Of a DNA stretch of 64,000 nt, positions 1-64,000 are shown piece by piece; the first letter of the stretch is position 1; every line of letters starts with the position of its first letter. This DNA is from an uncultured candidate division Zixibacteria bacterium (GTDB lineage: Bacteria; Zixibacteria; MSB-5A5; GN15; FEB-12), in NCBI GenBank assembly GCA_963707365.1, contig CAVPPI010000004.1, positions 880,465-944,464 of the forward strand. The letters run 5' to 3'. A program made the translations under genes and the position numbers. The notes beneath the pieces were generated by a model. That model was not told where the DNA came from, ran no database searches, and saw nothing but the letters and a program-made list of their open reading frames with translations.

Positions 1-2042
1 TTATTACCAGAATCATCGTCCAACCAGAAAATCGATGAATAAGGCCCGGCCTTCTGACGGCTGAGAGTATCGGTAGTACCGGCGACAGTGTCGATGGCAT
101 AAGGTGTTCCGGCGAAAATACTATCGAAATAAGCTTCCTGCGCGGCCTGCGATGGCAGCACCCAATCATCGTAGGTTTCATCGACCAGCAGGATACCCTG
201 ATCAAAAGTGTAGGCCATACCACTAACCTGTGCCGACGCACCCGATTCGTTCAGGTCATAATCCACCGCCGTCACGTAGTAGGTGTATGTCGTCAGGGCT
301 ACGACTTCCGTATCGATAAAGCTCGAATCGGGAACGTTATCCTGATAAAGAACTGCCCCGGATCCCTCATCACGATATACTCTGTAATGAGATAGGTCTC
401 CCTCTCTATTAGCGTTCCAGACGATGCCTATCTGACGTATGCCCACCTCAAGGGCTATACCCTGAGGCACCCTTGGTATAACGAGCGGAACGCCGCTACC
501 TTCGAGCAGAAAGGAAGCGGGATATGCGCCTTCGGTTTCTCCTTCAACTGCGAAGAAGTAAGTGTTCCCTGTGGTAAGCCCACCGACCACCCATGAGCAA
601 ACATCGGGGGGAATGCTTACCGAATAAGGATAGCTCCCCGAAACCGTGCCGTAGTGAAGCGTGTATGTATAGCTGGGGTCGCAATCGGTCCAGAAAACTT
701 CCAGGGATTGCCCATCACCCTGATCAACAACCTCTTCAATGTCAGTTGCGTGGACGCTGTTTGCCACGATTCCCACGGAAGCAATGGACATTTTAACGAC
801 ATCGGTGAAATAGGCAAAGTTCATCCGGTCGGAGATGTCGAGATTTGTGTGCCAACCGTCATAATTGAAATTGGTTTCAATAGCATCCACGATATCGAAT
901 CCGTACCGGTAGAATGAATAATGGTCTGAACTTGAACCCATGGCGGTGATCACTGGAGTTAGATTCGTCAGGCGATTGGCGGCATCGGCGGAGATTTGAC
1001 GGTAGGCCGTGTTGTCTCCCGATGACAGGTCAATTCTGTATTCGTCGTAGGGGTCATAGCCAACCATATCATAGTTGAACATAACCTCGACGTTGACCTC
1101 ATCTTCGAAGAAACCACGTGCCGAAGCTGCTGATCCGATCAGGCCGACTTCCTCGGCAGAGAAAGCCACGAAAACCACCGTTTTACGCAGCGGAATATCG
1201 GCGAGAATTCTTGCCAACTCGAGCATCGTGGTGGTACCCGATGCGTTGTCGTCGGCGCCCGGAGCATAGACATATGGACCTGGATCAACATTCAGAGTGA
1301 TACTGTCATAATGTCCACCGACAACGATAACTTTGTCTGGCTCGGCGTAGCCCGGCTTAACAGCCATGACGTTATAGTGCCAGTCGCCGCCATATAGAAA
1401 TTCCGGGGTCGTTACATCGGTGTAACCCCAATCAAGGAACTTCTGCACCATCCAGTCGCGAGCGGCGTCTATCTGGGTCGTCCAGATATAGCGGGTTTCG
1501 AAATCTTCGAGATGCGTATCAAACTCATAGATTGAATCCTGATTTACAAGATCTGCAAGGGTGTCAGAGGGATAGTCTACAAGTGTCAGAAGCAAATTGG
1601 AGACAGCCTTTGAGGCATAGAAAAACTCTATACTGAGTTCTTCGAGAGGCCTCGCCTTCCATTGTCCCTTACCCGCCTCGGCAAGGGCCACCTGGCTGTT
1701 GAACGGACTGACTCTGAGACCCATACCGATATCTATGGCTTCGGCCATACTCGTCCGGGCAACATCCGGTTTGCGAGGGGGGTACATCAGATAAGTTGAT
1801 GATGGAGCGGCATCAGTCATGATAATTTCGAATTCAAGACCACTCTGGGATAGCAGGTCAGCCTGCTGCTGATTGATGGATACCAGAAATCTGTTTTCAA
1901 CACGGGTGAAGGCATTATCGAGAATGCCTTTAGCTACTTCGACCTGGTACCGGTTTTTTATCGTAACCAGACCGAGGTCATCGGCTGCTGCGAAAGATGA
2001 TGTGAGGATTAGGACCATTAGAATTGCAGAGAGTGTTTTCAT
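1..2042 (-). CDS. Secreted M28-family zinc aminopeptidase with FN3-like repeats; the 3' end of the gene runs off the window start
   Basis: The minus-strand frame is open from ATG at 2042-2040 to base 1. It is absent from the ORF track because it has no in-window stop. The N-terminus MKTLSAILMVLILTSSFAAA is a signal peptide. VVGGHYDS, APGADDNASG and FVAFSAEEVGLIGS match M28 metal-ligand motifs. FN3-like segments follow (LEVFWTD..., IVWNAN...HYRVYR). Confidence 0.8.
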   Translation of the reverse strand, partial: MKTLSAILMVLILTSSFAAADDLGLVTIKNRYQVEVAKGILDNAFTRVENRFLVSINQQQADLLSQSGLEFEIIMTDAAPSSTYLMYPPRKPDVARTSMAEAIDIGMGLRVSPFNSQVALAEAGKGQWKARPLEELSIEFFYASKAVSNLLLTLVDYPSDTLADLVNQDSIYEFDTHLEDFETRYIWTTQIDAARDWMVQKFLDWGYTDVTTPEFLYGGDWHYNVMAVKPGYAEPDKVIVVGGHYDSITLNVDPGPYVYAPGADDNASGTTTMLELARILADIPLRKTVVFVAFSAEEVGLIGSAASARGFFEDEVNVEVMFNYDMVGYDPYDEYRIDLSSGDNTAYRQISADAANRLTNLTPVITAMGSSSDHYSFYRYGFDIVDAIETNFNYDGWHTNLDISDRMNFAYFTDVVKMSIASVGIVANSVHATDIEEVVDQGDGQSLEVFWTDCDPSYTYTLHYGTVSGSYPYSVSIPPDVCSWVVGGLTTGNTYFFAVEGETEGAYPASFLLEGSGVPLVIPRVPQGIALEVGIRQIGIVWNANREGDLSHYRVYRDEGSGAVLYQDNVPDSSFIDTEVVALTTYTYYVTAVDYDLNESGASAQVSGMAYTFDQGILLVDETYDDWVLPSQAAQEAYFDSIFAGTPYAIDTVAGTTDTLSRQKAGPYSSIFWLDDDSGN

Positions 2043-2143
2043 TTTACTTAAATTACCTCCCGCCAGGGGATGCCTTGGTTAGTTTTCAAAAAATTGATAA
2101 GTAATAAACTGCTGCAAAGTTCCTGTTGAGAACTTATACTTTC

Positions 2144-2171
2144 AATTTAGGCGGATGGGCACTATTGTCAA
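2144..2171 (-). promoter_or_regulatory. Sigma70-like promoter for the M28 peptidase gene
   Basis: On the minus strand, TTGACA (2171-2166), a 16-nt spacer and TAAATT (2149-2144). It lies about 100 nt upstream of the ATG at 2042, and GGAGG precedes the start. Confidence 0.4.
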
Positions 2172-2187
2172 GACAAAACCGGTCTGG

Positions 2188-2700
2188 TTATACCTTAACG
2201 CCCTTCTGGTAGGGTTTGAACTCGATTTTCTTGAGATCTTCGGGGTCAAAATTGAGTTTGACGTTCTTGTCAACCGGCAAAGACGGATACTCAGCGGGTG
2301 ATATAAGAGCCCGGTTGTCAACCGGCGCGATGTAGCCAACTGCTACCCTGAACTTCCTGGCGTACTCCTCGAGCAACTTACGTCTGACACTGCCGGTTTT
2401 CATGTAGGTCGAGTTCTCGGTAAACGAGAAGACAAGCTGCGGATTGGAGGAGAAAATCTGTACGCTCGCAATTTTTTCCTCAGCCAGTTTGCTCTTCACA
2501 AACTCCAGCAGTGAAAAGAGGGCTCCGAACTCAAGATCCAAAAGACCACCCTCGGTTCGACACCGAAAGAGAATCCCGAGGGAAGGTATCGAAAAGCATA
2601 TTACACCTCTCGAGAATCCATTCGACTCCAAAAAGGGGTCAAGTTTCGGGCTATTAAAAGCGGCAATATAGCACTTTAGTTGGGGCTTTTTCTCAGACAT
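2188..2700 (-). CDS. Hypothetical protein
   Basis: ORF-track frame 2188-2730. The track start is TTG, and the first ATG (MSEKKPQLK...) is at 2700. I recognised no family motif. Confidence 0.5.
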   Translation of the reverse strand: MSEKKPQLKCYIAAFNSPKLDPFLESNGFSRGVICFSIPSLGILFRCRTEGGLLDLEFGALFSLLEFVKSKLAEEKIASVQIFSSNPQLVFSFTENSTYMKTGSVRRKLLEEYARKFRVAVGYIAPVDNRALISPAEYPSLPVDKNVKLNFDPEDLKKIEFKPYQKGVKV

Positions 2701-2844
2701 ACCCTTGTTCGCTGCAAGGATAGTGCCCAATGCGACATGATCGGCAAACGCCTTGTCTTACAAGACCTTGCGGCTACCGGCGGCCACATGAGAGGCTGTG
2801 AGCGGTTGCCGTCTTTCAAAGATGTTGAAAAGCGTTGTAACCTT

Positions 2845-3276
2845 TTAGCTGACGGATTTCATCAGCTCCGCTTTCAGACCCGGGTCGGCTTCGACATACT
2901 TACCGGTAGCGGTGGCGAATGTTTGGCCATCTTCGCCGGTAGCTGCACCTTCGGTGAAAGTCACTTTCCCCCTGGTCTTGACAACGCGCCCTGTGAATTT
3001 GACCCTCTCGCCCACTCTCACCGGGGCCAGATATCTGATAGTCATCTCAACCGTGACGGCATATTTCTCGTGAGCAAGAATAGCCTTGATCATGACTTCA
3101 TCCAGCAGCGAGGAAATAACGCCACCATGATAAATTCCGCGGTACCCTTCGAAATGGTCACTGGCCACTATCTCGGTTGTGGCACAGTCTCCATCGAAAA
3201 AGAATTTCGCCTGAAGACCGTGGTTGTTCTCATCACCGCAGACAAAACAGTTGGTATATTTCAAAACTTCTTTCAT
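2845..3276 (-). CDS. PaaI/hotdog-fold acyl-CoA thioesterase
   Basis: The sequence has CFVCGDENNHGL..., GIYHGGVISSLLDEV and the overall length typical of PaaI/4HBT thioesterases. I shortened the start to the ATG at 3276 because the track's N-terminal extension is encoded by the argF terminator hairpin. Confidence 0.7.
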   Translation of the reverse strand: MKEVLKYTNCFVCGDENNHGLQAKFFFDGDCATTEIVASDHFEGYRGIYHGGVISSLLDEVMIKAILAHEKYAVTVEMTIRYLAPVRVGERVKFTGRVVKTRGKVTFTEGAATGEDGQTFATATGKYVEADPGLKAELMKSVS

Positions 3277-3332
3277 GGCGTTTATTTTAGGTCGTATAGA
3301 AGGATATGTCAACAGTAGTCCGTGGTAAGCAG

Positions 3333-3359
3333 AAAAAAGCCCGGTCAGTCGACCGGGCT
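3333..3359 (-). terminator. Rho-independent terminator after argF
   Basis: Minus strand: AGCCCGGTC-GACT-GACCGGGCT, a 9-bp stem, followed by TTTTTT. Confidence 0.7.
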
Positions 3360-3385
3360 TCTCTACAATCACTTGCTTCTGAATC

Positions 3386-4318
3386 TTAGTGAGCGAGCAA
3401 GAACGCCATTATGGCTTTTTGGATGTGGAGCCGGTTCTCGGCCTCGTCGAACACTACCGACTGGGGTCCGTCCATCACCTCATCGGTGATTTCTCTTCCC
3501 CGCTCCGCCGGCAGACAGTGCAGCACTACGGCATTCGGATTGGCCGCCTTCATCAGGGTGCTGTTAAGCTGATACCTGGCGAGTTTTTTGGCCTTTTCTT
3601 CGGCCTGATCCTTTTGCCCCATCGAGGCCCACACATCGGTGTACACCGCGTCGGCGTCGGCCACTGCTTCCATCGGATCGTCCGTAATCAGAATCCGGCT
3701 TTCGGGATTGGCTTTCGCCCTGGCAATAATCTCCGGATCGGGCTGGGTGTCCGCGGCAGTTCCCACTCTGAAGTCAAGGGGAATCAACGTGGCCAGATTT
3801 AGCCAGCTGTTGCATATGTTATTACCATCGCCGACATAAGCTACTTTGTAGCGCTTGCTGGGTTTCAAATGCTCAAGCATGGTAAAGTAATCTCCGAGAA
3901 TCTGACAGGGGTGGACAAGGTCGGTCAGGCCGTTGACTATCGGGACAGAAGCATACTTGGCCAGTTCGTCAACATCGGACTGCTTGTAAGTCCGGATCAT
4001 GATCATGCCAACGTAGCGGGACAGCACCTGAGCGGCATCGGCAACCGATTCGCGCTGACCGAGCTTGATTTCTTTGTCTGTAATATAGATAGGATGGCCG
4101 CCTAATTCATGAATTCCGACTTCGAAAGACACACGGGTCCGAAGCGATTCTTTGGTAAAGATGCAGGCCACTGATTTGCCTGCCAGCGGCTTCGGGGCGA
4201 TCTTACCGGATTTCATCTGCGAACACAGATCGAATATTTCATGAACTTCTTTGGCAGTAAGGTCGGTTATTTGTGTTAAAGAACGGGGCATTGCCACCTC
4301 CTCGTATTTAAAGGTCAA
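3386..4318 (-). CDS. argF: Ornithine carbamoyltransferase
   Basis: The motifs are SLRTRVSFE (a variant of STRTR), HPCQILGD, DVWASMGQ and HCLPAERGRE, and the length is about 300 aa. The start may instead be the second Met at 4291. Confidence 0.85.
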   Translation of the reverse strand: MTFKYEEVAMPRSLTQITDLTAKEVHEIFDLCSQMKSGKIAPKPLAGKSVACIFTKESLRTRVSFEVGIHELGGHPIYITDKEIKLGQRESVADAAQVLSRYVGMIMIRTYKQSDVDELAKYASVPIVNGLTDLVHPCQILGDYFTMLEHLKPSKRYKVAYVGDGNNICNSWLNLATLIPLDFRVGTAADTQPDPEIIARAKANPESRILITDDPMEAVADADAVYTDVWASMGQKDQAEEKAKKLARYQLNSTLMKAANPNAVVLHCLPAERGREITDEVMDGPQSVVFDEAENRLHIQKAIMAFLLAH

Positions 4319-4505
4319 AAATCCTGAGGAATTAAGAACTTTGTGCAGTCAAAGTCAAGCCGATAACCGGCCGGACGGTCGTTTTTTTCGTCCGGAACAA
4401 TGTTTGTGATGTAAACGGGAGAAGAAATATAAAAGTTGCCAACGGCAACTATGTTTGTAATATTACGTAATCTAAAGAAGATGAAATACCTGAGGTCGAC
4501 AGCAT

Positions 4506-5231
4506 ATGAAGCCAAAAACTAAAGCCTTCCTGGGATTAGCCTTTGTACTTGTGGGCATACTCCTGTTGGGTGAATCGACAGGGATGTTTGACCCGGGTCA
4601 GGCTATGAGCCTATTCTTCCCGTTTATAATGATTGCGGTAGGTTTCTGGCTCATCGTCCGCCGCAAGAGACAGTCTGCGCCGTCGTCCAATCAGTCATTC
4701 TACTGTCCCCCAACACCTCCGGGTTCGACCGGGCAGGATGCCGGGATAGGCGAGCAGACCGGGAGCACGGGCCGCTCGACGGCAGACTCAAGGGAATCGT
4801 ATACATCGAGCAATTATGATCAGGCCACAACATCGGAAAGGCCAAGCGCCGATGATTCAGGCAAGCTGAAATACAGCAAAACCTTTGGAGACATGTTGAT
4901 TGATTTCAGGGGAGTCAGCATTCACAACGTCGAAATATCGGCGGGAGTAGGTGACCTCGAAATCAGGCTTGCCGGCGGAGAGCTTGCCGACGGCCTCAAT
5001 CGGATTATCGTGTCGAGCTTCATAGGCGACATCCGCATATACGCCCCTGCCAATCTGCCTGTCTTCACGCACTGCTCTAATTTTGTGGGTGATATCGAAC
5101 TGATGGGCAAGCGCGCAAGTGGTTTTGGCAACAGTATCGACTCGCAGACAGCAAATTATCAGTCATCCGCAAAGAAACTCTATGTAGCCTGCAACAGCTT
5201 CATCGGCGATATCAGATACTTCACAATGTAG
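4506..5231 (+). CDS. LiaF-like membrane protein (DUF2154 C-terminal domain)
   Basis: Two N-terminal TM helices are followed by a low-complexity linker. The C-terminal beta-repeat region (IDFRGVSIHNVEISAGVGDLEIRL...FIGDIRIYAP...VGDIELMG) resembles the LiaF/cell-wall-stress-response domain. Confidence 0.5.
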   Translation: MKPKTKAFLGLAFVLVGILLLGESTGMFDPGQAMSLFFPFIMIAVGFWLIVRRKRQSAPSSNQSFYCPPTPPGSTGQDAGIGEQTGSTGRSTADSRESYTSSNYDQATTSERPSADDSGKLKYSKTFGDMLIDFRGVSIHNVEISAGVGDLEIRLAGGELADGLNRIIVSSFIGDIRIYAPANLPVFTHCSNFVGDIELMGKRASGFGNSIDSQTANYQSSAKKLYVACNSFIGDIRYFTM

Positions 5232-5309
5232 CGCCAATCCCCGGCCTATAATATATATTTGCTCAGGTCTTCGTTTTCGATAATCTTATCCAGACGTTGC
5301 GAAACCATC

Positions 5310-6596
5310 TTACCCGTAACAACGACTTTCTTCTTCGTTCGTCGGAGGCTCAAAGAGAATGTCCTCCAGAAGAGTGGTCAGTACCGTGTGCAGTCGTCGG
5401 GCGCCGATATTTTCTGCCTCGCGGTTGACTTTCTCGGCGTAGCCGGCAATTTTCTTGATACTCTCGGCAGAGAATTCGAGATTGACCCCCTCCGTTTTGA
5501 GAAGCGCCTTGTATTGCTTGACCAGCGAGGCCTGCGGCTCCGTTAGAATCTTTTCGAAGTCTTCGGCGGACAGAGAATCCAGTTCTACACGAATTGGGAA
5601 TCGTCCCTGTAACTCGGGAATCAGGTCCGATGGCTTGGTGGCGTGAAAAGCTCCGGCAGCTATGAAGAGGATATGATCGGTGTGCACCATGCCATATTTG
5701 GTTGTTACGCCGCAGCCTTCAACAATCGGCAGGATATCGCGCTGAACACCCTCCCGGCTGACATCCGGCCCGACTTTGGAAGAGTCGCCGACAATTTTAT
5801 CGAGCTCATCGATAAAGACGATTCCCGACTCCTGCACTCTTTCGAGCGCCTCGGCAATGACGTCATCCATATTGACCAGCTTGTTGAGCTCTTCATTGAG
5901 AAGAAACTTGCGGGCCTCTTTCACCGTCATCTTGCGGCGTTTGGTTTTCTGGGGCATTAACCCGGAGAACATCTCCTGAAAATTCACGCCCAGCTCTTCC
6001 ATCCCCATTGGCGAGAAGATTTCTATAACCGGAAACTGGCTCTGAGGTGTATCAAGCTCCACCTCACGCTCATCAAGTTTCCCCTCGAGAAGTTTCTTGC
6101 GGAATTTCTCTCTTGTCCGACTCAGCGAGTCTTCATCGCCGGCGCTGATCTCTTTTTCGTCTTTCGGTTTCGGGGGCGGTCCGATGAGCATGTCCAGCAG
6201 CCGCTCGATCGTATTTTGCTGGGCTCTCTCGTGAAGATGTTTTGACATCTCGACGCGGACCATGTTTACGGATATATCCACCAGATCGCGGACCATTGAT
6301 TCGACGTCGCGACCGACATAACCAACCTCGGTGAATTTGGACGCCTCGACCTTCAGAAAAGGCGCCCCGGCGAGGTCCGCCAGACGGCGGGCAATCTCGG
6401 TCTTTCCAACCCCGGTCGGTCCGATCATGATGATGTTGTTCGGCATTATCTCATGACGGATGTCCTCGGGAGCATTCTGGCGACGCCAGCGGTTCCGCAG
6501 GGCAATAGCCACCGATTTCTTGGCGTCGTCCTGCCCTATGATAAACTTGTTGAGGTGCTGGACTATCTCTTTCGGTTTCAGATAATTGTCATTCAT
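5310..6596 (-). CDS. hslU: ATP-dependent protease ATPase subunit HslU
   Basis: [25 protein letters not shown], Walker [16 protein letters not shown] and [10 protein letters not shown]. It overlaps hslV by 4 nt. Confidence 0.95.
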
Positions 6597-7141
6597 TTGA
6601 GTATTTCGACCTTGATATTCTTGTTGGTGTAGACGCAGATGTCGGCCGCTATTTCCAGGGATTTTGCGGCTACTTTATCGGCAGTCAGTTTCGGGTTAGC
6701 AAACAACAGGGCTCTGGCCGCAGCTAACGCGTAAGAACCACCGGACCCGATGGCAATTATGCCGTCATCAGGTTCGATAACTTCGCCGTTGCCGCTGATT
6801 AACAGGATATGCTTTTTATCGGTGACAACTATGACCGCCTCAAGCCGTTGAAGACTCCGATCCGTGCGCCACTCTTTGGCAAGTTCCACCGCAGCCTTTT
6901 GCAGGTTACCGTCGTATTCTTCTATCTTTTTGTCGAGCAGGTCATAAAGAGCCATAGCATCGGCAACCGCGCCCGCAAATCCGGCCAGTATTTTCCCCTC
7001 GTAGAGTTTTCTGATTTTGATAGCGCTGGTTTTCATAACGGTATCGTCGAACGTTACCTGTCCATCTCCGGCCAGAGCGGCCTGACCCTTATGTATTAAG
7101 CCGATAATGGTGGTTGCGTGCAGTTTCATAAATCTCCTCAT
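6593..7141 (-). CDS. hslV: ATP-dependent protease subunit HslV (CodW-like)
   Basis: [33 protein letters not shown] and [14 protein letters not shown]. The start is uncertain between 7141 and 7129. Confidence 0.9.
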
Positions 7142-8056
7142 TTATTTTTTCGACCCGGAACGGGGGTGTGCAAGTTTATAGGCCTTCTTCATCGACTCAG
7201 CCGTGATGTGGGTATATTTCTGAGTCGTCGAAAGCGTGGCGTGTCCCAGAATTTCTTTTATCAGCATCAGGTCCGCCCCGTTCTCCAACAGGTGAGTAGC
7301 AAAAGAGTGTCTCAGGGTGTGCGGCGTGATTTCCATCCCCGCGGCCGCTGCGAACTTCTTGACCAGACGATCCACGGAACGAACCGACAACGGCAACCCA
7401 TCACGGTTGACAAGCAGATGCGAAGAACCTGTGGCTTTCTCCGTGAGGAACTCCTGTCTTATTCCAAGATAATTGTTCAAGTCTTTGAGCGTGTTATCCC
7501 CAATCGGCACCACTCTCACTTTGTTGCCTTTACCCGTCACGGTTATAGTCCCACCGCCAAGGTCAAGGTCGTTTAGCTTAATAGAAGTAAGTTCCTCCCG
7601 CCTGATACCGGTAGCATAAAGAAGCGCTATCATGATATAATCACGCCAGTAGGTATAGCGTTTCTTGTCCTGCGTGGTGTTATCATGATTGAAAAGGCGA
7701 TTGACCTCGGACTGAGGAATAAAATCAGGTATTCGCGAGCGGTACTTCATCGTAGGTAGTTTGAAAAGGTATTCCTTGTGATGCGTCCTCGTGGAGAGAT
7801 ATTTCTGGAAACCGGACAGCGCCGAGAGAAAACGAGCCAGGGAACGATTGGATATGTTTTCCTCGGAACGGGTTCGCAGATACAGCCGAAGAAACAGCGG
7901 GTCGTTCTTGCGGGCCGATGGCAACTCGGCGTAACGCTTTTCGAGATACTTCACCCACGGTATAAGGTCGCGGCGGTACGCCTCGATAGTCTTAGGCGCG
8001 TACCTTTTGTCTACCTCAAGGGATTTGATATATTGCCCCAGCAATTTGGATAACAT
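7142..8056 (-). CDS. xerC: Tyrosine recombinase XerC/XerD (CodV-like)
   Basis: ATGIRREEL and HTLRHSFATHLLENGADLMLIKEILGHATLSTTQKYTH. The gene sits in topA-xerC-hslVU synteny. Confidence 0.85.
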   Translation of the reverse strand: MLSKLLGQYIKSLEVDKRYAPKTIEAYRRDLIPWVKYLEKRYAELPSARKNDPLFLRLYLRTRSEENISNRSLARFLSALSGFQKYLSTRTHHKEYLFKLPTMKYRSRIPDFIPQSEVNRLFNHDNTTQDKKRYTYWRDYIMIALLYATGIRREELTSIKLNDLDLGGGTITVTGKGNKVRVVPIGDNTLKDLNNYLGIRQEFLTEKATGSSHLLVNRDGLPLSVRSVDRLVKKFAAAAGMEITPHTLRHSFATHLLENGADLMLIKEILGHATLSTTQKYTHITAESMKKAYKLAHPRSGSKK

Positions 8057-8111
8057 AGAATTATGATATTTAAAAACGGTGGTAGCGTCAATTACTTTGA
8101 TTTTATCCCGT

Positions 8112-8145
8112 AAACAGAAAGGCCGGAGCGAATTGGCTCCGGCCC
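8112..8145 (-). terminator. Rho-independent terminator after topA
   Basis: Minus strand: GGCCGGAGC-CAATTC-GCTCCGGCC, a 9-bp stem, followed by TTTCTGTTT. Confidence 0.6.
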
Positions 8146-8169
8146 GCAGATTTCACGTTAGCTTAACGC

Positions 8170-10452
8170 CTATGCCACTGTCTTTTGCTCGTCAGGCTTT
8201 TCCGTCATCTCGTGTTTACACTCAGGACAACGGTAGAACTCACCCTTGGCCTTGGATACTTTCTGTACCATAAACGGGTGCTTACAAGCCGGGCATTCAA
8301 TCTTTACCGGCATATCCCAGCTGGCGTAATCGCACTTCGGATAATTGGAGCAGCCATAGAAGAGCCGTCGACCCTTAGTCTGTTTTTCCGTAACCTCTCC
8401 GGAGCATCCGTCGCGCGGACACTTGATACCGAGCGTGATAGCTTTTGTATTCTTGCAGTCGGGGTAAGCCGAACAAGCCATGAAGCGACCGAACCGCCCC
8501 GACTTTATTACCATCGGAGAGCCGCACTTTTCACACTTCGCGTCTGTCTTGGTGCGGGCCTCTTCTTCCGGCAACGGGCGCGTCGATTTGCACTCCGGAT
8601 AGGCAGAGCAGGCCAAAAACCGTCCATTGCGCCCCCACTTGATTACCATCGGGGAACCGCACTTTTCGCACTTGATATCGGTCTTCTCCTCCATCGAGGC
8701 TTTGATCTCTTTCTGCTTGCCCTTGAGACCATCGATAGTCTTCTTAAACGGCTTATAAAAATCTTTGAGAATCTTTACCCAATCGTCGGAACCTTCCTCA
8801 ACCAGGTCAAGCTCACGTTCCATTCCAGCCGTAAACTTGACATTGAAGAGATCCGGGAAATTCTCGACCAGTATCTTGTTGACCGCTATGCCAAGCTCGG
8901 TTGGTTTGAGCTTGCGTTCTTCGACATCGACATACTTACGATCTTTCAGTGTCGAAATGATGGTAGCGTAAGTTGATGGTCTACCTATCCCCTCGGCTTC
9001 AAGTTCTTTAACCAGCATCGCCTCTGAGAAGCGTGCCGGCGGCTTGGTGAACGATTGCGAAGGACTCAGCTTAACCAGCTTGAGAGGATCCTTCACTTTC
9101 AGCGGCGGCAGAGTATCGAGTCCATTGCCGTTGCCGTTTTCATCCGGTTCCTTCTCTTCGTGATAAACCCTCAGGAAACCATCGAACTTAATCTTCTCGG
9201 CTACGGCACGGAACGTGTAACGACCGGCATCGATCAGGACTGTCTCGACTGCGAATTCAGCCGGGTTCATCTGGCAGGCCAGAAATCTGTTCCAGATAAG
9301 GGAGTACAGTTTGAACTGCTGTGCGGTCAGGCGTTTCTTGACCTTCTCCGGCGGCAGATCCATATAAGTGGGGCGTATAGCCTCGTGAGCGTCCTGAGCG
9401 CCTTTCTTTTTGCCGTACTGTATCGGTTTGGCAGGCAGATATTCTTTGCCGAAATTTTTCGAAATGTAACTGCGGACCGCTTTCAGCGCTTCACCCGAAA
9501 TACGGGTAGAGTCCGTACGCATATACGTTATGAGACCAACCTGGCCGTCTTTGCCGATCTCTATTCCTTCGTAGAGCTTCTGAGCAATAGACATTGTCTG
9601 CTTGGCGCTGAAACTGTGTTTCTTGGCAGCTTCCTGCTGGAGAGTCGATGTAATAAATGGAGCCGACGGTCTTTTGGTCTTCTCGGAATGTTTGACGTCG
9701 GAGACAACGTAATCGGCCTTCTCCAGTTCCTTGACATATTTCTTAACTTCTTTTTCGGACTTGATAATGATCTTCTTACTTCCTGAGCCGTTGGGAGAAG
9801 AAACTGTCAGTTCGTCGATCTTATATAGTTTGGTCTGAAATTTTTCTTTTTTCTTAGTGGCCAGTTCAGCCTGAATTTGCCAGTACTCCTGAGGCTTGAA
9901 CGCAAGCACAGCTTCTTCGCGCTCCGCGATCAGCCTGAGAGCCACGGATTGAACCCGGCCGGCAGAAAGGTTGCGGGCAACTGTACTCCAGAGGAACGGC
10001 GAAACAGTGTAGCCAACCAAACGGTCCAATACGCGGCGAGCCTGCTGGGCATTGACCAGGTTCATATTGATGTCGCGCGGGTTCGAGATTGCCTCGGTGA
10101 CGGCCGGCTTGGTGATTTCATTAAAGGCCACGCGCACGATTTTAGCCTTGGTGCCTTTGATGCTGTTGGCTACGTGCCAGGCAATAGCCTCTCCCTCGCG
10201 ATCGGGGTCAGGGGCAAGAAATATAGTGTCAGCCTTCTTCGCAGCTTTCATGATATCCTTGATTACCTTTTCCTTGCCTTTTATGACAATATATTCAGGC
10301 TCGAAGTCTTTTTTGGGGTCGATACCGATCTTTGATTTGGGGAGGTCGACGATATGACCGATAGTGGCCATGATCTCAAAATCTTTTCCCAGAAATCGCG
10401 CAAGGGTTCTTGTTTTGGCCGGTGACTCAACGATCAGTAAGTTCTTCGCCAT
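8170..10452 (-). CDS. topA: DNA topoisomerase I
   Basis: An N-terminal TOPRIM domain (LLIVESPAKTRTL, APDPDREGEAIAWH), the active-site region TYMRTDSTR, and repeated C-terminal CxxC zinc ribbons. Confidence 0.95.
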   Translation of the reverse strand: MAKNLLIVESPAKTRTLARFLGKDFEIMATIGHIVDLPKSKIGIDPKKDFEPEYIVIKGKEKVIKDIMKAAKKADTIFLAPDPDREGEAIAWHVANSIKGTKAKIVRVAFNEITKPAVTEAISNPRDINMNLVNAQQARRVLDRLVGYTVSPFLWSTVARNLSAGRVQSVALRLIAEREEAVLAFKPQEYWQIQAELATKKKEKFQTKLYKIDELTVSSPNGSGSKKIIIKSEKEVKKYVKELEKADYVVSDVKHSEKTKRPSAPFITSTLQQEAAKKHSFSAKQTMSIAQKLYEGIEIGKDGQVGLITYMRTDSTRISGEALKAVRSYISKNFGKEYLPAKPIQYGKKKGAQDAHEAIRPTYMDLPPEKVKKRLTAQQFKLYSLIWNRFLACQMNPAEFAVETVLIDAGRYTFRAVAEKIKFDGFLRVYHEEKEPDENGNGNGLDTLPPLKVKDPLKLVKLSPSQSFTKPPARFSEAMLVKELEAEGIGRPSTYATIISTLKDRKYVDVEERKLKPTELGIAVNKILVENFPDLFNVKFTAGMERELDLVEEGSDDWVKILKDFYKPFKKTIDGLKGKQKEIKASMEEKTDIKCEKCGSPMVIKWGRNGRFLACSAYPECKSTRPLPEEEARTKTDAKCEKCGSPMVIKSGRFGRFMACSAYPDCKNTKAITLGIKCPRDGCSGEVTEKQTKGRRLFYGCSNYPKCDYASWDMPVKIECPACKHPFMVQKVSKAKGEFYRCPECKHEMTEKPDEQKTVA

Positions 10453-10491
10453 TTTGTTCCTTTTTAGTCCGAGTTGAAACAGAGATATATA

Positions 10492-10719
10492 TTACATCGA
10501 ATTGGAACGCGTAAACTTAACCCTTCCCTCCAAAAGATCTTTCAATGCCACCATTGTAATCTTGCGGGCCTCTATTTCTACCGACGGATTCTCTTCCATT
10601 TTCTCCAGCGAGCGTAAGCGCTTGTTGTTCAAGCTCCTGGCATGCTGAGAAGCAACGATAACGGCCTCGTATCGATTGAGTCCGAGCTTTTTCAGTTCGT
10701 CGACGGGTAATCTATGCAC
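10492..10719 (-). CDS. rpoZ: DNA-directed RNA polymerase subunit omega
   Basis: NRYEAVIVASQHARSL, 75 aa, located downstream of gmk. Confidence 0.8.
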   Translation of the reverse strand: MHRLPVDELKKLGLNRYEAVIVASQHARSLNNKRLRSLEKMEENPSVEIEARKITMVALKDLLEGRVKFTRSNSM

Positions 10720-10748
10720 TTCGTCCTCCTAATTAGAAAATCAATCAA

Positions 10749-11369
10749 TTAAACTGACAATTTTCCGATTTGTTCCTCTTTTATATTTTCCGTCCGGCAA
10801 TGATGGCAGTTGATAATGCTCAAAACCTCTTTGACGGCCGTATCTAAGTCCTCATTAATAACGGCATATTTGAATTTCCGATACAGGCTCATCTCTTTCC
10901 GGGCGTTTTCAAATCTAACTTTTAGTTGTTCAGCGGTTTCCGTTCCCCGACGGGTCAGTCGCTTTCTCAGGACTGATGTTGACGGTGGCAGAATGAATAT
11001 GGTTATGGCTTCCGGATATTCTTTACGCAGCCTGTCAGCCCCTTTAACATCAACATCGAGAATCACCACCCCGCCGCTTTTCACGGCCTGCTCCAATGGT
11101 TTGCGCGGTGTACCATAATGATAGAGGTGAACCTTAAAGTGTTCGGCGAAGTAATTTGCTTTGACCTTGGCCTTGAAATCTTTGTCATCGACGAAAATAT
11201 ATTCGCGGCCGTTTCGCTCACCGGGGCGTTTCTTTCGGGTAGTATATGAAATGGAAAAACGCCAGCCATTTTTCTTTCGGGCAGGGCTTAACAGCTTGCG
11301 GCATATCGAGGTCTTGCCGCCGCCGGAGGGTGATGATATAACTACAATCTTGCCTTGTTTACTCTTCAT
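10749..11369 (-). CDS. gmk: Guanylate kinase
   Basis: P-loop SSPSGGGKTS, YTTRKKRPGERNGREYIFV and the ILDVDVKGA region. Confidence 0.9.
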   Translation of the reverse strand: MKSKQGKIVVISSPSGGGKTSICRKLLSPARKKNGWRFSISYTTRKKRPGERNGREYIFVDDKDFKAKVKANYFAEHFKVHLYHYGTPRKPLEQAVKSGGVVILDVDVKGADRLRKEYPEAITIFILPPSTSVLRKRLTRRGTETAEQLKVRFENARKEMSLYRKFKYAVINEDLDTAVKEVLSIINCHHCRTENIKEEQIGKLSV

Positions 11370-11392
11370 CGTCCTGAGGGAGTCCTTCCCCG

Positions 11393-12268
11393 CTACTCAA
11401 CATTCTGCACAAGCTCGCGAATCTTTTCGATCTCTTCCTTAATTATAATAACCATGGAAGAAATCTCCATATCGACGGATTTTGATGCTATTGTATTTGC
11501 CTCGCGGTTCATTTCCTGTAAGATAAAGTTGAGCTTCTTACCTCTTGGACCTTCGTCTTTTAAGGCAGCCTGGTACTGATCTACATGGCTCAGAAAGCGA
11601 GTACACTCTTCGGTGATGTCTGTTTTCTCGGCCATCAGGGCAATCTGTTCTTCGACCCTTATATTTTCGGGCAGCGGAGCATCAAGAAGCTCCTCGAGAC
11701 GTTTGGAGATTTTTTCGCGATAGCGATCAACCGCTCCGACAGCAAATTTCTTAATCTGCTTGACCTGTTTGGATAGAACCGAAAGCCGCTTTTTCATATC
11801 ACGGGCCATAGCCAGACCTTCGGCCCGCCGCATATCAACCAGACCTTTCAGGGCTTTTTCCGCCGCCTTTTTCAGGTCGTTCCAGATGGCCTCATCACTG
11901 ATACTATCTTCTTCCGGTTTAGCGATTTCGGGAAGAAGCAAAAGATCCGCCAGAGCCAGATCGCCGCTGATTTTGAGCTCCTTGCGCAGTGCCGTCAATT
12001 GTATATAGTATGATTTCAGGGCCGACTTGTTGATGCGGTATTGCTCCCCCAACCCACTGTTGGCATCGAAGCCCACATATATAGAGATCTTCCCCCGGCT
12101 GATGAGCGAACCTACCAGGTCTCTAATTCTTGGCTCCATGGTGAAGAACTGACGCGGCAAGCGCTGATTGATCTCCAGGAAACGATTGTTTACGCTGGAT
12201 ATCTCCACCGTATACTTGCCCGTGCTTGTTTTCAATTCAGCTTTGCCGAACCCGGTCATCGAATTCAT
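11393..12268 (-). CDS. yicC: YicC-family stress-induced protein
   Basis: N-terminal SMTGFGKAE, SVNNRFLEI and C-terminal QEMNREANTIASKS. Confidence 0.85.
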   Translation of the reverse strand: MNSMTGFGKAELKTSTGKYTVEISSVNNRFLEINQRLPRQFFTMEPRIRDLVGSLISRGKISIYVGFDANSGLGEQYRINKSALKSYYIQLTALRKELKISGDLALADLLLLPEIAKPEEDSISDEAIWNDLKKAAEKALKGLVDMRRAEGLAMARDMKKRLSVLSKQVKQIKKFAVGAVDRYREKISKRLEELLDAPLPENIRVEEQIALMAEKTDITEECTRFLSHVDQYQAALKDEGPRGKKLNFILQEMNREANTIASKSVDMEISSMVIIIKEEIEKIRELVQNVE

Positions 12269-12352
12269 CTTATGATACCCTTAAAATAAAAAAACAGGCT
12301 AAAGAATAAGCCTTTGGCCGCATTTGTCAACTGATATTACCTTCAAAGTGAC

Positions 12353-13048
12353 CTATTTGCCCGATTTGACACTGAAACTCAACTCTTCTCTTCCGGCTAA
12401 AACTTTGTCGAGCGTTAGTTTGGAGGGGGATTCGGATATTTGAGGCGACCTCTCGCACATAGCCTTGAGTTGCCGCGCGGAACGACATATCTCGCTGATT
12501 CGACTGGTCAGTTCTCCATCGGTAGGGTCAGCATCCATCAGAATATTCTCCGCCGTGCGCAGAATCGTTTCCAGAGATTCGTTCATTTCACTTGTTTGAT
12601 CGTGTGTCATTCGACGATTCACAGCCCTCACCCGATTGGTGTGGTCCGCCCGGCTGAGTTGACGACGACGGTACAAGCCGCTGACCATACGCGGGATCAC
12701 GGCATAATACGAGCTGTCTTTAATCAGCAGTTCCTCGCAGCCGCACCGGAATACTTCTTTTGTCATCTGTTCGGAGATATCCTGAGCTACTACAATTACG
12801 GCAAGATCGGGATCGGCCTGATGCAGAGCACGAACGAGGTTGGCGCCATCGCAGTCGGCGAGACAGAAATCAACTACGGCAATGTCGAACTTTTGATGTT
12901 GGATAGCTTTCCGAGCCTGCGCAGAGGATTGAGCCAGAATTACAAGAGAACCGTTTAACCGCCGGGCAATCTGCTGTTCCATAAGCATACCGTGATACCC
13001 GTTTTGTTCGACGATTAAGATTCTCGGCCCGATTTCCGGCACTGGCAC
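12353..13048 (-). CDS. Response regulator (receiver domain plus uncharacterised C-terminal region)
   Basis: A receiver-like fold (ILIVEQ..., FDIAVVDFCLADCDG, VIVVAQD, LLIKD). The gene starts 9 nt downstream of the kinase gene. Confidence 0.65.
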   Translation of the reverse strand: MPVPEIGPRILIVEQNGYHGMLMEQQIARRLNGSLVILAQSSAQARKAIQHQKFDIAVVDFCLADCDGANLVRALHQADPDLAVIVVAQDISEQMTKEVFRCGCEELLIKDSSYYAVIPRMVSGLYRRRQLSRADHTNRVRAVNRRMTHDQTSEMNESLETILRTAENILMDADPTDGELTSRISEICRSARQLKAMCERSPQISESPSKLTLDKVLAGREELSFSVKSGK

Positions 13049-13057
13049 GTTAGCACC

Positions 13058-14416
13058 TCATTGCACAGGTATTGAGATTCTTACTAAGGTCCCTTCCCCT
13101 TCGGTCGACGTGATATCTATTTCACCGCTAAGAGTTTCAATCAGTTTTTTTGTCAGCGCCAATCCGAGTCCCAGCCCCTGAATGTTCTGTATGTTCTTAT
13201 CCGGGACACGGTAGAAGAAGTCGCACAATCTCGGGATATTTCTTGAGGCTATCCCCACACCGTTGTCGGCGATATCGATAGTGCACCTTTCGTCGCTGAC
13301 TTCCGCTTTTATCTTTATGTTTATCTTATCTTTGTCATTGTAAACCACGCTGTTACAAAGCACATTGTAAATTGCCGCTCCAAGCACACGCGGAAGAGTC
13401 TTCATCTTCGGCATATTCTTGTATGTGCAATTCACGGCGACACCGGGATACAGCGCAAGAACCCTCTGCATCTGCTGATTAAAAAGCAGATTCAAATCAA
13501 CCACCTGAACCGAGTCGTTCGTTTTGATTTGCCGCACAAATCCGGAAAGACGACGGACCACATCACGCATTCCGCTAACAGCACCATCGATCTTCTGAAG
13601 GCAATGGTTGCCATTCTCGCCGAGTTCGTTGTAGAATTCATGGCATACCTGATTGGCAGTGAATGACACGGATTTTAGCGACTTGCCCAGATTGCTCAGT
13701 ACCGCTTGCCACATTTTCCAATCCACCGTACCTGCCGACATAGAATCCGCAGGCTGAAATCCGGGAATAAAGACAAAACAACTGCTCAAATCGTTGGGAG
13801 AATCACCCAATTTCATCACGATTAGTCGAGCATGCTCAATGGGTGAGGTTTTTATATTTATCGCCAGGTCGGAATAGTGACCTTCACTGCCCTCCGGTGT
13901 GGCAATATGATCGACGATCTGCTTTTCAACATGTGGTGGATTGTACTCGACGATGCTCTTGAAAGCGTCGCGATAGTTACCCTCTAGTTGGGTTTCATTG
14001 AATATCGTCAGCGTTGTGGGGTTATACCCGATAACGGCTCCCTCGTGATCGGTCAGGAAGGCCCCGATACGAAGAGAATCGAGAAAACCGACGGTAAACT
14101 TAATGTCGCACATAAGGTCCGAAGCGCTCTCAGCACCTCCGGAACTTCTAATCATTTTTGCGCCGAGAGAAATAGCCGCACGGGCGGATGTTAGCGCCGC
14201 TCCGGCCTGATGATGGTCAAAGTTCTCGGGGAAAACCAGTCTCACCAGAAACATGCTGTTATCTGCTGATTGTATCCGGGTGATATACTCATCCGGAGCA
14301 ACACCGTGCTTTTCAATAACAGTCCGGACAGCTTCCTGATCGATAAACGAGTATTCTTCCCCCGTAGTCGCAACTTCGCAGTGAAGCGGGCCAATTTCGC
14401 CGATAGCGTCGAACAC
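13058..14416 (-). CDS. Sensor histidine kinase, C-terminal fragment (GAF-like remainder, DHp, HATPase_c)
   Basis: H-box-like CHEFYNEL, N-box VLCNSVVYN, G-boxes DNGVGI and GLGLGLALTKKLIE. The track start is GTG, and the frame stays open upstream to 14473. Confidence 0.75.
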   Translation of the reverse strand: MFDAIGEIGPLHCEVATTGEEYSFIDQEAVRTVIEKHGVAPDEYITRIQSADNSMFLVRLVFPENFDHHQAGAALTSARAAISLGAKMIRSSGGAESASDLMCDIKFTVGFLDSLRIGAFLTDHEGAVIGYNPTTLTIFNETQLEGNYRDAFKSIVEYNPPHVEKQIVDHIATPEGSEGHYSDLAINIKTSPIEHARLIVMKLGDSPNDLSSCFVFIPGFQPADSMSAGTVDWKMWQAVLSNLGKSLKSVSFTANQVCHEFYNELGENGNHCLQKIDGAVSGMRDVVRRLSGFVRQIKTNDSVQVVDLNLLFNQQMQRVLALYPGVAVNCTYKNMPKMKTLPRVLGAAIYNVLCNSVVYNDKDKINIKIKAEVSDERCTIDIADNGVGIASRNIPRLCDFFYRVPDKNIQNIQGLGLGLALTKKLIETLSGEIDITSTEGEGTLVRISIPVQ

Positions 14417-14456
14417 ATGGCTGCCCGAGTCATTGCCGCTGACCGCCGAACGCGGT

Positions 14457-14975
14457 TCAAGATTCTGCCCCGTTTATCAGGTAGACACAGGCCTGGCGGG
14501 CTTTGGTGCATCGGCAGATGACCTGAAGGAGCTGTCTCCAGTCGAGGGCGCCATCGATAGCCAAAATATTCTCGACAATGGAGTCATAAGGACTCTGAGT
14601 TCTCGACGCCGCTTGAGAGCTGTCCAGATCGGCCTGATCGATTATAAGCTGGTAATTGACGGGGTTACCGGCAATAAAGTTCAGCGATACCACGGCGCGG
14701 GCCGTGACAGGATTGCGTGATTGATCGTAAAGCGTTATTGACGTGGAATCAAAGAAAGTCTCATAGTGATTACGGTGTGAAAGCAACTGCTCGATCAGCT
14801 TTTGAGACGGTTCATCTACGAAGTCAAGAAGTGACTTGCCAAAGAGGTCTTCTCTCGTGTAGCCGAGCAGGTCTTCTATTTTTTCATCAAGGTAGACGAA
14901 TCGTCCCTTAAGATCGATTTTGCAGACGGCACATCGTTTTAAGCCGATGGCACTAGAGGACTGCTGAATGGTCAT
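14457..14975 (-). CDS. PAS-domain protein, probably the N-terminal fragment of the same sensor kinase
   Basis: A PAS fold (IDLKGRFVYLDEKIEDLLGYTREDLFGKSLLDFV) is followed by the beginning of a GAF-like segment. That segment ends abruptly at a stop, 1 frame off from the kinase ORF. Confidence 0.7.
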   Translation of the reverse strand: MTIQQSSSAIGLKRCAVCKIDLKGRFVYLDEKIEDLLGYTREDLFGKSLLDFVDEPSQKLIEQLLSHRNHYETFFDSTSITLYDQSRNPVTARAVVSLNFIAGNPVNYQLIIDQADLDSSQAASRTQSPYDSIVENILAIDGALDWRQLLQVICRCTKARQACVYLINGAES

Positions 14976-14987
14976 GTTTTTATCAGT

Positions 14988-17003
14988 CTAATTTGCCTTC
15001 AACAATTTCACATGGTATGTTTGCCGGTCTGTGTTGACCACCACGATGTATACACCGGCTGCCACAGTCTTTCCATTGAGATTGCGGCCATCCCACTGTT
15101 CTACCAATACATTTAGTGCATCGGCACTTACGGAGAAATTATTGACTTTTTCCCATACTTTTTCTCCGGAACTGTTGAAAAACGAAATAGACCTGACGTC
15201 ACCGGCCTCAGGCTTGATAAATATCGAAACCTGGTCGGTGAAGGGATTGGGCCCGGCGGCAACCGGGTCTGAGGACACACCGTAAACCTGAACGGTGAAA
15301 AACGAGGTATCGACGAAATCCGTCAGTGTGGCAATTAGCCCGAAACGAACCGACGGCAAATTGGCAAGTCCGCCGCTGATTTCAAGCGATCCCGTACCAT
15401 CGCCGTTATCCGTAAGAGAGACCCATTGTGGCAGATCGAGCCCGCTAAAAGACGGGATATCGTCTGACCAGCCACTCGTAACGAAATCAAACGTCCGGGT
15501 CTGATTGTACTGAACCTGTAATATCTCAGGTAAGCTGAAATCCACAAACAAGTTAGCTGTTCTGGCGGCATTGAAAAGCCCCCAACCAAAGTCGTTGTCA
15601 GGGTTGTCTCTCTGACTACCGGCAGACTTGATGCGCTCAATAAGCCCGGCGGCCGTGAGGTCCGGATCTCGCTCAAACACCAGCGCGGCCCCGCCGGCGG
15701 TCAAGGGCGCGGAGAACGAAGTGCCATTGACAAATATGTATCCACCGACATGGCTGGCAGCGTATACCCCCACACCGAGCGCCGTAATATCCGGCTTTAT
15801 CCGTCCGTCGGCTGATGGTCCTGGAGACGAAAAGGAAGCCAGGGTCGAATCGCCGTTAGCGGCACCAACGGCCAGTACCGAGTCGCCATCGGCCGGCGCA
15901 ATAATATGTCCCCAGGCATGATTGCGTTCGTTGCCGGCCGAATTGACCACGAGAATATTTTTTGATGCGGCTATGTCAGCAGCTATAGTAATCAGGGTCG
16001 TGTTGCCGTCGAGGTCCTCAAAAGTATAGCTGCCGCTATCCTGAAATTCGGTGTAACCGAGCGAGGAATTAATGATATCAACACCGATAGAATCGGCCCA
16101 TTCTGCAGCGGCTATCCAGTTGTATTCTTCCATTTTGACTTCAATACCATTGCACGTGATCTCGGTCTTGGCCAACACGAAGTCAGCATTATGAGCGACA
16201 CCTATAAGTGTCCCGGGAACGTATGCTCCCACAACCGAAAGAGTAGCCGTACCATGGAAGGTCTGGTCGGCGGAAGTCGTTGACGGGCACTCTCGTTCAT
16301 CAACTGCGACATCGTCATTTATGAAGTCGTAGGTGGCAATGATACTCGTAGAATCAAAGGCATCATGCGAGGGGTCAAACCCGCCGTCAAAGAAGGCGAT
16401 AGTTACGCCCAGTCCGGTTAGCTCCGCCTGATGGAGTTTGAGAGCATTTATGAACTCAGTCTGAAAGAGCGACGGTCCATATTCAAAATCGAACGTTTCC
16501 AACAGCGGAGGAACCGGTTTTGCCGAACTTATCTCATCGTCGCGATCGGCGACCAGTGTCCTCACCAGATCCACTTTTCGAACGAACGGCAAAGCCGCCG
16601 CCCGGGAAAGGCGGCCGGCATCCGCTTCTACAGCTACCGCTTTGAGCCATTTAGACACCCGCTTCACCAACACCCCGGTGTTTTCGATCTGCCGGACAAT
16701 AGACTCAGGAACGGGATAATCGCGCCAATCCACCAGAAGACCATCAGGATCTGCCTTGGCCCGTCGTTTCTTTGCCCGTTCTGTCAGCACAAAGGCGGCC
16801 GGATCAACGGCTGAAGAATCGAGGTACAGCCAAAACTGTTCCTCTTGCTGCACTCCCATGGTCTTGATCAGAGAACCGGCCTGCGAGGTAAACTTGCCCG
16901 AAGGCTCTTGGGCCCACGAATATTCTGAGATCATGCCGGGGGCAATACCGGCGATGAGGCCAACAAGAATGAATCTGTATGTCCGGATTTTGAAAGTTTT
17001 CAT
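14988..17003 (-). CDS. Secreted subtilisin-like (S8) serine protease with T9SS-type C-terminal domain
   Basis: Signal peptide, triad motifs FFDGGFD, HGTATLSVVG and GTSFSAPLTAGGAALV, and the C-terminal PNPFTDQVSIF...AAGVYIVVV...KLLKAN. Confidence 0.85.
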   Translation of the reverse strand: MKTFKIRTYRFILVGLIAGIAPGMISEYSWAQEPSGKFTSQAGSLIKTMGVQQEEQFWLYLDSSAVDPAAFVLTERAKKRRAKADPDGLLVDWRDYPVPESIVRQIENTGVLVKRVSKWLKAVAVEADAGRLSRAAALPFVRKVDLVRTLVADRDDEISSAKPVPPLLETFDFEYGPSLFQTEFINALKLHQAELTGLGVTIAFFDGGFDPSHDAFDSTSIIATYDFINDDVAVDERECPSTTSADQTFHGTATLSVVGAYVPGTLIGVAHNADFVLAKTEITCNGIEVKMEEYNWIAAAEWADSIGVDIINSSLGYTEFQDSGSYTFEDLDGNTTLITIAADIAASKNILVVNSAGNERNHAWGHIIAPADGDSVLAVGAANGDSTLASFSSPGPSADGRIKPDITALGVGVYAASHVGGYIFVNGTSFSAPLTAGGAALVFERDPDLTAAGLIERIKSAGSQRDNPDNDFGWGLFNAARTANLFVDFSLPEILQVQYNQTRTFDFVTSGWSDDIPSFSGLDLPQWVSLTDNGDGTGSLEISGGLANLPSVRFGLIATLTDFVDTSFFTVQVYGVSSDPVAAGPNPFTDQVSIFIKPEAGDVRSISFFNSSGEKVWEKVNNFSVSADALNVLVEQWDGRNLNGKTVAAGVYIVVVNTDRQTYHVKLLKAN

Positions 17004-17135
17004 TAGAACGAGACTTTCCGTTTAATCGGCTGTTATCAAAGCATTACTAAAAATAACGCTAAGGACGCTGTCTTTGTTCGAAGATTCCACAGGACTTTCC
17101 CGGTCTTTTCCTGAAGACGGACTGTCTGCGTTCGG

Positions 17136-17891
17136 TCACAGGACTTTTGCCAGAAAATCCTTTGTTCGCTGGTGTTTCGGATTTGAGAAGAACTGGTCGG
17201 GGCCTCCCACTTCTACGATTTTGCCTTCATCCATGAAAATAATCCGGTCGGCAACCTCCCGGGCAAAACCAATCTCGTGAGTGACGACAAGCATGGTCAT
17301 GCCTTCTTTGGCCAACTGCTTCATAACCTCGAGAACCTCGCCAATCATCTCGGGGTCGAGCGCGGAGGTGACCTCGTCGAAAAGCATAATCTTAGGATTC
17401 ATCGCCAGGGCGCGGGCAATAGCGACACGCTGTTTTTGCCCGCCTGAGAGCTGCCCCGGATAGGCGCTCACCTTGTCTTTGAGTCCCACCTTGCCCAGCA
17501 ATTCGGCCGAAACACGTACGGCCTCCTCTTTTGACCTTCGGCGCACCACTCTCTGAGCCAGACAGACATTGCCAAGGACTGACAGATGCGGGAAGAGATT
17601 GAAATGCTGAAACACCATGCCGACCTCGAGCCGGATCTGGTGCATCTGATGATGATCGCGGTCAATCAGGAAACCATCGACATTGATCTCCCCGCCCTGA
17701 ATTTCTTCCAGGCCATTTAAGCATCGCAACAAGGTTGATTTACCGGACCCGGACGGTCCCAAAATGACCAGCACTTCCCCCTGAGCCACCGTCAGGCTGA
17801 GGTCACTTAATGCAACAACATCGCCAAAGCGACACGTGACGTTCTTGACATCAATGATCATTTCGATTCGCTCCGTAGCCATGAATGGCAA
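17136..17891 (-). CDS. Polar amino-acid ABC transporter ATP-binding protein
   Basis: Walker [10 protein letters not shown], signature [15 protein letters not shown] and Walker [13 protein letters not shown]. The real start is probably an internal Met at 17882 or 17861. Confidence 0.9.
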
Positions 17892-18537
17892 ATTTCTTTT
17901 CCAGATGCTTAACGAGCCTGGTCAGAGTGAGCGTCATGATCAGATATATGGCGCCGACCACCAGCCACGTATGAAAATCAAGAAAATATTGATTGGCGTA
18001 TTCCCGTCCGGCACGGGTGAGCTCTCTGAGGCCGATAATTGACACGAGTGATGAGTCCTTAAGACAGGCAATAAACTCGTTGGCTCCGGGAGCGACGACA
18101 ATCCGGAAAGATTGTGGCAATATTATATGACGTAGCGTCTGCCATCGTGTCATCCCCAGCGACATGGCTGCTTCGTGTTGACCGTAATCAATAGCTTCTA
18201 TCCCTGAGCGAAAAATCTCGGCCATATAGGCGCCGTAACAAACACCGACGGCAAGCACACCCGCAACAAATCTGTCAAGGTTTATGACTTTTCCAAGGCC
18301 GAAGTAAAAGAAAAAGATCAACACCAGAAGCGGCACGCCACGGAGAGTATTAATGTAGGCGCCCGCTATGGTTCGAACAAACCGGTTGCGGGAAATACGA
18401 GCTATTCCAAAGACCAACCCCAATATCATAGCCAGTGCGTATGCCAGAACCGAGATGAGGATAGTCCAATGGACAACCTGAATAAGATAAAAGAAAATCT
18501 TAGACAGGATGCCAAGCTGTTCTAATAGCCAGGTCAT
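17851..18537 (-). CDS. Polar amino-acid ABC transporter permease (HisMQ family)
   Basis: About 5 TM helices, a conserved EAA-like loop ([23 protein letters not shown]) and a size of 228 aa. Confidence 0.85.
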
Positions 18538-18591
18538 GCGGTGCTGCTTAGTAAAGATCGCCCGGTGAGACCGGGTTCCCTTGCCTTCCTC

Positions 18592-21426
18592 TTATTTCTT
18601 CTTCAAGAGATTCTGCAAAACGTTTTCAGCTTCGCCTTTCAAGTTATCCTGAAGATTCTTACCGAGTGCGGAATAATCGATCGCAACAGCCGGCTTATCG
18701 ATAGTGCCCCCGAAGCCGATAGGGAGCTTGATTCTATCCACGCTCTTATCTGTAATCAGGCCGGCCACATTGCCGAGCAAACCTCCCGAAGAAACCAGTT
18801 TCTGCGACCATTCCTTCGACAGCAGAATAGTACCGGTATAGTCTATATTTCCCGCAAAGGAATAGAAACCGTCGAGCTCGACCTCGCCCATGCTCCCCAG
18901 TTGCGTCTTCAATTTATCCACGCCGACCTTACCGTCCTTGACGATGATATTCGTGGCGAGATTTCGCAAAGCCTGCTCTTTTTCGAATTTCTGTCCCGCT
19001 TTCGAAGCCAGGTTGTTAATAGCCGAGAACAATTCTCCCGATGTAATCACCTTCCCCTGCTGCATCGAAGAGGCAGAGTTCATTGTCAGCGAATTCAGAA
19101 AGTCCTCCGGCTCCCAGCCAACAGCGCTGTAGTTGCCCTGAAGGCTGCATTTGCCGTAGAGAAATCCGCCGAACTTTGAAAAACGACTGACAAAATCATT
19201 GGCCTCGACATTGGTCGCTTGAAACTCGCCCGTGTACCGAGGTTTCTCAAAGTCAGTCAGGTCGATAGTCGTCTTGCCGGCCACATCGCCACTGTAAACT
19301 TTGGCGGTGGCATCGTAGCACTCGATTTTGCGGTCATATATCTTGATCTTCCCCTCAAGCGATGTAAACTCGACCTGGCTGTAAATCAGGGTATCGACCT
19401 CAAACGTACCCTGTCCGTCGATATCCGGAAGAATTATGGTCGAGACAGAATCCATGGACGCCGTCGCTATCACCTCGCCGGACCCCGGTACCGCCTCCGG
19501 GAACAGCTTATCGGCATCAAAGCGATGGGAACTCAGTTTGAACAGAAACATCGGCTTGGCCACAGTACTGCGATCGAGCGTCTTGATAGGAAGCAGATAC
19601 GGGAATGGATTTATCAATTTGCCGGAGAAGGAGGCATCACTGGAAACAAACCGGGCCGTCATGTTCAAAACCGTTATCGTGTCCGGACCGACCTTCAGTT
19701 CGGCCTCAAAATGTTTCAACGGTTCCGGCAGCAGAGAATCGACATATGAGGCGTTCTTTATCGTCACTGTACCCGAAGGGCTGAGTTTTTCATAGTCCGT
19801 TAGCGCACCCGTCAGCTTGAGATTCAGAGCGAGGTCGCCCTCAAGATGCGGACTACCTTTTGGCGGGAGGAGCGAATTGACAACGGCCAGATTCACCTGC
19901 CCGCTCAGTACTCCATCGATCGTGGGAGCAATTTTCTCGCGTGCGGTCGAGTCAGCCATGAAATACGGAACCAGCTTGTTAAGGCGACCGTTGAACGCAA
20001 GACTTCCCGATGTCGTGCGCGCGTCGAGCTTTTTGACACTGGTCAGATCCCGGTCAAAATAAACATCAAGGTTGAACGATTCCACCGGCTCCAACATCAG
20101 ATTCGATTTGTAACTACCATTCGCAACTTTGAGATCGCCCGAAAAATTCATCCGCGAGAAATCATTCGTTTTACCGGAGAGTTTAATGTTGAATTCCGTG
20201 GCTCCGGATATCTCGTGGGAGCCCTCTACCGGAAGAAAGGGCTGGAGATACACAAGATTGAAGTTACCCGCCAGCTCACCGTTTACCGTGGGGTCGTCAA
20301 AGTCCTCCACGACAAAGTGGCCCTTGAGTGGTTTATCATCGAAGTAACCGTCTTCTATCGTGAAACGAAGATTGTTATTTTTGAAATCAATGAGAGCTTT
20401 GCTGAATTTAAACTTACCGGGGACCTGGGTGTGAGTCAGGTTCATGGACGTGATAATAGCGGTTCCGAAATAAGTCAGCGTGTCGGGGCTTTCGGTGTCG
20501 TAATCAACGTCGAGATCAAGAGAGAAGTCACCATCAACCTTAATGTCCTTTGTCATCTCAAGCTGTTTCTCCGGAAGTAGCCGAAGCAGGTCAGCAACCT
20601 TCATCTTTTTGGACTTAAGGCTGACCTTGCTCTTGAGATCACCGGTGGGATCGGAAACCTGCCCTTTGAGGCTGAACTCCAGATTGTTTACGTCGAGCGT
20701 AGTTTCGTCAAAGGTCAGCAGCTTCTGGTCCATATCGTAGGCAGCTGAATAATCAAGCTTGACCGCCAGCGCGGGCAGAGGTTTGTCTCCTCCGACAAGA
20801 AATGAATCCACGGCAATCATCCCCGAAGACTCGTAGAAGTTTTTTCGGGGGATTCTAAGAGACGTGGAAAGATCAAGACCTCTGAAACTAAAAGATGTCT
20901 TAGTACTGTCGTCGGTAAAAGTCAGGTATCCGTCGTTGATTTCAAGTTTATCGAAAGTGACAGCCACCGCGGCCGCCTTAGCCTCCGGTGTCGCCTGTTC
21001 GACCAGTTCAGGTGGCGCCTTCTTCTCCATGGCTTCGAAAGTATAGTTATTGGATCCGTCAGCCCGCTTGAGCATGGATATTTGGGGTCGATTGATTACC
21101 AGCCTGTCGACTTTGAAGTCACCCGAAAGCAACGGCAGGATTCGCAGCTTTATATCGACATTGTCGGCGGTTAGAAACTGGCTGTCGCCCATATCCGGCG
21201 GGTTGGCTACGGCAACATCGCCGAGTTTCACGCCGAGACCGCCCCAGAAAGATATCTGGGCGTCACCGACTGTAATGGTGCGACCTAATTGGGCACTACC
21301 CTTCTCGACCGCAAGTTCTTTGGCTTTCTCGATCGGGAAAAATAGCCACAAGCCGACTATAGCCAGCAACAACAGGACGACAACGATACCGGCCGTCCAA
21401 CTCAGAATTTTCAGTAACTTCTTCAT
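18592..21426 (-). CDS. AsmA-family outer-membrane biogenesis protein
   Basis: An N-terminal signal-anchor is followed by an AsmA-like N-terminal region. The long repetitive beta-rich body of 944 aa has the architecture typical of AsmA/TamB-like proteins. Confidence 0.65.
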   Translation of the reverse strand: MKKLLKILSWTAGIVVVLLLLAIVGLWLFFPIEKAKELAVEKGSAQLGRTITVGDAQISFWGGLGVKLGDVAVANPPDMGDSQFLTADNVDIKLRILPLLSGDFKVDRLVINRPQISMLKRADGSNNYTFEAMEKKAPPELVEQATPEAKAAAVAVTFDKLEINDGYLTFTDDSTKTSFSFRGLDLSTSLRIPRKNFYESSGMIAVDSFLVGGDKPLPALAVKLDYSAAYDMDQKLLTFDETTLDVNNLEFSLKGQVSDPTGDLKSKVSLKSKKMKVADLLRLLPEKQLEMTKDIKVDGDFSLDLDVDYDTESPDTLTYFGTAIITSMNLTHTQVPGKFKFSKALIDFKNNNLRFTIEDGYFDDKPLKGHFVVEDFDDPTVNGELAGNFNLVYLQPFLPVEGSHEISGATEFNIKLSGKTNDFSRMNFSGDLKVANGSYKSNLMLEPVESFNLDVYFDRDLTSVKKLDARTTSGSLAFNGRLNKLVPYFMADSTAREKIAPTIDGVLSGQVNLAVVNSLLPPKGSPHLEGDLALNLKLTGALTDYEKLSPSGTVTIKNASYVDSLLPEPLKHFEAELKVGPDTITVLNMTARFVSSDASFSGKLINPFPYLLPIKTLDRSTVAKPMFLFKLSSHRFDADKLFPEAVPGSGEVIATASMDSVSTIILPDIDGQGTFEVDTLIYSQVEFTSLEGKIKIYDRKIECYDATAKVYSGDVAGKTTIDLTDFEKPRYTGEFQATNVEANDFVSRFSKFGGFLYGKCSLQGNYSAVGWEPEDFLNSLTMNSASSMQQGKVITSGELFSAINNLASKAGQKFEKEQALRNLATNIIVKDGKVGVDKLKTQLGSMGEVELDGFYSFAGNIDYTGTILLSKEWSQKLVSSGGLLGNVAGLITDKSVDRIKLPIGFGGTIDKPAVAIDYSALGKNLQDNLKGEAENVLQNLLKKK

Positions 21427-21493
21427 ATTCCTTTATATTCCTTTAGTTCACTCCCGGCACAGAAAATTCTAATAAGAAATCGAGCGGCGAGCA

Positions 21494-21527
21494 ATTAAAA
21501 TCGAAAGGGGGCCTGTGCCCCCTTTCG
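21494..21527 (-). terminator. Rho-independent terminator after the UPF0173 hydrolase gene
   Basis: A perfect 11-bp stem CGAAAGGGGGC-(4 nt)-GCCCCCTTTCG at 21502-21527, followed on the minus strand by ATTTTAATT. Confidence 0.6.
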
Positions 21528-21552
21528 CTATGCCTTGATACTGCTAAATGGT

Positions 21553-22230
21553 CTAAAGCGCCAGTTTATCACCCGGTTTCAGGATTACGACCTCGGAGCC
21601 GGAGACCTTTTCGGCAAACCTTTTGGGGTCTTCGGCGATAATGTCCCAGGTGTCATAATGGAAAGGCACGACCTTGCCGGGTTGAAGGAATTCGACCGCC
21701 TTGACGGCATCATCAACGCCCATCGTGAAATTGTCGCCTATGGGCAGGAAAGCCAGGTCGATTCTATTGAGTTCACCGATCAGTTTCATATCGTAGAAAA
21801 GACCGGTGTCTCCGGAATGATAGATGGTAGCGCCGCCAATTGTCACCAGAAAACCGCACGGCGGACCGGTGTACCGCGAGGCATCAGGGCCGTAGCCGCC
21901 ACCGTGATGGGCGATAGTGAGTTTGACCCGGCCGAAATCGAACTTGTGGGCACCGCCGATATGCATTGGGTGAATCTGGGCTCCCTCTGCCGCACACAGG
22001 TTGGCCAGCTCAAAGTTTGCTATAATCGTAGCATTGTTGCGCTTGGCAATCTCAATAGCGTCGCCAACATGGTCGCCGTGACCGTGGGTCAGCAGCACGT
22101 AGTTTACGTCGATATCGCTCGCCTTGACCGGTGACTTCGGATTGTCGCTCACGAAAGGGTCAATGATGAGTTTATATTTTCCTTCGGTAATGGTCACACA
22201 GGAATGGCCCAAAAATCTTACTTCCGGCAT
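21553..22230 (-). CDS. Metallo-beta-lactamase-fold hydrolase (UPF0173/YtkL-like)
   Basis: LLTHGHGDHVGD motif, 225 aa. AAGGAG lies 7 nt upstream of the ATG, and a possible own promoter is TTGACC-N17-AATATT in 22231-22324. Confidence 0.75.
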   Translation of the reverse strand: MPEVRFLGHSCVTITEGKYKLIIDPFVSDNPKSPVKASDIDVNYVLLTHGHGDHVGDAIEIAKRNNATIIANFELANLCAAEGAQIHPMHIGGAHKFDFGRVKLTIAHHGGGYGPDASRYTGPPCGFLVTIGGATIYHSGDTGLFYDMKLIGELNRIDLAFLPIGDNFTMGVDDAVKAVEFLQPGKVVPFHYDTWDIIAEDPKRFAEKVSGSEVVILKPGDKLAL

Positions 22231-22324
22231 ATTGGACTCCTTGATTATTTGTTAGCGACTTCGTGGTTAATTAATATTAAGAGAGAACTAACGCAGGTCA
22301 ACGATATTTTACGGCAATATCAGA

Positions 22325-23341
22325 TTATTGGCGGGCAGCACGATACAGGCAGGTCGGGAAGGAAGCGTTGAGATCGCCGGTGTGGGCATAAACGGCCCCG
22401 CGACAGGCGCCGCGACAAACGCGAAAATACGGGCATTCACGGCAGTGACCCTCGATATTCTCACGGGGATACGACGCTATCTCGGTCATCTTGGGAGACG
22501 ATAATATTTCGTCGAGACTTTGCTTGCGTACATTGCCTACCTTGAAGCGGTCAAAAATCAAACTTGTGCATGGATAAACATCTCCGTTGGAGGCAATGTA
22601 AAAAGCATCCACACCCGCTTTACACTGGTGGAAATCGTATGCCGGCGGCGGTGGCCCGAAAGCAACATCGGGCAACGCGCCGGGAGAATCCATGACAACA
22701 AGTCTTTCCATGAGATCTGCAAGATCTCCGAGCCTGTCACCAAAACCCATCTTGCGGTTGATTTCGTCGGCTTTTCCTCCCCCGTGTGGTACGAACCCGC
22801 AATAACGAATCTTCTTCACGCCCAGTTCTCTGGCCATCTCGACATAGGGCAACACGTCGTCCATGGTCGCCCTACAGATTATCATGGCAAGATAGACCGG
22901 CAGTCCGGCATCCAGACTCATTTTGATACCGTCGATAACCAGTTGGAATTCTTTGGCGCTGGCCCGCCTGATGTCATAGTTTCGTTCCGCTGTGGAACCA
23001 TCAAGACTGATCTGCAGAGAACTCACCTGCGCATTCTTGAGACTCTGTACGCGCTTGGCCGTTAAAGGTACTCCATTGGTCGTTATACCGGACTTTATCC
23101 CGTAGCTGTGAGCATGAGCGATGAGGTCTTCCAGGTCCTTTCTCAAAAGTGGCTCGCCCCCTGTCCATCCAATGGTTCCGACGCCAATCTGGCCCAGATA
23201 ATCAATCAGACGGCGACACTCTTCGGTGCTTAGCTCACCATCGGAGACTTTTACCGCCGAACTATAGCAATGCGGACACGACAGATTGCAACGATCGGTG
23301 ATACCCCAACCAACCGAACTATATTTCTTCTCAAACGACAT
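22325..23341 (-). CDS. Radical SAM/SPASM-domain protein (short form, no N-terminal peptide-binding domain)
   Basis: CNLSCPHC (CX3CX2C) lies near the N-terminus, with GGEPLL. The SPASM signature is CKAGVDAFYIASNGDVYPC ... CRECPYFRVCRGAC. The track start is GTG at 23350, and the first ATG is at 23341. Confidence 0.85.
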   Translation of the reverse strand: MSFEKKYSSVGWGITDRCNLSCPHCYSSAVKVSDGELSTEECRRLIDYLGQIGVGTIGWTGGEPLLRKDLEDLIAHAHSYGIKSGITTNGVPLTAKRVQSLKNAQVSSLQISLDGSTAERNYDIRRASAKEFQLVIDGIKMSLDAGLPVYLAMIICRATMDDVLPYVEMARELGVKKIRYCGFVPHGGGKADEINRKMGFGDRLGDLADLMERLVVMDSPGALPDVAFGPPPPAYDFHQCKAGVDAFYIASNGDVYPCTSLIFDRFKVGNVRKQSLDEILSSPKMTEIASYPRENIEGHCRECPYFRVCRGACRGAVYAHTGDLNASFPTCLYRAARQ

Positions 23342-23375
23342 ACTGACCACTTCTCACTAACATTCAATTCCGATT

Positions 23376-23411
23376 GGTGAACGCGGAAGGAACATTCCCT
23401 CCGCGTTCACC
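23376..23411 (-). promoter_or_regulatory. Intercistronic stem-loop between the peptide gene and the downstream rSAM gene
   Basis: A perfect 12-bp inverted repeat GGTGAACGCGGA (23376-23387) / TCCGCGTTCACC (23400-23411) with a 12-nt loop. No U-tract follows on the minus strand. Confidence 0.6.
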
Positions 23412-23439
23412 GGATACAGACAAAGTTATCCGAAGCTTT

Positions 23440-23589
23440 TTACTCTATCGGAAGCATGATTCCGATTATCGGATAAATGACCGGCTTGCAGAGTGTCGCG
23501 CAAAGTGTTCCACACAGCAAGGTACAGTCCGACGGACAGTTGGGACCGTTTGGTCCCTTACCGCTGGTCGGCTCGATAATGAACAGCAC
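23440..23589 (-). CDS. Cys-rich 49-aa peptide, candidate RiPP precursor (unannotated, below the ORF-track cutoff)
   Basis: My own translation of the minus strand gives MLFIIEPTSGKGPNGPNCPSDCTLLCGTLCATLCKPVIYPIIGIMLPIE. GGAGG (23601-23597) lies 7 nt upstream of the GTG start. The GTG overlaps the TAG stop of the upstream rSAM gene. The ORF lies between two rSAM/SPASM genes on the same strand. Confidence 0.6.
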   Translation of the reverse strand: MLFIIEPTSGKGPNGPNCPSDCTLLCGTLCATLCKPVIYPIIGIMLPIE

Positions 23590-24914
23590 TACGTAGCCTC
23601 CTCTCGCGTTTCATAACGGTGTCGTAACTTAAGCAGATCCTGAAGGTTATCCCTCCAGAATTTGCACTTCCCTGACATTGCTCCTGTTTGTTCGCAGATA
23701 TCGATAACGCATCCTCCCCTGCAGACGGGAAAGACAGCGCACGATTTACATTCAGTATTGTCCGATCGGTCCTGTAAGGTGTACTTCAACAGGTTCTGCT
23801 GTTGAAATACATCAACCGGTCTCTCAAAGACAGTCCCGACCGAGTTGTCAACCATTGCGGAAACATCCTCCCAGCATTTAAAAACATACCCGCTGGGTGC
23901 GATTATAAAAGAACTGTCACAGTCGGTCGGGCAGGACGGTTCGGCAAGAAGGAACGGGAAATCCAATCGCAGTTGACTTTGGCCAGACAACTCTCTATAA
24001 GCACTCAGGTGGTTTCCAAGGTCCTGTTCGCTCTGGCGGCATAGACCAACCGCGTCCGCACAAACCTCAGCCTTTCCGTTTCCGGACGTAAGACTGATTC
24101 GCACTTTCGAGAGAACACCGGCTTGCCGCAAAGAGTCAAGAATCGCACTAACATCCCCCACATTGACACTGGAAAGATTTATCCTTACGACAACATCAAG
24201 AATATCAGCTGAGACCGAAATATTGGAAATTATGCGGTCGAACGAACCCTCTTCATCGGATAGTCTTCTTAATTGATCGTGCATCTCCCTCGGACCGTTC
24301 AGGGTGACCTGAGCGCCAACAACTCCTGCCGCTTTGAGTCGTAGTGACATAGCCCGGTCTAACAGAGTACCGTTGGTTATAACTGTGCTCCCACGAAGAG
24401 GGATGCCGTGCCTGGCCGCCGAGCCGGCAAGATGAGTTTGTATTCGTTCAATAGTGTCAATTTCGAGAAGCGGCTCGCCGCCGAAATATTTGACCTCGAT
24501 CTGATCGGCCTTTCTGGCGTGATTGTCGATAAACTTCACCAGGAATTTCTCCGCCGACAGTCGTATTTTCATCTTATGGTTTCTACCGGAGCACGAATCG
24601 CATATGAGATTGCATGCGAAGGTCGGAGCGATAGCAAGCCTGAGAAGGCCATTTCCATATCGATAGCGAGCGTATTCGACTTTCTGGGCGGCGATTTGGT
24701 CAATATCGTCTTCAATGAGAAAACCGCCATACAGAAGTTGCTGTCTCACCTGCGAGTTGTCGTCGGCAAATGCGCCGGCCGGGTCCTCAAGGATGGCCGA
24801 GACTCTCGCATACGAATCCGCATCCAGTTCAGCCAGAGCGCCGGTCTGACTGTTAAAGAGGATCTTGTTGCCGTTGTCCAACACCGCAAACGTGTTAAAC
24901 CGTGATGCTCTCAC
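23589..24914 (-). CDS. Radical SAM/SPASM-domain peptide maturase-like protein (with ~95-aa N-terminal domain)
   Basis: CNLICDSC (CX3CX2C) lies at about residue 100, with FGGEPLL. The SPASM signature is CDSSFIIAPSGYVFKC ... CKSCAVFPVCRGGC. The N-terminal segment FNTFAVLDNGNKILFNSQTGALAELDADSYARV resembles the peptide-recognition N-termini of thioether-forming maturases. The start is GTG and uncertain. Confidence 0.8.
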   Translation of the reverse strand: MRASRFNTFAVLDNGNKILFNSQTGALAELDADSYARVSAILEDPAGAFADDNSQVRQQLLYGGFLIEDDIDQIAAQKVEYARYRYGNGLLRLAIAPTFACNLICDSCSGRNHKMKIRLSAEKFLVKFIDNHARKADQIEVKYFGGEPLLEIDTIERIQTHLAGSAARHGIPLRGSTVITNGTLLDRAMSLRLKAAGVVGAQVTLNGPREMHDQLRRLSDEEGSFDRIISNISVSADILDVVVRINLSSVNVGDVSAILDSLRQAGVLSKVRISLTSGNGKAEVCADAVGLCRQSEQDLGNHLSAYRELSGQSQLRLDFPFLLAEPSCPTDCDSSFIIAPSGYVFKCWEDVSAMVDNSVGTVFERPVDVFQQQNLLKYTLQDRSDNTECKSCAVFPVCRGGCVIDICEQTGAMSGKCKFWRDNLQDLLKLRHRYETREEAT

Positions 24915-25009
24915 GACAGGTTGCTTTCTGTGAGGAAGTTTTTATGAAATGCTGACGTGCTGCTCGTTATCAACGCTCGGTTAAGTTATTCCAATAACTG
25001 TACTTAGCT

Positions 25010-25037
25010 AATATACTAGTTTAGGCTGCCTTGTCAA
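25010..25037 (-). promoter_or_regulatory. Sigma70-like promoter upstream of the rSAM cassette
   Basis: On the minus strand, TTGACA (25037-25032), a 16-nt spacer and TATATT (25015-25010). It lies about 95 nt upstream of the rSAM start codon. Confidence 0.5.
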
Positions 25038-25092
25038 TAGCGAAGTTTGGAAACGGGTGCACCCGGGCGAAGGTCATGGCACGCGATTGTCC

Positions 25093-26178
25093 CTAACAGA
25101 TAACCCCACCGCCGAGAAGAATGTCGCCCCTGTAGAAAGCGACTGACTGACCGGCAGTTATAGCGCGCTGCTTCTCATCGAATATAACATGGACCGTGCT
25201 GTCGGTCAAGGGAGTAACCCTGGCCGGCGACGCTTTGTGAAGATAGCGGATTTTAACCTCGGCCCCGAATGTCTCGCGTGGCGCGGCGATACTGACCCAG
25301 TTGACACCATCCGCAGTAAGTTCGCTTTTGAAAAGAGCATCATCGTCACCAACCACCACAACGTTGTTGGCAACATCGATTTTCTGCACATAAAGAGGTG
25401 TCGGGTAAGCAACCCCCAGTCCCTTGCGCTGACCTATAGTGTAAAACGGCGTCCCCTTGTGCCGGCCCAACACGGTGCCATCTTCGTGCACAATGTCGCC
25501 TGCTTCATAGCTGCGCCCGGCTCTGGCCTCGTATTCGGTAAGGAAGCGGTGATAGTCATCATCGGCGACAAAGCAGATTTCACGTGACTCCGCCTTTTCG
25601 GCGGTACGAAGGTTGTACTTGCGGGCGGTTTCACGAACTTCGGACTTAAGCATTCCACCCAGTGGCATGAGCGTTTTTGAAAGCGCCTCCTGGCTGACGC
25701 CCCACAGGACATAGGACTGATCGCGGGTGTGGTCTTTACCTTTGCGAATCTGATACCGGCCGCTTTCGGTTTGTTCGACAAACGAGTAATGTCCGGTGGC
25801 TATATAATCACAGCCGACTTCCTGTGCCTTGCGAAGGAACTCGGTCCATTTGACATCGGTGTTACACCGTACGCACGGATTCGGCGTTCGGCCGGCCCGG
25901 TATTCATCCACGAAGTTTTCGATTACCTTCTCTTTGAACTGCTTTGACATATTGAGGACATAAAAAGGCGCATCGATCGAGTCACAAACCATCCGGCAAT
26001 CGGTAACGGAATCGATTGTACAGCATCGGCCGTCTTTGTGGATATCACCGCCAACATCCACATAGTCCCAGAGTTTCATATGGGCGCCAACGACCTCGTA
26101 GCCACTCTCTTTCAGCAGCAGAGCTGCTACCGAGGAGTCCACGCCTCCCGACATTGCGACCAAAACTGTTTTACCCAT
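25093..26178 (-). CDS. mnmA: tRNA-specific 2-thiouridylase MnmA
   Basis: PP-loop VAMSGGVDSSVAA, the CTIDS / NPCVRCN cysteines, and 361 aa. Confidence 0.95.
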   Translation of the reverse strand: MGKTVLVAMSGGVDSSVAALLLKESGYEVVGAHMKLWDYVDVGGDIHKDGRCCTIDSVTDCRMVCDSIDAPFYVLNMSKQFKEKVIENFVDEYRAGRTPNPCVRCNTDVKWTEFLRKAQEVGCDYIATGHYSFVEQTESGRYQIRKGKDHTRDQSYVLWGVSQEALSKTLMPLGGMLKSEVRETARKYNLRTAEKAESREICFVADDDYHRFLTEYEARAGRSYEAGDIVHEDGTVLGRHKGTPFYTIGQRKGLGVAYPTPLYVQKIDVANNVVVVGDDDALFKSELTADGVNWVSIAAPRETFGAEVKIRYLHKASPARVTPLTDSTVHVIFDEKQRAITAGQSVAFYRGDILLGGGVIC

Positions 26179-26241
26179 AGTCTATATCCAAAGAAAAGGG
26201 TCGCCGGGCGACCCCTGTAATTTGCTCTGTACCGAGCCAAC

Positions 26242-27408
26242 CTATTTTCTACTGTATACCGGAGACATCTCGCGCAGTTTTTCGATAACTCCGGGAAGAA
26301 CACCAAGAACGTAGTCGAGGTCGTCCCGGGTCGTAGACCGGCCAATAGAGAAGCGGATAGCTCCCTGCGCCATGATATTTTCAACACCCATTGCTTTGAG
26401 CACATGTGACGGTTCCGTAGTCCCCGAAGTACAGGCCGAACCAGACGAGCATGCAACGCCTTTGAGATCCATTGCCAACACTATTGACTCTCCCTCAACG
26501 CCCCTGAACGATATGTTCATGGTCTGCGGCACCCTGTTCGTGCGCGAGCCGTTAAGAGACACATCCGGTATAGAGGCTATCACTTTGTCGATAAAGTAAT
26601 CGGCGAGTTCCGACATTGATTTATAATCCTGCTCCTGCCGTACGAGCGCGATCTCGAGAGCTTTGGCAAACCCTACGGCACCCGCCACATTTTCAGTACC
26701 GGGACGGCGCTTCTTCTCATGCGAACCGCCGTAAAACAGTGGTGATACTTTGATTCCGGACCGGATATAGAGAGCCCCTATCCCCTTCGGCCCATATATC
26801 TTATGGGCGGTGATTGAGGCCATGTCGACATCCAGCTGCCGAACGTCAACTGCTACCTTCCCGGTCGACTGAACAGCATCGGAATGAAAAAGACAGTCCT
26901 TCTCGTGTGCGACATTCGCAAGCGCCTTAATGTCCTGAATTGTACCGGTTTCGTTGTTGGCGTGCATGACCGAAACTATGGCAGTCTTGTCGGTAATCAA
27001 CTCCCGCAATTTGTCTGCTGAGGAAAAGCCCTCGTGATCCACCGGCAACAGATCGAGTTTGTAGCTTCCACCGTGAGCAAGGTACTCCGCCGGTTCCAGT
27101 ACGGCGTGATGTTCAGCGGCGCCGACTACAACGCGGTTTTTCTTATCGCGGTACCTGATAACCGTTCCCAGTACGGCGATATTATCGGACTCGGTACCAC
27201 CGGACGTGAAATACAGCTCCGATGGGTCACAGTTGATAACCGCGGCTATCTGCTCACGGGCGTTTTCGAGTGCGACCTTTGCATCGCGTCCAAACGAATG
27301 TACCGAACTGGCATTGCCGAATTTCGTTCTCAGGTACGGGAGCATTGCCTCAACCACAAGTGGATCGACAGGTGTGGTGGCATTATGATCGAGATAAACA
27401 GTCTTCAT
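26242..27408 (-). CDS. iscS: Cysteine desulfurase (NifS/IscS class)
   Basis: SGGTESDN, the PLP-lysine region ITAHKIYGPKGIGALY and the active-site loop SSGSACTSG. It is adjacent to mnmA. Confidence 0.9.
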   Translation of the reverse strand: MKTVYLDHNATTPVDPLVVEAMLPYLRTKFGNASSVHSFGRDAKVALENAREQIAAVINCDPSELYFTSGGTESDNIAVLGTVIRYRDKKNRVVVGAAEHHAVLEPAEYLAHGGSYKLDLLPVDHEGFSSADKLRELITDKTAIVSVMHANNETGTIQDIKALANVAHEKDCLFHSDAVQSTGKVAVDVRQLDVDMASITAHKIYGPKGIGALYIRSGIKVSPLFYGGSHEKKRRPGTENVAGAVGFAKALEIALVRQEQDYKSMSELADYFIDKVIASIPDVSLNGSRTNRVPQTMNISFRGVEGESIVLAMDLKGVACSSGSACTSGTTEPSHVLKAMGVENIMAQGAIRFSIGRSTTRDDLDYVLGVLPGVIEKLREMSPVYSRK

Positions 27409-27492
27409 ATATTCCTCAGGTTCCTGACTTACAACATTGTAACAAATACGAACAGGATGCCGGTGTTGGTTGTTCCGGGCTACCTCAACTCA

Positions 27493-29418
27493 TTAGAAGG
27501 CATACAATATAGTGAAATGCCAGCGTGTGGCAAAGTCATATTTGTCGGTCTCTATTCGCCGGGCATAGTCGATTCTTATGGGACCTGCCGGGGACATTAT
27601 TTGAAAACCGGTGCCATAACTCAAAGCAAGATTATCGAACGTGATTTCGCTGTTATTTCTAAAACCGTTGCCCATATCAAAAAAGACCGACTGATACAGA
27701 GGAAGGGTTTCGAAAAAACCACCGAGGCCGGGGAGGGCCTGCAGAAACTGAATGGTTTTCCATCTGAATTCCTGGTTGAAAACCAGGGTGATTCGGCCAC
27801 CCTCGGCGGAACCGTCTTCGTACAGCGGCCCCAGGGAGTTTTCCTTAAATCCCCTGATAGTATTAGCGCCGCCCAGATAGAGTCGCTCTTCGGTGGGAAC
27901 GATGCTGGATTGGCCAAAAGCGGTAGCATAACCACCTTTCAGGCGAGTGGCAGAGATCCAGCCGGGCCATACAATCTGATACCTGCCCCAACTGGCCTCA
28001 ATTTTGTAAAAGTCGTCGTCGCCTCCCAGAAAACCGCCAAAAAACTCCACCGAGATATCGCTAACCGAGCCTTTCCTTGGAATAAAGATATTGTCGCGAC
28101 TATCGCGGCGATACGATGCGTACATTTTCCGCCGGGCCGATATTCCTTCTTCTTCCTTTATCAGTTCCTCTGTACCTTCGGCGATATCTGACAGCTCAAC
28201 CTCGTTGTACTCCAACCCCGCCGTGGTTTTCACTTTGTCGCCGAACCATTTGGTTGTGGAAACTGAGACCGACCAGGAACTGATAACAAAGTCTTGAAGA
28301 GTCGACCTTATCGGTGGTTCATACTGACCTGTGAAAGAAACCGGCATGCGCAGCCCCAAAAACCACGGCTCGGTATACCGGATCCAGTACCTGTGGGTGA
28401 TGAGGCGGGATTCCTGTCCGAGACCGAACGAGTAATCCGATTGAAAATTCAAACGACGGGTACCTATGAAATTTCGCTTCCCCAGACCTAATGAAAGGTC
28501 CCAGATAAGATCTCTGAGTTCCGATTGTCCGGCGCCGGTCTTGACCGATATATAACGGGGTTTGCGTTCTCTTACCTTAAGGAGAAAGTCCGGACTAAGA
28601 CTGTCGCCGCCATTTTCCGTCCGGGTCAGCTGCAGATAGCTGAAATAACCCGACTCAAATAGCCGTCGTTGTGAATCAACGATGGATTTACGACGGTAAA
28701 GATCCCCCGGCTTGAACGTAAGCTCCCGCCGGGCCACGAATTCCGGATAGTCATCGGTGCCCTCGATAGAAATGTCACCGAAGTGTACCAGTGAGTCCGC
28801 CTCCACGACGAAAGTGATGGCCGTAATGGGTCTCGTTGAGAGCGTATCAATATCGTAATTTACCCTGGCATACGGATAGCCGTTATTGGCCAGCACTGTC
28901 TTCATGTCAAAAACGACCTTGTTGACCGCAATTGGATTCACCGGATCGCCCGGCTTGAGTTTTCGATAAATCTTCGAGAACTGAAAAGTGAAACGGCTGT
29001 CATATGTACCGGTGACAGTGGAAGGACCATAGAAGAACTGACTGCCCTCGTTTATTGTCACCCTTACGAGCGCCGTGGAGTCATCGCCGAGTATCTCGAA
29101 AGTCTCATCAACCTGAACTCCCAGGAAACCGTTGATATAATACAGGTATTTTATTTCCAGCGTATCGCGTCCCAGCGTTTCGCGTTGAATGCGACTTCGC
29201 CTTTCCCCCGTAAGCACATCGAACAGGGTACGAACCTTTGAGTACATCTTGCTCTTTATCCTGGAATCTTGGAAGAAGGAGTTGCCTTCGACGACAATGG
29301 AGTCAATCACGGGTTTGTCCCGCACCCAGCGCAGAGTGACCTTATCGAGTGGCTTCGCCGCACAAAGTCCGGGGAAAGTCACCAACATCAACAAAAGAAG
29401 CGTGGCAAGTCTTCTCAC
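27493..29418 (-). CDS. Omp85-family outer-membrane protein, TamA/BamA-like
   Basis: POTRA-like repeats, then a C-terminal surface-antigen beta-barrel ending in ...WHFTILYAF. The gene lies immediately downstream of tamB. I prefer the GTG at 29418 (MRRLATLLLLMLV signal peptide, overlapping the tamB TAG as TAGTG) over the track's TTG at 29430. Confidence 0.8.
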   Translation of the reverse strand: MRRLATLLLLMLVTFPGLCAAKPLDKVTLRWVRDKPVIDSIVVEGNSFFQDSRIKSKMYSKVRTLFDVLTGERRSRIQRETLGRDTLEIKYLYYINGFLGVQVDETFEILGDDSTALVRVTINEGSQFFYGPSTVTGTYDSRFTFQFSKIYRKLKPGDPVNPIAVNKVVFDMKTVLANNGYPYARVNYDIDTLSTRPITAITFVVEADSLVHFGDISIEGTDDYPEFVARRELTFKPGDLYRRKSIVDSQRRLFESGYFSYLQLTRTENGGDSLSPDFLLKVRERKPRYISVKTGAGQSELRDLIWDLSLGLGKRNFIGTRRLNFQSDYSFGLGQESRLITHRYWIRYTEPWFLGLRMPVSFTGQYEPPIRSTLQDFVISSWSVSVSTTKWFGDKVKTTAGLEYNEVELSDIAEGTEELIKEEEGISARRKMYASYRRDSRDNIFIPRKGSVSDISVEFFGGFLGGDDDFYKIEASWGRYQIVWPGWISATRLKGGYATAFGQSSIVPTEERLYLGGANTIRGFKENSLGPLYEDGSAEGGRITLVFNQEFRWKTIQFLQALPGLGGFFETLPLYQSVFFDMGNGFRNNSEITFDNLALSYGTGFQIMSPAGPIRIDYARRIETDKYDFATRWHFTILYAF

Positions 29419-32400
29419 TAAAATTCCCAATATAATTTCAGATTCATATGATACAGCTCATCTTCGTCTCTTAGTCCCTCAAGCAACACCGACCGATTGA
29501 ACCGGTACTCAAATCCCACCTCCTGACGGCTCTGGCCGGAAATGGCAGAACGGCCATACAAATATAGATTGGGCGAGGTATAAAAGCCCAGCGTTACCCT
29601 GGTATTGAGAGGGTCGAGTTCACCCGAGTAGCTCGGGTCGATCTCGAACGTTTCCACGCCGAGGTGCCTCAATTGCCGCGACCCGATACGGGAAACCTGT
29701 GTCGAAAGCAGGTCGGTCATGCGGCGTTCGATGCCCCCACTGGCCGAAGCACCGGCGTCGTCGCTATACACGTTAGCTACAAGCAATGGAATGATGTCTT
29801 CGCGCGAGTTGACATCAGAATCATCAGTCGGATTAATTTCCGGTTCTTCCAGCGTGCCGGTGACATGAATACCCAGCTCCAGCTGCTCGACCTGATTTTC
29901 TTCCTCGGCACCGCCCCGGCTGCCGGCCACGCGGGTGTAAGCAGTAATGTCAAGATTTGGATTGAACGTCTCTCCCCCTTCGAACGTAACCCGACTACCG
30001 GGCTGGATAGTGAAGGTCTTATCGAACAGGAAACCTCTCCCCCGCAATATTTCCATTTCACCTATAAAACTGTAAGTCCCCGACTCACGAAGCATCGTGA
30101 TCTCACCTGCGAATTCCGCGTCGATATCCTGATTTTTTATCCAGTAGTTGGAAATGATGTCAATATTGACGGCCAGATTCCAGGTGTTCTCGCCCGATAA
30201 GGCCGTCATAATCGGCGAACCCTGATCGGGTTCGGCAAACTCGACAAAATAATCCATGGACACAAGCTGAAGATCGCCTGTTACCAGCGGCGGGGTGTCT
30301 CCCTCAACGTGTAGTTTGCCTTCGATTCTTCCCTTGATATCATCGAGCTCGTAGCGGAACGGAAACTCATCCGGGATTGATACATCCAGACTATAATAGA
30401 GACTGTCGAGCGACTTGACAGTTACGGTACCTTCCACAAAGGCGGATTTCTTCTCTTTGTCATCACGGACATAAGCCTCGATGCCGTCGATAATGATCCG
30501 ATTGTCGTTCATTCTGACTCCGGCCGAATCTGAATGGATCCAGTCCTCAAGATCGAAGTACTTCAGCCGGGCATCCACGATAAAGGCCTCTCCTTCCAAA
30601 TGAGGGTCAAGAGGGGTGCCGGACAAAACAAAATCGGCAAAGAAGTCACCTTCGAGCTGTTCCACCGATGGCTGCAGCAAAGTGACGAGGTCGAAACGGC
30701 TATCGACCGCAGCTATGGATATGTTCATAGGCAAGTCAGGAAAGCGTTCAAGAGAATCGGCGGTAAAAGCGAGGTCCGAATAGAAGGAACCTTCGGCACG
30801 ATAATCACCGTATCCGGACAACAGTTGGAAATTCACTATCTGCAAAAGCCGATCACCATAAACAAGACTGGTGGCGACATCCCCGAGCACGAGGTCCTCG
30901 TACACAAGAGAATCAATCTCGGCATTCAGTATAAACTCCGGTCGCATAAACGAACCGGTCACTGTCGCCTCGCACGACAGGAGACCATCAACAAGAAGAC
31001 TTTCGGCGAACAGATTCTTCCACGGTTCTATCGGAATACGGTTGAGAAGTATCTGCAGGTCCATCGTCTCATCGTAATCGGCCCGGCCATTCACCGATAG
31101 ACGGGCGCCGCTGTTGCCTATGACGGCCTGCAGAATATTAAATCCGAGTGAATCCACCTCTACTTCCATGCCGGCGCGGTTATAAAAGGTCTGTCCAAAA
31201 AGGTCCAGTATCAGGGTATCAACCGTAAGCAAATTGGGCAAAGCTTCATAGTCAAAGAGTCCCACAGTGTTCAGGCGCGTGTATGGATTGTGTATACAGG
31301 CCGTGTCAAAAAAGACAAAATTGGAGTCTACCCGCAGCAAAGCGTAGCCCGTATCGTAAGGCATATCATACGCGGTCCCCCGATAGTAATCGACCTCGAC
31401 AGAACCAAGCTTGCGCGACAAAAAACGTTCTATATCGACGGTAGCATACAGGCTGTCACTGTAGAGGCCGTAAATCCATACCGAATCGGAGATGAAATAT
31501 CCCTTCAGGTCCGGATCCGAGGTCTTCCCCGTAAGCGTTGCTTCGGCTTGACCCCGTCCCCCCGGCTGGTCGATAAAAAGTTTCCCCTTGTAGCGATCGA
31601 GATTCTTTAAGTCCGCGGATATAGCCAGGTCCATATCCCCGGAGTATTCGACTACGCCATTAGCATAGAAGACATTCTCGAAGTATTCAACCCTGAAAGA
31701 ATCAGGGAAGATGATGGAGTCGGTGGTGATGACGATGTCACCTGCGCCTCTCTGAATCGGATATTCATCAAACGAAGATTCGTAAAGCCAGGTACGTATG
31801 TCGAGCACTAAATCGGCTTTCTTGAAAGATTCGCCATACATTATAATATGGCCGTTCAGGTCCGACTCGAAGGTATTCTCTTTCAGATTGTTCAGATTGA
31901 ACTGACGAAAATCAGCCTGCAGGTTGTAGGTCTCCACCGGCCCATTGAAGTCAAGATAGCCGCTCCCGTCTATTCCGCAGTTCCCGAAAACGGTTCCATA
32001 AAGAGTGTCGATTTGAAGCAATTTGTCATCAAATGAAAAATCCACGAACAGGTTCTGAAGAGCCATGAATAGAAATTGCCCGCCGATATCCACCGAGCCG
32101 CGCAAGGCTCCGCCGTTGAATTCCACCGTGCCGTTAACATCGACCGCACCTTTGAGGCGCGGACCGATGAACGTGCTGATGTCGGCCAGGTCGACATTAT
32201 CGGCCGCAAAGGAAATTATTCCGTTCGGTGTATCCTGAAGGTCAATATTACCATCCATCTTGGCCCTCATAGTGCCCACCACGAGAGCAATATCCTTAAA
32301 CAGCAATCTGTTGTCTGCAAACGTTATTTTGCCGCCGGCGGCATCCAGGGCGAGCTTCTGACGGTTCGATGCAAATTCGAACTGCTCAACATCGACAGAA

Positions 32401-32963
32401 TAAGTATCCTCTTCTCCCTTGAGCGCCAGGGAAATGAAGATATCGTCGAAAGTGAGAGTGTCATCCGGTTTGATCAGCTTGACCGAGAGTCTATTGAGTC
32501 CGAGCCTGCCAATTGAAAACGAAGGAGCCTGGGATGCGGGCTTTTCCGGATCGGCGTCTTTCGGTCGGAAATCAGGTATTATCCAGTCACCGGAAGTATC
32601 TCTGAGCAACACCAGCTCTGCGGAATCGATAGTGAGATAGTCGAAGATGAACCTGCTATCCCACAAATTTGCCAGAGCGTACGAAGTCGACAGCCGCGGG
32701 ATGCTCAGCAACTGATACCGGCGTAGCGAATCGTCATAGAATACGGTCACGTTCTCGACGAGAAGGTCGGACAAGAAACTCCCTTTGACCTTTCCGACGG
32801 TAACATCAAGACGATACCTCTGACCAACCAGCGAGTTCAATTTCGAATTGATGATCCGTTCAACTCCGCCGAGTTTGAACAGGTAGAGGTACAAGCCGGC
32901 GATGACTATCACCAGAGAAAACACGACGACCAACGCAACTTTTATCCACCGACGAATTTTCAT
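29418..32963 (-). CDS. tamB: Translocation and assembly module protein TamB
   Basis: An N-terminal signal-anchor, an 1181-aa beta-rich body and a DUF490-like C-terminus (...GFYTSPNLYLYGRS...LEGLRDEDELYHMNLKLYWEF), paired with an Omp85 gene. Confidence 0.8.
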   Translation of the reverse strand: MKIRRWIKVALVVVFSLVIVIAGLYLYLFKLGGVERIINSKLNSLVGQRYRLDVTVGKVKGSFLSDLLVENVTVFYDDSLRRYQLLSIPRLSTSYALANLWDSRFIFDYLTIDSAELVLLRDTSGDWIIPDFRPKDADPEKPASQAPSFSIGRLGLNRLSVKLIKPDDTLTFDDIFISLALKGEEDTYSVDVEQFEFASNRQKLALDAAGGKITFADNRLLFKDIALVVGTMRAKMDGNIDLQDTPNGIISFAADNVDLADISTFIGPRLKGAVDVNGTVEFNGGALRGSVDIGGQFLFMALQNLFVDFSFDDKLLQIDTLYGTVFGNCGIDGSGYLDFNGPVETYNLQADFRQFNLNNLKENTFESDLNGHIIMYGESFKKADLVLDIRTWLYESSFDEYPIQRGAGDIVITTDSIIFPDSFRVEYFENVFYANGVVEYSGDMDLAISADLKNLDRYKGKLFIDQPGGRGQAEATLTGKTSDPDLKGYFISDSVWIYGLYSDSLYATVDIERFLSRKLGSVEVDYYRGTAYDMPYDTGYALLRVDSNFVFFDTACIHNPYTRLNTVGLFDYEALPNLLTVDTLILDLFGQTFYNRAGMEVEVDSLGFNILQAVIGNSGARLSVNGRADYDETMDLQILLNRIPIEPWKNLFAESLLVDGLLSCEATVTGSFMRPEFILNAEIDSLVYEDLVLGDVATSLVYGDRLLQIVNFQLLSGYGDYRAEGSFYSDLAFTADSLERFPDLPMNISIAAVDSRFDLVTLLQPSVEQLEGDFFADFVLSGTPLDPHLEGEAFIVDARLKYFDLEDWIHSDSAGVRMNDNRIIIDGIEAYVRDDKEKKSAFVEGTVTVKSLDSLYYSLDVSIPDEFPFRYELDDIKGRIEGKLHVEGDTPPLVTGDLQLVSMDYFVEFAEPDQGSPIMTALSGENTWNLAVNIDIISNYWIKNQDIDAEFAGEITMLRESGTYSFIGEMEILRGRGFLFDKTFTIQPGSRVTFEGGETFNPNLDITAYTRVAGSRGGAEEENQVEQLELGIHVTGTLEEPEINPTDDSDVNSREDIIPLLVANVYSDDAGASASGGIERRMTDLLSTQVSRIGSRQLRHLGVETFEIDPSYSGELDPLNTRVTLGFYTSPNLYLYGRSAISGQSRQEVGFEYRFNRSVLLEGLRDEDELYHMNLKLYWEF

Positions 32964-33625
32964 TTTATTAGCTGACTGATGATTCTTAATGCCGAGTCGA
33001 AGCCGTCTCCGGCTGCGAGTCCGATATCTTCAATTACGAGTCTGACCAGGTCCGGGGATGCACCGACATTCAGGGCACCCCTGATATGGGAATGAAGTTG
33101 TTTCTCTCTATTTTCCATCATTAAAAAGGCGATTATGGAGAGCTCTCTTGCGATTACGCTCACCGCGGGTCTGGAGAGCACCTTGCCGTATCCTTCGATA
33201 ATCATCCACCGGAATACTTCCGGCGCCATAGCCGACACCCGATCCATGAGAAGCTGGTTGTTGCGGCCATATACTCTCTTGTACAAATCCATGCCGTTGT
33301 CGAACCACTGCTGAGATTCTCCGGGGCTAATCGGCTTGCACCCATCGTAAACCTTATCTTCGGGCAGAATGCGATTGAGCGTCTCGGCGGCAATCAGCAT
33401 CCTTGGAAAGCCGAGAAACAGATATGACTGCAGCACGATCTCATAAAATGAGGTTCGATTCAATCCATAGCGACGCCCGATCTCGATTGCCCTGGCCATA
33501 ACCCTGTCATCAGCTAAAGCAATGGCCGCCGAATACACCGCCAGCGCCCGTTCAGCCGCGGACACTTCCGGAGCAAACGCATCCAGTTGGGCAACAAGAG
33601 CATCCATGTCTGCTGTTCGGTTCAC
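32960..33625 (-). CDS. Carboxymuconolactone decarboxylase (AhpD-like) family protein
   Basis: An all-helical protein in which ARELSIIAFLMMENREKQLHSHIRGALNVGASPDLVRLVIEDIG resembles the CMD domain. Its stop overlaps the tamB start (ATGA). Confidence 0.5.
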   Translation of the reverse strand: MNRTADMDALVAQLDAFAPEVSAAERALAVYSAAIALADDRVMARAIEIGRRYGLNRTSFYEIVLQSYLFLGFPRMLIAAETLNRILPEDKVYDGCKPISPGESQQWFDNGMDLYKRVYGRNNQLLMDRVSAMAPEVFRWMIIEGYGKVLSRPAVSVIARELSIIAFLMMENREKQLHSHIRGALNVGASPDLVRLVIEDIGLAAGDGFDSALRIISQLIK

Positions 33626-33672
33626 GAAGGTAAGTTAAAGGAAATAAGCGAAAAATGGCAATGTAAAACTTG

Positions 33673-34863
33673 TCACCGCAGCCGGCCGATGCGGCTTTCA
33701 AGCTGTTGAATGTTCTCTTTGAGAGCCCGAATTTCACTGAGCAATGAGTCTTTCAGCGATTGGGGCAGCCTGTCGGTTGCAGTTGAGTAAACCGAACCGG
33801 CAAATGCTTCATTATCAGCTTTGCCAACCCTTACAGTGATCCAGTAAGGATGGTTCTGTCTGAGGACACCGAACTCAATCTCCGTTCCCGGGGCCGACTG
33901 CTTAACCATACTCGCCAGCAATGTAGCCGACGGCATACCGCGTCGATTGACACTGAAAAGCAGATCACCATTTTTTAACCCGGCTCTGGCGGCAGGTGAA
34001 TAAGGCACCACACGGGTAACAACAACGCCCCGTTCAATCAGGATTTCGGGAACACCGGCTTTCGCCAGCTGACTGCTTCCCCGAACTTCAAGAGGCGGAA
34101 ATATCTCAATCTCGGCAGTCGTCAGGCCAAGATACCCGGCCGAACGGTCACCATGATTTATGAGAACATCAGCAACTTCCAGCACTTCAAAGGCCGGAAC
34201 AGCCAGACCCATACCGCCGAATCCGCCTTGATCCATACCACCCACAATAATTCCAATCAATTCGCCCGAAAGATCAAAGACGCCACCACCGAGCGTTCCC
34301 GAAGTAATCGGGGCGGTGAATTGCATCACCCCATCGGGCCGGACACCGGCACAAAAGCCCAGTGAAGGAGCAGCCCGGAGACCATAGGCATTACCCAGAG
34401 CGACCACCATCTGCCCGGCACAGCCAAGTTCCCGTGATAGACGTGCCGGCTGACCGACCGGCTGCGATAGTCTCAGCAAGGCCAGCCCACTTTGGTGGTC
34501 AACGGCTTCGACCATTGCCTCGACGGTCTTGTCTTCGTATGTCACTCGAATTTGGGGTTTATTGGCAACCGAAGATGCCATTACAAGAACATGTCCGGCA
34601 GTGTCGTATACGATTCCCGTAGCTATGACGTTATATACGGTCTCCCGTCCCGGATCAGTGCGAAAGCCGGGCGCCGAAGCTGAAGGATAAGAAGACTCGA
34701 CCGCAACGACGGAAGTAGACATGCGGTAGATAAGCTCGCTCAAGCCACTTTCGAAGCTGGTCAGCGAATACTCTTGTCCAATGGCAGTCGAAGAAAAAAA
34801 GACCGCCCAAAAAGCTATGAGAGCGTACTTTCCGGCGGCCTTAATAATACTACTAATTATCAT
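33673..34863 (-). CDS. HtrA/DegP-like trypsin-fold + PDZ protein, catalytic triad not conserved
   Basis: A signal-anchor, VALGNAYGL and QFTAPITSGTLGGGVFDLSGELIGI, which aligns without gaps to DegP [26 protein letters not shown]. The PDZ segment is VVTRVVPYSPAARAGLKNGDLLFSVN. Confidence 0.75.
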   Translation of the reverse strand: MIISSIIKAAGKYALIAFWAVFFSSTAIGQEYSLTSFESGLSELIYRMSTSVVAVESSYPSASAPGFRTDPGRETVYNVIATGIVYDTAGHVLVMASSVANKPQIRVTYEDKTVEAMVEAVDHQSGLALLRLSQPVGQPARLSRELGCAGQMVVALGNAYGLRAAPSLGFCAGVRPDGVMQFTAPITSGTLGGGVFDLSGELIGIIVGGMDQGGFGGMGLAVPAFEVLEVADVLINHGDRSAGYLGLTTAEIEIFPPLEVRGSSQLAKAGVPEILIERGVVVTRVVPYSPAARAGLKNGDLLFSVNRRGMPSATLLASMVKQSAPGTEIEFGVLRQNHPYWITVRVGKADNEAFAGSVYSTATDRLPQSLKDSLLSEIRALKENIQQLESRIGRLR

Positions 34864-34864
34864 T

Positions 34865-35560
34865 TCAATAAACCTTCATACCCTCCTGCACTGCGGATCC
34901 AGTCGGCAATCCGTACACACGCACCACCGGCCGCACCCTGAAATAATCCGGCATATAGGGCACACGATATGAGGCCTGAGAGGTTACCTGCCTCACACCG
35001 GAAGAATATCCAACCGGGTCGAAGCCGTTCGATGAAGTCATGGAGGAGGTCAGAGTATTTACTCTTTCCACCCGCGCCAGTTCGTCATTGAGGGACCAAC
35101 TGCTGTGCATCGGCACTGTCAGGTTAGGATTGTTGACCGGCTGCACGGTAAGATAGGAATCATCGAGAGCTCTTGTCGTGGAACTCATCAAACCTACATC
35201 CTGCTTCAACTCCGGCGACACGGCCACTATCGAGATGAACAGAACCAGGCAGGCGGTCACCACAACCGGCACCAGCTGCCCCCATGTCACTCGCGGTGCT
35301 GACTTCGGCAGGAAGGCCTCAGTTCGAGTCTCAGCGAATCTCTCCCGGGCAATCCGGTTTAGAAGCTCAGTGTTGAAATCATCGGAAACTCTCAACTCGC
35401 CGATCTCGGACCGGGCATCACTTAAAGATTTATAGAAGGCCTCTTCTTTACGACAGGTCGAACAGGTCGAAAGGTGTTCGCTAACGGCCAACCTGTTCCG
35501 ACCACTCAGCTCATCGTTACAATAGGCCGACAGGTAAGAGCGCACTTTTCGACAACGCAT
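34865..35560 (-). CDS. Anti-sigma factor (zf-HC2, single TM)
   Basis: The N-terminal MRCRKVRSYLSAYCNDELS...HLSTCSTCRKE is a zf-HC2 motif, followed by one TM helix. The gene lies directly downstream of the ECF sigma gene. Confidence 0.75.
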   Translation of the reverse strand: MRCRKVRSYLSAYCNDELSGRNRLAVSEHLSTCSTCRKEEAFYKSLSDARSEIGELRVSDDFNTELLNRIARERFAETRTEAFLPKSAPRVTWGQLVPVVVTACLVLFISIVAVSPELKQDVGLMSSTTRALDDSYLTVQPVNNPNLTVPMHSSWSLNDELARVERVNTLTSSMTSSNGFDPVGYSSGVRQVTSQASYRVPYMPDYFRVRPVVRVYGLPTGSAVQEGMKVY

Positions 35561-36119
35561 CGTAACCCTCCAATTTGGGCTGTAGTTTCTCTCGCAACAT
35601 CATGCGAGCACGGTTAACACGGGACTTGACCGTTCCCAATGGAACGCCAAGCATCTTGGCCACCTCTTCGTAAGGAAGTTCCTGAATGTCGCGAAGCATG
35701 AAAGCTACACGATATTTTTCGGGAAGCTCCTTAATGGCGCCTGTCAGCGCCTGAGGAAGCCGGCTTGGTAATTTCATTTCCACCGCAAAATCGGTCTCGT
35801 TCCCTTTCATTTCGGTAATGTCAAAGAATTTGAATTTCTTTCTCTTGCGAAGTTCGTTTCGAGCCAGGTTTAAGGCAATCGTGTAAATCCATGTCGAAAA
35901 ACAGTGCTGAAAATTAAATGACTGCCTGTGCTGGTATACTCTCACAAAAGTCTCCTGGACGATATCCTGAGCTTCTTCCACCGAGGATAACATCCGCCCG
36001 ATAACATTCATCAGTCTGTCTTTGTAGCGATCCACAAGCTGATTGAAGGCGACCATGTCTCCGTTCTGGACAGCCTTTATAAGAGCAAAGTCGATATCTT
36101 TTTCAGTTTCCTTAACCAT
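35517..36119 (-). CDS. ECF (sigma-24) RNA polymerase sigma factor
   Basis: Region 2 (DIVQETFVRVYQH, FSTWIYTIALN) and region 4 (AFMLRDIQELPYEEVAKMLGVPLGTVKSRVNRAR). Confidence 0.9.
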   Translation of the reverse strand: MVKETEKDIDFALIKAVQNGDMVAFNQLVDRYKDRLMNVIGRMLSSVEEAQDIVQETFVRVYQHRQSFNFQHCFSTWIYTIALNLARNELRKRKKFKFFDITEMKGNETDFAVEMKLPSRLPQALTGAIKELPEKYRVAFMLRDIQELPYEEVAKMLGVPLGTVKSRVNRARMMLREKLQPKLEGYDALSKSALLPVGLL

Positions 36120-36202
36120 TATAAATCCTATCTCGGAAGCGCTTAATAATAATACCCGTCAGGCAAAAGAAAGTTCCAGCCAATATTGCTTTCGGCCTTA
36201 GT

Positions 36203-37588
36203 CTATTTAGCTGGCTTATAATAAGTTAAGCATTTCGGCCGATTGGTCAACGACTTTTTTTGAGCAGAGAACCGGCCAATCACCGGGAAACCTCTTTTAA
36301 AAAAGACCGGCGAGCCGGTTAAAACAATTCCGGCCAGGGACTTATGTAAATTAAAATGACCGACAGCAAAGACAATCAGGGTAGGTACGACAAATTTACG
36401 GTAAACTTTGAGCAGGTCGCTGCCAAAATACTCATTAGTGAGAATCAGGCAAAGGTGAGTCGGGGACAATATGATCCCCAGGAACCCCGAAATGTAGGCC
36501 AGGAAGATATGCGCCGGAACGATTTGCGGCTGATACAGATAGCCGGCCAGCAGAGTGTATCCCAGACCTACATAGGCGGCCACCATACCGGTAAGAATGC
36601 CGGCGGCAAAACATACCAGGAAAATAACGAGCCCGGCAGGTAGATTCAACGATGCGGCAATGGATGGAATCGCTTTTATCGCTCCCGAGAGTTCGAGAGC
36701 GGTTTGAAACGACAGAATTCCAAACACCAAAAATATCAGCTTAACAGAAAGCCCCTCTTTCAGAGCAGCCTTGAGCTTGCCCACTGCGGGCCTTGTGAGA
36801 AGAGCAACCAGCACCAACGCCACAGCGACGGCGATAGCCAGTTCCAGCTTAAAGATAGCGTAGAGCCCGATAGCTAAAGCTATGGGCCAAATTGCGCCCC
36901 CTATTCCGCGCAACGCCGAGAAAGTATTCACGGAATCGGCTCTGTTTACCTCAATCTTTCGAGTGATGAAGATCACGCCCACTGTTGCCATCACGAAGGT
37001 CATGGGCAGTTGAAGCAACGATACTTTATAGATCGGCAGACCGGTAAGAGCTTCCGTTAGGATCAAACCGGGATATATGGGCCAACCAAATTCGGCAATG
37101 TGTCGAAACCAGTAATTCGTAACCAGTTTGAATTCCGGAGAATGGTCCCCCTCGGACAAAACATTGTCGACCAGAGGGGCCGAAAGAAGCGAACCACCCG
37201 GCATAGGCATAAGCCCCACAAGGGTAGGCAATATGGTAGCTGCCGTTCGACCTCCCCCCGGTAGTTTTCGGCAAGCCGCGGTCAATTTATTGAGAAAGCC
37301 CAGTTCTTTCAGCAAGGCGCCAAGGATTGTGATTGAAACCACGATAGCCGTCAGGGAGATGAATCGTTCCGACTTAACCAGTTGCCAGTAACCGTTCAGT
37401 AGAACCCGGAAATTCAAACCGTAAAAGACAGCCGTGATAATGCCGGCTCCGAACAAAGTAACCCCGACCGGGATTTTCCGTCTCAGGGCTATAACGATAA
37501 CAACCAGAATGGCTACAAGCTTAACGGCATCCATGGTGCGTATGTAAGCTAATAAAGCCACATTGTCAATCGGTTTACCGTCAGCCAA
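36203..37588 (-). CDS. DUF401-family polytopic membrane protein
   Basis: At least 10 predicted TM helices and LPTLVGLMPMPGGSLLSAPLV. The likely start is MDAVKL at 37534. Confidence 0.5.
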   Translation of the reverse strand: MADGKPIDNVALLAYIRTMDAVKLVAILVVIVIALRRKIPVGVTLFGAGIITAVFYGLNFRVLLNGYWQLVKSERFISLTAIVVSITILGALLKELGFLNKLTAACRKLPGGGRTAATILPTLVGLMPMPGGSLLSAPLVDNVLSEGDHSPEFKLVTNYWFRHIAEFGWPIYPGLILTEALTGLPIYKVSLLQLPMTFVMATVGVIFITRKIEVNRADSVNTFSALRGIGGAIWPIALAIGLYAIFKLELAIAVAVALVLVALLTRPAVGKLKAALKEGLSVKLIFLVFGILSFQTALELSGAIKAIPSIAASLNLPAGLVIFLVCFAAGILTGMVAAYVGLGYTLLAGYLYQPQIVPAHIFLAYISGFLGIILSPTHLCLILTNEYFGSDLLKVYRKFVVPTLIVFAVGHFNLHKSLAGIVLTGSPVFFKRGFPVIGRFSAQKKSLTNRPKCLTYYKPAK

Positions 37589-37671
37589 AAAAAACCTGAC
37601 AGCAACAAGGAGGGCGCTTATAATGGTGAGCCATCGAGAAACAATTTCTCTTGAAGGAGAACACTGGGCTC

Positions 37672-38526
37672 ATGCGTAGTCGCGCCTTAAAAACGGTAAC
37701 GAGCATCAACGGCAGGCTGGTCAAGCGCGGCCAGGACAAAATATCCGTCTTCGACAATGCCCTGCTGTATGCCGAGGGATTGTTCGAAACGTTCCTCGCC
37801 GTAGACGACAGGATCATTTTCGAATCAGAGCACCTCCGAAGGCTGTACAAGGGCGCCGGCGTGATAGGACTGCATCCGCCGGTTGATGAAGATCGCCTGA
37901 GGCAGTGGATGGCCAAAACTCTGCGGTCCCACCCGGACCGAATCAAGAAACTCCGCCTGACTGTCACCAGCGGAGAATCAGCCCGATGGGTCGGCACACC
38001 GGGCGAACCACAGGTGATCCTGAGTGTATCCCCGCACGAGATGCCGAAGCAGCCATTCAAGCTGCACGTATCCAAATTCAGAGTCGACCACAAATCCGTA
38101 TTCAGAGTGATAAAAACCATATCTTACGCTATTCATGCTGCCGCCCTGAAGCAGGCCCGCGCTGAAGGCTGTGATGACGCTCTTATGCTTAATGAGGACA
38201 ATAACGTCGCCGAGGTCACCTCCGCCAATGTCTACTGGGTTAAGAGAGGGCGCATTTACACACCTCCGATCGGCTCAGGGTGTCTCGAAGGCGTCACGCG
38301 GGGAATAGTGATAACGGAGTCTAAGAAACTCGGCCTGTCGATTGAAGAAAAAAACTGCACGCTCCGGACGCTAAGAAATGCAGACGAAGTATTCATATCC
38401 AGTTCTCTCAAGCTGGTCGTGGGGGTTTCTCTCATCGTAACTGACCGACAGTCACGCAATATCCCCCGGGGGCCTGTCACGGATGCATTGTATCACCATT
38501 TCAGAAAGATGACAGGGCTGAAATAA
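37672..38526 (+). CDS. Class IV aminotransferase (branched-chain/D-amino-acid aminotransferase or aminodeoxychorismate lyase family)
   Basis: ISVFDNALLYAEGLFETF and EVTSANVYWVKRGRIYTPP...CLEGVTRGIV. I prefer the ATG at 37672 with the upstream AAGGAG over the track's TTG at 37651. Confidence 0.75.
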   Translation: MRSRALKTVTSINGRLVKRGQDKISVFDNALLYAEGLFETFLAVDDRIIFESEHLRRLYKGAGVIGLHPPVDEDRLRQWMAKTLRSHPDRIKKLRLTVTSGESARWVGTPGEPQVILSVSPHEMPKQPFKLHVSKFRVDHKSVFRVIKTISYAIHAAALKQARAEGCDDALMLNEDNNVAEVTSANVYWVKRGRIYTPPIGSGCLEGVTRGIVITESKKLGLSIEEKNCTLRTLRNADEVFISSSLKLVVGVSLIVTDRQSRNIPRGPVTDALYHHFRKMTGLK

Positions 38527-38618
38527 CGCTTTTGTTTTAAATTGACTTGGCCTTCCCAACTGCTCTAATTTTCCCACAAGAAGTTATAGTCTGGACTCCA
38601 ACGAGAAGGATAGATATC

Positions 38619-39428
38619 ATGAATAGACCGCAATGTGTTTTCGCAGCACTCGCTATATTTTTTGTGACGTGGCTTCCGGCAAAAGCGCAGGAAGATTTCA
38701 AGACTAATCTTTACGATGTCCCGCCGCGGTCACTGGTGGACCTGCCCACGGCAGGAACGTTTCCGCGAGGATATTTCAATTTAGGCGTCAGGTTATATCC
38801 CGGCGGGGGCGCTATAGGAAATACCGATATCGGGTTATCCAACCGTTTGACCATAGGAATCTCTTTCGGCGGTGAAGGCGTCATCTCCAACGCCGATCCC
38901 AACTGGAATCCGACCATAGAGTTCAACGTAAAATTCCGGGTGATCGATGAACTGGAGTACTTCCCCGCCGTCACGGCTGGTTTCTGCTCACAGGGATTCG
39001 GGGCTTTCAGCGAAGAGTATGACCGGTACACTTTCAAGTCGAGAGGTTTTTTCGCCGTTGTCAGCCGGAGCTTTTACTTCTATCAGTGGACCTCGGGATG
39101 GCATCTCGGCGTGAATTACTCGCTTGAAAAAGAAGTCGACGACGAAAAAGATGTCAACTTCTTCGGCGGCTTTGACGCTACATTCAAATACAACCTGGCT
39201 CTCCTTCTTGAATACGATGCTGCCCTCAACGATGATCGATCGACCCTTCCCGATGGCCGACCGAATGTCTTTGGCGGCAAAGGAAGAGGTTATCTGAATC
39301 TTGGTATCAAGTGGCTGTTTGCCGAGAATCTGGAGTTGGAAGCACACCTGAAGGATCTTCTGTTAAATCGCCGCGAATCTGATACGATTACCAGAGAGAT
39401 AACGATAACTTATATAGACAAGTTCTGA
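38619..39428 (+). CDS. Hypothetical secreted / outer-membrane beta-barrel-like protein
   Basis: The ATG at 38619 is preceded by AAGGA. The signal peptide is MNRPQCVFAALAIFFVTWLPAKAQ. The body has alternating beta-strand-like sequence and ends in an aromatic residue (...YIDKF). Confidence 0.5.
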   Translation: MNRPQCVFAALAIFFVTWLPAKAQEDFKTNLYDVPPRSLVDLPTAGTFPRGYFNLGVRLYPGGGAIGNTDIGLSNRLTIGISFGGEGVISNADPNWNPTIEFNVKFRVIDELEYFPAVTAGFCSQGFGAFSEEYDRYTFKSRGFFAVVSRSFYFYQWTSGWHLGVNYSLEKEVDDEKDVNFFGGFDATFKYNLALLLEYDAALNDDRSTLPDGRPNVFGGKGRGYLNLGIKWLFAENLELEAHLKDLLLNRRESDTITREITITYIDKF

Positions 39429-39433
39429 TTGGA

Positions 39434-40168
39434 TTACAGCGCGAATTTGCGCCAGCGCTTCAACACCAGTTCTGCGAATTCACCGACGCTGTCTATCACT
39501 TTTTCACGATACCGGCGGGCCTGCTCAACATCGAAATTGGGCTGCCCCTCCCCCTCTTTGTACAGAAGGATTGAACCCGGCACCGGGTAAACATCGGCGC
39601 CCGGCCTGAAAAACCAGGCCAGGTCCGGGTCGTGCGTGCCCTCATCGACCAGACCGGGGTCTATGGCCTGCACCATAGCGGTCTCATCGGTGCCGGCGTG
39701 TCCACCGGCATGCCCGAAAACTTCCTGCGTAACATCAGCGCACAGGTGCCACCAATGAATCACGGCTACGTTGGCTTTCTTTTCAAAATGGAATTCGGTA
39801 GCCACCGTTTTCAAGTCGGTGTTATTGCCGCCATGGCCGTTCATGATAAATATGTTCTTGAACTGAGAATCAACCAGCGAGTTCAGCACATCGCGCACAT
39901 ATAACCGGAACGTATCCGGCTTTACCGTAAACCCGCCGGGATACCGGTACAACGATTTGGTGATGCCATAGTTGATTGTCGGTGAAATAAGCGCGTTTAT
40001 GCGCCCGGCTATGCCGTCGGCGATATCCTCGGGGATCTTATTGTCGGTCCCCAGGCACGAGGAGCCATGCGCCTCAACGGTACCCACCGGCAGAATGACG
40101 GTGTCGATCTCCGATGGTACCCGTTTCTGAATTTCTAACCAGTTGAGACGATCAATGTGCCGCTGCAA
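39434..40168 (-). CDS. Creatininase-family amidohydrolase
   Basis: LPVGTVEAHGSSCLGTDN and IMNGHGGN, 244 aa. Confidence 0.75.
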   Translation of the reverse strand: MQRHIDRLNWLEIQKRVPSEIDTVILPVGTVEAHGSSCLGTDNKIPEDIADGIAGRINALISPTINYGITKSLYRYPGGFTVKPDTFRLYVRDVLNSLVDSQFKNIFIMNGHGGNNTDLKTVATEFHFEKKANVAVIHWWHLCADVTQEVFGHAGGHAGTDETAMVQAIDPGLVDEGTHDPDLAWFFRPGADVYPVPGSILLYKEGEGQPNFDVEQARRYREKVIDSVGEFAELVLKRWRKFAL

Positions 40169-40918
40169 CTATGGCTCCAATCTGGCCAAAATTCGTTCCA
40201 GCACTTTTTCCGTTTCGCGGGCAGACTGTTCATCACCTTCGAAGCGGAACTGGTTAATGTCGCGAATCATCATCTCGAGTTCTTCGGCGTTCTCCACGCA
40301 GTACCAGATTTCCAATTCCGACCAGGCAAGATCCTTTGTCGTGAAAGCATCCGACACCTCAGAGTATATGGCCGGTGATTTCCAGTCGAACTCGGAAAGA
40401 TTGATCTTATACGAACCCGACATACCTATCACATAATAGCGACCTTCCGGCGTCGGACCGAATACCGCATCGGATTTGGTGAGCATCTTCAGAGCCGTAC
40501 TCAGCATACCTGCTCTGATAGTAGGGGTTCGACTCCCGGCTACCAGCACATGCTTGTAGCCCTCATCGAAACAGCTCTTAAACACTTCTTCAACGCGTAT
40601 ACCCCATCGGTTCTTTTCAAGCTCAGTAGCTTTGAAACGAGTCTTGAAGAAGTCTTCGTGCTTACCCTTGAGCCTTTTGGCCAGGTAGTCGGTAACGATC
40701 TTGACCAAACGTATTCTATCGGGGTTGTTAATATAGAACAGTCGGATATCTGCTTCTTCCACAGCGGAAGCATTGACGATGGTATCAGTAATAAAAGCCT
40801 GATGCAGGAAACGCAGATTATCTCCCTGGATAGGTCCGAAATCCATCGAGGAACCATCTTCCTTGGGTTCCTGGATACAAATGGCTATTACAGAATCTCT
40901 TTTTTTCTTTTGGTGCAT
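40169..40918 (-). CDS. DUF2064-like (GT-A-like) protein
   Basis: HVLVAGSRTPTI ... DAVFGPTPEGRYYVIGM resembles the DUF2064 family. It abuts the creatininase-family gene with no gap. Confidence 0.45.
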   Translation of the reverse strand: MHQKKKRDSVIAICIQEPKEDGSSMDFGPIQGDNLRFLHQAFITDTIVNASAVEEADIRLFYINNPDRIRLVKIVTDYLAKRLKGKHEDFFKTRFKATELEKNRWGIRVEEVFKSCFDEGYKHVLVAGSRTPTIRAGMLSTALKMLTKSDAVFGPTPEGRYYVIGMSGSYKINLSEFDWKSPAIYSEVSDAFTTKDLAWSELEIWYCVENAEELEMMIRDINQFRFEGDEQSARETEKVLERILARLEP

Positions 40919-40952
40919 GAGACCCGGTTGAGCGTATGGTTAATTTGCTCAC

Positions 40953-40981
40953 AATATATGGGTAGCGATTTGGGTCGTCAA
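40953..40981 (-). promoter_or_regulatory. Sigma70-like promoter upstream of the DUF2064-like gene
   Basis: On the minus strand, TTGACG (40981-40976), a 17-nt spacer and TATATT (40958-40953). Confidence 0.4.
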
Positions 40982-41013
40982 GATTATGCAAGTCGAAAAT
41001 CGGATAATTATTT

Positions 41014-41757
41014 TTATCCGATATTTTGCAGGGCCGGCACTTTCTGGAGAATAAACGCCGATATCAACTGAAGCCAGTTGAAGAATATCATGATACCAAC
41101 CAGCATCAGCAGCGAACCGGAAATAATCTCCACGGCACGGAAGTGACGTTTGATAAATCCGAAAGTGCCTATTAAGTAGTTAAATAACAGAGCGGTAAGT
41201 ATAAACGGGATTCCCAGACCGGCGGAATAAAATAACAACAGCATTACGCCATGGCTTACCGATCCCTGTTGCGCCGCCAGAGTCAGGATAGCGCCCAGGA
41301 TTGGGCCGATGCAGGGAGTCCATCCGAATGCGAAGGCGATTCCAATGGCCATGGAACCAACAACACCCATGGTTTTCTTTCGGGCGTGAAAACGTTTTTC
41401 ATAGTTGAGAGCCTTAATCTTGAATATGCCGACCACATGAAGTCCGAAAGCAAAGACCAGGACACCTGCTATCTTGTTGAAAAGGTTGAGATTCGACTGT
41501 AAAATTTTGCCGATCTTGGTTGCGCCGGCTCCGAGCAAAACAAACACCAGGGAGAATCCAATCACGAAAAACACCGTGTTGATCAACATCTTCCACAGCT
41601 GCGCGCGGGATCTCTCTTTGGAACTCAACTCCTCGATTGAAACGCCCGAGATGAAAGAAAGATAACCGGGAATTAATGGCAGCACGCACGGCGACACAAA
41701 GGAAAGAAGTCCGGCCAAAACGGCGGCAGGAATTTCTACAGTCGGTTGATCGAACAC
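41014..41757 (-). CDS. ccdA: Cytochrome c biogenesis / thiol-disulfide transfer protein CcdA (DsbD family)
   Basis: LSFVSPCVLPLIPGYLSFISG and GWTPCIGPILGAIL, with 6 TM helices. Confidence 0.85.
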   Translation of the reverse strand: MFDQPTVEIPAAVLAGLLSFVSPCVLPLIPGYLSFISGVSIEELSSKERSRAQLWKMLINTVFFVIGFSLVFVLLGAGATKIGKILQSNLNLFNKIAGVLVFAFGLHVVGIFKIKALNYEKRFHARKKTMGVVGSMAIGIAFAFGWTPCIGPILGAILTLAAQQGSVSHGVMLLLFYSAGLGIPFILTALLFNYLIGTFGFIKRHFRAVEIISGSLLMLVGIMIFFNWLQLISAFILQKVPALQNIG

Positions 41758-41824
41758 AATTAGGTCCTCACCTCTTTAAATCTTTTAGGGTAATTAAACA
41801 ACTGAGCGCAGGAAAAGTTTTGAA

Positions 41825-43063
41825 TCACTGATTCTTTTCAAGGTGCTTGATAATTTCCCGTTTGAGCAGGTCCAGCAATTTCTCGCTATCTATTTTAGCG
41901 GCAATTGATTGGGCCACCTTCTCCGCCAGTTCAGATATGAAGCGACGCGTAAATAGCTGAATCTGTTCAGGCGTCATCTTCTCAATGGTATCCTGCCAGT
42001 TGAGGGGCTTGCCCTTGCCGCCACCGGCCTTGATATCATCCGTGATTGTCACACTCTCGGGTTCATCCGAACGAATCTTCTCTATCTCTTTTTTGAACTC
42101 GTCGATAAACTCATTGACTCCCTGACCCTTGGAAGCAGCACCGTCACTTTTCTTGCCGGGCTTAGGCGGGGGAGTAATGGGGTCGACCATCGATGAGTTC
42201 TCTGAAAAGAGCAGTTCGCCAGCCTGCTCGGCCGGTGCCCCTTTCGGCTTCTTTCCCGATGGGGTCTGATTTTCTTTGCGAACCTCGTCTATGAACCACT
42301 CGTAATCGTGCGCGCGATCCTCGGCCTCTAAATTGGCGGCGTCTTTATCGATCAGTCCGTATTGATCGTTAAGAATCTCAAGCTTACCCGAAGAGGCCAT
42401 TTTATCCTTATGTCCCGCAGCCGGGCTGTGACCGATCTCGGCATTCTCATCCCTGATCAGCAACGACTCGACCTTGCCGGAATCGCTGCCATTGGCATCG
42501 CGATCATAATGATCATAACCGACCATTTTCTCGGGCTGCTGACGAGATTTTTTATGCTTTGCGGTTATTTGCGTTTTGTCCATGACCTCGGAATCGGTGA
42601 CATCTATCTGATCCAGTCCGAGCGCAGCATCAAGAAACTCATCTTCAAGATCCGCGCCGCTGAGAGGATTGGAGGTCCCTGCTGTTTGTTTGGCGGCCGG
42701 CTGTCCCGCAAACGCCTTAACCTTCTCAACGAATTCCTTAGGGTCAAACGGTCTGGCAATAATGACTTCCTCCGGAAACGGCAATCCGGGAGCATCGGGG
42801 TCGGAAAAGACCAAAAGAGGAATCGATGATACCCGGGGGTCTTCCTGGATATATTCGTACAAAGGTTTTCTGCCTTTGCCAACCAGTTCGCTACCGACCA
42901 GCAGAATATCAGGGCGCGAGAACTCCATGACTTCCAACGCTTTTTCGCCCGAAACCACGGAGACAACCTCGAAGCCATTCTGCCTGAGGACGGATTCGGC
43001 CACAGTTCTAATGGTATCAGATTCTTCAGCGAGTAAAACTCTTTTATGCATAGTATTTATCAC
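41825..43063 (-). CDS. Receiver-domain-like protein lacking the phospho-acceptor Asp, with a long charged C-terminal region
   Basis: VLLAEESDTIR..., PDILLVGSEL, IPLLVFSD and IIARPF follow the CheY-fold pattern. About 290 residues rich in D/E/K/P follow. Confidence 0.6.
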   Translation of the reverse strand: MINTMHKRVLLAEESDTIRTVAESVLRQNGFEVVSVVSGEKALEVMEFSRPDILLVGSELVGKGRKPLYEYIQEDPRVSSIPLLVFSDPDAPGLPFPEEVIIARPFDPKEFVEKVKAFAGQPAAKQTAGTSNPLSGADLEDEFLDAALGLDQIDVTDSEVMDKTQITAKHKKSRQQPEKMVGYDHYDRDANGSDSGKVESLLIRDENAEIGHSPAAGHKDKMASSGKLEILNDQYGLIDKDAANLEAEDRAHDYEWFIDEVRKENQTPSGKKPKGAPAEQAGELLFSENSSMVDPITPPPKPGKKSDGAASKGQGVNEFIDEFKKEIEKIRSDEPESVTITDDIKAGGGKGKPLNWQDTIEKMTPEQIQLFTRRFISELAEKVAQSIAAKIDSEKLLDLLKREIIKHLEKNQ

Positions 43064-43068
43064 CGCCG

Positions 43069-43896
43069 TTAGTCATTTATTTTTCTGTCCGAGAGTCTCG
43101 ACGAAGCTTCCTCAAGGAATTTGCGGTCTTCCTTGCTGATATTTTCGATTCCGACCTCATTAATTTTGTCGAGGATATCATCTACCCTCTTCATTATTTC
43201 TTCGGCCTTTTGTCGGTTTTTCTCCAGTTTCGCAGATTGCCGTCGATAACGCAAGTCTTTAATTTTCCGGCCGAACGAGAGCCGTCGCCAATCGGATTTG
43301 AAGAATACAAAACCGAAAATCGCACCTCCCAAATGGGCGAAATGGGCAACGTTGGGACCACCAAACAAAAAACCCAGAAGCATCAAACCGGGGATAGCCC
43401 ACTTTACCATCACTGGAAACAGAAACCAGATATAGAGATGTCTATTTGGGAAAGATACCCAGTAGGCTGCCAACACACCGTAAACGGCGGCCGAAGCTCC
43501 TATCATCGGTATTGACTGAGAAGACTTGACTACCAGTGTCAGGATTGCTCCAGCCAGACCGGCGAGGATGTAGAAACGAGCAAACCGTTTAGTGCCAAGA
43601 CTATATTCGATTTCCGTACCGAACATCCATAGGGCGAACATATTAAAGAATAGGTGCCCAAAACCGCCGTGGAGAAACATATAGGTCAACGGCTGATAGA
43701 GCAAATTCGGAAATTCCGACAGGAATCTTGATGGCGTCAGTCCGAGAGAGTAGCTCAACTGAGGATAAAGGTTCTGAATTATAAACACCGCCAGATTGGC
43801 GATGATCATCACTTTGATAAAAGGAGACAGTGAGCCGGGGCCGAAACCAAAGCTTCTCCTGGGATTTCTACCGCTATTTTGATTGTAGGTCATCAC
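43069..43896 (-). CDS. Rhomboid-family intramembrane serine protease
   Basis: HGGFGHLFFNMFALWMFG, the catalytic-Ser motif GASAAVYGV and the His motif AHLGGAIFG. A charged C-terminal tail follows. Confidence 0.85.
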   Translation of the reverse strand: MMTYNQNSGRNPRRSFGFGPGSLSPFIKVMIIANLAVFIIQNLYPQLSYSLGLTPSRFLSEFPNLLYQPLTYMFLHGGFGHLFFNMFALWMFGTEIEYSLGTKRFARFYILAGLAGAILTLVVKSSQSIPMIGASAAVYGVLAAYWVSFPNRHLYIWFLFPVMVKWAIPGLMLLGFLFGGPNVAHFAHLGGAIFGFVFFKSDWRRLSFGRKIKDLRYRRQSAKLEKNRQKAEEIMKRVDDILDKINEVGIENISKEDRKFLEEASSRLSDRKIND

Positions 43897-44275
43897 TTAA
43901 GTATATCGGAAGTTAAACGAAATCATTTAAAAGACTATCGCAATTAACTCCTACCCAATTACTTGTCCTGTTTGCGAGAACAGCTTCCGCTGCTGCTATC
44001 ATCATCTCCCTCCGGGAGATCTCGTGGCGGCATCGCTCAAGAATGGATACCGAATCGGGGAAAGACCTTGGTGACAAGGATAAACCAGACACCAAGAAAC
44101 ACTGCCACCGAAATTATGTCATACAAGTCCATTGTTGTTTCCTATACAGGTTTCGCGGACATTCCCTGGCCCGCACAATATAGTTGTCCGCCTCTAATAA
44201 TAGAAATGTAAATTGCATTGATAAGTTCCATTGCGCACAAGCTTTCGGATTCCCGGTATAAATTGGACATGCTCT

Positions 44276-44314
44276 AAAAAACAGGCCGACCCGGATTCAC
44301 CGGACCGGCCTGTT
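44276..44314 (-). terminator. Rho-independent terminator after trxA
   Basis: Minus strand: AACAGGCCGGTCCGG-TGAAT-CCGGGTCGGCCTGTT followed by TTTTT. Confidence 0.7.
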
Positions 44315-44335
44315 AATATCTATAACACGGGCGTA

Positions 44336-44665
44336 TCAGTTAAAAGCTTTGTCAATGCGAGCTGCCAGTTGGGCCTTGGGAATGGCGCCCACCACCTGGT
44401 CAACCATCTCACCGCCTTTGAAAAACAGTAGCGACGGGATTGACATAATATTGTATTTACCGGCAGTAACGTTGTTGGCGTCAACATCGAGTTTAACAAC
44501 CTTGACCTTTTCCGAGTACTCAACAGCGATTTCTTCCAGAATGGGAGCTATCATCTTGCAAGGGCCACACCAGGTTGCCCAGAAATCCACGATGACCGGC
44601 TTATCAGACTGTAAAACTTCCTGATCAAAAGTGTCATCAGTAATGTTCAACGGTTTGCTCATCAA
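44336..44665 (-). CDS. trxA: Thioredoxin
   Basis: WATWCGPCK active site, 109 aa. Confidence 0.95.
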   Translation of the reverse strand: MMSKPLNITDDTFDQEVLQSDKPVIVDFWATWCGPCKMIAPILEEIAVEYSEKVKVVKLDVDANNVTAGKYNIMSIPSLLFFKGGEMVDQVVGAIPKAQLAARIDKAFN

Positions 44666-44862
44666 ATGCCTCCAATTAATATCTCAGTATCAATATATTT
44701 TCCCTATTAACAACAACGTCCCCCGGTTGTTCCACGAAGGTGAAATAACCACCACGACGCTGTTATTGGCTTTCGCATGTTACGTTTTCAGGTCACCAAT
44801 ATCAAGTTAATATTGAGAAAAGGTGATGACGGCCTTTCGGCCGGAAGAATTAGGATAACGAT

Positions 44863-47800
44863 TCACCCGACGGTGATGCCCGGTTTGTGACTCTCAGCCT
44901 GCCCGTCGCGGAAGGCTTTTACCTGTTCGGCGAACGCTTCCAGTCTTGTTTCTTCGCCGGAATCGCGCAACCCCTCGTAACTTATGTTCAGCCACGGCAC
45001 CGAACCGAGATCTTCGGAAATTTTCTTGGACAGAGAGGACACGACCGTGCCCGGCATACAGTTGAAAGGCATGGCGTTAACTACCCCGGATGCGCCCTGG
45101 GCGACCATCTCCATAGCCTTGCCTATTGACAGAACTGCCTCCCCCTTATAATCCAGTTGCAGATATTTCTGCGCCAGCTTGAGCGTTCGCTCTATGGGAT
45201 AATCATTCCATAATTTTCTGTTTCTGGAAAAGCTCCGGATTATTTTGTGTTCGTGTCTTCTCTGAAGGATCAGCTGCAGATTTCCTTTGAGGATACCTTT
45301 CAAGTTCAGATTGGCAATCGAATCTCTGCGATACGTGTATGATGTGTACAACGGCCATTCGGTGAACGTCGCCAGCCAGACTTCCAGTCCCAAACTTTCG
45401 AGGGATTCAATCAGATGATTATTGGAGAAACGATTGTTGCGCAAATATATCTCGCCCACCACGCCCACCAGCGGTTTTTGAGGACCACTGACTTCAATTC
45501 CGGCGAAATCGTCGGCTGCGCGATGTCCGAGTTCATCCAGTGACTCATCGCGCACGATGGCATTGTCAAGAAGTCTCACATAGTGCAGATAGAGCTTTTC
45601 GGTCTCGCCTTTGTGCACTTCGTACGGACGGGTGCGAAACAGGAGCTTTTGCAGGCAGTCAATAAACACCATGCCCCGCCACGCCATAGTGCGAAACGCG
45701 GTTCCATCAAGACCAAAATCGGCATAACCGTTCTTCGAGTTGGGTGAGTAAATCGGAACATCGGTGTACCCGAGATCATCGAGAATGATCCGGTGGAACT
45801 GGCTGTACAGACCGAACCGGCAAGGCCCGTTGGCTCCCGGCATGAAAAAGACCATCTTGCCGGGATCACCTTCGTTTGACCTTAACTTCTTGATCATGTC
45901 ACCGGTCGTTATGACGCACGGGAAGCACTCTTTACCGGTTGTGAATTTCTTGCCATACTCAAGAGTCTGTGAATCAGGCTCATCAAGAACCTCTGCTGTC
46001 AGCCCGCATCTCTCAAATGCCGCACGCATGGCATAAGCGTGGTCGCACATGTTCGGAATGTAGACGGTCTTCTCAAACGGCCGGAAATCATCGTCGGTAA
46101 TACTAAATCGGGAAACCGGCATCTTGAAATGGTAAAACCGAAGCGAATCTATAAAAGCCTCACAGCGTGTTATCAAACCGGCATCGGCCGAATGTTCATC
46201 GAGCTCAAGCTGCAGGTACGGCTTGCCCGCCATGGTCTTACGGAAAAAATGCGTGATGAACGAATCGGGGCCGCATCCAAAGGAAGTGATATAAACCGCA
46301 TACAGATTGGGATGCTCACGAATGTACTGTGCCGCCGAAAGGATTCGCTTGCCGTAACGCCAGTACATAAACGGCGTGTCGTCCCTCCCGTTTTCGACAT
46401 CAAGGAAATCAAGCGGAATGGCCTTTACACCGAGATTGCGGATCTTGTCGGGTAGTTCCAATGACAGTTTGCGATCGTATCCATTGTAAGGCCGGCTGAC
46501 TATAACCAGCACTTTCTCGTCCGGTGCCAGTTCTTTAAGGAGCTTCTCACCCTCAACCCGCAACTCTTTCTTGTATGCCTGATAGGCCTCCAGTCCGGCG
46601 GCCACGGCCCTGTTAAATTCCCTGTCGGAGAGTCGGAAATCGGTGGCAAGCTTTTTTAGTTTATGCCTGAGATCTCCGGCATCCTGACTCAAATGAATAG
46701 GCCGGTTGACAAACTTTATCCCGGCCTTGTCAAAATCGAACCTGGCTGTGATCGATGACCCTATCGTTTGAACGTAGGGACATATATAAGCACCGCTATC
46801 GATCTCCTCTTTTTCCTCAACAACCTTTATAAGCGAGGGCAGGAAGATAAAGTCGATTTGCTTTTCCATCAGGTTGGCTATGTGCCCGTAGACGATCTTT
46901 ATCGGGTAGCAGGTCTCGGCGCTGAAAAGCTCAAGAGCCTGAGAAACTATCTTCTGATTGGAATAATCTGAATTTACGATCTCATAGCCGGCTGACTCAA
47001 AAAATGCGCGCCAGAACGGATAGTATTCAAAAAAGTGCAGGACACGGGGAATGCCGACTCTTCCCCGCGTTTTCGATTTACGGGAGGAATCATAGTATCG
47101 CTTATAGGAGAGCTTTTGTCTCGCCTTAGCGTAGTCGGGCGGAAGGTTGTCTTTCTGCTTGCGGTCGATCTCGTATTTTTCACACCGGGCACCGTAATAC
47201 AGCGGCTGTTCGCCTTCAATCTCCACTTTATGAATCTCACACTGGTTAGCGCAGTCTCCGCACGGAAACGAATCAAGTTCATACCGTTTCTTATAGAAAT
47301 CGAATCCTTTGAAGGCGGTTTGGAAACCCGGCTCATCCAGCTTTTCTTCGGCCAGTATCGCGGCGCCAATAGCACCGGTAACATCATGATGCGGCGGTAC
47401 GGTGACGCTCTTTCCGGTTAATTTCTCAAAAGCAGCTACGACAGCTTTATTCCAGGCCACACCGCCCTGAAAGAAGATATGGTCGCCGACCCGGCGGTCA
47501 CCAACGACTTTCGTAAGGTAATTGCTCGCAATGGAGTAGGCCAGTCCGGCTAAAAGGTCGTCTTTCCCCGCCCCCGAGCGTTGGTGCGCTACGAGGTCTG
47601 ATTCCATGAAAACAGTACACCTCTCCCCGCATCCAACAGGACAGGTGGCATTGAGGGCACGATCGGAAAACTCGGTTTCGATATTAATGTTGAGCTTTTC
47701 AGCTTGCTCCTGAAGAAATGAGCCGGTACCGGCGGCACACGCTTTGTTCATCTCGAAGTCGATCACAGACCGATTATCAATTGAAACATATTTTGAGTCC

Positions 47801-49080
47801 TGACCCCCAATCTCGAATATGGTATCCACACCGGGGTCTATATCTATCGCGGCCGTTGCTTGCGCGGTGATTTCGTTGCGCACGACATCGGCTCCAATCA
47901 AGTCGCCAATGAGATATCTGCCCGAACCCGTTGAACCAACAGCCATTACATTCACGCGGTCGCCGACCTCCTCGCCTATTTCTTTAAGGCCGCGGCGAAC
48001 CGCCTCAATGGGTCTCCCCTCGGTCATCAGATACCGCCGGGCTATTACCCGATGGGCCTCATCTATCAGAACCAGATTGGTGGAAAGCGAACCAATGTCT
48101 ACGCCGAGGTAGACATCGAGATTATCGATATCCTTTGGTTGAGCATCCAGAGTAATATCGTAGTATTTCGACTCAGGAAAGTCGAAAGTCAGCGCATCAC
48201 GGTCCGATTGGGCCACGCTGCGGAATTTGAGATATGCCTCAATTTTGTCAAAGCTTAGATTCTCGACAAAAGCTTCTTCATCACGAGCAAGAATAGCAGA
48301 ACCAATCGCCCCGATAACATTATAGTATTTCGGGACAATCAACTCCCCTTCATTCAATTCCAGAATCTCGGTGAAGGCACGCACCATACCGGGATTGGCT
48401 GCCACGCCACCTTCAAAAACGATTGGTTTATCGAATTTCATCCCACGGGCTATTGAACTCTTGAAATTTCTGGCTACCGCGAAGCACAACCCGGCCACAA
48501 TGTCATAATCGGGTGTGGCAATCTGCTGCAGGTGAATCATATCGGATTTTGCAAAAACCGAACAACGACCGGCGATGCGAGGCGGGTTTTTCGACCGGAG
48601 AGCCATCTGGCCGAATTCATTCTCGATAGATATCTTGAGCCGGTTGGCTTGCTGGTCAAGAAACGATCCGGTGCCCGCTGCACACTGGGCATTCATTGAA
48701 AAATCTTTGACAACGCGCTTGTCGCTGTCGAGAATTATCAGCTTCGAGTCTTCTCCCCCCATCTCGACAACCGTACGGGCTCCGGGGACAGCAAAATAAT
48801 TTCCGGCCGCAATGGATGCTATCTCTCCGTAAAACTTGCCTCCCAGCACGGATGACACCGTTTTCCCACCTATACCTGTCAGGCCGAGCTTGATGGACGT
48901 TCCATTGAGATCGCTGAAGTGTTCCTGCAGCAATTCAAGCATCGTCTCAAACGGCCGTCCGTGAAAACGCCTATACACGCTACGGGTCAGCTTGTCCTGT
49001 TCGAACAGTGCCAGTTTAACTGACACCGAGCCGACATCAAGCCCAAGCGATTTAGTTGTTGGTGACATATTCCTAATCAA
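44863..49080 (-). CDS. Fused double BadF/BadG/BcrA/BcrD-type ATPase (acyl-CoA dehydratase activase-like) + DUF2229/dehydratase-like C-terminal region
   Basis: There are two activase modules. The first has LGLDVGSVSVKLA, GGEDSK, MNAQCAAGTGSFLDQQ and RCSVFAKSD. The second has LGVDIGSLSTNLV, GGQDSKY, MNKACAAGTGSFLQEQ and RCTVFMESD. They are followed by CGDCANQC and about 750 aa of CoA-enzyme-activase/HgdB-like region. Confidence 0.75.
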   Translation of the reverse strand: MIRNMSPTTKSLGLDVGSVSVKLALFEQDKLTRSVYRRFHGRPFETMLELLQEHFSDLNGTSIKLGLTGIGGKTVSSVLGGKFYGEIASIAAGNYFAVPGARTVVEMGGEDSKLIILDSDKRVVKDFSMNAQCAAGTGSFLDQQANRLKISIENEFGQMALRSKNPPRIAGRCSVFAKSDMIHLQQIATPDYDIVAGLCFAVARNFKSSIARGMKFDKPIVFEGGVAANPGMVRAFTEILELNEGELIVPKYYNVIGAIGSAILARDEEAFVENLSFDKIEAYLKFRSVAQSDRDALTFDFPESKYYDITLDAQPKDIDNLDVYLGVDIGSLSTNLVLIDEAHRVIARRYLMTEGRPIEAVRRGLKEIGEEVGDRVNVMAVGSTGSGRYLIGDLIGADVVRNEITAQATAAIDIDPGVDTIFEIGGQDSKYVSIDNRSVIDFEMNKACAAGTGSFLQEQAEKLNINIETEFSDRALNATCPVGCGERCTVFMESDLVAHQRSGAGKDDLLAGLAYSIASNYLTKVVGDRRVGDHIFFQGGVAWNKAVVAAFEKLTGKSVTVPPHHDVTGAIGAAILAEEKLDEPGFQTAFKGFDFYKKRYELDSFPCGDCANQCEIHKVEIEGEQPLYYGARCEKYEIDRKQKDNLPPDYAKARQKLSYKRYYDSSRKSKTRGRVGIPRVLHFFEYYPFWRAFFESAGYEIVNSDYSNQKIVSQALELFSAETCYPIKIVYGHIANLMEKQIDFIFLPSLIKVVEEKEEIDSGAYICPYVQTIGSSITARFDFDKAGIKFVNRPIHLSQDAGDLRHKLKKLATDFRLSDREFNRAVAAGLEAYQAYKKELRVEGEKLLKELAPDEKVLVIVSRPYNGYDRKLSLELPDKIRNLGVKAIPLDFLDVENGRDDTPFMYWRYGKRILSAAQYIREHPNLYAVYITSFGCGPDSFITHFFRKTMAGKPYLQLELDEHSADAGLITRCEAFIDSLRFYHFKMPVSRFSITDDDFRPFEKTVYIPNMCDHAYAMRAAFERCGLTAEVLDEPDSQTLEYGKKFTTGKECFPCVITTGDMIKKLRSNEGDPGKMVFFMPGANGPCRFGLYSQFHRIILDDLGYTDVPIYSPNSKNGYADFGLDGTAFRTMAWRGMVFIDCLQKLLFRTRPYEVHKGETEKLYLHYVRLLDNAIVRDESLDELGHRAADDFAGIEVSGPQKPLVGVVGEIYLRNNRFSNNHLIESLESLGLEVWLATFTEWPLYTSYTYRRDSIANLNLKGILKGNLQLILQRRHEHKIIRSFSRNRKLWNDYPIERTLKLAQKYLQLDYKGEAVLSIGKAMEMVAQGASGVVNAMPFNCMPGTVVSSLSKKISEDLGSVPWLNISYEGLRDSGEETRLEAFAEQVKAFRDGQAESHKPGITVG

Positions 49081-49196
49081 CTACTCCCTCCAGAGTAAGG
49101 CAAGCTAATTATTAAGGGTAGGATTGGTCCGTTTTTAATTTTGTTGTCTTTATAGAAAGATACGGTATATTCCGCTCCTGTGTAGGCAAATTTATA

Positions 49197-49640
49197 ATGC
49201 GATTAGTGGTACAGAGGACATCGGGCGCAGAAATTGTCATTGATGACAACGTTTTCAGCACAACAGGCTCAGGCTTATTGGTGCTGGTGGGTACCAAAAC
49301 AGGCGATACGGAGCAATGCTGCTCAAGGCTTGCCGACAAACTGGTCAATCTGCGCATATTCGAAGATTCTGAGGGAAAGATGAATTTGTCTGCGCTCGAT
49401 GTTGGCGGCGAGATAATGATTGTCTCTCAGTTCACCCTCTACGCTGACACCCGGAAAGGCCGACGTCCGGCATTTACTGATGCGATGGAGCCGGTTGAAG
49501 CCGAAAGATTATACGAACACTTTGTTGAATTGGTCAGGGCATCAGGACTGAAAGTGGCCACCGGAGATTTCGGTGCCAAAATGGATGTCCGGTTCAATAA
49601 CATGGGACCGGTAACGATTATTCTCGATTATGACATATAG
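49197..49640 (+). CDS. dtd: D-aminoacyl-tRNA deacylase
   Basis: MRLVVQR..., SQFTLYADTRKGRRPAF and NMGPVTIILD, 147 aa. Confidence 0.9.
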   Translation: MRLVVQRTSGAEIVIDDNVFSTTGSGLLVLVGTKTGDTEQCCSRLADKLVNLRIFEDSEGKMNLSALDVGGEIMIVSQFTLYADTRKGRRPAFTDAMEPVEAERLYEHFVELVRASGLKVATGDFGAKMDVRFNNMGPVTIILDYDI

Positions 49641-50235
49641 ATACCTCACGCAGCTTGCCGAAAAGTACGAAATCATCCTGGGCTCGGGTTCTCCCCGCCG
49701 GGTAGCGCTATTGAAAGAGACTGGGATTTCATTCGAGCAGACGATCCCCGACCTCGAAGAACAACAGCTACCGGGTGAGAAACCGTACGAATATGCCGAA
49801 CGCCTGGCGCAGGACAAGGCTCTGCTCATATGCAGGAATCTCAAAGACAACCAGATCGTCATCAGCTGTGACACCATTGTCGTGCTGGAAGGCGAAGTAC
49901 TTGGTAAGCCTACTGATGAGGATGATGCCTTTAAGATTCTGTCGATGTTGGCCGGGAAGCAGCATGTCGTGTGCACTGCTCTGGCCCTGGCCGACCGGTC
50001 CGGCATCATGCTCAGCGGCTACGAAACAACAGACGTTTTATTTAATCATATTTCGCCCGAACAGATTAAGAATTATATTGCCACCGGCGAACCGATGGAC
50101 AAAGCCGGCGCCTACGGGATACAGGGCATGGGGGCATTTTTAGTTGACAGTATCGACGGAAATCTGGATACTGTCGTTGGGTTTCCCCGCAGGTTATTGG
50201 AACGTCTGGCAAACAAGATAGTTGAATCGGAGTAA
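49630..50235 (+). CDS. maf: Maf-like nucleoside triphosphate pyrophosphatase
   Basis: ILGSGSPRRVALL and DKAGAYGIQG, about 200 aa. Confidence 0.9.
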   Translation: MTYRYLTQLAEKYEIILGSGSPRRVALLKETGISFEQTIPDLEEQQLPGEKPYEYAERLAQDKALLICRNLKDNQIVISCDTIVVLEGEVLGKPTDEDDAFKILSMLAGKQHVVCTALALADRSGIMLSGYETTDVLFNHISPEQIKNYIATGEPMDKAGAYGIQGMGAFLVDSIDGNLDTVVGFPRRLLERLANKIVESE

Positions 50236-50254
50236 CCCTCACAACCTGAAGAAT

Positions 50255-51193
50255 ATGAGTGAATTGTACAAGAAATTTGGTGAGCTGCTTAGGATTGAAA
50301 GAAATCGCAAGTCGCTCAAACTTGAAGACCTGTCCGACCAGCTAAAAATTTCAGTCACAAATCTGGAATATATTGAATCCGGCGATGTCGGCTCCCTCCC
50401 CTCTCTGATATATTACAACCTCTTTGCCAAGTCATACTCCGAGGCACTGGGAATTGACTTTGAACGGACAATCGATGCCATCAAAGAGGATTTGGGTGAG
50501 ATTCTCCAGAATGGTGAGCCGAACGCAGCCAAACCCTCGGCAGGCAAACCACAGAAGAAAAAACCGGCAGAAGCAAAAAAAGAAACCGAAAACGACGAAA
50601 GCGCGATTTCAGTCAAGAAAATGCTTTACATGTTCGGGGCTATCGTCGGTGTCTTTATAGTCTTCCTCGTAATTTACTTAATCTTCTTCTCTCCGGACAA
50701 CCAGCCGATTGGCGAGCCAACAGGCACATCCGAGATAGCTCAGCCGGCTGACGACAAAGCTCAGACCGAATCCACCGATGAAGAATCTTCTTACAACTGG
50801 GACGTCCCACAATATGAGGTTCCACAGAAACTGAGCCTCAGGCTCACCCCGAGAAACGAAAGCTGGTCGACGGTACTTGCCGATGGCGACACGGTGATTT
50901 TCCGCAATCTCATACCGGGACGCGTGTACAATGCCGAGGCTGACTACCGCCTGATAGTATCGGTCGGGATACCATCACAGGTCGATATCGAACTGAACGG
51001 AAAAATAGTAGATCTGAGCGACCGCGAAACGCGAAGAATCTCAAGAGTCGAGATAAACCAAATAAATCTGGATAGTTTTCTAAACAGAGACGCCATTGAA
51101 TCACCACCTCCCGAAACACCAAATCGACCCGCCATCCAAGGGCAGGACGATGCCGCCGGTGATAGTGGCGGAGTCAGCGATGATGAAGCTTAA
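50255..51193 (+). CDS. rodZ: RodZ-like cytoskeleton protein (HTH + TM + DUF4115)
   Basis: An N-terminal XRE-type HTH (LGELLRIERNRKSLKLEDLSDQLKISVTNLEYIESGD), a Lys/Pro-rich linker, one TM helix and a C-terminal beta domain. I prefer the ATG at 50255 over the track's TTG at 50222. Confidence 0.7.
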   Translation: MSELYKKFGELLRIERNRKSLKLEDLSDQLKISVTNLEYIESGDVGSLPSLIYYNLFAKSYSEALGIDFERTIDAIKEDLGEILQNGEPNAAKPSAGKPQKKKPAEAKKETENDESAISVKKMLYMFGAIVGVFIVFLVIYLIFFSPDNQPIGEPTGTSEIAQPADDKAQTESTDEESSYNWDVPQYEVPQKLSLRLTPRNESWSTVLADGDTVIFRNLIPGRVYNAEADYRLIVSVGIPSQVDIELNGKIVDLSDRETRRISRVEINQINLDSFLNRDAIESPPPETPNRPAIQGQDDAAGDSGGVSDDEA

Positions 51194-51734
51194 GAGCATA
51201 GTCGCTAACATGAAGCTCCGGCAGAATGCTCGCCGGATGGAACCCGAACCGGTGGAATTCCCCCGTTCGCTCAAACATCCCAAGCACATTCTGGTGTGTT
51301 TACCCGGCGGCCTGAGAGAACTCACGCTGGTAAAACAATTTCTCCCTGCCATTACGGACCTGTTCAAACCTGCCGACATTGCCCTTCTGTGTGTCCCCGG
51401 GATGCGGGTAAATGACATGTTTCCCAGAAAGGGTTTTCAGATTCTCTCACCCACGACCGACCAGTTGACATGGGCGGGGCTTCCCAAGAAAAGCTATCTC
51501 GACAGCCTGCATGAAATGAAAATCGATCTCGTTTTAGATCTCAATCTGGAGCAATCCAATTTTACTTCGAGTATATTACTCAGTTTCCCGGCGGCCGTCA
51601 GAATCGGACGGGGTAACCACCTCGGGAAACCTTATTATAACCTTGAGATAAAGACCAAGTATTTGCGGGACGAACGCAATATATATAAATCTCTGCTGGA
51701 GACAATCAAGCTGATCAAGAACTGTGATAACTGA
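51183..51734 (+). CDS. Hypothetical protein (weak resemblance to the N-terminal half of GT9 heptosyltransferase-like proteins)
   Basis: ILVCLPGGLRELTLVKQFLPAI...DLVLDLNLEQSNFTSSILLSFPAAVRIGRG. The start is uncertain (51183 or 51210), and the track's upstream extension overlaps rodZ. Confidence 0.4.
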   Translation: MKLKSIVANMKLRQNARRMEPEPVEFPRSLKHPKHILVCLPGGLRELTLVKQFLPAITDLFKPADIALLCVPGMRVNDMFPRKGFQILSPTTDQLTWAGLPKKSYLDSLHEMKIDLVLDLNLEQSNFTSSILLSFPAAVRIGRGNHLGKPYYNLEIKTKYLRDERNIYKSLLETIKLIKNCDN

Positions 51735-51771
51735 GATTCGTCTTTGCGGTTGACAACAATTTGGAGGCGCT

Positions 51772-54700
51772 GTGTATCTTAAGAAATTAGAAATAATCGG
51801 CTTTAAGTCATTTGCCAATAAGACCACGATAAATTTCTCCAGCGGCATAACAGCCATCGTCGGACCCAACGGTTGCGGGAAAACGAATATCCTCGATTCC
51901 CTGCGCTGGGTTCTCGGCGAGCAAAAAGTAACGATGCTCCGCGGCAGCAAGATGGAAGAAGTCATCTTCAACGGCACTCGCGATATGAAGCCGCTGGGTA
52001 TGTCCGAGGTCACGCTGTCACTCGTCAACAATCGCGGCGTTCTGCCCACCGAGTATACCGAGGTACAGATTACGCGTCGTTTATTCCGTAGCGGCGAGTC
52101 CGAGTACCTGCTCAACAAGGTCCCCTGCCGTTTAAAAGACATCACCGAATTGTTCTATGACACCGGCGTCGGGGCGCATTCCTACTCGGTGATTCAGCAG
52201 GATATGATCGAAGCGGTAATATCCGACAAAGCCGAAGAGAGACGGTTCTTATTCGAAGAGGCCGCCGGTATTACGAAGTACAAACAACGTAAACGTGCCG
52301 CTCTGCGAAAACTCGAGGCTACCGAAAACGATTCCCTGCGTCTGAACGACATCTTCTCCGAGGTCAAGACACAGGTAAATTCGCTTCGTCGCCAGCAAAA
52401 GAAAGCCGAACGCTATCAGCAGATAGCCGACGAGATAAAAAGCTGGGAACTCTACCTGAGCGCCAACAGGGTTCGCAACATCGACCGGGAAACCAGGGAA
52501 CTCAAGGCTCAGCGCGACCGGCATACCGATCAGCTATCGGGCAAGAACACGGCCATGGATGGTCTGTCTTCGCAACTCGAGAGTGACCGCAAAGAGCAGA
52601 TCGACATAGAACACGAACTGACAAATGTCGGCAACGAGGTTTACGAGATATCGGAAAAGGCGCATGGTCTTGAGAGAGACATCTCAGTACACCGCGAGAA
52701 GAAATCCAACGCCGGCACTCTGATCGAACGTAACGGCAACGATATCACAGCCCTTGAAAAACGCGCCGAACTCCTTTCTGAACAGGAGCGCGAGGCCGAA
52801 ACACTGCTCACATCGCAAAAGCAGGAACTGGAAGCGATTGAGACCGAGCTAAAGCAGGCCGAAGAAATCCAGGCCGAAGCCGATCGCAAACTTCTGGGCG
52901 CACGCTCCGCAAAAGAACGTGAAAACCAGCAACTGGTTCAACTGGAAGGACAGCTCTCATCGGGGAAGACCGAAGACGATACCCTGCGCACGCAGATCGA
53001 TGAACTGAAGGAGAGCATTACCTCGACTGAAGCATTGCTCGAGCAAACGAAAACCAACAGGGAAGAACTGAACCGGAAAATAGAGACGCAGCGCGCCGAG
53101 GTGGCCAAACTTGAAGAGCAACGCCGTATCAGCGACCAGACCGGTGCGGAGTTGGCACAAAAACTAAGAGACTTACTCGAACTCAGCGATGAACGCACGC
53201 AGGAGATTTCCAATCTTCAGGCCTCCATAGAGGCCTGTCAGGCGCGTAAAAGCCTGCTTGAAGAGATGATGCTTCACTATGAGGGTTATGAGTCCGGAGT
53301 CAAGGCGGCCATGGATGAGCGCAGCCGTTGGCCCGGCATCTACGGAACGGTAGCCGAGAAATTTGTGCCGGTCGAAGGCCTCGAGGTTGCCGTGGAAGCA
53401 GCCCTCGGAGAGATGGCCCGATTTTTGATCTGCGATAACCGGTCCACCGGCGAATCAATAATCAATTATTTGAAATCCGAAAGCAAAGGTCGCATTGGCG
53501 TACTTGTCCCGGACACAGGTACTATCACACCGGCGGTAAAACGCCCCGAACTCGATATGCCGGAATTTGTCGGCTGGCTCGATAGCCTCATCCAAACCGA
53601 TGACCATCTCAGACCGCTCATGCAGGCTGTCTTGTCGCGGACTGCCGTCTTCGAAACCGGTTTCAAACCGGATGAAATTCTTCAGCGTCTCCCCTACGGA
53701 TTCCAGGCTGTCTCGACCAGCGGCGATGTCTACAGCAAGAACATCATTTCCGGTGGCTCTGATGACCAGTTGCCGCTGTTCCGTCGCCGGGAAAAAGTCG
53801 GCGAACAGGAAAAGATGATTTCCGAACTCGACCGAAAACTGACAGAAACTAATCACAGCAAAAGCATGGTGACGGCCGAGATCGCCCAGGTCCGTTCCGA
53901 ACAAAGCAACCTGGCGGACAGCCTCGACTCACTCACGGAAGATACTGATGCCGCCAAGTCGCAACTTCAGGAAATTGAATACGAACTCCGCAGTCTCGAG
54001 GGCGAAGCCACCCGTCTTGAGAAAGAGAAAAAGAATTTTGCCGACAAGCTCGACAAGATAATACACCGACAGTACACCCTCGGACTGGATTTCAACCAGC
54101 TCACGAGTCGCCGGGAGGAACTGGCTACCAGTATCGCCCAATCATCGGAACAGTTGTCGACTCTGGAGCTTGAAGCAACCCGGGCACAGCAACGCCTCTC
54201 CGCCCTGCAGGTAAAGCAGGTGGAATCCCGCAGCAGAATTGACCAGACGGAAAGCAAACAGAGGCATCTGGCTGAACTGCAGGCCAACATTTCGGCCACT
54301 ATCGAGGTCAAAGCGAAAGAAATCGAGGATGCCAGGCAACAGAAAGTTACCTCCGATGAAAGCATATCCGCACTCGAGGCCGAACTGAAGAGAACCTTTG
54401 ACGCCAGACAAGAAGTGACTGTTCGTCAGAGCTCGTTAAGAGCAACGCAAGGTGAACTTCAGCAGAAAGTCGCCGCAAAAGAAAAGCAACTCAAGGAAAT
54501 CCGCTCCGAACGGGAGAAGATTGGCGACGATATCCATCAGCTTGATATCCGGCTCAATACAATCCAGGCCGAAATGAACAGCATCGGTGAAAGAATTCGC
54601 GAAGAATACGAGGTGGATATAAAAACAGTCGAGGCGCCCAACCCGGACGAGAATATATCCGAAGAGCAGGCCCGCAAGCTGTTAACCGAACAGAAAGAGA

Positions 54701-55512
54701 GACTCAAATCATTTGGCGCCGTTAACCTCCTGGCGCTCGAAGAGTACAAGACCGCTTCTGAGAGAAAAGAATTCCTCGAAGCACAGCTTGCCGACCTAAC
54801 GACCGCCAAGGAAGATCTCCACTCGACCATCACCAAGATCAATCAGACAGCCAGACAACTGTTTCTGGATACATTCAACCAGGTCAGAGTCAACTTCAAA
54901 AACCTCTTCGTGGAGCTGTTCACGGGTGGTGAGGCCGACATATTCCTAAGAGACCCCAGTGATCCGCTCGAATCCGATATCGAGATTATCGCCCGCCCGC
55001 GCGGGAAGAAACTTCTTTCAATAACGATGATGTCCGGGGGTGAGAGAGCTCTCACTGCTATCTCGCTTCTCTTCTCGCTCTATCTCGTGAAACCATCGCC
55101 GTTCTGTATACTCGATGAAATCGACGCTCCGCTCGATGATGCCAACTGCCACCGGTTCTTGCGCATTATCCGTAAGTTCTCCGAACAAACCCAGTTTATC
55201 ATCATTACGCACAACAAAATCACGATGGAGGCCGCCAACAACCTCTATGGTATCACCATGGAACAGTTCGGTGTATCTAAAATCGTGGCTGTCAAGTTCA
55301 CCGATGACGAACAGGAAGGGGACGCGGCGGATCTCGTCATTACCGACGACGAAGTTGAAATCGAGACCGAGTCCGAGCCTGGAAACGGCCATTCCAAGTC
55401 GGTCGAAACAGAGAGCGTTGTTGATAATCTGGATGATCTCCCGCCCCGTGTCGTGGAGCGATTGAACCGACCGATTGGCAGCCCCTCCACAGGGGAAGAT
55501 CAGCAAGATTAG
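51772..55512 (+). CDS. smc: Chromosome segregation protein SMC
   Basis: Walker A GPNGCGKTNILD, long coiled coils, a hinge, the signature MMSGGERALTAISLLF and Walker B FCILDEIDAPLD. The start is GTG. Confidence 0.95.
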   Translation: MYLKKLEIIGFKSFANKTTINFSSGITAIVGPNGCGKTNILDSLRWVLGEQKVTMLRGSKMEEVIFNGTRDMKPLGMSEVTLSLVNNRGVLPTEYTEVQITRRLFRSGESEYLLNKVPCRLKDITELFYDTGVGAHSYSVIQQDMIEAVISDKAEERRFLFEEAAGITKYKQRKRAALRKLEATENDSLRLNDIFSEVKTQVNSLRRQQKKAERYQQIADEIKSWELYLSANRVRNIDRETRELKAQRDRHTDQLSGKNTAMDGLSSQLESDRKEQIDIEHELTNVGNEVYEISEKAHGLERDISVHREKKSNAGTLIERNGNDITALEKRAELLSEQEREAETLLTSQKQELEAIETELKQAEEIQAEADRKLLGARSAKERENQQLVQLEGQLSSGKTEDDTLRTQIDELKESITSTEALLEQTKTNREELNRKIETQRAEVAKLEEQRRISDQTGAELAQKLRDLLELSDERTQEISNLQASIEACQARKSLLEEMMLHYEGYESGVKAAMDERSRWPGIYGTVAEKFVPVEGLEVAVEAALGEMARFLICDNRSTGESIINYLKSESKGRIGVLVPDTGTITPAVKRPELDMPEFVGWLDSLIQTDDHLRPLMQAVLSRTAVFETGFKPDEILQRLPYGFQAVSTSGDVYSKNIISGGSDDQLPLFRRREKVGEQEKMISELDRKLTETNHSKSMVTAEIAQVRSEQSNLADSLDSLTEDTDAAKSQLQEIEYELRSLEGEATRLEKEKKNFADKLDKIIHRQYTLGLDFNQLTSRREELATSIAQSSEQLSTLELEATRAQQRLSALQVKQVESRSRIDQTESKQRHLAELQANISATIEVKAKEIEDARQQKVTSDESISALEAELKRTFDARQEVTVRQSSLRATQGELQQKVAAKEKQLKEIRSEREKIGDDIHQLDIRLNTIQAEMNSIGERIREEYEVDIKTVEAPNPDENISEEQARKLLTEQKERLKSFGAVNLLALEEYKTASERKEFLEAQLADLTTAKEDLHSTITKINQTARQLFLDTFNQVRVNFKNLFVELFTGGEADIFLRDPSDPLESDIEIIARPRGKKLLSITMMSGGERALTAISLLFSLYLVKPSPFCILDEIDAPLDDANCHRFLRIIRKFSEQTQFIIITHNKITMEAANNLYGITMEQFGVSKIVAVKFTDDEQEGDAADLVITDDEVEIETESEPGNGHSKSVETESVVDNLDDLPPRVVERLNRPIGSPSTGEDQQD

Positions 55513-55517
55513 AAATC

Positions 55518-56438
55518 GTGTCGATGTTCAGTCCTTTCGAAAAACTCAAGCGGTCGCTCTCCAAGACCAAAGATAATCTTCTGGGAAAAATCTCGCAGGT
55601 CGTTCTGCGTCGAAAAATCGACGACGACTTACTTGACGAGATTGAGGAAATCCTTATTGAAGCCGACGTTGGTGTGCCGGCCACCATGCGGCTGATTGAA
55701 AATGTAAAGCAGAGGGCTCGTGAGCAGAACCTGACCGAGGGCGAGGATGTCATCCGGCTTTTGAAAGACGAAATCAGCGAGATACTGCTGCGCAAAAGCT
55801 CTCCCCTGCCGGGGAAATCCGATGTAAAACCGGTGATATGGTTGATCGTTGGCGTCAACGGGGTGGGCAAGACCACGACTATCGGCAAACTGGCCACCAC
55901 TTTCTCGTCGGAAGGCAAGAAAGTCATAATCGCCGCCTGTGACACTTTCCGCGCCGCAGCTATCGAACAAATTGCTATCTGGGCCGAACGAAGCAATGTC
56001 GATATAATCAAATCTCAGTCGGGGTCAGACCCGGCCTCGGTTGCGTTTGACGCTGCCAGGGCAGCTGTGGCCCGTTCGGCCGACATCCTGTTGGTCGATA
56101 CCGCCGGTCGGCTGCACACCAAATCCAATCTCATGGAAGAGCTGAAGAAGATTAAGCGGGTGGTCAATAAAGCTGCCCCTGATTCTCCTGTATACAGTAA
56201 GCTTATAATCGATGGTTCCACCGGTCAGAACGCTATCTCGCAGGTAAAAGTATTCACCGACGCGGTCGGCTGTGACGGCATCATTGTCACCAAGCTCGAT
56301 GGCACCGCCAAGGGCGGTGTCATGATTGCTGTTGCGGAAGAGCTCGGTGTTCCCGTAGACTTTATTGGACTGGGCGAAGGCATAGACGACCTTCAAAAGT
56401 TCGACGCCAAACAATTTGCGGAGGCATTGTTTGTCTGA
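55518..56438 (+). CDS. ftsY: Signal recognition particle receptor FtsY
   Basis: GVNGVGKTTTIGKLA, DTAGRLH, TKLDGTAKGG and the NG-domain layout. Confidence 0.95.
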   Translation: MSMFSPFEKLKRSLSKTKDNLLGKISQVVLRRKIDDDLLDEIEEILIEADVGVPATMRLIENVKQRAREQNLTEGEDVIRLLKDEISEILLRKSSPLPGKSDVKPVIWLIVGVNGVGKTTTIGKLATTFSSEGKKVIIAACDTFRAAAIEQIAIWAERSNVDIIKSQSGSDPASVAFDAARAAVARSADILLVDTAGRLHTKSNLMEELKKIKRVVNKAAPDSPVYSKLIIDGSTGQNAISQVKVFTDAVGCDGIIVTKLDGTAKGGVMIAVAEELGVPVDFIGLGEGIDDLQKFDAKQFAEALFV

Positions 56439-56836
56439 TGGAAACATATACGGTAGAAACCCATCAGCGGGAAGAATTGATCGACGTAACTGCCCTATTG
56501 CACAGAGCGATAGAAAACGGTCAAACCGAAAACGGCATGGTCTATTGCTTTGTACCGCACACAACCGCCGGTCTCACTATTAATGAAAACGCCGACCCCG
56601 ACGTTCAAAGAGACATTCTGTACAAACTTGGCAAAGATATCCCTCAGACCGACGGTTATAATCACGGCGAGGGTAATTCCGACGCCCACATCAAGGCATC
56701 ACTCATGGGTTGTTCACTTCAAGTGCTTTTTGAGAATAAGAGACTTGTGCTCGGAACATGGCAGGGTGTCTATTTTTGCGAGTTCGATGGTCCACGTCGC
56801 CGTAAACTGATCATCAAGGTAATCTCCATTGATTAA
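56438..56836 (+). CDS. yjbQ: YjbQ/UPF0047 family protein (secondary thiamine-phosphate synthase enzyme)
   Basis: HTTAGLTINENADPDV, NSDAHIKASLMG and LGTWQGVYFCEFDGPR. Confidence 0.8.
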   Translation: METYTVETHQREELIDVTALLHRAIENGQTENGMVYCFVPHTTAGLTINENADPDVQRDILYKLGKDIPQTDGYNHGEGNSDAHIKASLMGCSLQVLFENKRLVLGTWQGVYFCEFDGPRRRKLIIKVISID

Positions 56837-57299
56837 AATCAAAATCGTCGCTGTCGGCAAGGACAAGGACCAATGGGTCACTGATGGCTGCGCCCATTTC
56901 GTCAAATTGCTCGGCCGTTGGGCCAAGGTTGAATTTGTGGTGATACCGTCTCTCAAAGGAACCGCCTCGCTATCACCATCCCTGATAAAAGCAAAAGAAG
57001 CGGAACGACTTCTCGCGGCGTTACCAACGGGGCGTATCGTGGCCCTGAGCGATTCCGGCCTGAAGATGGATACCATCGCTTTTTCCAAATGGTTGGCGAA
57101 AACAGCAGACCGTAGCGGCGGAACGATTGCATTCTTAATTGGAGGGGCATATGGATTGGACGATTCTATTCTCTCAAAAGCTGACGAGGTTGTCTCCTTG
57201 TCTTCTCTCACCTTTTCTCATCAGTTAGTACGGCTGGTCCTGCTTGAGCAACTCTATCGCGGCCTCTCCCTTATACACCACACCGATTACCATAAGTAG
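56829..57299 (+). CDS. rlmH: 23S rRNA (pseudouridine1915-N3)-methyltransferase RlmH
   Basis: IKIVAVGK, FLIGGAYGL, LSLSSLTFSHQLVRLVLLEQLYR and HTDYHK, 156 aa. The start is TTG. Confidence 0.9.
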   Translation: MIKIKIVAVGKDKDQWVTDGCAHFVKLLGRWAKVEFVVIPSLKGTASLSPSLIKAKEAERLLAALPTGRIVALSDSGLKMDTIAFSKWLAKTADRSGGTIAFLIGGAYGLDDSILSKADEVVSLSSLTFSHQLVRLVLLEQLYRGLSLIHHTDYHK

Positions 57300-57352
57300 T
57301 TAGTAGGCAAGCGCTTACGCGCAAACGGGCGAGCCGCGGTCTTCTTTGCCCA

Positions 57353-57380
57353 TTGACGCAAACCGCAATCGTGTTATATT
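57353..57380 (+). promoter_or_regulatory. Sigma70-like promoter upstream of the T9SS-cargo paralog array
   Basis: TTGACG (57353-57358), a 16-nt spacer and TATATT (57375-57380). It lies about 180 nt upstream of the first paralog start. Confidence 0.45.
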
Positions 57381-57562
57381 GGGTTTGACACACATGTATT
57401 TCCTCTCAGTCTGGTCTCCTGAGGTTTTGCACAATTGTCAAAGTCGACCGTCTATGTTACAGCGGGGAGTAGAAGCCGCACCTGAGATTACCATACAGCC
57501 CCGGCCCCTCACGATCAGCGAAACGTGGATAGAAAAGCCTGAATAACCGTCAAGGAGGGCAC

Positions 57563-59848
57563 TTGAAGTCCCTGATTTTGGTAACGTCCGCTCTCGTAGC
57601 CTTTGGCTCCGGTCTGTTTGCCCAGACGACAGGTGATTTAAGATTGCCGGTCTATCTGGAACAGGACAGCGTCTATACAGAGATAAAAATACCGTTTGTC
57701 TCCTATGGAACGGAATTGACCTGGGATGGAATGTTCCCATCATACGGAGCACTTCACCATACCTCCAAGTTCGCGGGCAGCGTATCCAGCCAGGGGATTC
57801 TGGGAGCATCGTTTTCGGACCCGCTTACAGGCGAATCGGCTCCCGGCTTTGAGTTTCCATACGGATCGGGTATAACATATCTCTGTAAGGGTGGGCTCTG
57901 GGTCGGCGGCATTATCGGCAGTGACACTCTGGTATCTGTAGCTACCAGCACGGAGATAGAGGTCTCCGATGGCCTTCCCAGTATCTATACTCTCAACGAA
58001 CTGTTCCCCACCAGCGCGTATTCATCGATGCGCTCAATTGAGCCAATTCCACCTGATACCAGCAATTGCTTCAGGGCGCACTTCGTAGACACCTTCACCC
58101 TGGGACTGCCGAACCTGAACCCGCCTACGGGAGCTCCCGATCACAGCCCCATGAATTTATCGATTGTTCAGAAATCTTATTCAAAAAACGATTATCCCTA
58201 TCGTAATCTGCTCCTGCTGGATTACACGATCACCAATATCGGCCAAACTCTCATTAAGAATGCCTATACTGGTCTATACGTTGACGGAGACGTACTGGAA
58301 TCCTATGATGACCTGGCCGGGTCGTTCCGCGACCTGAGCACGGCCTATATCTTCGATAGTGATGCCAACCTGATAAATGGCTCCTTCGGATCGTCTAACC
58401 CCACCGCAGCCATGGGTATCAGACCGGTTTTTGCCTACCCGCCGGTGACAGACACCAATTTCAACTGGTGGGGCAGCTATTTCCCGACTGATTTTGGCCC
58501 CCGGCGGCAACCAACAGAGCTTGATCCGTTCAGAGATTTCGGAAACGGACTAATCGGTACGCCGACAGGTGACGGGAATAAATACTATATCATGAGTCAC
58601 CCCGAATGGGATTACGACCAGGTGATGACAACGTTGGAACCGTATGGCGACGATGAATGGCTGGACCCGGATATCTTCGAAGCGATGGACTATGCCAACG
58701 GCAAGGACACTCGAATACTAATGTCGATAGGACCGGTCGACCTGATGCCGGATAGTTCCATTCGGGCGGTGTTCGCCCTGTTCGCCGGCGAACTGGTTCA
58801 CATCGACCCCGCGAACATCTATCGCCTGGCTGAAGGTGATTATTCCGGATATTACGACGGTCTCTTCTTTGATATCTTCAGGGCAAATGCCGAGAGAGCC
58901 AGATGGTTCGCCGAAGAAGTTCTGGATCCGACAAGACCTCCGACCGGTCTTAGGTCAACCCAAACACGCGAAAACGAAATAGCCCTGACTTGGGACCGCT
59001 GGGTTCTACCGGAGGTGCTCGGATACAATCTTTATTTTGAACAACTCGCGGGACTTCAACCATCCAACCCGGTGTACGATAAGACCGGCACCACCAGCAG
59101 TCTCAGTGAAAGCAGCATCATATTCGTACCGGCCGGTGAGAACTCCATAACCATATCAGGACTGGTGCCGGGCAATACATATGTGGCCTACATCAGCCAC
59201 GTCGGTGATTTCGGCGAGGGGCAGCCTTCCCTGCCGATAACAATTGAGATACCGGGTCTCAGCGCAGTGCCGGAGGCCGTGACGTTAGAAAGCGAATTGA
59301 TAACCTACGAGACAGGGGCATCATCGATAGAACTGTGCTGGGTTGCAAATGACACCGATGACATAGATCACTATAACGTATATAAATCACTCGAACTCTC
59401 AGGGACATCCCCCGCCCCGGACCTCTATGATTCAGTCTCTGCCGGGTCAAGATGTTACACGGATACGATTTTAGTGGACGGGGCTTATTACCGCGTAACG
59501 GCGGTATCAAAAAATGGGTTGGAGTCCGCTTTCTCAGACCCTGTAAGGTCCACAGCATTAGCCGCAAGAGCATCTAAGTTGAGGCAGAATTACCCCAATC
59601 CTTTCAATGCCAGCACAGCCATATACTACGAACTCAATAATCCCGGCCGGGTGACGCTCGAGATTTTCAACATCCTCGGTCAGTCGGTCCACAAGCTGGT
59701 CAACGAAGAGAACCAACCCGCTGGTACTTACAATGTCGTATGGGATGGAACCGACGAGCATGGACAGGTAGTATCGACCGGCATGTATTTCTACAGGCTG
59801 GTAACTGATGAGCAGATTGTATGCAAAAAGATGTTGCTGCTAAAATGA
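57563..59848 (+). CDS. Secreted T9SS-sorted protein of unknown function, paralog 1
   Basis: A TTG start is preceded by AAGGAGG, with signal peptide MKSLILVTSALVAFGSGLFAQ. The conserved core has GLWVGGIIGSDTLVS, DDLAGSFRD, TDTNFNWW, DFGPRRQ, DPFRDFGNGLIGTP, HPEWDYDQ and SIGPVDLMPDSS. FN3-like repeats follow, and the C-terminus is RQNYPNPFN...GMYFYRLV...KKMLLLK. Confidence 0.85.
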   Translation: MKSLILVTSALVAFGSGLFAQTTGDLRLPVYLEQDSVYTEIKIPFVSYGTELTWDGMFPSYGALHHTSKFAGSVSSQGILGASFSDPLTGESAPGFEFPYGSGITYLCKGGLWVGGIIGSDTLVSVATSTEIEVSDGLPSIYTLNELFPTSAYSSMRSIEPIPPDTSNCFRAHFVDTFTLGLPNLNPPTGAPDHSPMNLSIVQKSYSKNDYPYRNLLLLDYTITNIGQTLIKNAYTGLYVDGDVLESYDDLAGSFRDLSTAYIFDSDANLINGSFGSSNPTAAMGIRPVFAYPPVTDTNFNWWGSYFPTDFGPRRQPTELDPFRDFGNGLIGTPTGDGNKYYIMSHPEWDYDQVMTTLEPYGDDEWLDPDIFEAMDYANGKDTRILMSIGPVDLMPDSSIRAVFALFAGELVHIDPANIYRLAEGDYSGYYDGLFFDIFRANAERARWFAEEVLDPTRPPTGLRSTQTRENEIALTWDRWVLPEVLGYNLYFEQLAGLQPSNPVYDKTGTTSSLSESSIIFVPAGENSITISGLVPGNTYVAYISHVGDFGEGQPSLPITIEIPGLSAVPEAVTLESELITYETGASSIELCWVANDTDDIDHYNVYKSLELSGTSPAPDLYDSVSAGSRCYTDTILVDGAYYRVTAVSKNGLESAFSDPVRSTALAARASKLRQNYPNPFNASTAIYYELNNPGRVTLEIFNILGQSVHKLVNEENQPAGTYNVVWDGTDEHGQVVSTGMYFYRLVTDEQIVCKKMLLLK

Positions 59849-62800
59849 GGATATGCCTTCACCGCATTCTTATACTGGCTTTAGTGGTTGCGGGACCGGT
59901 TGTTATGCGAACCAACGGCAAGGACATGTACCCTCGGGAAACCGTCACAAGTACGGCATTGGATACGATGGTATCGGACAGTTTTATTTCTTTCAACGAC
60001 ATCAACTGGCCCACAGAGTACGCGGTGATGCAGACCAGCGCGTTCAACACATCCTTCACCTGTGTCGGTACTTTTGGTGAATGGTTTGGGCAACGTGGAT
60101 CCGGTTGGCCCGCTGACCATTTTGAAACACCGCCTAACAGCAATCTTGAATACCTGTTCATGGCTGCGATCTGGATTGGTGGCATTGTTGGTGAGGACAC
60201 CCTGGTGTCAACAGGGGTCGGCGGCTGGTTGAATTACGACCATGAGTTTCACCCGCCGCACTACCCGGATAGCGGTTCGATACGCAGTCTGAACGGTACA
60301 GGATGCTCCAGCATGCGAGCGGAGTTCTGTGACACAGCGATGGATCCAACGGCTGTTGAACTCCACGTACCGCTCGGCCTCAAGTGCAGAATCAACAGCC
60401 ATGTTTGGCGAACGGAAAAGTACAGTGACATTGTCTTGTACGACCTGGTCGTAACCAATATCCGTAACGAGACAATTCGGAGTAGCTACTTCGGTATATA
60501 TTGCGATCCCGACATCTTTGCGACGTGGACCGTCGATGGACATACCGACGATTTAGCGGGGGGTTTTAGAGACGAAGGAATCGCTTACGCTATAGACAAT
60601 GATGGTGACCTCGGGGTCAGTTACGCAAATCATCCCGAATTCGAGGGCCTTTCCAAATGTTTTGCCCTTAAGCTTGTAGCTTCCTCACACGAGTTTACTG
60701 ACACAAATTTCAACTGGTGGGTTAACAACTTCGTTACCGCCGATGACTTCGGACCACGGCAGCTCGGCACCCCGGATGATCCTTTCCGGGATTTCTCGAC
60801 GGGAGTTCTCGGTACGCCCGCCGATGATGCAGAAAGATATTACGTTCTCAGCCACCGCGAGTGGGACTACGACCAGGTTTTCACCTCAAGCATACAAGCG
60901 GATGACCCTAAATGGTGCTATCCGCCACAACCCCTGGCCGATAACCTGACCAACGGAATTGACACAAAGTTATTGTTATCATACGGACCGATCGACCTGG
61001 AGCCGGACTCGAGCCTGAGAATAATATTCGCTATGTTCACGGGTGACTCTATCCACGTTGTACCCGACAACCTTGACAATATTTTCGTAAACCTTCCCAA
61101 GTATATCTCAAATCTGGACTTTGGAGATATGCTTCTTAACAGCGGTCGCACCGGCGAGTTCGCTGACAGGATACTCAACCCATTGTTGCCGGTCACCGGC
61201 CTTAGCGTAGCTCATCAGGACCTGGACTCGGTTGTGGTCGAATGGGACCCATGGGTCTTTGACGATATCGACCACTTCCAGCACTATCTTTCAGAGGTGC
61301 CGCCGGATTCCATATACTACCCGGGACTGGTGCCACCCTGGCTTCGCCCTGCCGTCCTCACCCCTCTCATGCCACCGTCTTTGTCGCTTGATACCAGAGT
61401 GACCGTGAAAGACCTCGCTCCTGACAAGTTTTACTTCTTCAATGTCGCTCATCACGACGGCGTGCACGTTGGTGACCCGGGAGATCCTATTTTCATCTAC
61501 CAACGGCCACGGTACACGGCACCGGTTATAGATCAACTTTATGCGCTGTATTCTGTCGGGGGGTCTGCTGAGTTAAGCTGGAAAAGACCCGACATCCCCG
61601 ACCTCGATCACTATAACGTCTATCGGTTTGAAGATGAAGATGACTACGATGAACGGTTCTTCCCGTTCTACGACAGGGGCCAAAGAGCGGACGAGATAAC
61701 GCCAAAAGATACATTTTTGATCGATGACAGCACGTGTTACTATTACTATGCCATGGGACCATATGCCACAGCCGGCAGCAACGACACGACTTTTATAATC
61801 ACCGACCCTGCAGAGGGGCACCGCTATGTCGTAACCGCCGTCGACAAATACGGCTTTGAGTCCGGGTTCTCCAACTGCGTTTTCCCTCTGGAATCCTTTC
61901 CCCGAACACAAGAAGTCCTGATTGTCACCGTATCGAGGATAATGGACCCTCTATTCACGACTCGTGAATGGATCAGCTCGTTCTATCATGAAGTTCTCGA
62001 CGGCTACGATTACGATATCTACTACTATGCCGACACCATGGCGGCCCTTGAGGATTGCTGGGACCCGGAAGGCGAATGCTTTCATTGGACGGACTTGGGT
62101 CGATACAAACTGGTAATTCTGGATGAAGACTGGAGGGATGTAGCCCTTAACGTGAAATATGAAGATAGAGTCCAGCCGCTTACAAAGTACCTTCTCTCCG
62201 GAGGCAAATTGGCATTTTTCGGCAATCTTGCCGGCCTCAACATCTTCTTCTCGACTCTGAGCCCTGCCAGATATTATGAGCAGAACCACTGGTTCGTGGA
62301 GAGATTCTTTGGTATCGATTCGGTTTACTTCTATCCCTATACGTTCTATTCAAGTCAAACTACAGTCCCTTATGTTGATACGAGTTTCGGGTTTCTACAG
62401 GCCATCTCTCAGACCGCTCAATATCCCGACCTGACGTTCGATACTTTGGGCAATCCCCTCAGCAGCTTTATCCTGAAATACTGGCCGTCGAATACAGCAC
62501 CCTGTGTCTCGACCTTCCGAACCAACAACATGGGTGAAGTCACCCATTTGTTTAAATCGAGATATCCTGAGACATCGCGCCTCGAGAGTCATCCGGTTGG
62601 AGTCCACACCCTCACAGATGAAGCCGAAACGTATCTCTTTGGATTTCATCTATGGTCGATGCAGCGCGATCAGGCGAGGCTGCTTATAGACCGGATGTTT
62701 ATCGGCCCCCCCATAGACACTGGTATATCGCCGTCCCCTGAGTTGCCCCGCGACTTCAACCTGCGACAGAACTACCCTAATCCGTTTAATCCAACGACGG

Positions 62801-63030
62801 TTATCGCTTTTGATCTCCCCGCAGGCGCCGACGTGACTCTGGAAATACATAACATACTTGGGCAGAGGGTCAGGACTCTTTTGGCTGACACGCACCTGCC
62901 CGCCGGAACACACACTGTTGAATGGGACGGCAATGATGGTTCTGGCGACAAGGTCGCCTCGGGCGTTTACTTCTATTCCCTTAAGACAGACAAAAATACG
63001 GCTAACCGAAAGATGTTGCTGCTGAAATGA
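59845..63030 (+). CDS. Secreted T9SS-sorted protein of unknown function, paralog 2 (with an extra ~280-aa module)
   Basis: It has the same core motifs as paralog 1 (AIWIGGIVGEDTLVS, DDLAGGFRD, TDTNFNWW, DFGPRQ, DPFRDFSTGVLGTP, HREWDYDQ, SYGPIDLEPDSS). I prefer the ATG at 59845 (MRICLHRILILALVV, ATGA overlap with the paralog 1 stop) over the track's 59821. The T9SS tail is RQNYPNPFN...GVYFYSLK...RKMLLLK. Confidence 0.85.
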   Translation: MRICLHRILILALVVAGPVVMRTNGKDMYPRETVTSTALDTMVSDSFISFNDINWPTEYAVMQTSAFNTSFTCVGTFGEWFGQRGSGWPADHFETPPNSNLEYLFMAAIWIGGIVGEDTLVSTGVGGWLNYDHEFHPPHYPDSGSIRSLNGTGCSSMRAEFCDTAMDPTAVELHVPLGLKCRINSHVWRTEKYSDIVLYDLVVTNIRNETIRSSYFGIYCDPDIFATWTVDGHTDDLAGGFRDEGIAYAIDNDGDLGVSYANHPEFEGLSKCFALKLVASSHEFTDTNFNWWVNNFVTADDFGPRQLGTPDDPFRDFSTGVLGTPADDAERYYVLSHREWDYDQVFTSSIQADDPKWCYPPQPLADNLTNGIDTKLLLSYGPIDLEPDSSLRIIFAMFTGDSIHVVPDNLDNIFVNLPKYISNLDFGDMLLNSGRTGEFADRILNPLLPVTGLSVAHQDLDSVVVEWDPWVFDDIDHFQHYLSEVPPDSIYYPGLVPPWLRPAVLTPLMPPSLSLDTRVTVKDLAPDKFYFFNVAHHDGVHVGDPGDPIFIYQRPRYTAPVIDQLYALYSVGGSAELSWKRPDIPDLDHYNVYRFEDEDDYDERFFPFYDRGQRADEITPKDTFLIDDSTCYYYYAMGPYATAGSNDTTFIITDPAEGHRYVVTAVDKYGFESGFSNCVFPLESFPRTQEVLIVTVSRIMDPLFTTREWISSFYHEVLDGYDYDIYYYADTMAALEDCWDPEGECFHWTDLGRYKLVILDEDWRDVALNVKYEDRVQPLTKYLLSGGKLAFFGNLAGLNIFFSTLSPARYYEQNHWFVERFFGIDSVYFYPYTFYSSQTTVPYVDTSFGFLQAISQTAQYPDLTFDTLGNPLSSFILKYWPSNTAPCVSTFRTNNMGEVTHLFKSRYPETSRLESHPVGVHTLTDEAETYLFGFHLWSMQRDQARLLIDRMFIGPPIDTGISPSPELPRDFNLRQNYPNPFNPTTVIAFDLPAGADVTLEIHNILGQRVRTLLADTHLPAGTHTVEWDGNDGSGDKVASGVYFYSLKTDKNTANRKMLLLK

Positions 63031-64000
63031 ACACAAACTGTCGTCACATACTTATAATGGCGGTGGCTCTCATCATTGCTGTCACTACACAGACTCATTC
63101 GCGGGGGAAATATCCGCCCGAGAAGTCTGCAAGTGTCGTCTGGAACACGGCAGTTTCTGATACCAGCACAACAGATCCCATTGTATCATTTAATGACATT
63201 AGCTGGCCAATCTCCTGGGGGGTCCAGCAAACCGGCGCGGTGGATGCTTCATTCACCTGCTACGGTACTATTGGCGAACAGCTCTCGATGGAAGTAGAAG
63301 GCTGGCCGTATGTGTCTTTTGAGACACCGCCCGGTAGTAATTGCGAGCACCTGTGGCAAGCGGGGTTGTGGATAGGCGGAATTGTGGGCGAGGACACAGT
63401 TGTTTCAACCGGCTGGGACGGCTGGGATGCCATAGGCAGGGAGTTTCATCCGCCCGCATATCCCGATTCAGGGTCCATCCACGGTGTCGATTACGGAAAC
63501 CACCGTGTCATGCGTGCGCACTTTTTGGATACACTGATTGAATTACAGGTCGGTGACTCCATTCACACTCCGCTCGGTCTTGACTGCCGTCTCACGAGTA
63601 ATATTTGGAGAACTGAGAGATATGAGGATATCGTCCTATACGATCTTGTCATTCTGAATATCGGCGCCGCTACCGTTCGAGAGTCGTACATCGGGCTGTT
63701 TTGCGATGCTGATGTATATACGCCGAACATAGCGGGTGTGCGGCAGTATGACGATTTTACGGACGACCTGGCGGGAAGTTTTCGTGACAGAGGTATTGCC
63801 TACGTAATTGATAACGACGGCGCCTTGAACGCCAGAGATGCTGTCTTTAACGGCATGACCCGGTGTCTTGCTGTTAAACTTCTTGCTTCCTCCCATGAGT
63901 TCGCCGATACAAATTTCAACTGGTGGACTAATGACGCCTTAACCGTTGAGGACTTCGGACCGCGACAGTTGGGAAGTGCGGACGATCCATTCCGGGATTT
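63027..64000 (+). CDS. Secreted protein, paralog 3 of the same family (5' part only; runs off the window end)
   Basis: The frame is open from ATG at 63027 (ATGA overlap with the paralog 2 stop) to base 64000. It is absent from the ORF track because there is no stop. My translation, MNTNCRHILIMAVALIIAV...GLWIGGIVGEDTVVS...DDLAGSFRDRGIAYVIDNDG...ADTNFNWW...DFGPRQLGSADDPFRDF, is collinear with paralog 2. Confidence 0.8.
   Translation, partial: MNTNCRHILIMAVALIIAVTTQTHSRGKYPPEKSASVVWNTAVSDTSTTDPIVSFNDISWPISWGVQQTGAVDASFTCYGTIGEQLSMEVEGWPYVSFETPPGSNCEHLWQAGLWIGGIVGEDTVVSTGWDGWDAIGREFHPPAYPDSGSIHGVDYGNHRVMRAHFLDTLIELQVGDSIHTPLGLDCRLTSNIWRTERYEDIVLYDLVILNIGAATVRESYIGLFCDADVYTPNIAGVRQYDDFTDDLAGSFRDRGIAYVIDNDGALNARDAVFNGMTRCLAVKLLASSHEFADTNFNWWTNDALTVEDFGPRQLGSADDPFRD

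Follow-up and report, generated by a model that had tools for sequence, protein, structure and literature searches.

The 49-codon open reading frame (ORF) that lies between two radical SAM genes in the window, the whole 64-kb stretch of Zixibacteria DNA analysed here, is likely (probability about 0.8) to be a genuine RiPP precursor gene. It would belong to a unit of the order rSAM1–peptide–hairpin–rSAM2, possibly extended by a metallo-β-lactamase-fold (MBL) hydrolase gene. The features of the locus, in the direction of transcription, are as follows.

25010..25037, minus strand: sigma-70-like promoter candidate in the mnmA–rSAM1 spacer, TTGACA-16-TATATT, 11/12
23589..24914, minus strand: rSAM1, 441 residues, predicted peptide maturase with RRE, radical SAM, and SPASM domains
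23597..23601, minus strand: Shine-Dalgarno sequence GGAGG within the 3' end of rSAM1, separated from the GTG start by 7 nt (CTACGTA)
23440..23589, minus strand: likely precursor peptide gene, 49 codons plus TAA, reading GTG CTG TTC ... GAG TAA
23569..23589, minus strand: codons 1-7, MLFIIEP, the family-wide N-terminal motif and putative mini-leader or RRE-docking strand
23539..23568, minus strand: codons 8-17, TSGKGPNGPN, flexible linker rich in Gly, Pro, and Asn
23488..23538, minus strand: codons 18-34, CPSD-CTLL-CGTL-CATL-C, Cys core of four CX3C units with putative modification sites
23443..23487, minus strand: codons 35-49, KPVIYPIIGIMLPIE, conserved C-terminal tail with the motif K-x-[VIL]-[IYF]-[YP]-I-x-P
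23376..23411, minus strand: stem-loop of 16 bp, GGUGAACGCGGAGGGA-AUGU-UCCUUCCGCGUUCACC, between the peptide gene and rSAM2
22325..23341, minus strand: rSAM2, 338-residue radical SAM/SPASM enzyme without an RRE, CX3CX2C from residue 20
21553..22230, minus strand: UPF0173-type MBL hydrolase (NF001911, 293.6 bits against a cut-off of 144)
21502..21527, minus strand: intrinsic-terminator-like hairpin, 11 bp then AUUUUAAUUG, closing the putative operon

The gene translates to (M)LFIIEPTSGKGPNGPNCPSDCTLLCGTLCATLCKPVIYPIIGIMLPIE, a peptide of 49 residues with cysteines at positions 18, 22, 26, 30, and 34. The TAG stop codon of rSAM1 and the GTG start codon of the peptide have G23589 in common, forming a 1-nt TAGTG overlap. 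The GTG is the first possible start because an in-frame TGA (23613-23611) lies 8 codons upstream, and homology backs this start, since the orthologue at locus L002 has ATG at the same residue. The overlap indicates that the peptide, which has its own GGAGG, is translationally coupled to rSAM1. A sequence-only reading of the window had described the frame, its five cysteines in CX3C spacing, the GGAGG, the overlap, and the upstream TGA, and all of these are reproduced at the same positions, as is the TAGTG precedent that it named at the tamB/tamA junction (29418-29420). The short N-terminal region and the Pro/Ile-rich tail, which had been singled out as unusual, are real and prove to be the two most conserved parts of the peptide family.

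A six-frame translation of the window contains the pattern (C-x3)4-C a single time, and none of 60 windows simulated with a first-order Markov model contains it; (C-x3)3-C is observed 2 times, against a mean of 0.03 in the simulations. The peptide genes of the window and L002 differ at 33 sites, with 7, 3, and 23 differences at codon positions 1, 2, and 3, respectively. This third-position excess is a clear coding pattern, which the sequence-only reading had put forward as a check on the gene. For the same pair, dS is 1.25, dN is 0.117, and dN/dS is ~0.09; for the window and L001, dN/dS is ~0.04. The peptides of the window and L002 share 82% identity, and their rSAM1 proteins 62%. The substitution pattern indicates that the peptide frame is under strong purifying selection, and the comparative data make it almost certain that the 49-codon ORF is a real translated gene. 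An antisense 80-aa ORF (23374-23616, plus strand) overlapping the peptide gene is rejected because its dN exceeds its dS.

The peptide belongs to a family of ~26 peptides at ~14 loci. The motif M-[IL]-[FY]-I-[IV]-x-P begins at residue 1 in all members, and the family also has a Gly/Pro/Asn linker and a tail [VI]-[YF]-x-I-x-P-P after the Cys core. In the alignments, the most conserved part is the 7-residue N-terminal strand, not the Cys region. The relatives have 2-6 cysteines with variable spacing (x2, x3, x4, x6), and strict CX3C is therefore not family-defining. The proposed conservation of the strict CX3C register holds for the window's clade, to which this spacing is confined, and fails for the other relatives, which have C-x6-C or C-x2-C units. 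By contrast with the register, the proposed conservation of the ORF beside homologues of both enzymes is borne out at each locus with available DNA. In particular, a homologous peptide adjoins every rSAM1 homologue of at least 42% identity (L001-L005, L088, L091), the peptide–rSAM1 junction is overlapping in 7/8 loci, and GGAGG or GGAG lies upstream of the start in every family member. Loci contain several divergent paralogous peptide copies as well as decayed copies; long and short peptide forms co-occur in the family, and the window has the long form only. A distant cluster, L038, combines a peptide with rSAM1 (27% identical), rSAM2 (29% identical), and an ABC exporter, outside the NifS/MnmA context. 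The locus shows general marks of a RiPP precursor: a short ORF by a maturase, inherited together with the enzymes, whose recognition region is conserved and whose core varies. The architecture of invariant ends, a hypervariable core of 2-6 cysteines, paralogues, and decayed copies is typical of RiPP.

Among 1.84 billion representative proteins scanned exhaustively with HMMER, only 8 are called family members, and relatives are recovered only with a profile built from peptides extracted at orthologous loci. Pfam and NCBIfam scans of the window peptide give no match (NCBIfam, 0 at E ≤ 0.1), and an NCBIfam scan of nine distant-locus peptides and one family member returns nothing but an insignificant E = 0.23. 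The scan of genome contigs yields two Zixibacteria loci only, L006 and L007; L007 is truncated, and L006 is a 35%-identical rSAM gene on a 2.1-kb contig with no recognisable peptide. Homologues from the metagenome scan are all at most 34% identical and are used for context, not orthology. A called 'gene' of 45-51 aa (MLLGIASPVF...) located 3' of the peptide in L088 and L089 is treated as spurious, as it overlaps the hairpin and has no family features. Our literature searches found no paper covering the peptide and nothing relevant on Zixibacteria and RiPP. The peptides very probably form a small, previously undescribed RiPP-precursor family of a known kind, the Cys-rich rSAM-modified peptides.

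The upstream enzyme is rSAM1. Its CX3CX2C motif (C101, C105, and C108) is invariant in 70 aligned homologues, and its Pfam Radical_SAM score is 38.8 bits against a cut-off of 29.5. The SPASM cysteines C328, C389, C392, C398, C402, and C417 are at least 90% conserved and include the set CX2CX5CX3C...C for two auxiliary clusters; NCBIfam SPASM (TIGR04085) scores 46.1 bits against a cut-off of 27, and Pfam SPASM scores 14.7 bits, under its cut-off of 21.5. The AF2 model (pLDDT 90.4) has an N-terminal β3-α3 domain at residues 7-62, with strands 7-11, 17-21, and 26-30 and helices 32-43, 48-52, and 54-62 (pLDDT 94-98). In the model, this three-strand, three-helix domain has the topology of an RRE. 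The best Foldseek matches are the thioether-forming CteB (5why/5wgg, E 1e-15), followed by TigE (8vpo), anSME, SuiB, and SkfB; the alignment with CteB is full-length (459 columns) at 16-17% identity. TigE is not known to form thioethers. The best NCBIfam matches, aligned over residues 1-433, are Clo7bot TIGR04334 (218 bits), TIGR04463 (200.7), and CefB NF038107 (189), whose cut-offs are 600, 525, and 600, respectively. Because these scores are ~1/3 of the cut-offs, the chemistry of these families is not transferable to rSAM1.

Sequence conservation makes it very likely that the peptide is a substrate of rSAM1. The proposal that it is the substrate of one or both flanking enzymes gains support from the conservation and the coding pattern, both computational checks. 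In CteB, the leader is bound as a β-strand between α3 and β3 of the RRE, and the open iron of one auxiliary cluster is in contact with a Cys of the substrate (PMC8326336). By analogy with the CteA leader on CteB, the invariant N-terminal strand MLFIIEP would dock on the RRE of rSAM1, and the 10-residue Gly/Pro/Asn linker would allow the Cys core to enter the active site. rSAM1 would then work iteratively on the C-x3 units. On balance, the CteB-like fold and the Cys-rich substrate suggest a Cys-derived thioether as the modification; the likeliest products would be local sactionine or ranthionine rings, in which each Cys sulfur is joined to a carbon atom in a residue close by. Because no dedicated protease or exporter is encoded at the Zixibacteria loci, the leader may be kept or be cut by a general protease. 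The following points speak against this preferred reading. Seven residues and a linker are far shorter than the leader bound by CteB (CteA residues 1-21). The acceptor residues within the C-x3 units are unconserved, with D, H, L, Y, F, K, or N at i+3. The locus has neither a protease nor an exporter, and a housekeeping setting such as this one is not usual for antibiotic-type clusters.

The role of rSAM2 is less firmly indicated, and gene order makes it probable that this enzyme also acts on the peptide. Being RRE-less, it would modify the peptide further, acting on it while it is bound to rSAM1 or after rSAM1 has modified it, or else via the conserved tail. Alternatively, rSAM1 alone modifies the peptide, and rSAM2 and the MBL hydrolase are unrelated housekeeping proteins, rSAM2 being for example an AhbD/NirJ-like cofactor enzyme. 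The top NCBIfam matches of rSAM2 do include AhbD (167.7 bits) and NirJ2 (152.2 bits), with StsB second-best, but both are well under their cut-offs of 500, and the cut-offs of the heme and heme d1 enzyme models (500-650 bits) are not reached. The lack of an RRE in rSAM2 also fits this alternative, as does its higher conservation relative to rSAM1 (61% vs 44%, window vs L088). However, rSAM2 lies beside peptides in 8/8 long-enough loci (L001, L002, L005, L088, L090, L091, L092, L038), including L038 with its other genomic context. Extra peptide genes lie 3' of rSAM2 in L088 and L092, and L088 has a second rSAM2 paralogue, arisen by duplication, that is preceded by a peptide of its own. We consider it rather unlikely that rSAM1 acts alone.

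The hairpin between the peptide gene and rSAM2 bears on the same question, as in several orthologues it is terminator-like, which would separate rSAM2 from the peptide. The window stem-loop has a folding z of -5.8, with 0/200 shuffles as good, and in L002 it carries a compensatory CG->UA change. Strong hairpins occur at the same position in L002, L003, L005, L090, L091, and L092, several with U-runs after them. A canonical intrinsic terminator is rejected for the window stem-loop because the stem has no U-tract, whereas several orthologues have one. The stem-loop is a putative attenuator or transcript stabiliser. Under the preferred two-enzyme reading, it would raise the expression of the peptide relative to the downstream enzyme. 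The promoter candidate in the mnmA–rSAM1 spacer, identified solely by consensus matching in a phylum whose promoters are uncharacterised, may be the operon promoter. The MBL hydrolase gene is always the next gene, but its membership in the system is uncertain and it may be a bystander.

Among known systems, the SCIFF ranthipeptide system (CteA/CteB, Tte1186a; TIGR03973/TIGR03974) also pairs a Cys-rich precursor of ~45-50 residues with an RRE-rSAM-SPASM maturase, and its maturase CteB heads the structural matches of the rSAM1 model. Both systems are conserved lineage-wide and have no protease or exporter, an observation that in the SCIFF case was read as evidence against an antibiotic role (PMC8326336). 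The likeness to SCIFF noted in the sequence-only reading stands as a general analogy and goes no further: the window peptide matches no SCIFF model, and rSAM1 scores 58.9 bits against the SCIFF maturase cut-off of 425 and has the low identity to CteB given above. Unlike in SCIFF, the recognition motif here consists of 7 residues at the extreme N-terminus, the tail at the C-terminus is conserved, the number of cysteines varies, and a further rSAM enzyme is present.

The ranthipeptide freyrasin (PapA/PapB) resembles the present system in its repeated short Cys units, presumably processed iteratively by one rSAM/SPASM enzyme into local rings. In repeated motifs, PapB installs thioethers between Cys and Asp/Glu (PMC9413430). 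The window peptide has C-x3-C rather than repeated Cys-X3-Asp units, its sole Asp at i+3 being that of the first unit (CPSD). Residues inside the units are unconserved in the window family, and rSAM1 scores 110.8 bits against the PapB (NF047865) cut-off of 340. We prefer iterative local-ring processing of the freyrasin type as the working model.

Maturases paired with short Cys-rich peptides are also found in the Clo7bot, TIGR04463 'rSAM_vs_C_rich', and CefA/CefB systems, which are experimentally uncharacterised in the literature searched. The fixed Cys period of CefA/CefB is the nearest conceptual parallel, but the period is 4 in the window, not 5, and unfixed in the family. The peptide matches none of the NCBIfam peptide models. 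Literature searches on Cys-every-fifth, Clo7bot, TIGR04463, TIGR04334, and NF038107 systems found no paper.

It is also conceivable, though unlikely, that the module is a distinct RiPP class with a cross-link pattern not yet described. Such a class would be set apart by long and short peptides, the 7-residue docking strand, a mirror-like hydrophobic-Pro-Pro C-terminal strand, and the pairing of an RRE-bearing with an RRE-less rSAM enzyme. If so, the product could be, for example, a two-enzyme ladder of i-to-i+3/4 rings or a modification using both termini. The module would have been inherited vertically in this Zixibacteria lineage within an envelope-biogenesis and sulfur-relay neighbourhood, and its lack of a protease or exporter would point away from an antibiotic and towards a physiological product, for instance a signal, a cofactor, or a peptide of the envelope like that proposed for SCIFF.

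In thuricin CD (Trn-α/Trn-β, TrnC/TrnD), CX3C-spaced donor cysteines are followed by an acceptor segment. It is made by two cooperating rSAM enzymes (PMC12093266, PMC8326336). The window peptide could likewise form a sactipeptide hairpin, with its Cys ladder nested to α-carbons of the tail and rSAM1 and rSAM2 dividing the task in the manner of TrnC and TrnD. The layout of donors and acceptor segment and the presence of two rSAM enzymes fit this proposal. By sequence, the closest solved structures of rSAM2 are SkfB, PqqE, and MoaA, the nearest being the sactisynthase SkfB, and its second-best NCBIfam match is likewise compatible. Thuricin CD has two types of peptide encoded next to each other, and the co-occurring long and short forms of the present family recall such two-component sactibiotics, but the window has only the long form. 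However, tails of two-Cys peptides have 10-17 residues and those of five- and six-Cys peptides 10-16. Since tail length is independent of Cys number, a nested hairpin is less likely, and a tail of 15 residues, three of them prolines, is too short to hold five nested acceptors at intervals of 3-4. In addition, unlike in thuricin CD, rSAM2 has no RRE and the host is from a Gram-negative candidate phylum; curated sactipeptide precursor models have no detectable sequence relationship to the peptide. We regard a nested hairpin as distinctly improbable.

The locus lies in a conserved housekeeping neighbourhood (tamB-tamA-nifS-mnmA ... asmA), with the cysteine desulfurase and MnmA genes directly upstream. 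This setting, together with the absence of a protease or exporter at the locus, raises a further alternative, namely that the peptide is no substrate but a small Cys-rich metal- or Fe-S-binding or membrane-associated peptide, for example an accessory or chaperone for the two Fe-S enzymes or the NifS/MnmA sulfur relay. Five i/i+4 thiols would line one face of a helix, and the tail is hydrophobic. However, a metal site needs fixed ligands, which the variable Cys number and spacing of the relatives do not offer, and the tail is too Pro-rich and too short to span a membrane. Conservation that peaks in the N-terminal strand, coupling to an RRE-bearing maturase, the divergent and decayed copies typical of RiPP precursors, and the presence of both rSAM enzymes and an exporter in L038 without NifS/MnmA all argue against this alternative, which is very unlikely. 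Finally, a chance ORF in a non-coding 3' UTR or spacer between the rSAM genes might be suspected, as NCBI annotation does not call the peptide on the L001 or L002 contig and a single-sequence search of 5.8 billion proteins gave no match to it, but the comparative data already refute this reading: the Cys pattern is absent from all simulations, the substitutions are 3-periodic with low dN/dS, the peptide is kept even where maturase identity is only 42-44%, and profile searches find called homologues at E = 1e-17 to 1e-21.

The analysis adds a real gene to an interval between two radical SAM genes that automated annotation treats as a 'spacer', and it offers a likely substrate for two enzymes of an uncultivated phylum that were otherwise orphans. 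Gene callers overlook nearly all of this very small family, which illustrates how many RiPP precursors are lost to length cut-offs. The seven-residue recognition motif and the modular C-x3 core would be a compact scaffold for studies and engineering of leader-dependent rSAM catalysis. More distant maturase homologues are flanked by many unannotated Cys-rich peptides with similar short N-terminal motifs, so that the locus gives access to a wider branch of rSAM-RiPP systems that is still unexplored.

The precursor ORF and the neighboring elements are arranged as follows.

23589-23440, minus strand: precursor ORF, 49 codons, GTG to TAA, translation (M)LFIIEPTSGKGPNGPNCPSDCTLLCGTLCATLCKPVIYPIIGIMLPIE
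23601-23597, minus strand: Shine-Dalgarno sequence GGAGG, separated from the GTG of the peptide ORF by a 7-nt spacer
23376-23411: 16-bp stem-loop between the peptide gene and rSAM2
ATG at 23341, minus strand: rSAM2, radical SAM/SPASM protein of 338 aa, 3' of the peptide gene

The cysteines of the peptide are residues 18, 22, 26, 30, and 34. G23589 ends the TAG of the upstream 441-aa ORF (rSAM1, 23589..24914) and at the same time begins the peptide GTG, and an in-frame TGA lies 8 codons 5' of that GTG. The start, the cysteine positions, the GGAGG, the overlap, and the TGA had been described in the sequence-only reading, with the tamB/tamA junction as a precedent for the overlap. All are confirmed on re-reading the sequence, so its details are correct; the junction (29418-29420) likewise reads TAGTG. 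There (29416-29420, minus strand), the tamB stop overlaps a possible tamA GTG start. The first tamA start given by the ORF finder is TTG at 29430; therefore, the true tamA start is ambiguous. In locus L002, which carries an rSAM1 homologue, the called tamB and tamA genes likewise overlap by 1 nt. A six-frame translation of the whole window contains a single instance of (C-x3)4-C; 60 Markov-simulated windows produced none, and the expectation of the shorter (C-x3)3-C is 0.03.

The close relatives of rSAM1 are few (85%, 62%, 44%, 43%, and 43% identity; the next are at most 33%), and the named ones are Candidatus Zixiibacteriota MAGs. The expectation that the ORF accompanies homologues of the upstream enzyme is borne out: a homologous small ORF lies directly 3' of rSAM1 in all five close-relative contigs. 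The third-position variation proposed as its coding signature is also present. Between the window and L002 (peptide 82% and rSAM1 62% identical), the peptide gene has a dS of 1.25 and a dN of 0.117, and its 33 nucleotide differences are distributed 7/3/23 over codon positions 1/2/3. Over 35 codons of the leaderless long core of L001, the closest relative, seven changes relative to the window are synonymous and one is non-synonymous. In the remaining frames of the L002 comparison, dN is at or above dS, which rejects an 80-aa antisense ORF as the coding frame; the exception is an antisense frame that contains a stop codon and shares its third codon positions with the sense frame.

A profile built from peptides extracted from the loci was searched against two protein collections. 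The 5.8-billion-protein collection yields seven called proteins (E-values down to 6e-18), and 1.84 billion representatives, searched exhaustively with HMMER, yield ten matches, eight of them true members and two long repetitive proteins outside the family. With motif scans of all fetched loci, this small family comprises ~26 peptides from ~14 loci, all from metagenomic contigs. The peptides begin with M-[IL]-[FY]-I-[IV]-x-P from residue 1, followed by a Gly/Pro/Asn/Lys-rich linker of 6-13 residues, the Cys core, and a tail of K-x-[VIL]-[IYF]-[YP]-I-x-P-P. The variable part is the core. Long forms have 4-6 Cys (e.g., CPHD-CSIL-CSTL-CKLF-C), some opening with C-x6-C (CPPKVVPC), one with a C-x2-C unit, and one with an extra unit; short forms have just 2-3 Cys, as CPTDC or C-x6-C. 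Because the number (2-6) and spacing of Cys vary among relatives, the strict CX3C register emphasized in the sequence-only reading holds for the clade of the window but not family-wide.

The long and short forms are usually paired (L001, L002, L004, L005, L088, and L092), and they are likewise paired in a second subfamily, whose peptides begin with M-x-Y-L-I-D-P (L038, L093, and L094); the window has the long form only. GGAGG or GGAG lies 5-9 nt 5' of every copy. In seven of eight loci, the rSAM1 stop codon and the first copy share 1 or 4 nt; in the eighth, L002, a 71-nt spacer separates them.

In L001 (1359-1613), where rSAM1 is 85% identical, the leader is joined to a short 2-Cys core (38 aa), and the leaderless long core follows 27 nt further on, with a TTG immediately after an in-frame TGA. 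This arrangement suggests that tandem precursor genes recently recombined or underwent a deletion between them, and such an event may explain the single precursor gene of the window. L005 (3396-3485) and L088 (8609-8698) share a frameshifted relic of a short-form precursor, in which a +1 shift at a G-run makes the frame read ..CPVFYRPCAKVVILIYPP..; its start codon has become ATC in L088, and its first Cys is lost in L005. Both relics are decaying paralogues. A called 'gene' of 45-51 aa right after the precursor (L088:8194-8331; L089:684-839) overlaps the conserved hairpin and shows none of the family features; the source annotation probably called it in error.

The 101-nt segment with the stem-loop at 23376-23411 folds at -41 kcal/mol (z = -5.8). 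The stem-loop is kept in L001 and L002, with one compensatory CG-to-UA change, and different, equally strong hairpins, several followed by U-runs, occupy the same place in L003, L005, L090, L091, and L092. In RiPP operons, a leaky terminator or stabilizing hairpin after the structural gene is a familiar route to an excess of precursor over enzyme. The hairpin would thus favor precursor over enzyme output.

rSAM2 begins directly with the cluster motif and therefore has no RiPP recognition element (RRE). By sequence, its nearest solved relatives are SkfB, PqqE, and MoaA, and its NCBIfam matches (AhbD, StsB, NirJ2, MftC, and PqqE) are each below cut-off. Directly 3' of it is a UPF0173 metallo-beta-lactamase-fold (MBL) hydrolase (293.6 bits; cut-off 144), followed by a terminator-like hairpin. 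The locus is flanked 5' by MnmA, a NifS-like cysteine desulfurase, and tamA/tamB, and 3' by an AsmA-like protein and an amino-acid ABC importer; the mnmA-rSAM1 spacer contains a promoter-like site (11/12 match). The order tamB-tamA-nifS-like-mnmA-[rSAM1-peptide-rSAM2]-MBL-asmA-like-ABC importer (window 21553-32963) is conserved in L002, L003, and L088, across lineages with rSAM1 just 44% identical. Between the window and L088, rSAM2 is more conserved than rSAM1 (61% versus 44% identity).

rSAM2 adjoins peptides in all loci that are long enough (the window, L001, L002, L005, L088, L090, L091, and L092), and L088 and L092 have more precursor genes 3' of it. On the 114-kb contig of L088, a third rSAM/SPASM gene (10495-11711) is an rSAM2 paralogue with its own short peptide 5' (LVFIILPDKGKKKPCSIHCGKLIWLIKPVIIPPM); its start is possibly mis-set, since the called protein has no N-terminal cluster motif. 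The distant cluster L038, in a different genomic context, has the order peptide, rSAM1 (27% identical), full-length rSAM2-like protein (29% identical), ABC exporter. The cluster spans L038:1761-8236, and a CxxCxxCC-domain protein is encoded upstream. Its exporter comprises ABC_membrane plus ABC_tran, without a peptidase domain, and no other relative has an obvious export function. Given the adjacency of rSAM2 and the order kept in L038, the peptide/rSAM1/rSAM2 triad is the conserved unit, with at least this one relative equipped for export. In a MAG-level scan, one Zixibacteria rSAM (35% identical) lies on a 2.1-kb contig that shows no visible peptide.

rSAM1 contains CX3CX2C at C101/C105/C108, together with the SPASM cysteines. 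In NCBIfam, its best full-length matches are maturases of Cys-rich peptides, namely Clo7bot (218 bits), TIGR04463 (200.7), and the Cys-every-fifth CefB (189), followed by geopeptide (145.5), PapB (110.8), and SCIFF (58.9), all far below the curated cut-offs of 340-600. The AlphaFold2 model (70 homologues in the alignment; mean pLDDT 90.4) predicts an N-terminal three-strand/three-helix domain of RRE topology at residues 7-62. In a Foldseek search of the PDB, CteB, a thioether-forming enzyme, ranks first (E 1e-15, TM 0.68), followed by TigE, anSME, SuiB, SkfB, and ChlB.

Around rSAM1 homologues of 25-34% identity lie many differing unannotated Cys-rich small ORFs (L008:5381-5554; L010:5324-5975; L018:3687-3812; L029:5334-5486; L051:5434-5776; L061:3595-3924; L070:1175-1447), seven of which give no significant NCBIfam match (one at E = 0.23). 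Their N-termini resemble M-x-W/Y-I-x-x-P (MEWIIEN, MNWIIKPGS, MKWIEKPTG, and MKRMNYLVNP), and docking through a very short N-terminal motif may be common to this maturase branch. Near another distant homologue, two small ORFs (L027:3693-3800 and 4018-4122) have acidic leaders and six consecutive C-terminal cysteines (…INMTCCCCCC).

In CteB, the leader forms a β-strand between α3 and β3 of the RRE, and a substrate Cys touches the open iron of an auxiliary cluster (PMC8326336). By analogy, MLFIIEP is proposed to be a minimal leader. The RRE of rSAM1 would dock MLFIIEP, the flexible linker would bring the core to the active site, rSAM1 would repeatedly install putative Cys-derived thioether links along the C-x3 units, and rSAM2 would make a putative second modification. 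Acceptor positions within the C-x3 units are not conserved. A nested, thuricin-CD-like hairpin topology is less likely, because the tail is Pro-rich and stays at 10-17 residues whatever the number of Cys (2 to 6). The support is comparative throughout.

In how it works, the system resembles the Cys-rich rSAM/SPASM RiPPs SCIFF/CteAB, freyrasin/PapAB, and thuricin CD and the NCBIfam-only Clo7bot, TIGR04463, and CefAB systems, but it falls outside the membership definition of each. Neither Pfam nor NCBIfam has a model that matches the peptide, and a literature search found no paper on the peptide family or its nearest NCBIfam families. We class it as a new family of this known kind. It is unusual in its 7-residue N-terminal motif, conserved C-terminal tail, obligatory RRE-less second rSAM, and long/short peptide pairs, and in being inherited vertically within a conserved tamB-tamA-nifS-mnmA ... 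MBL-asmA block that has no protease or exporter.
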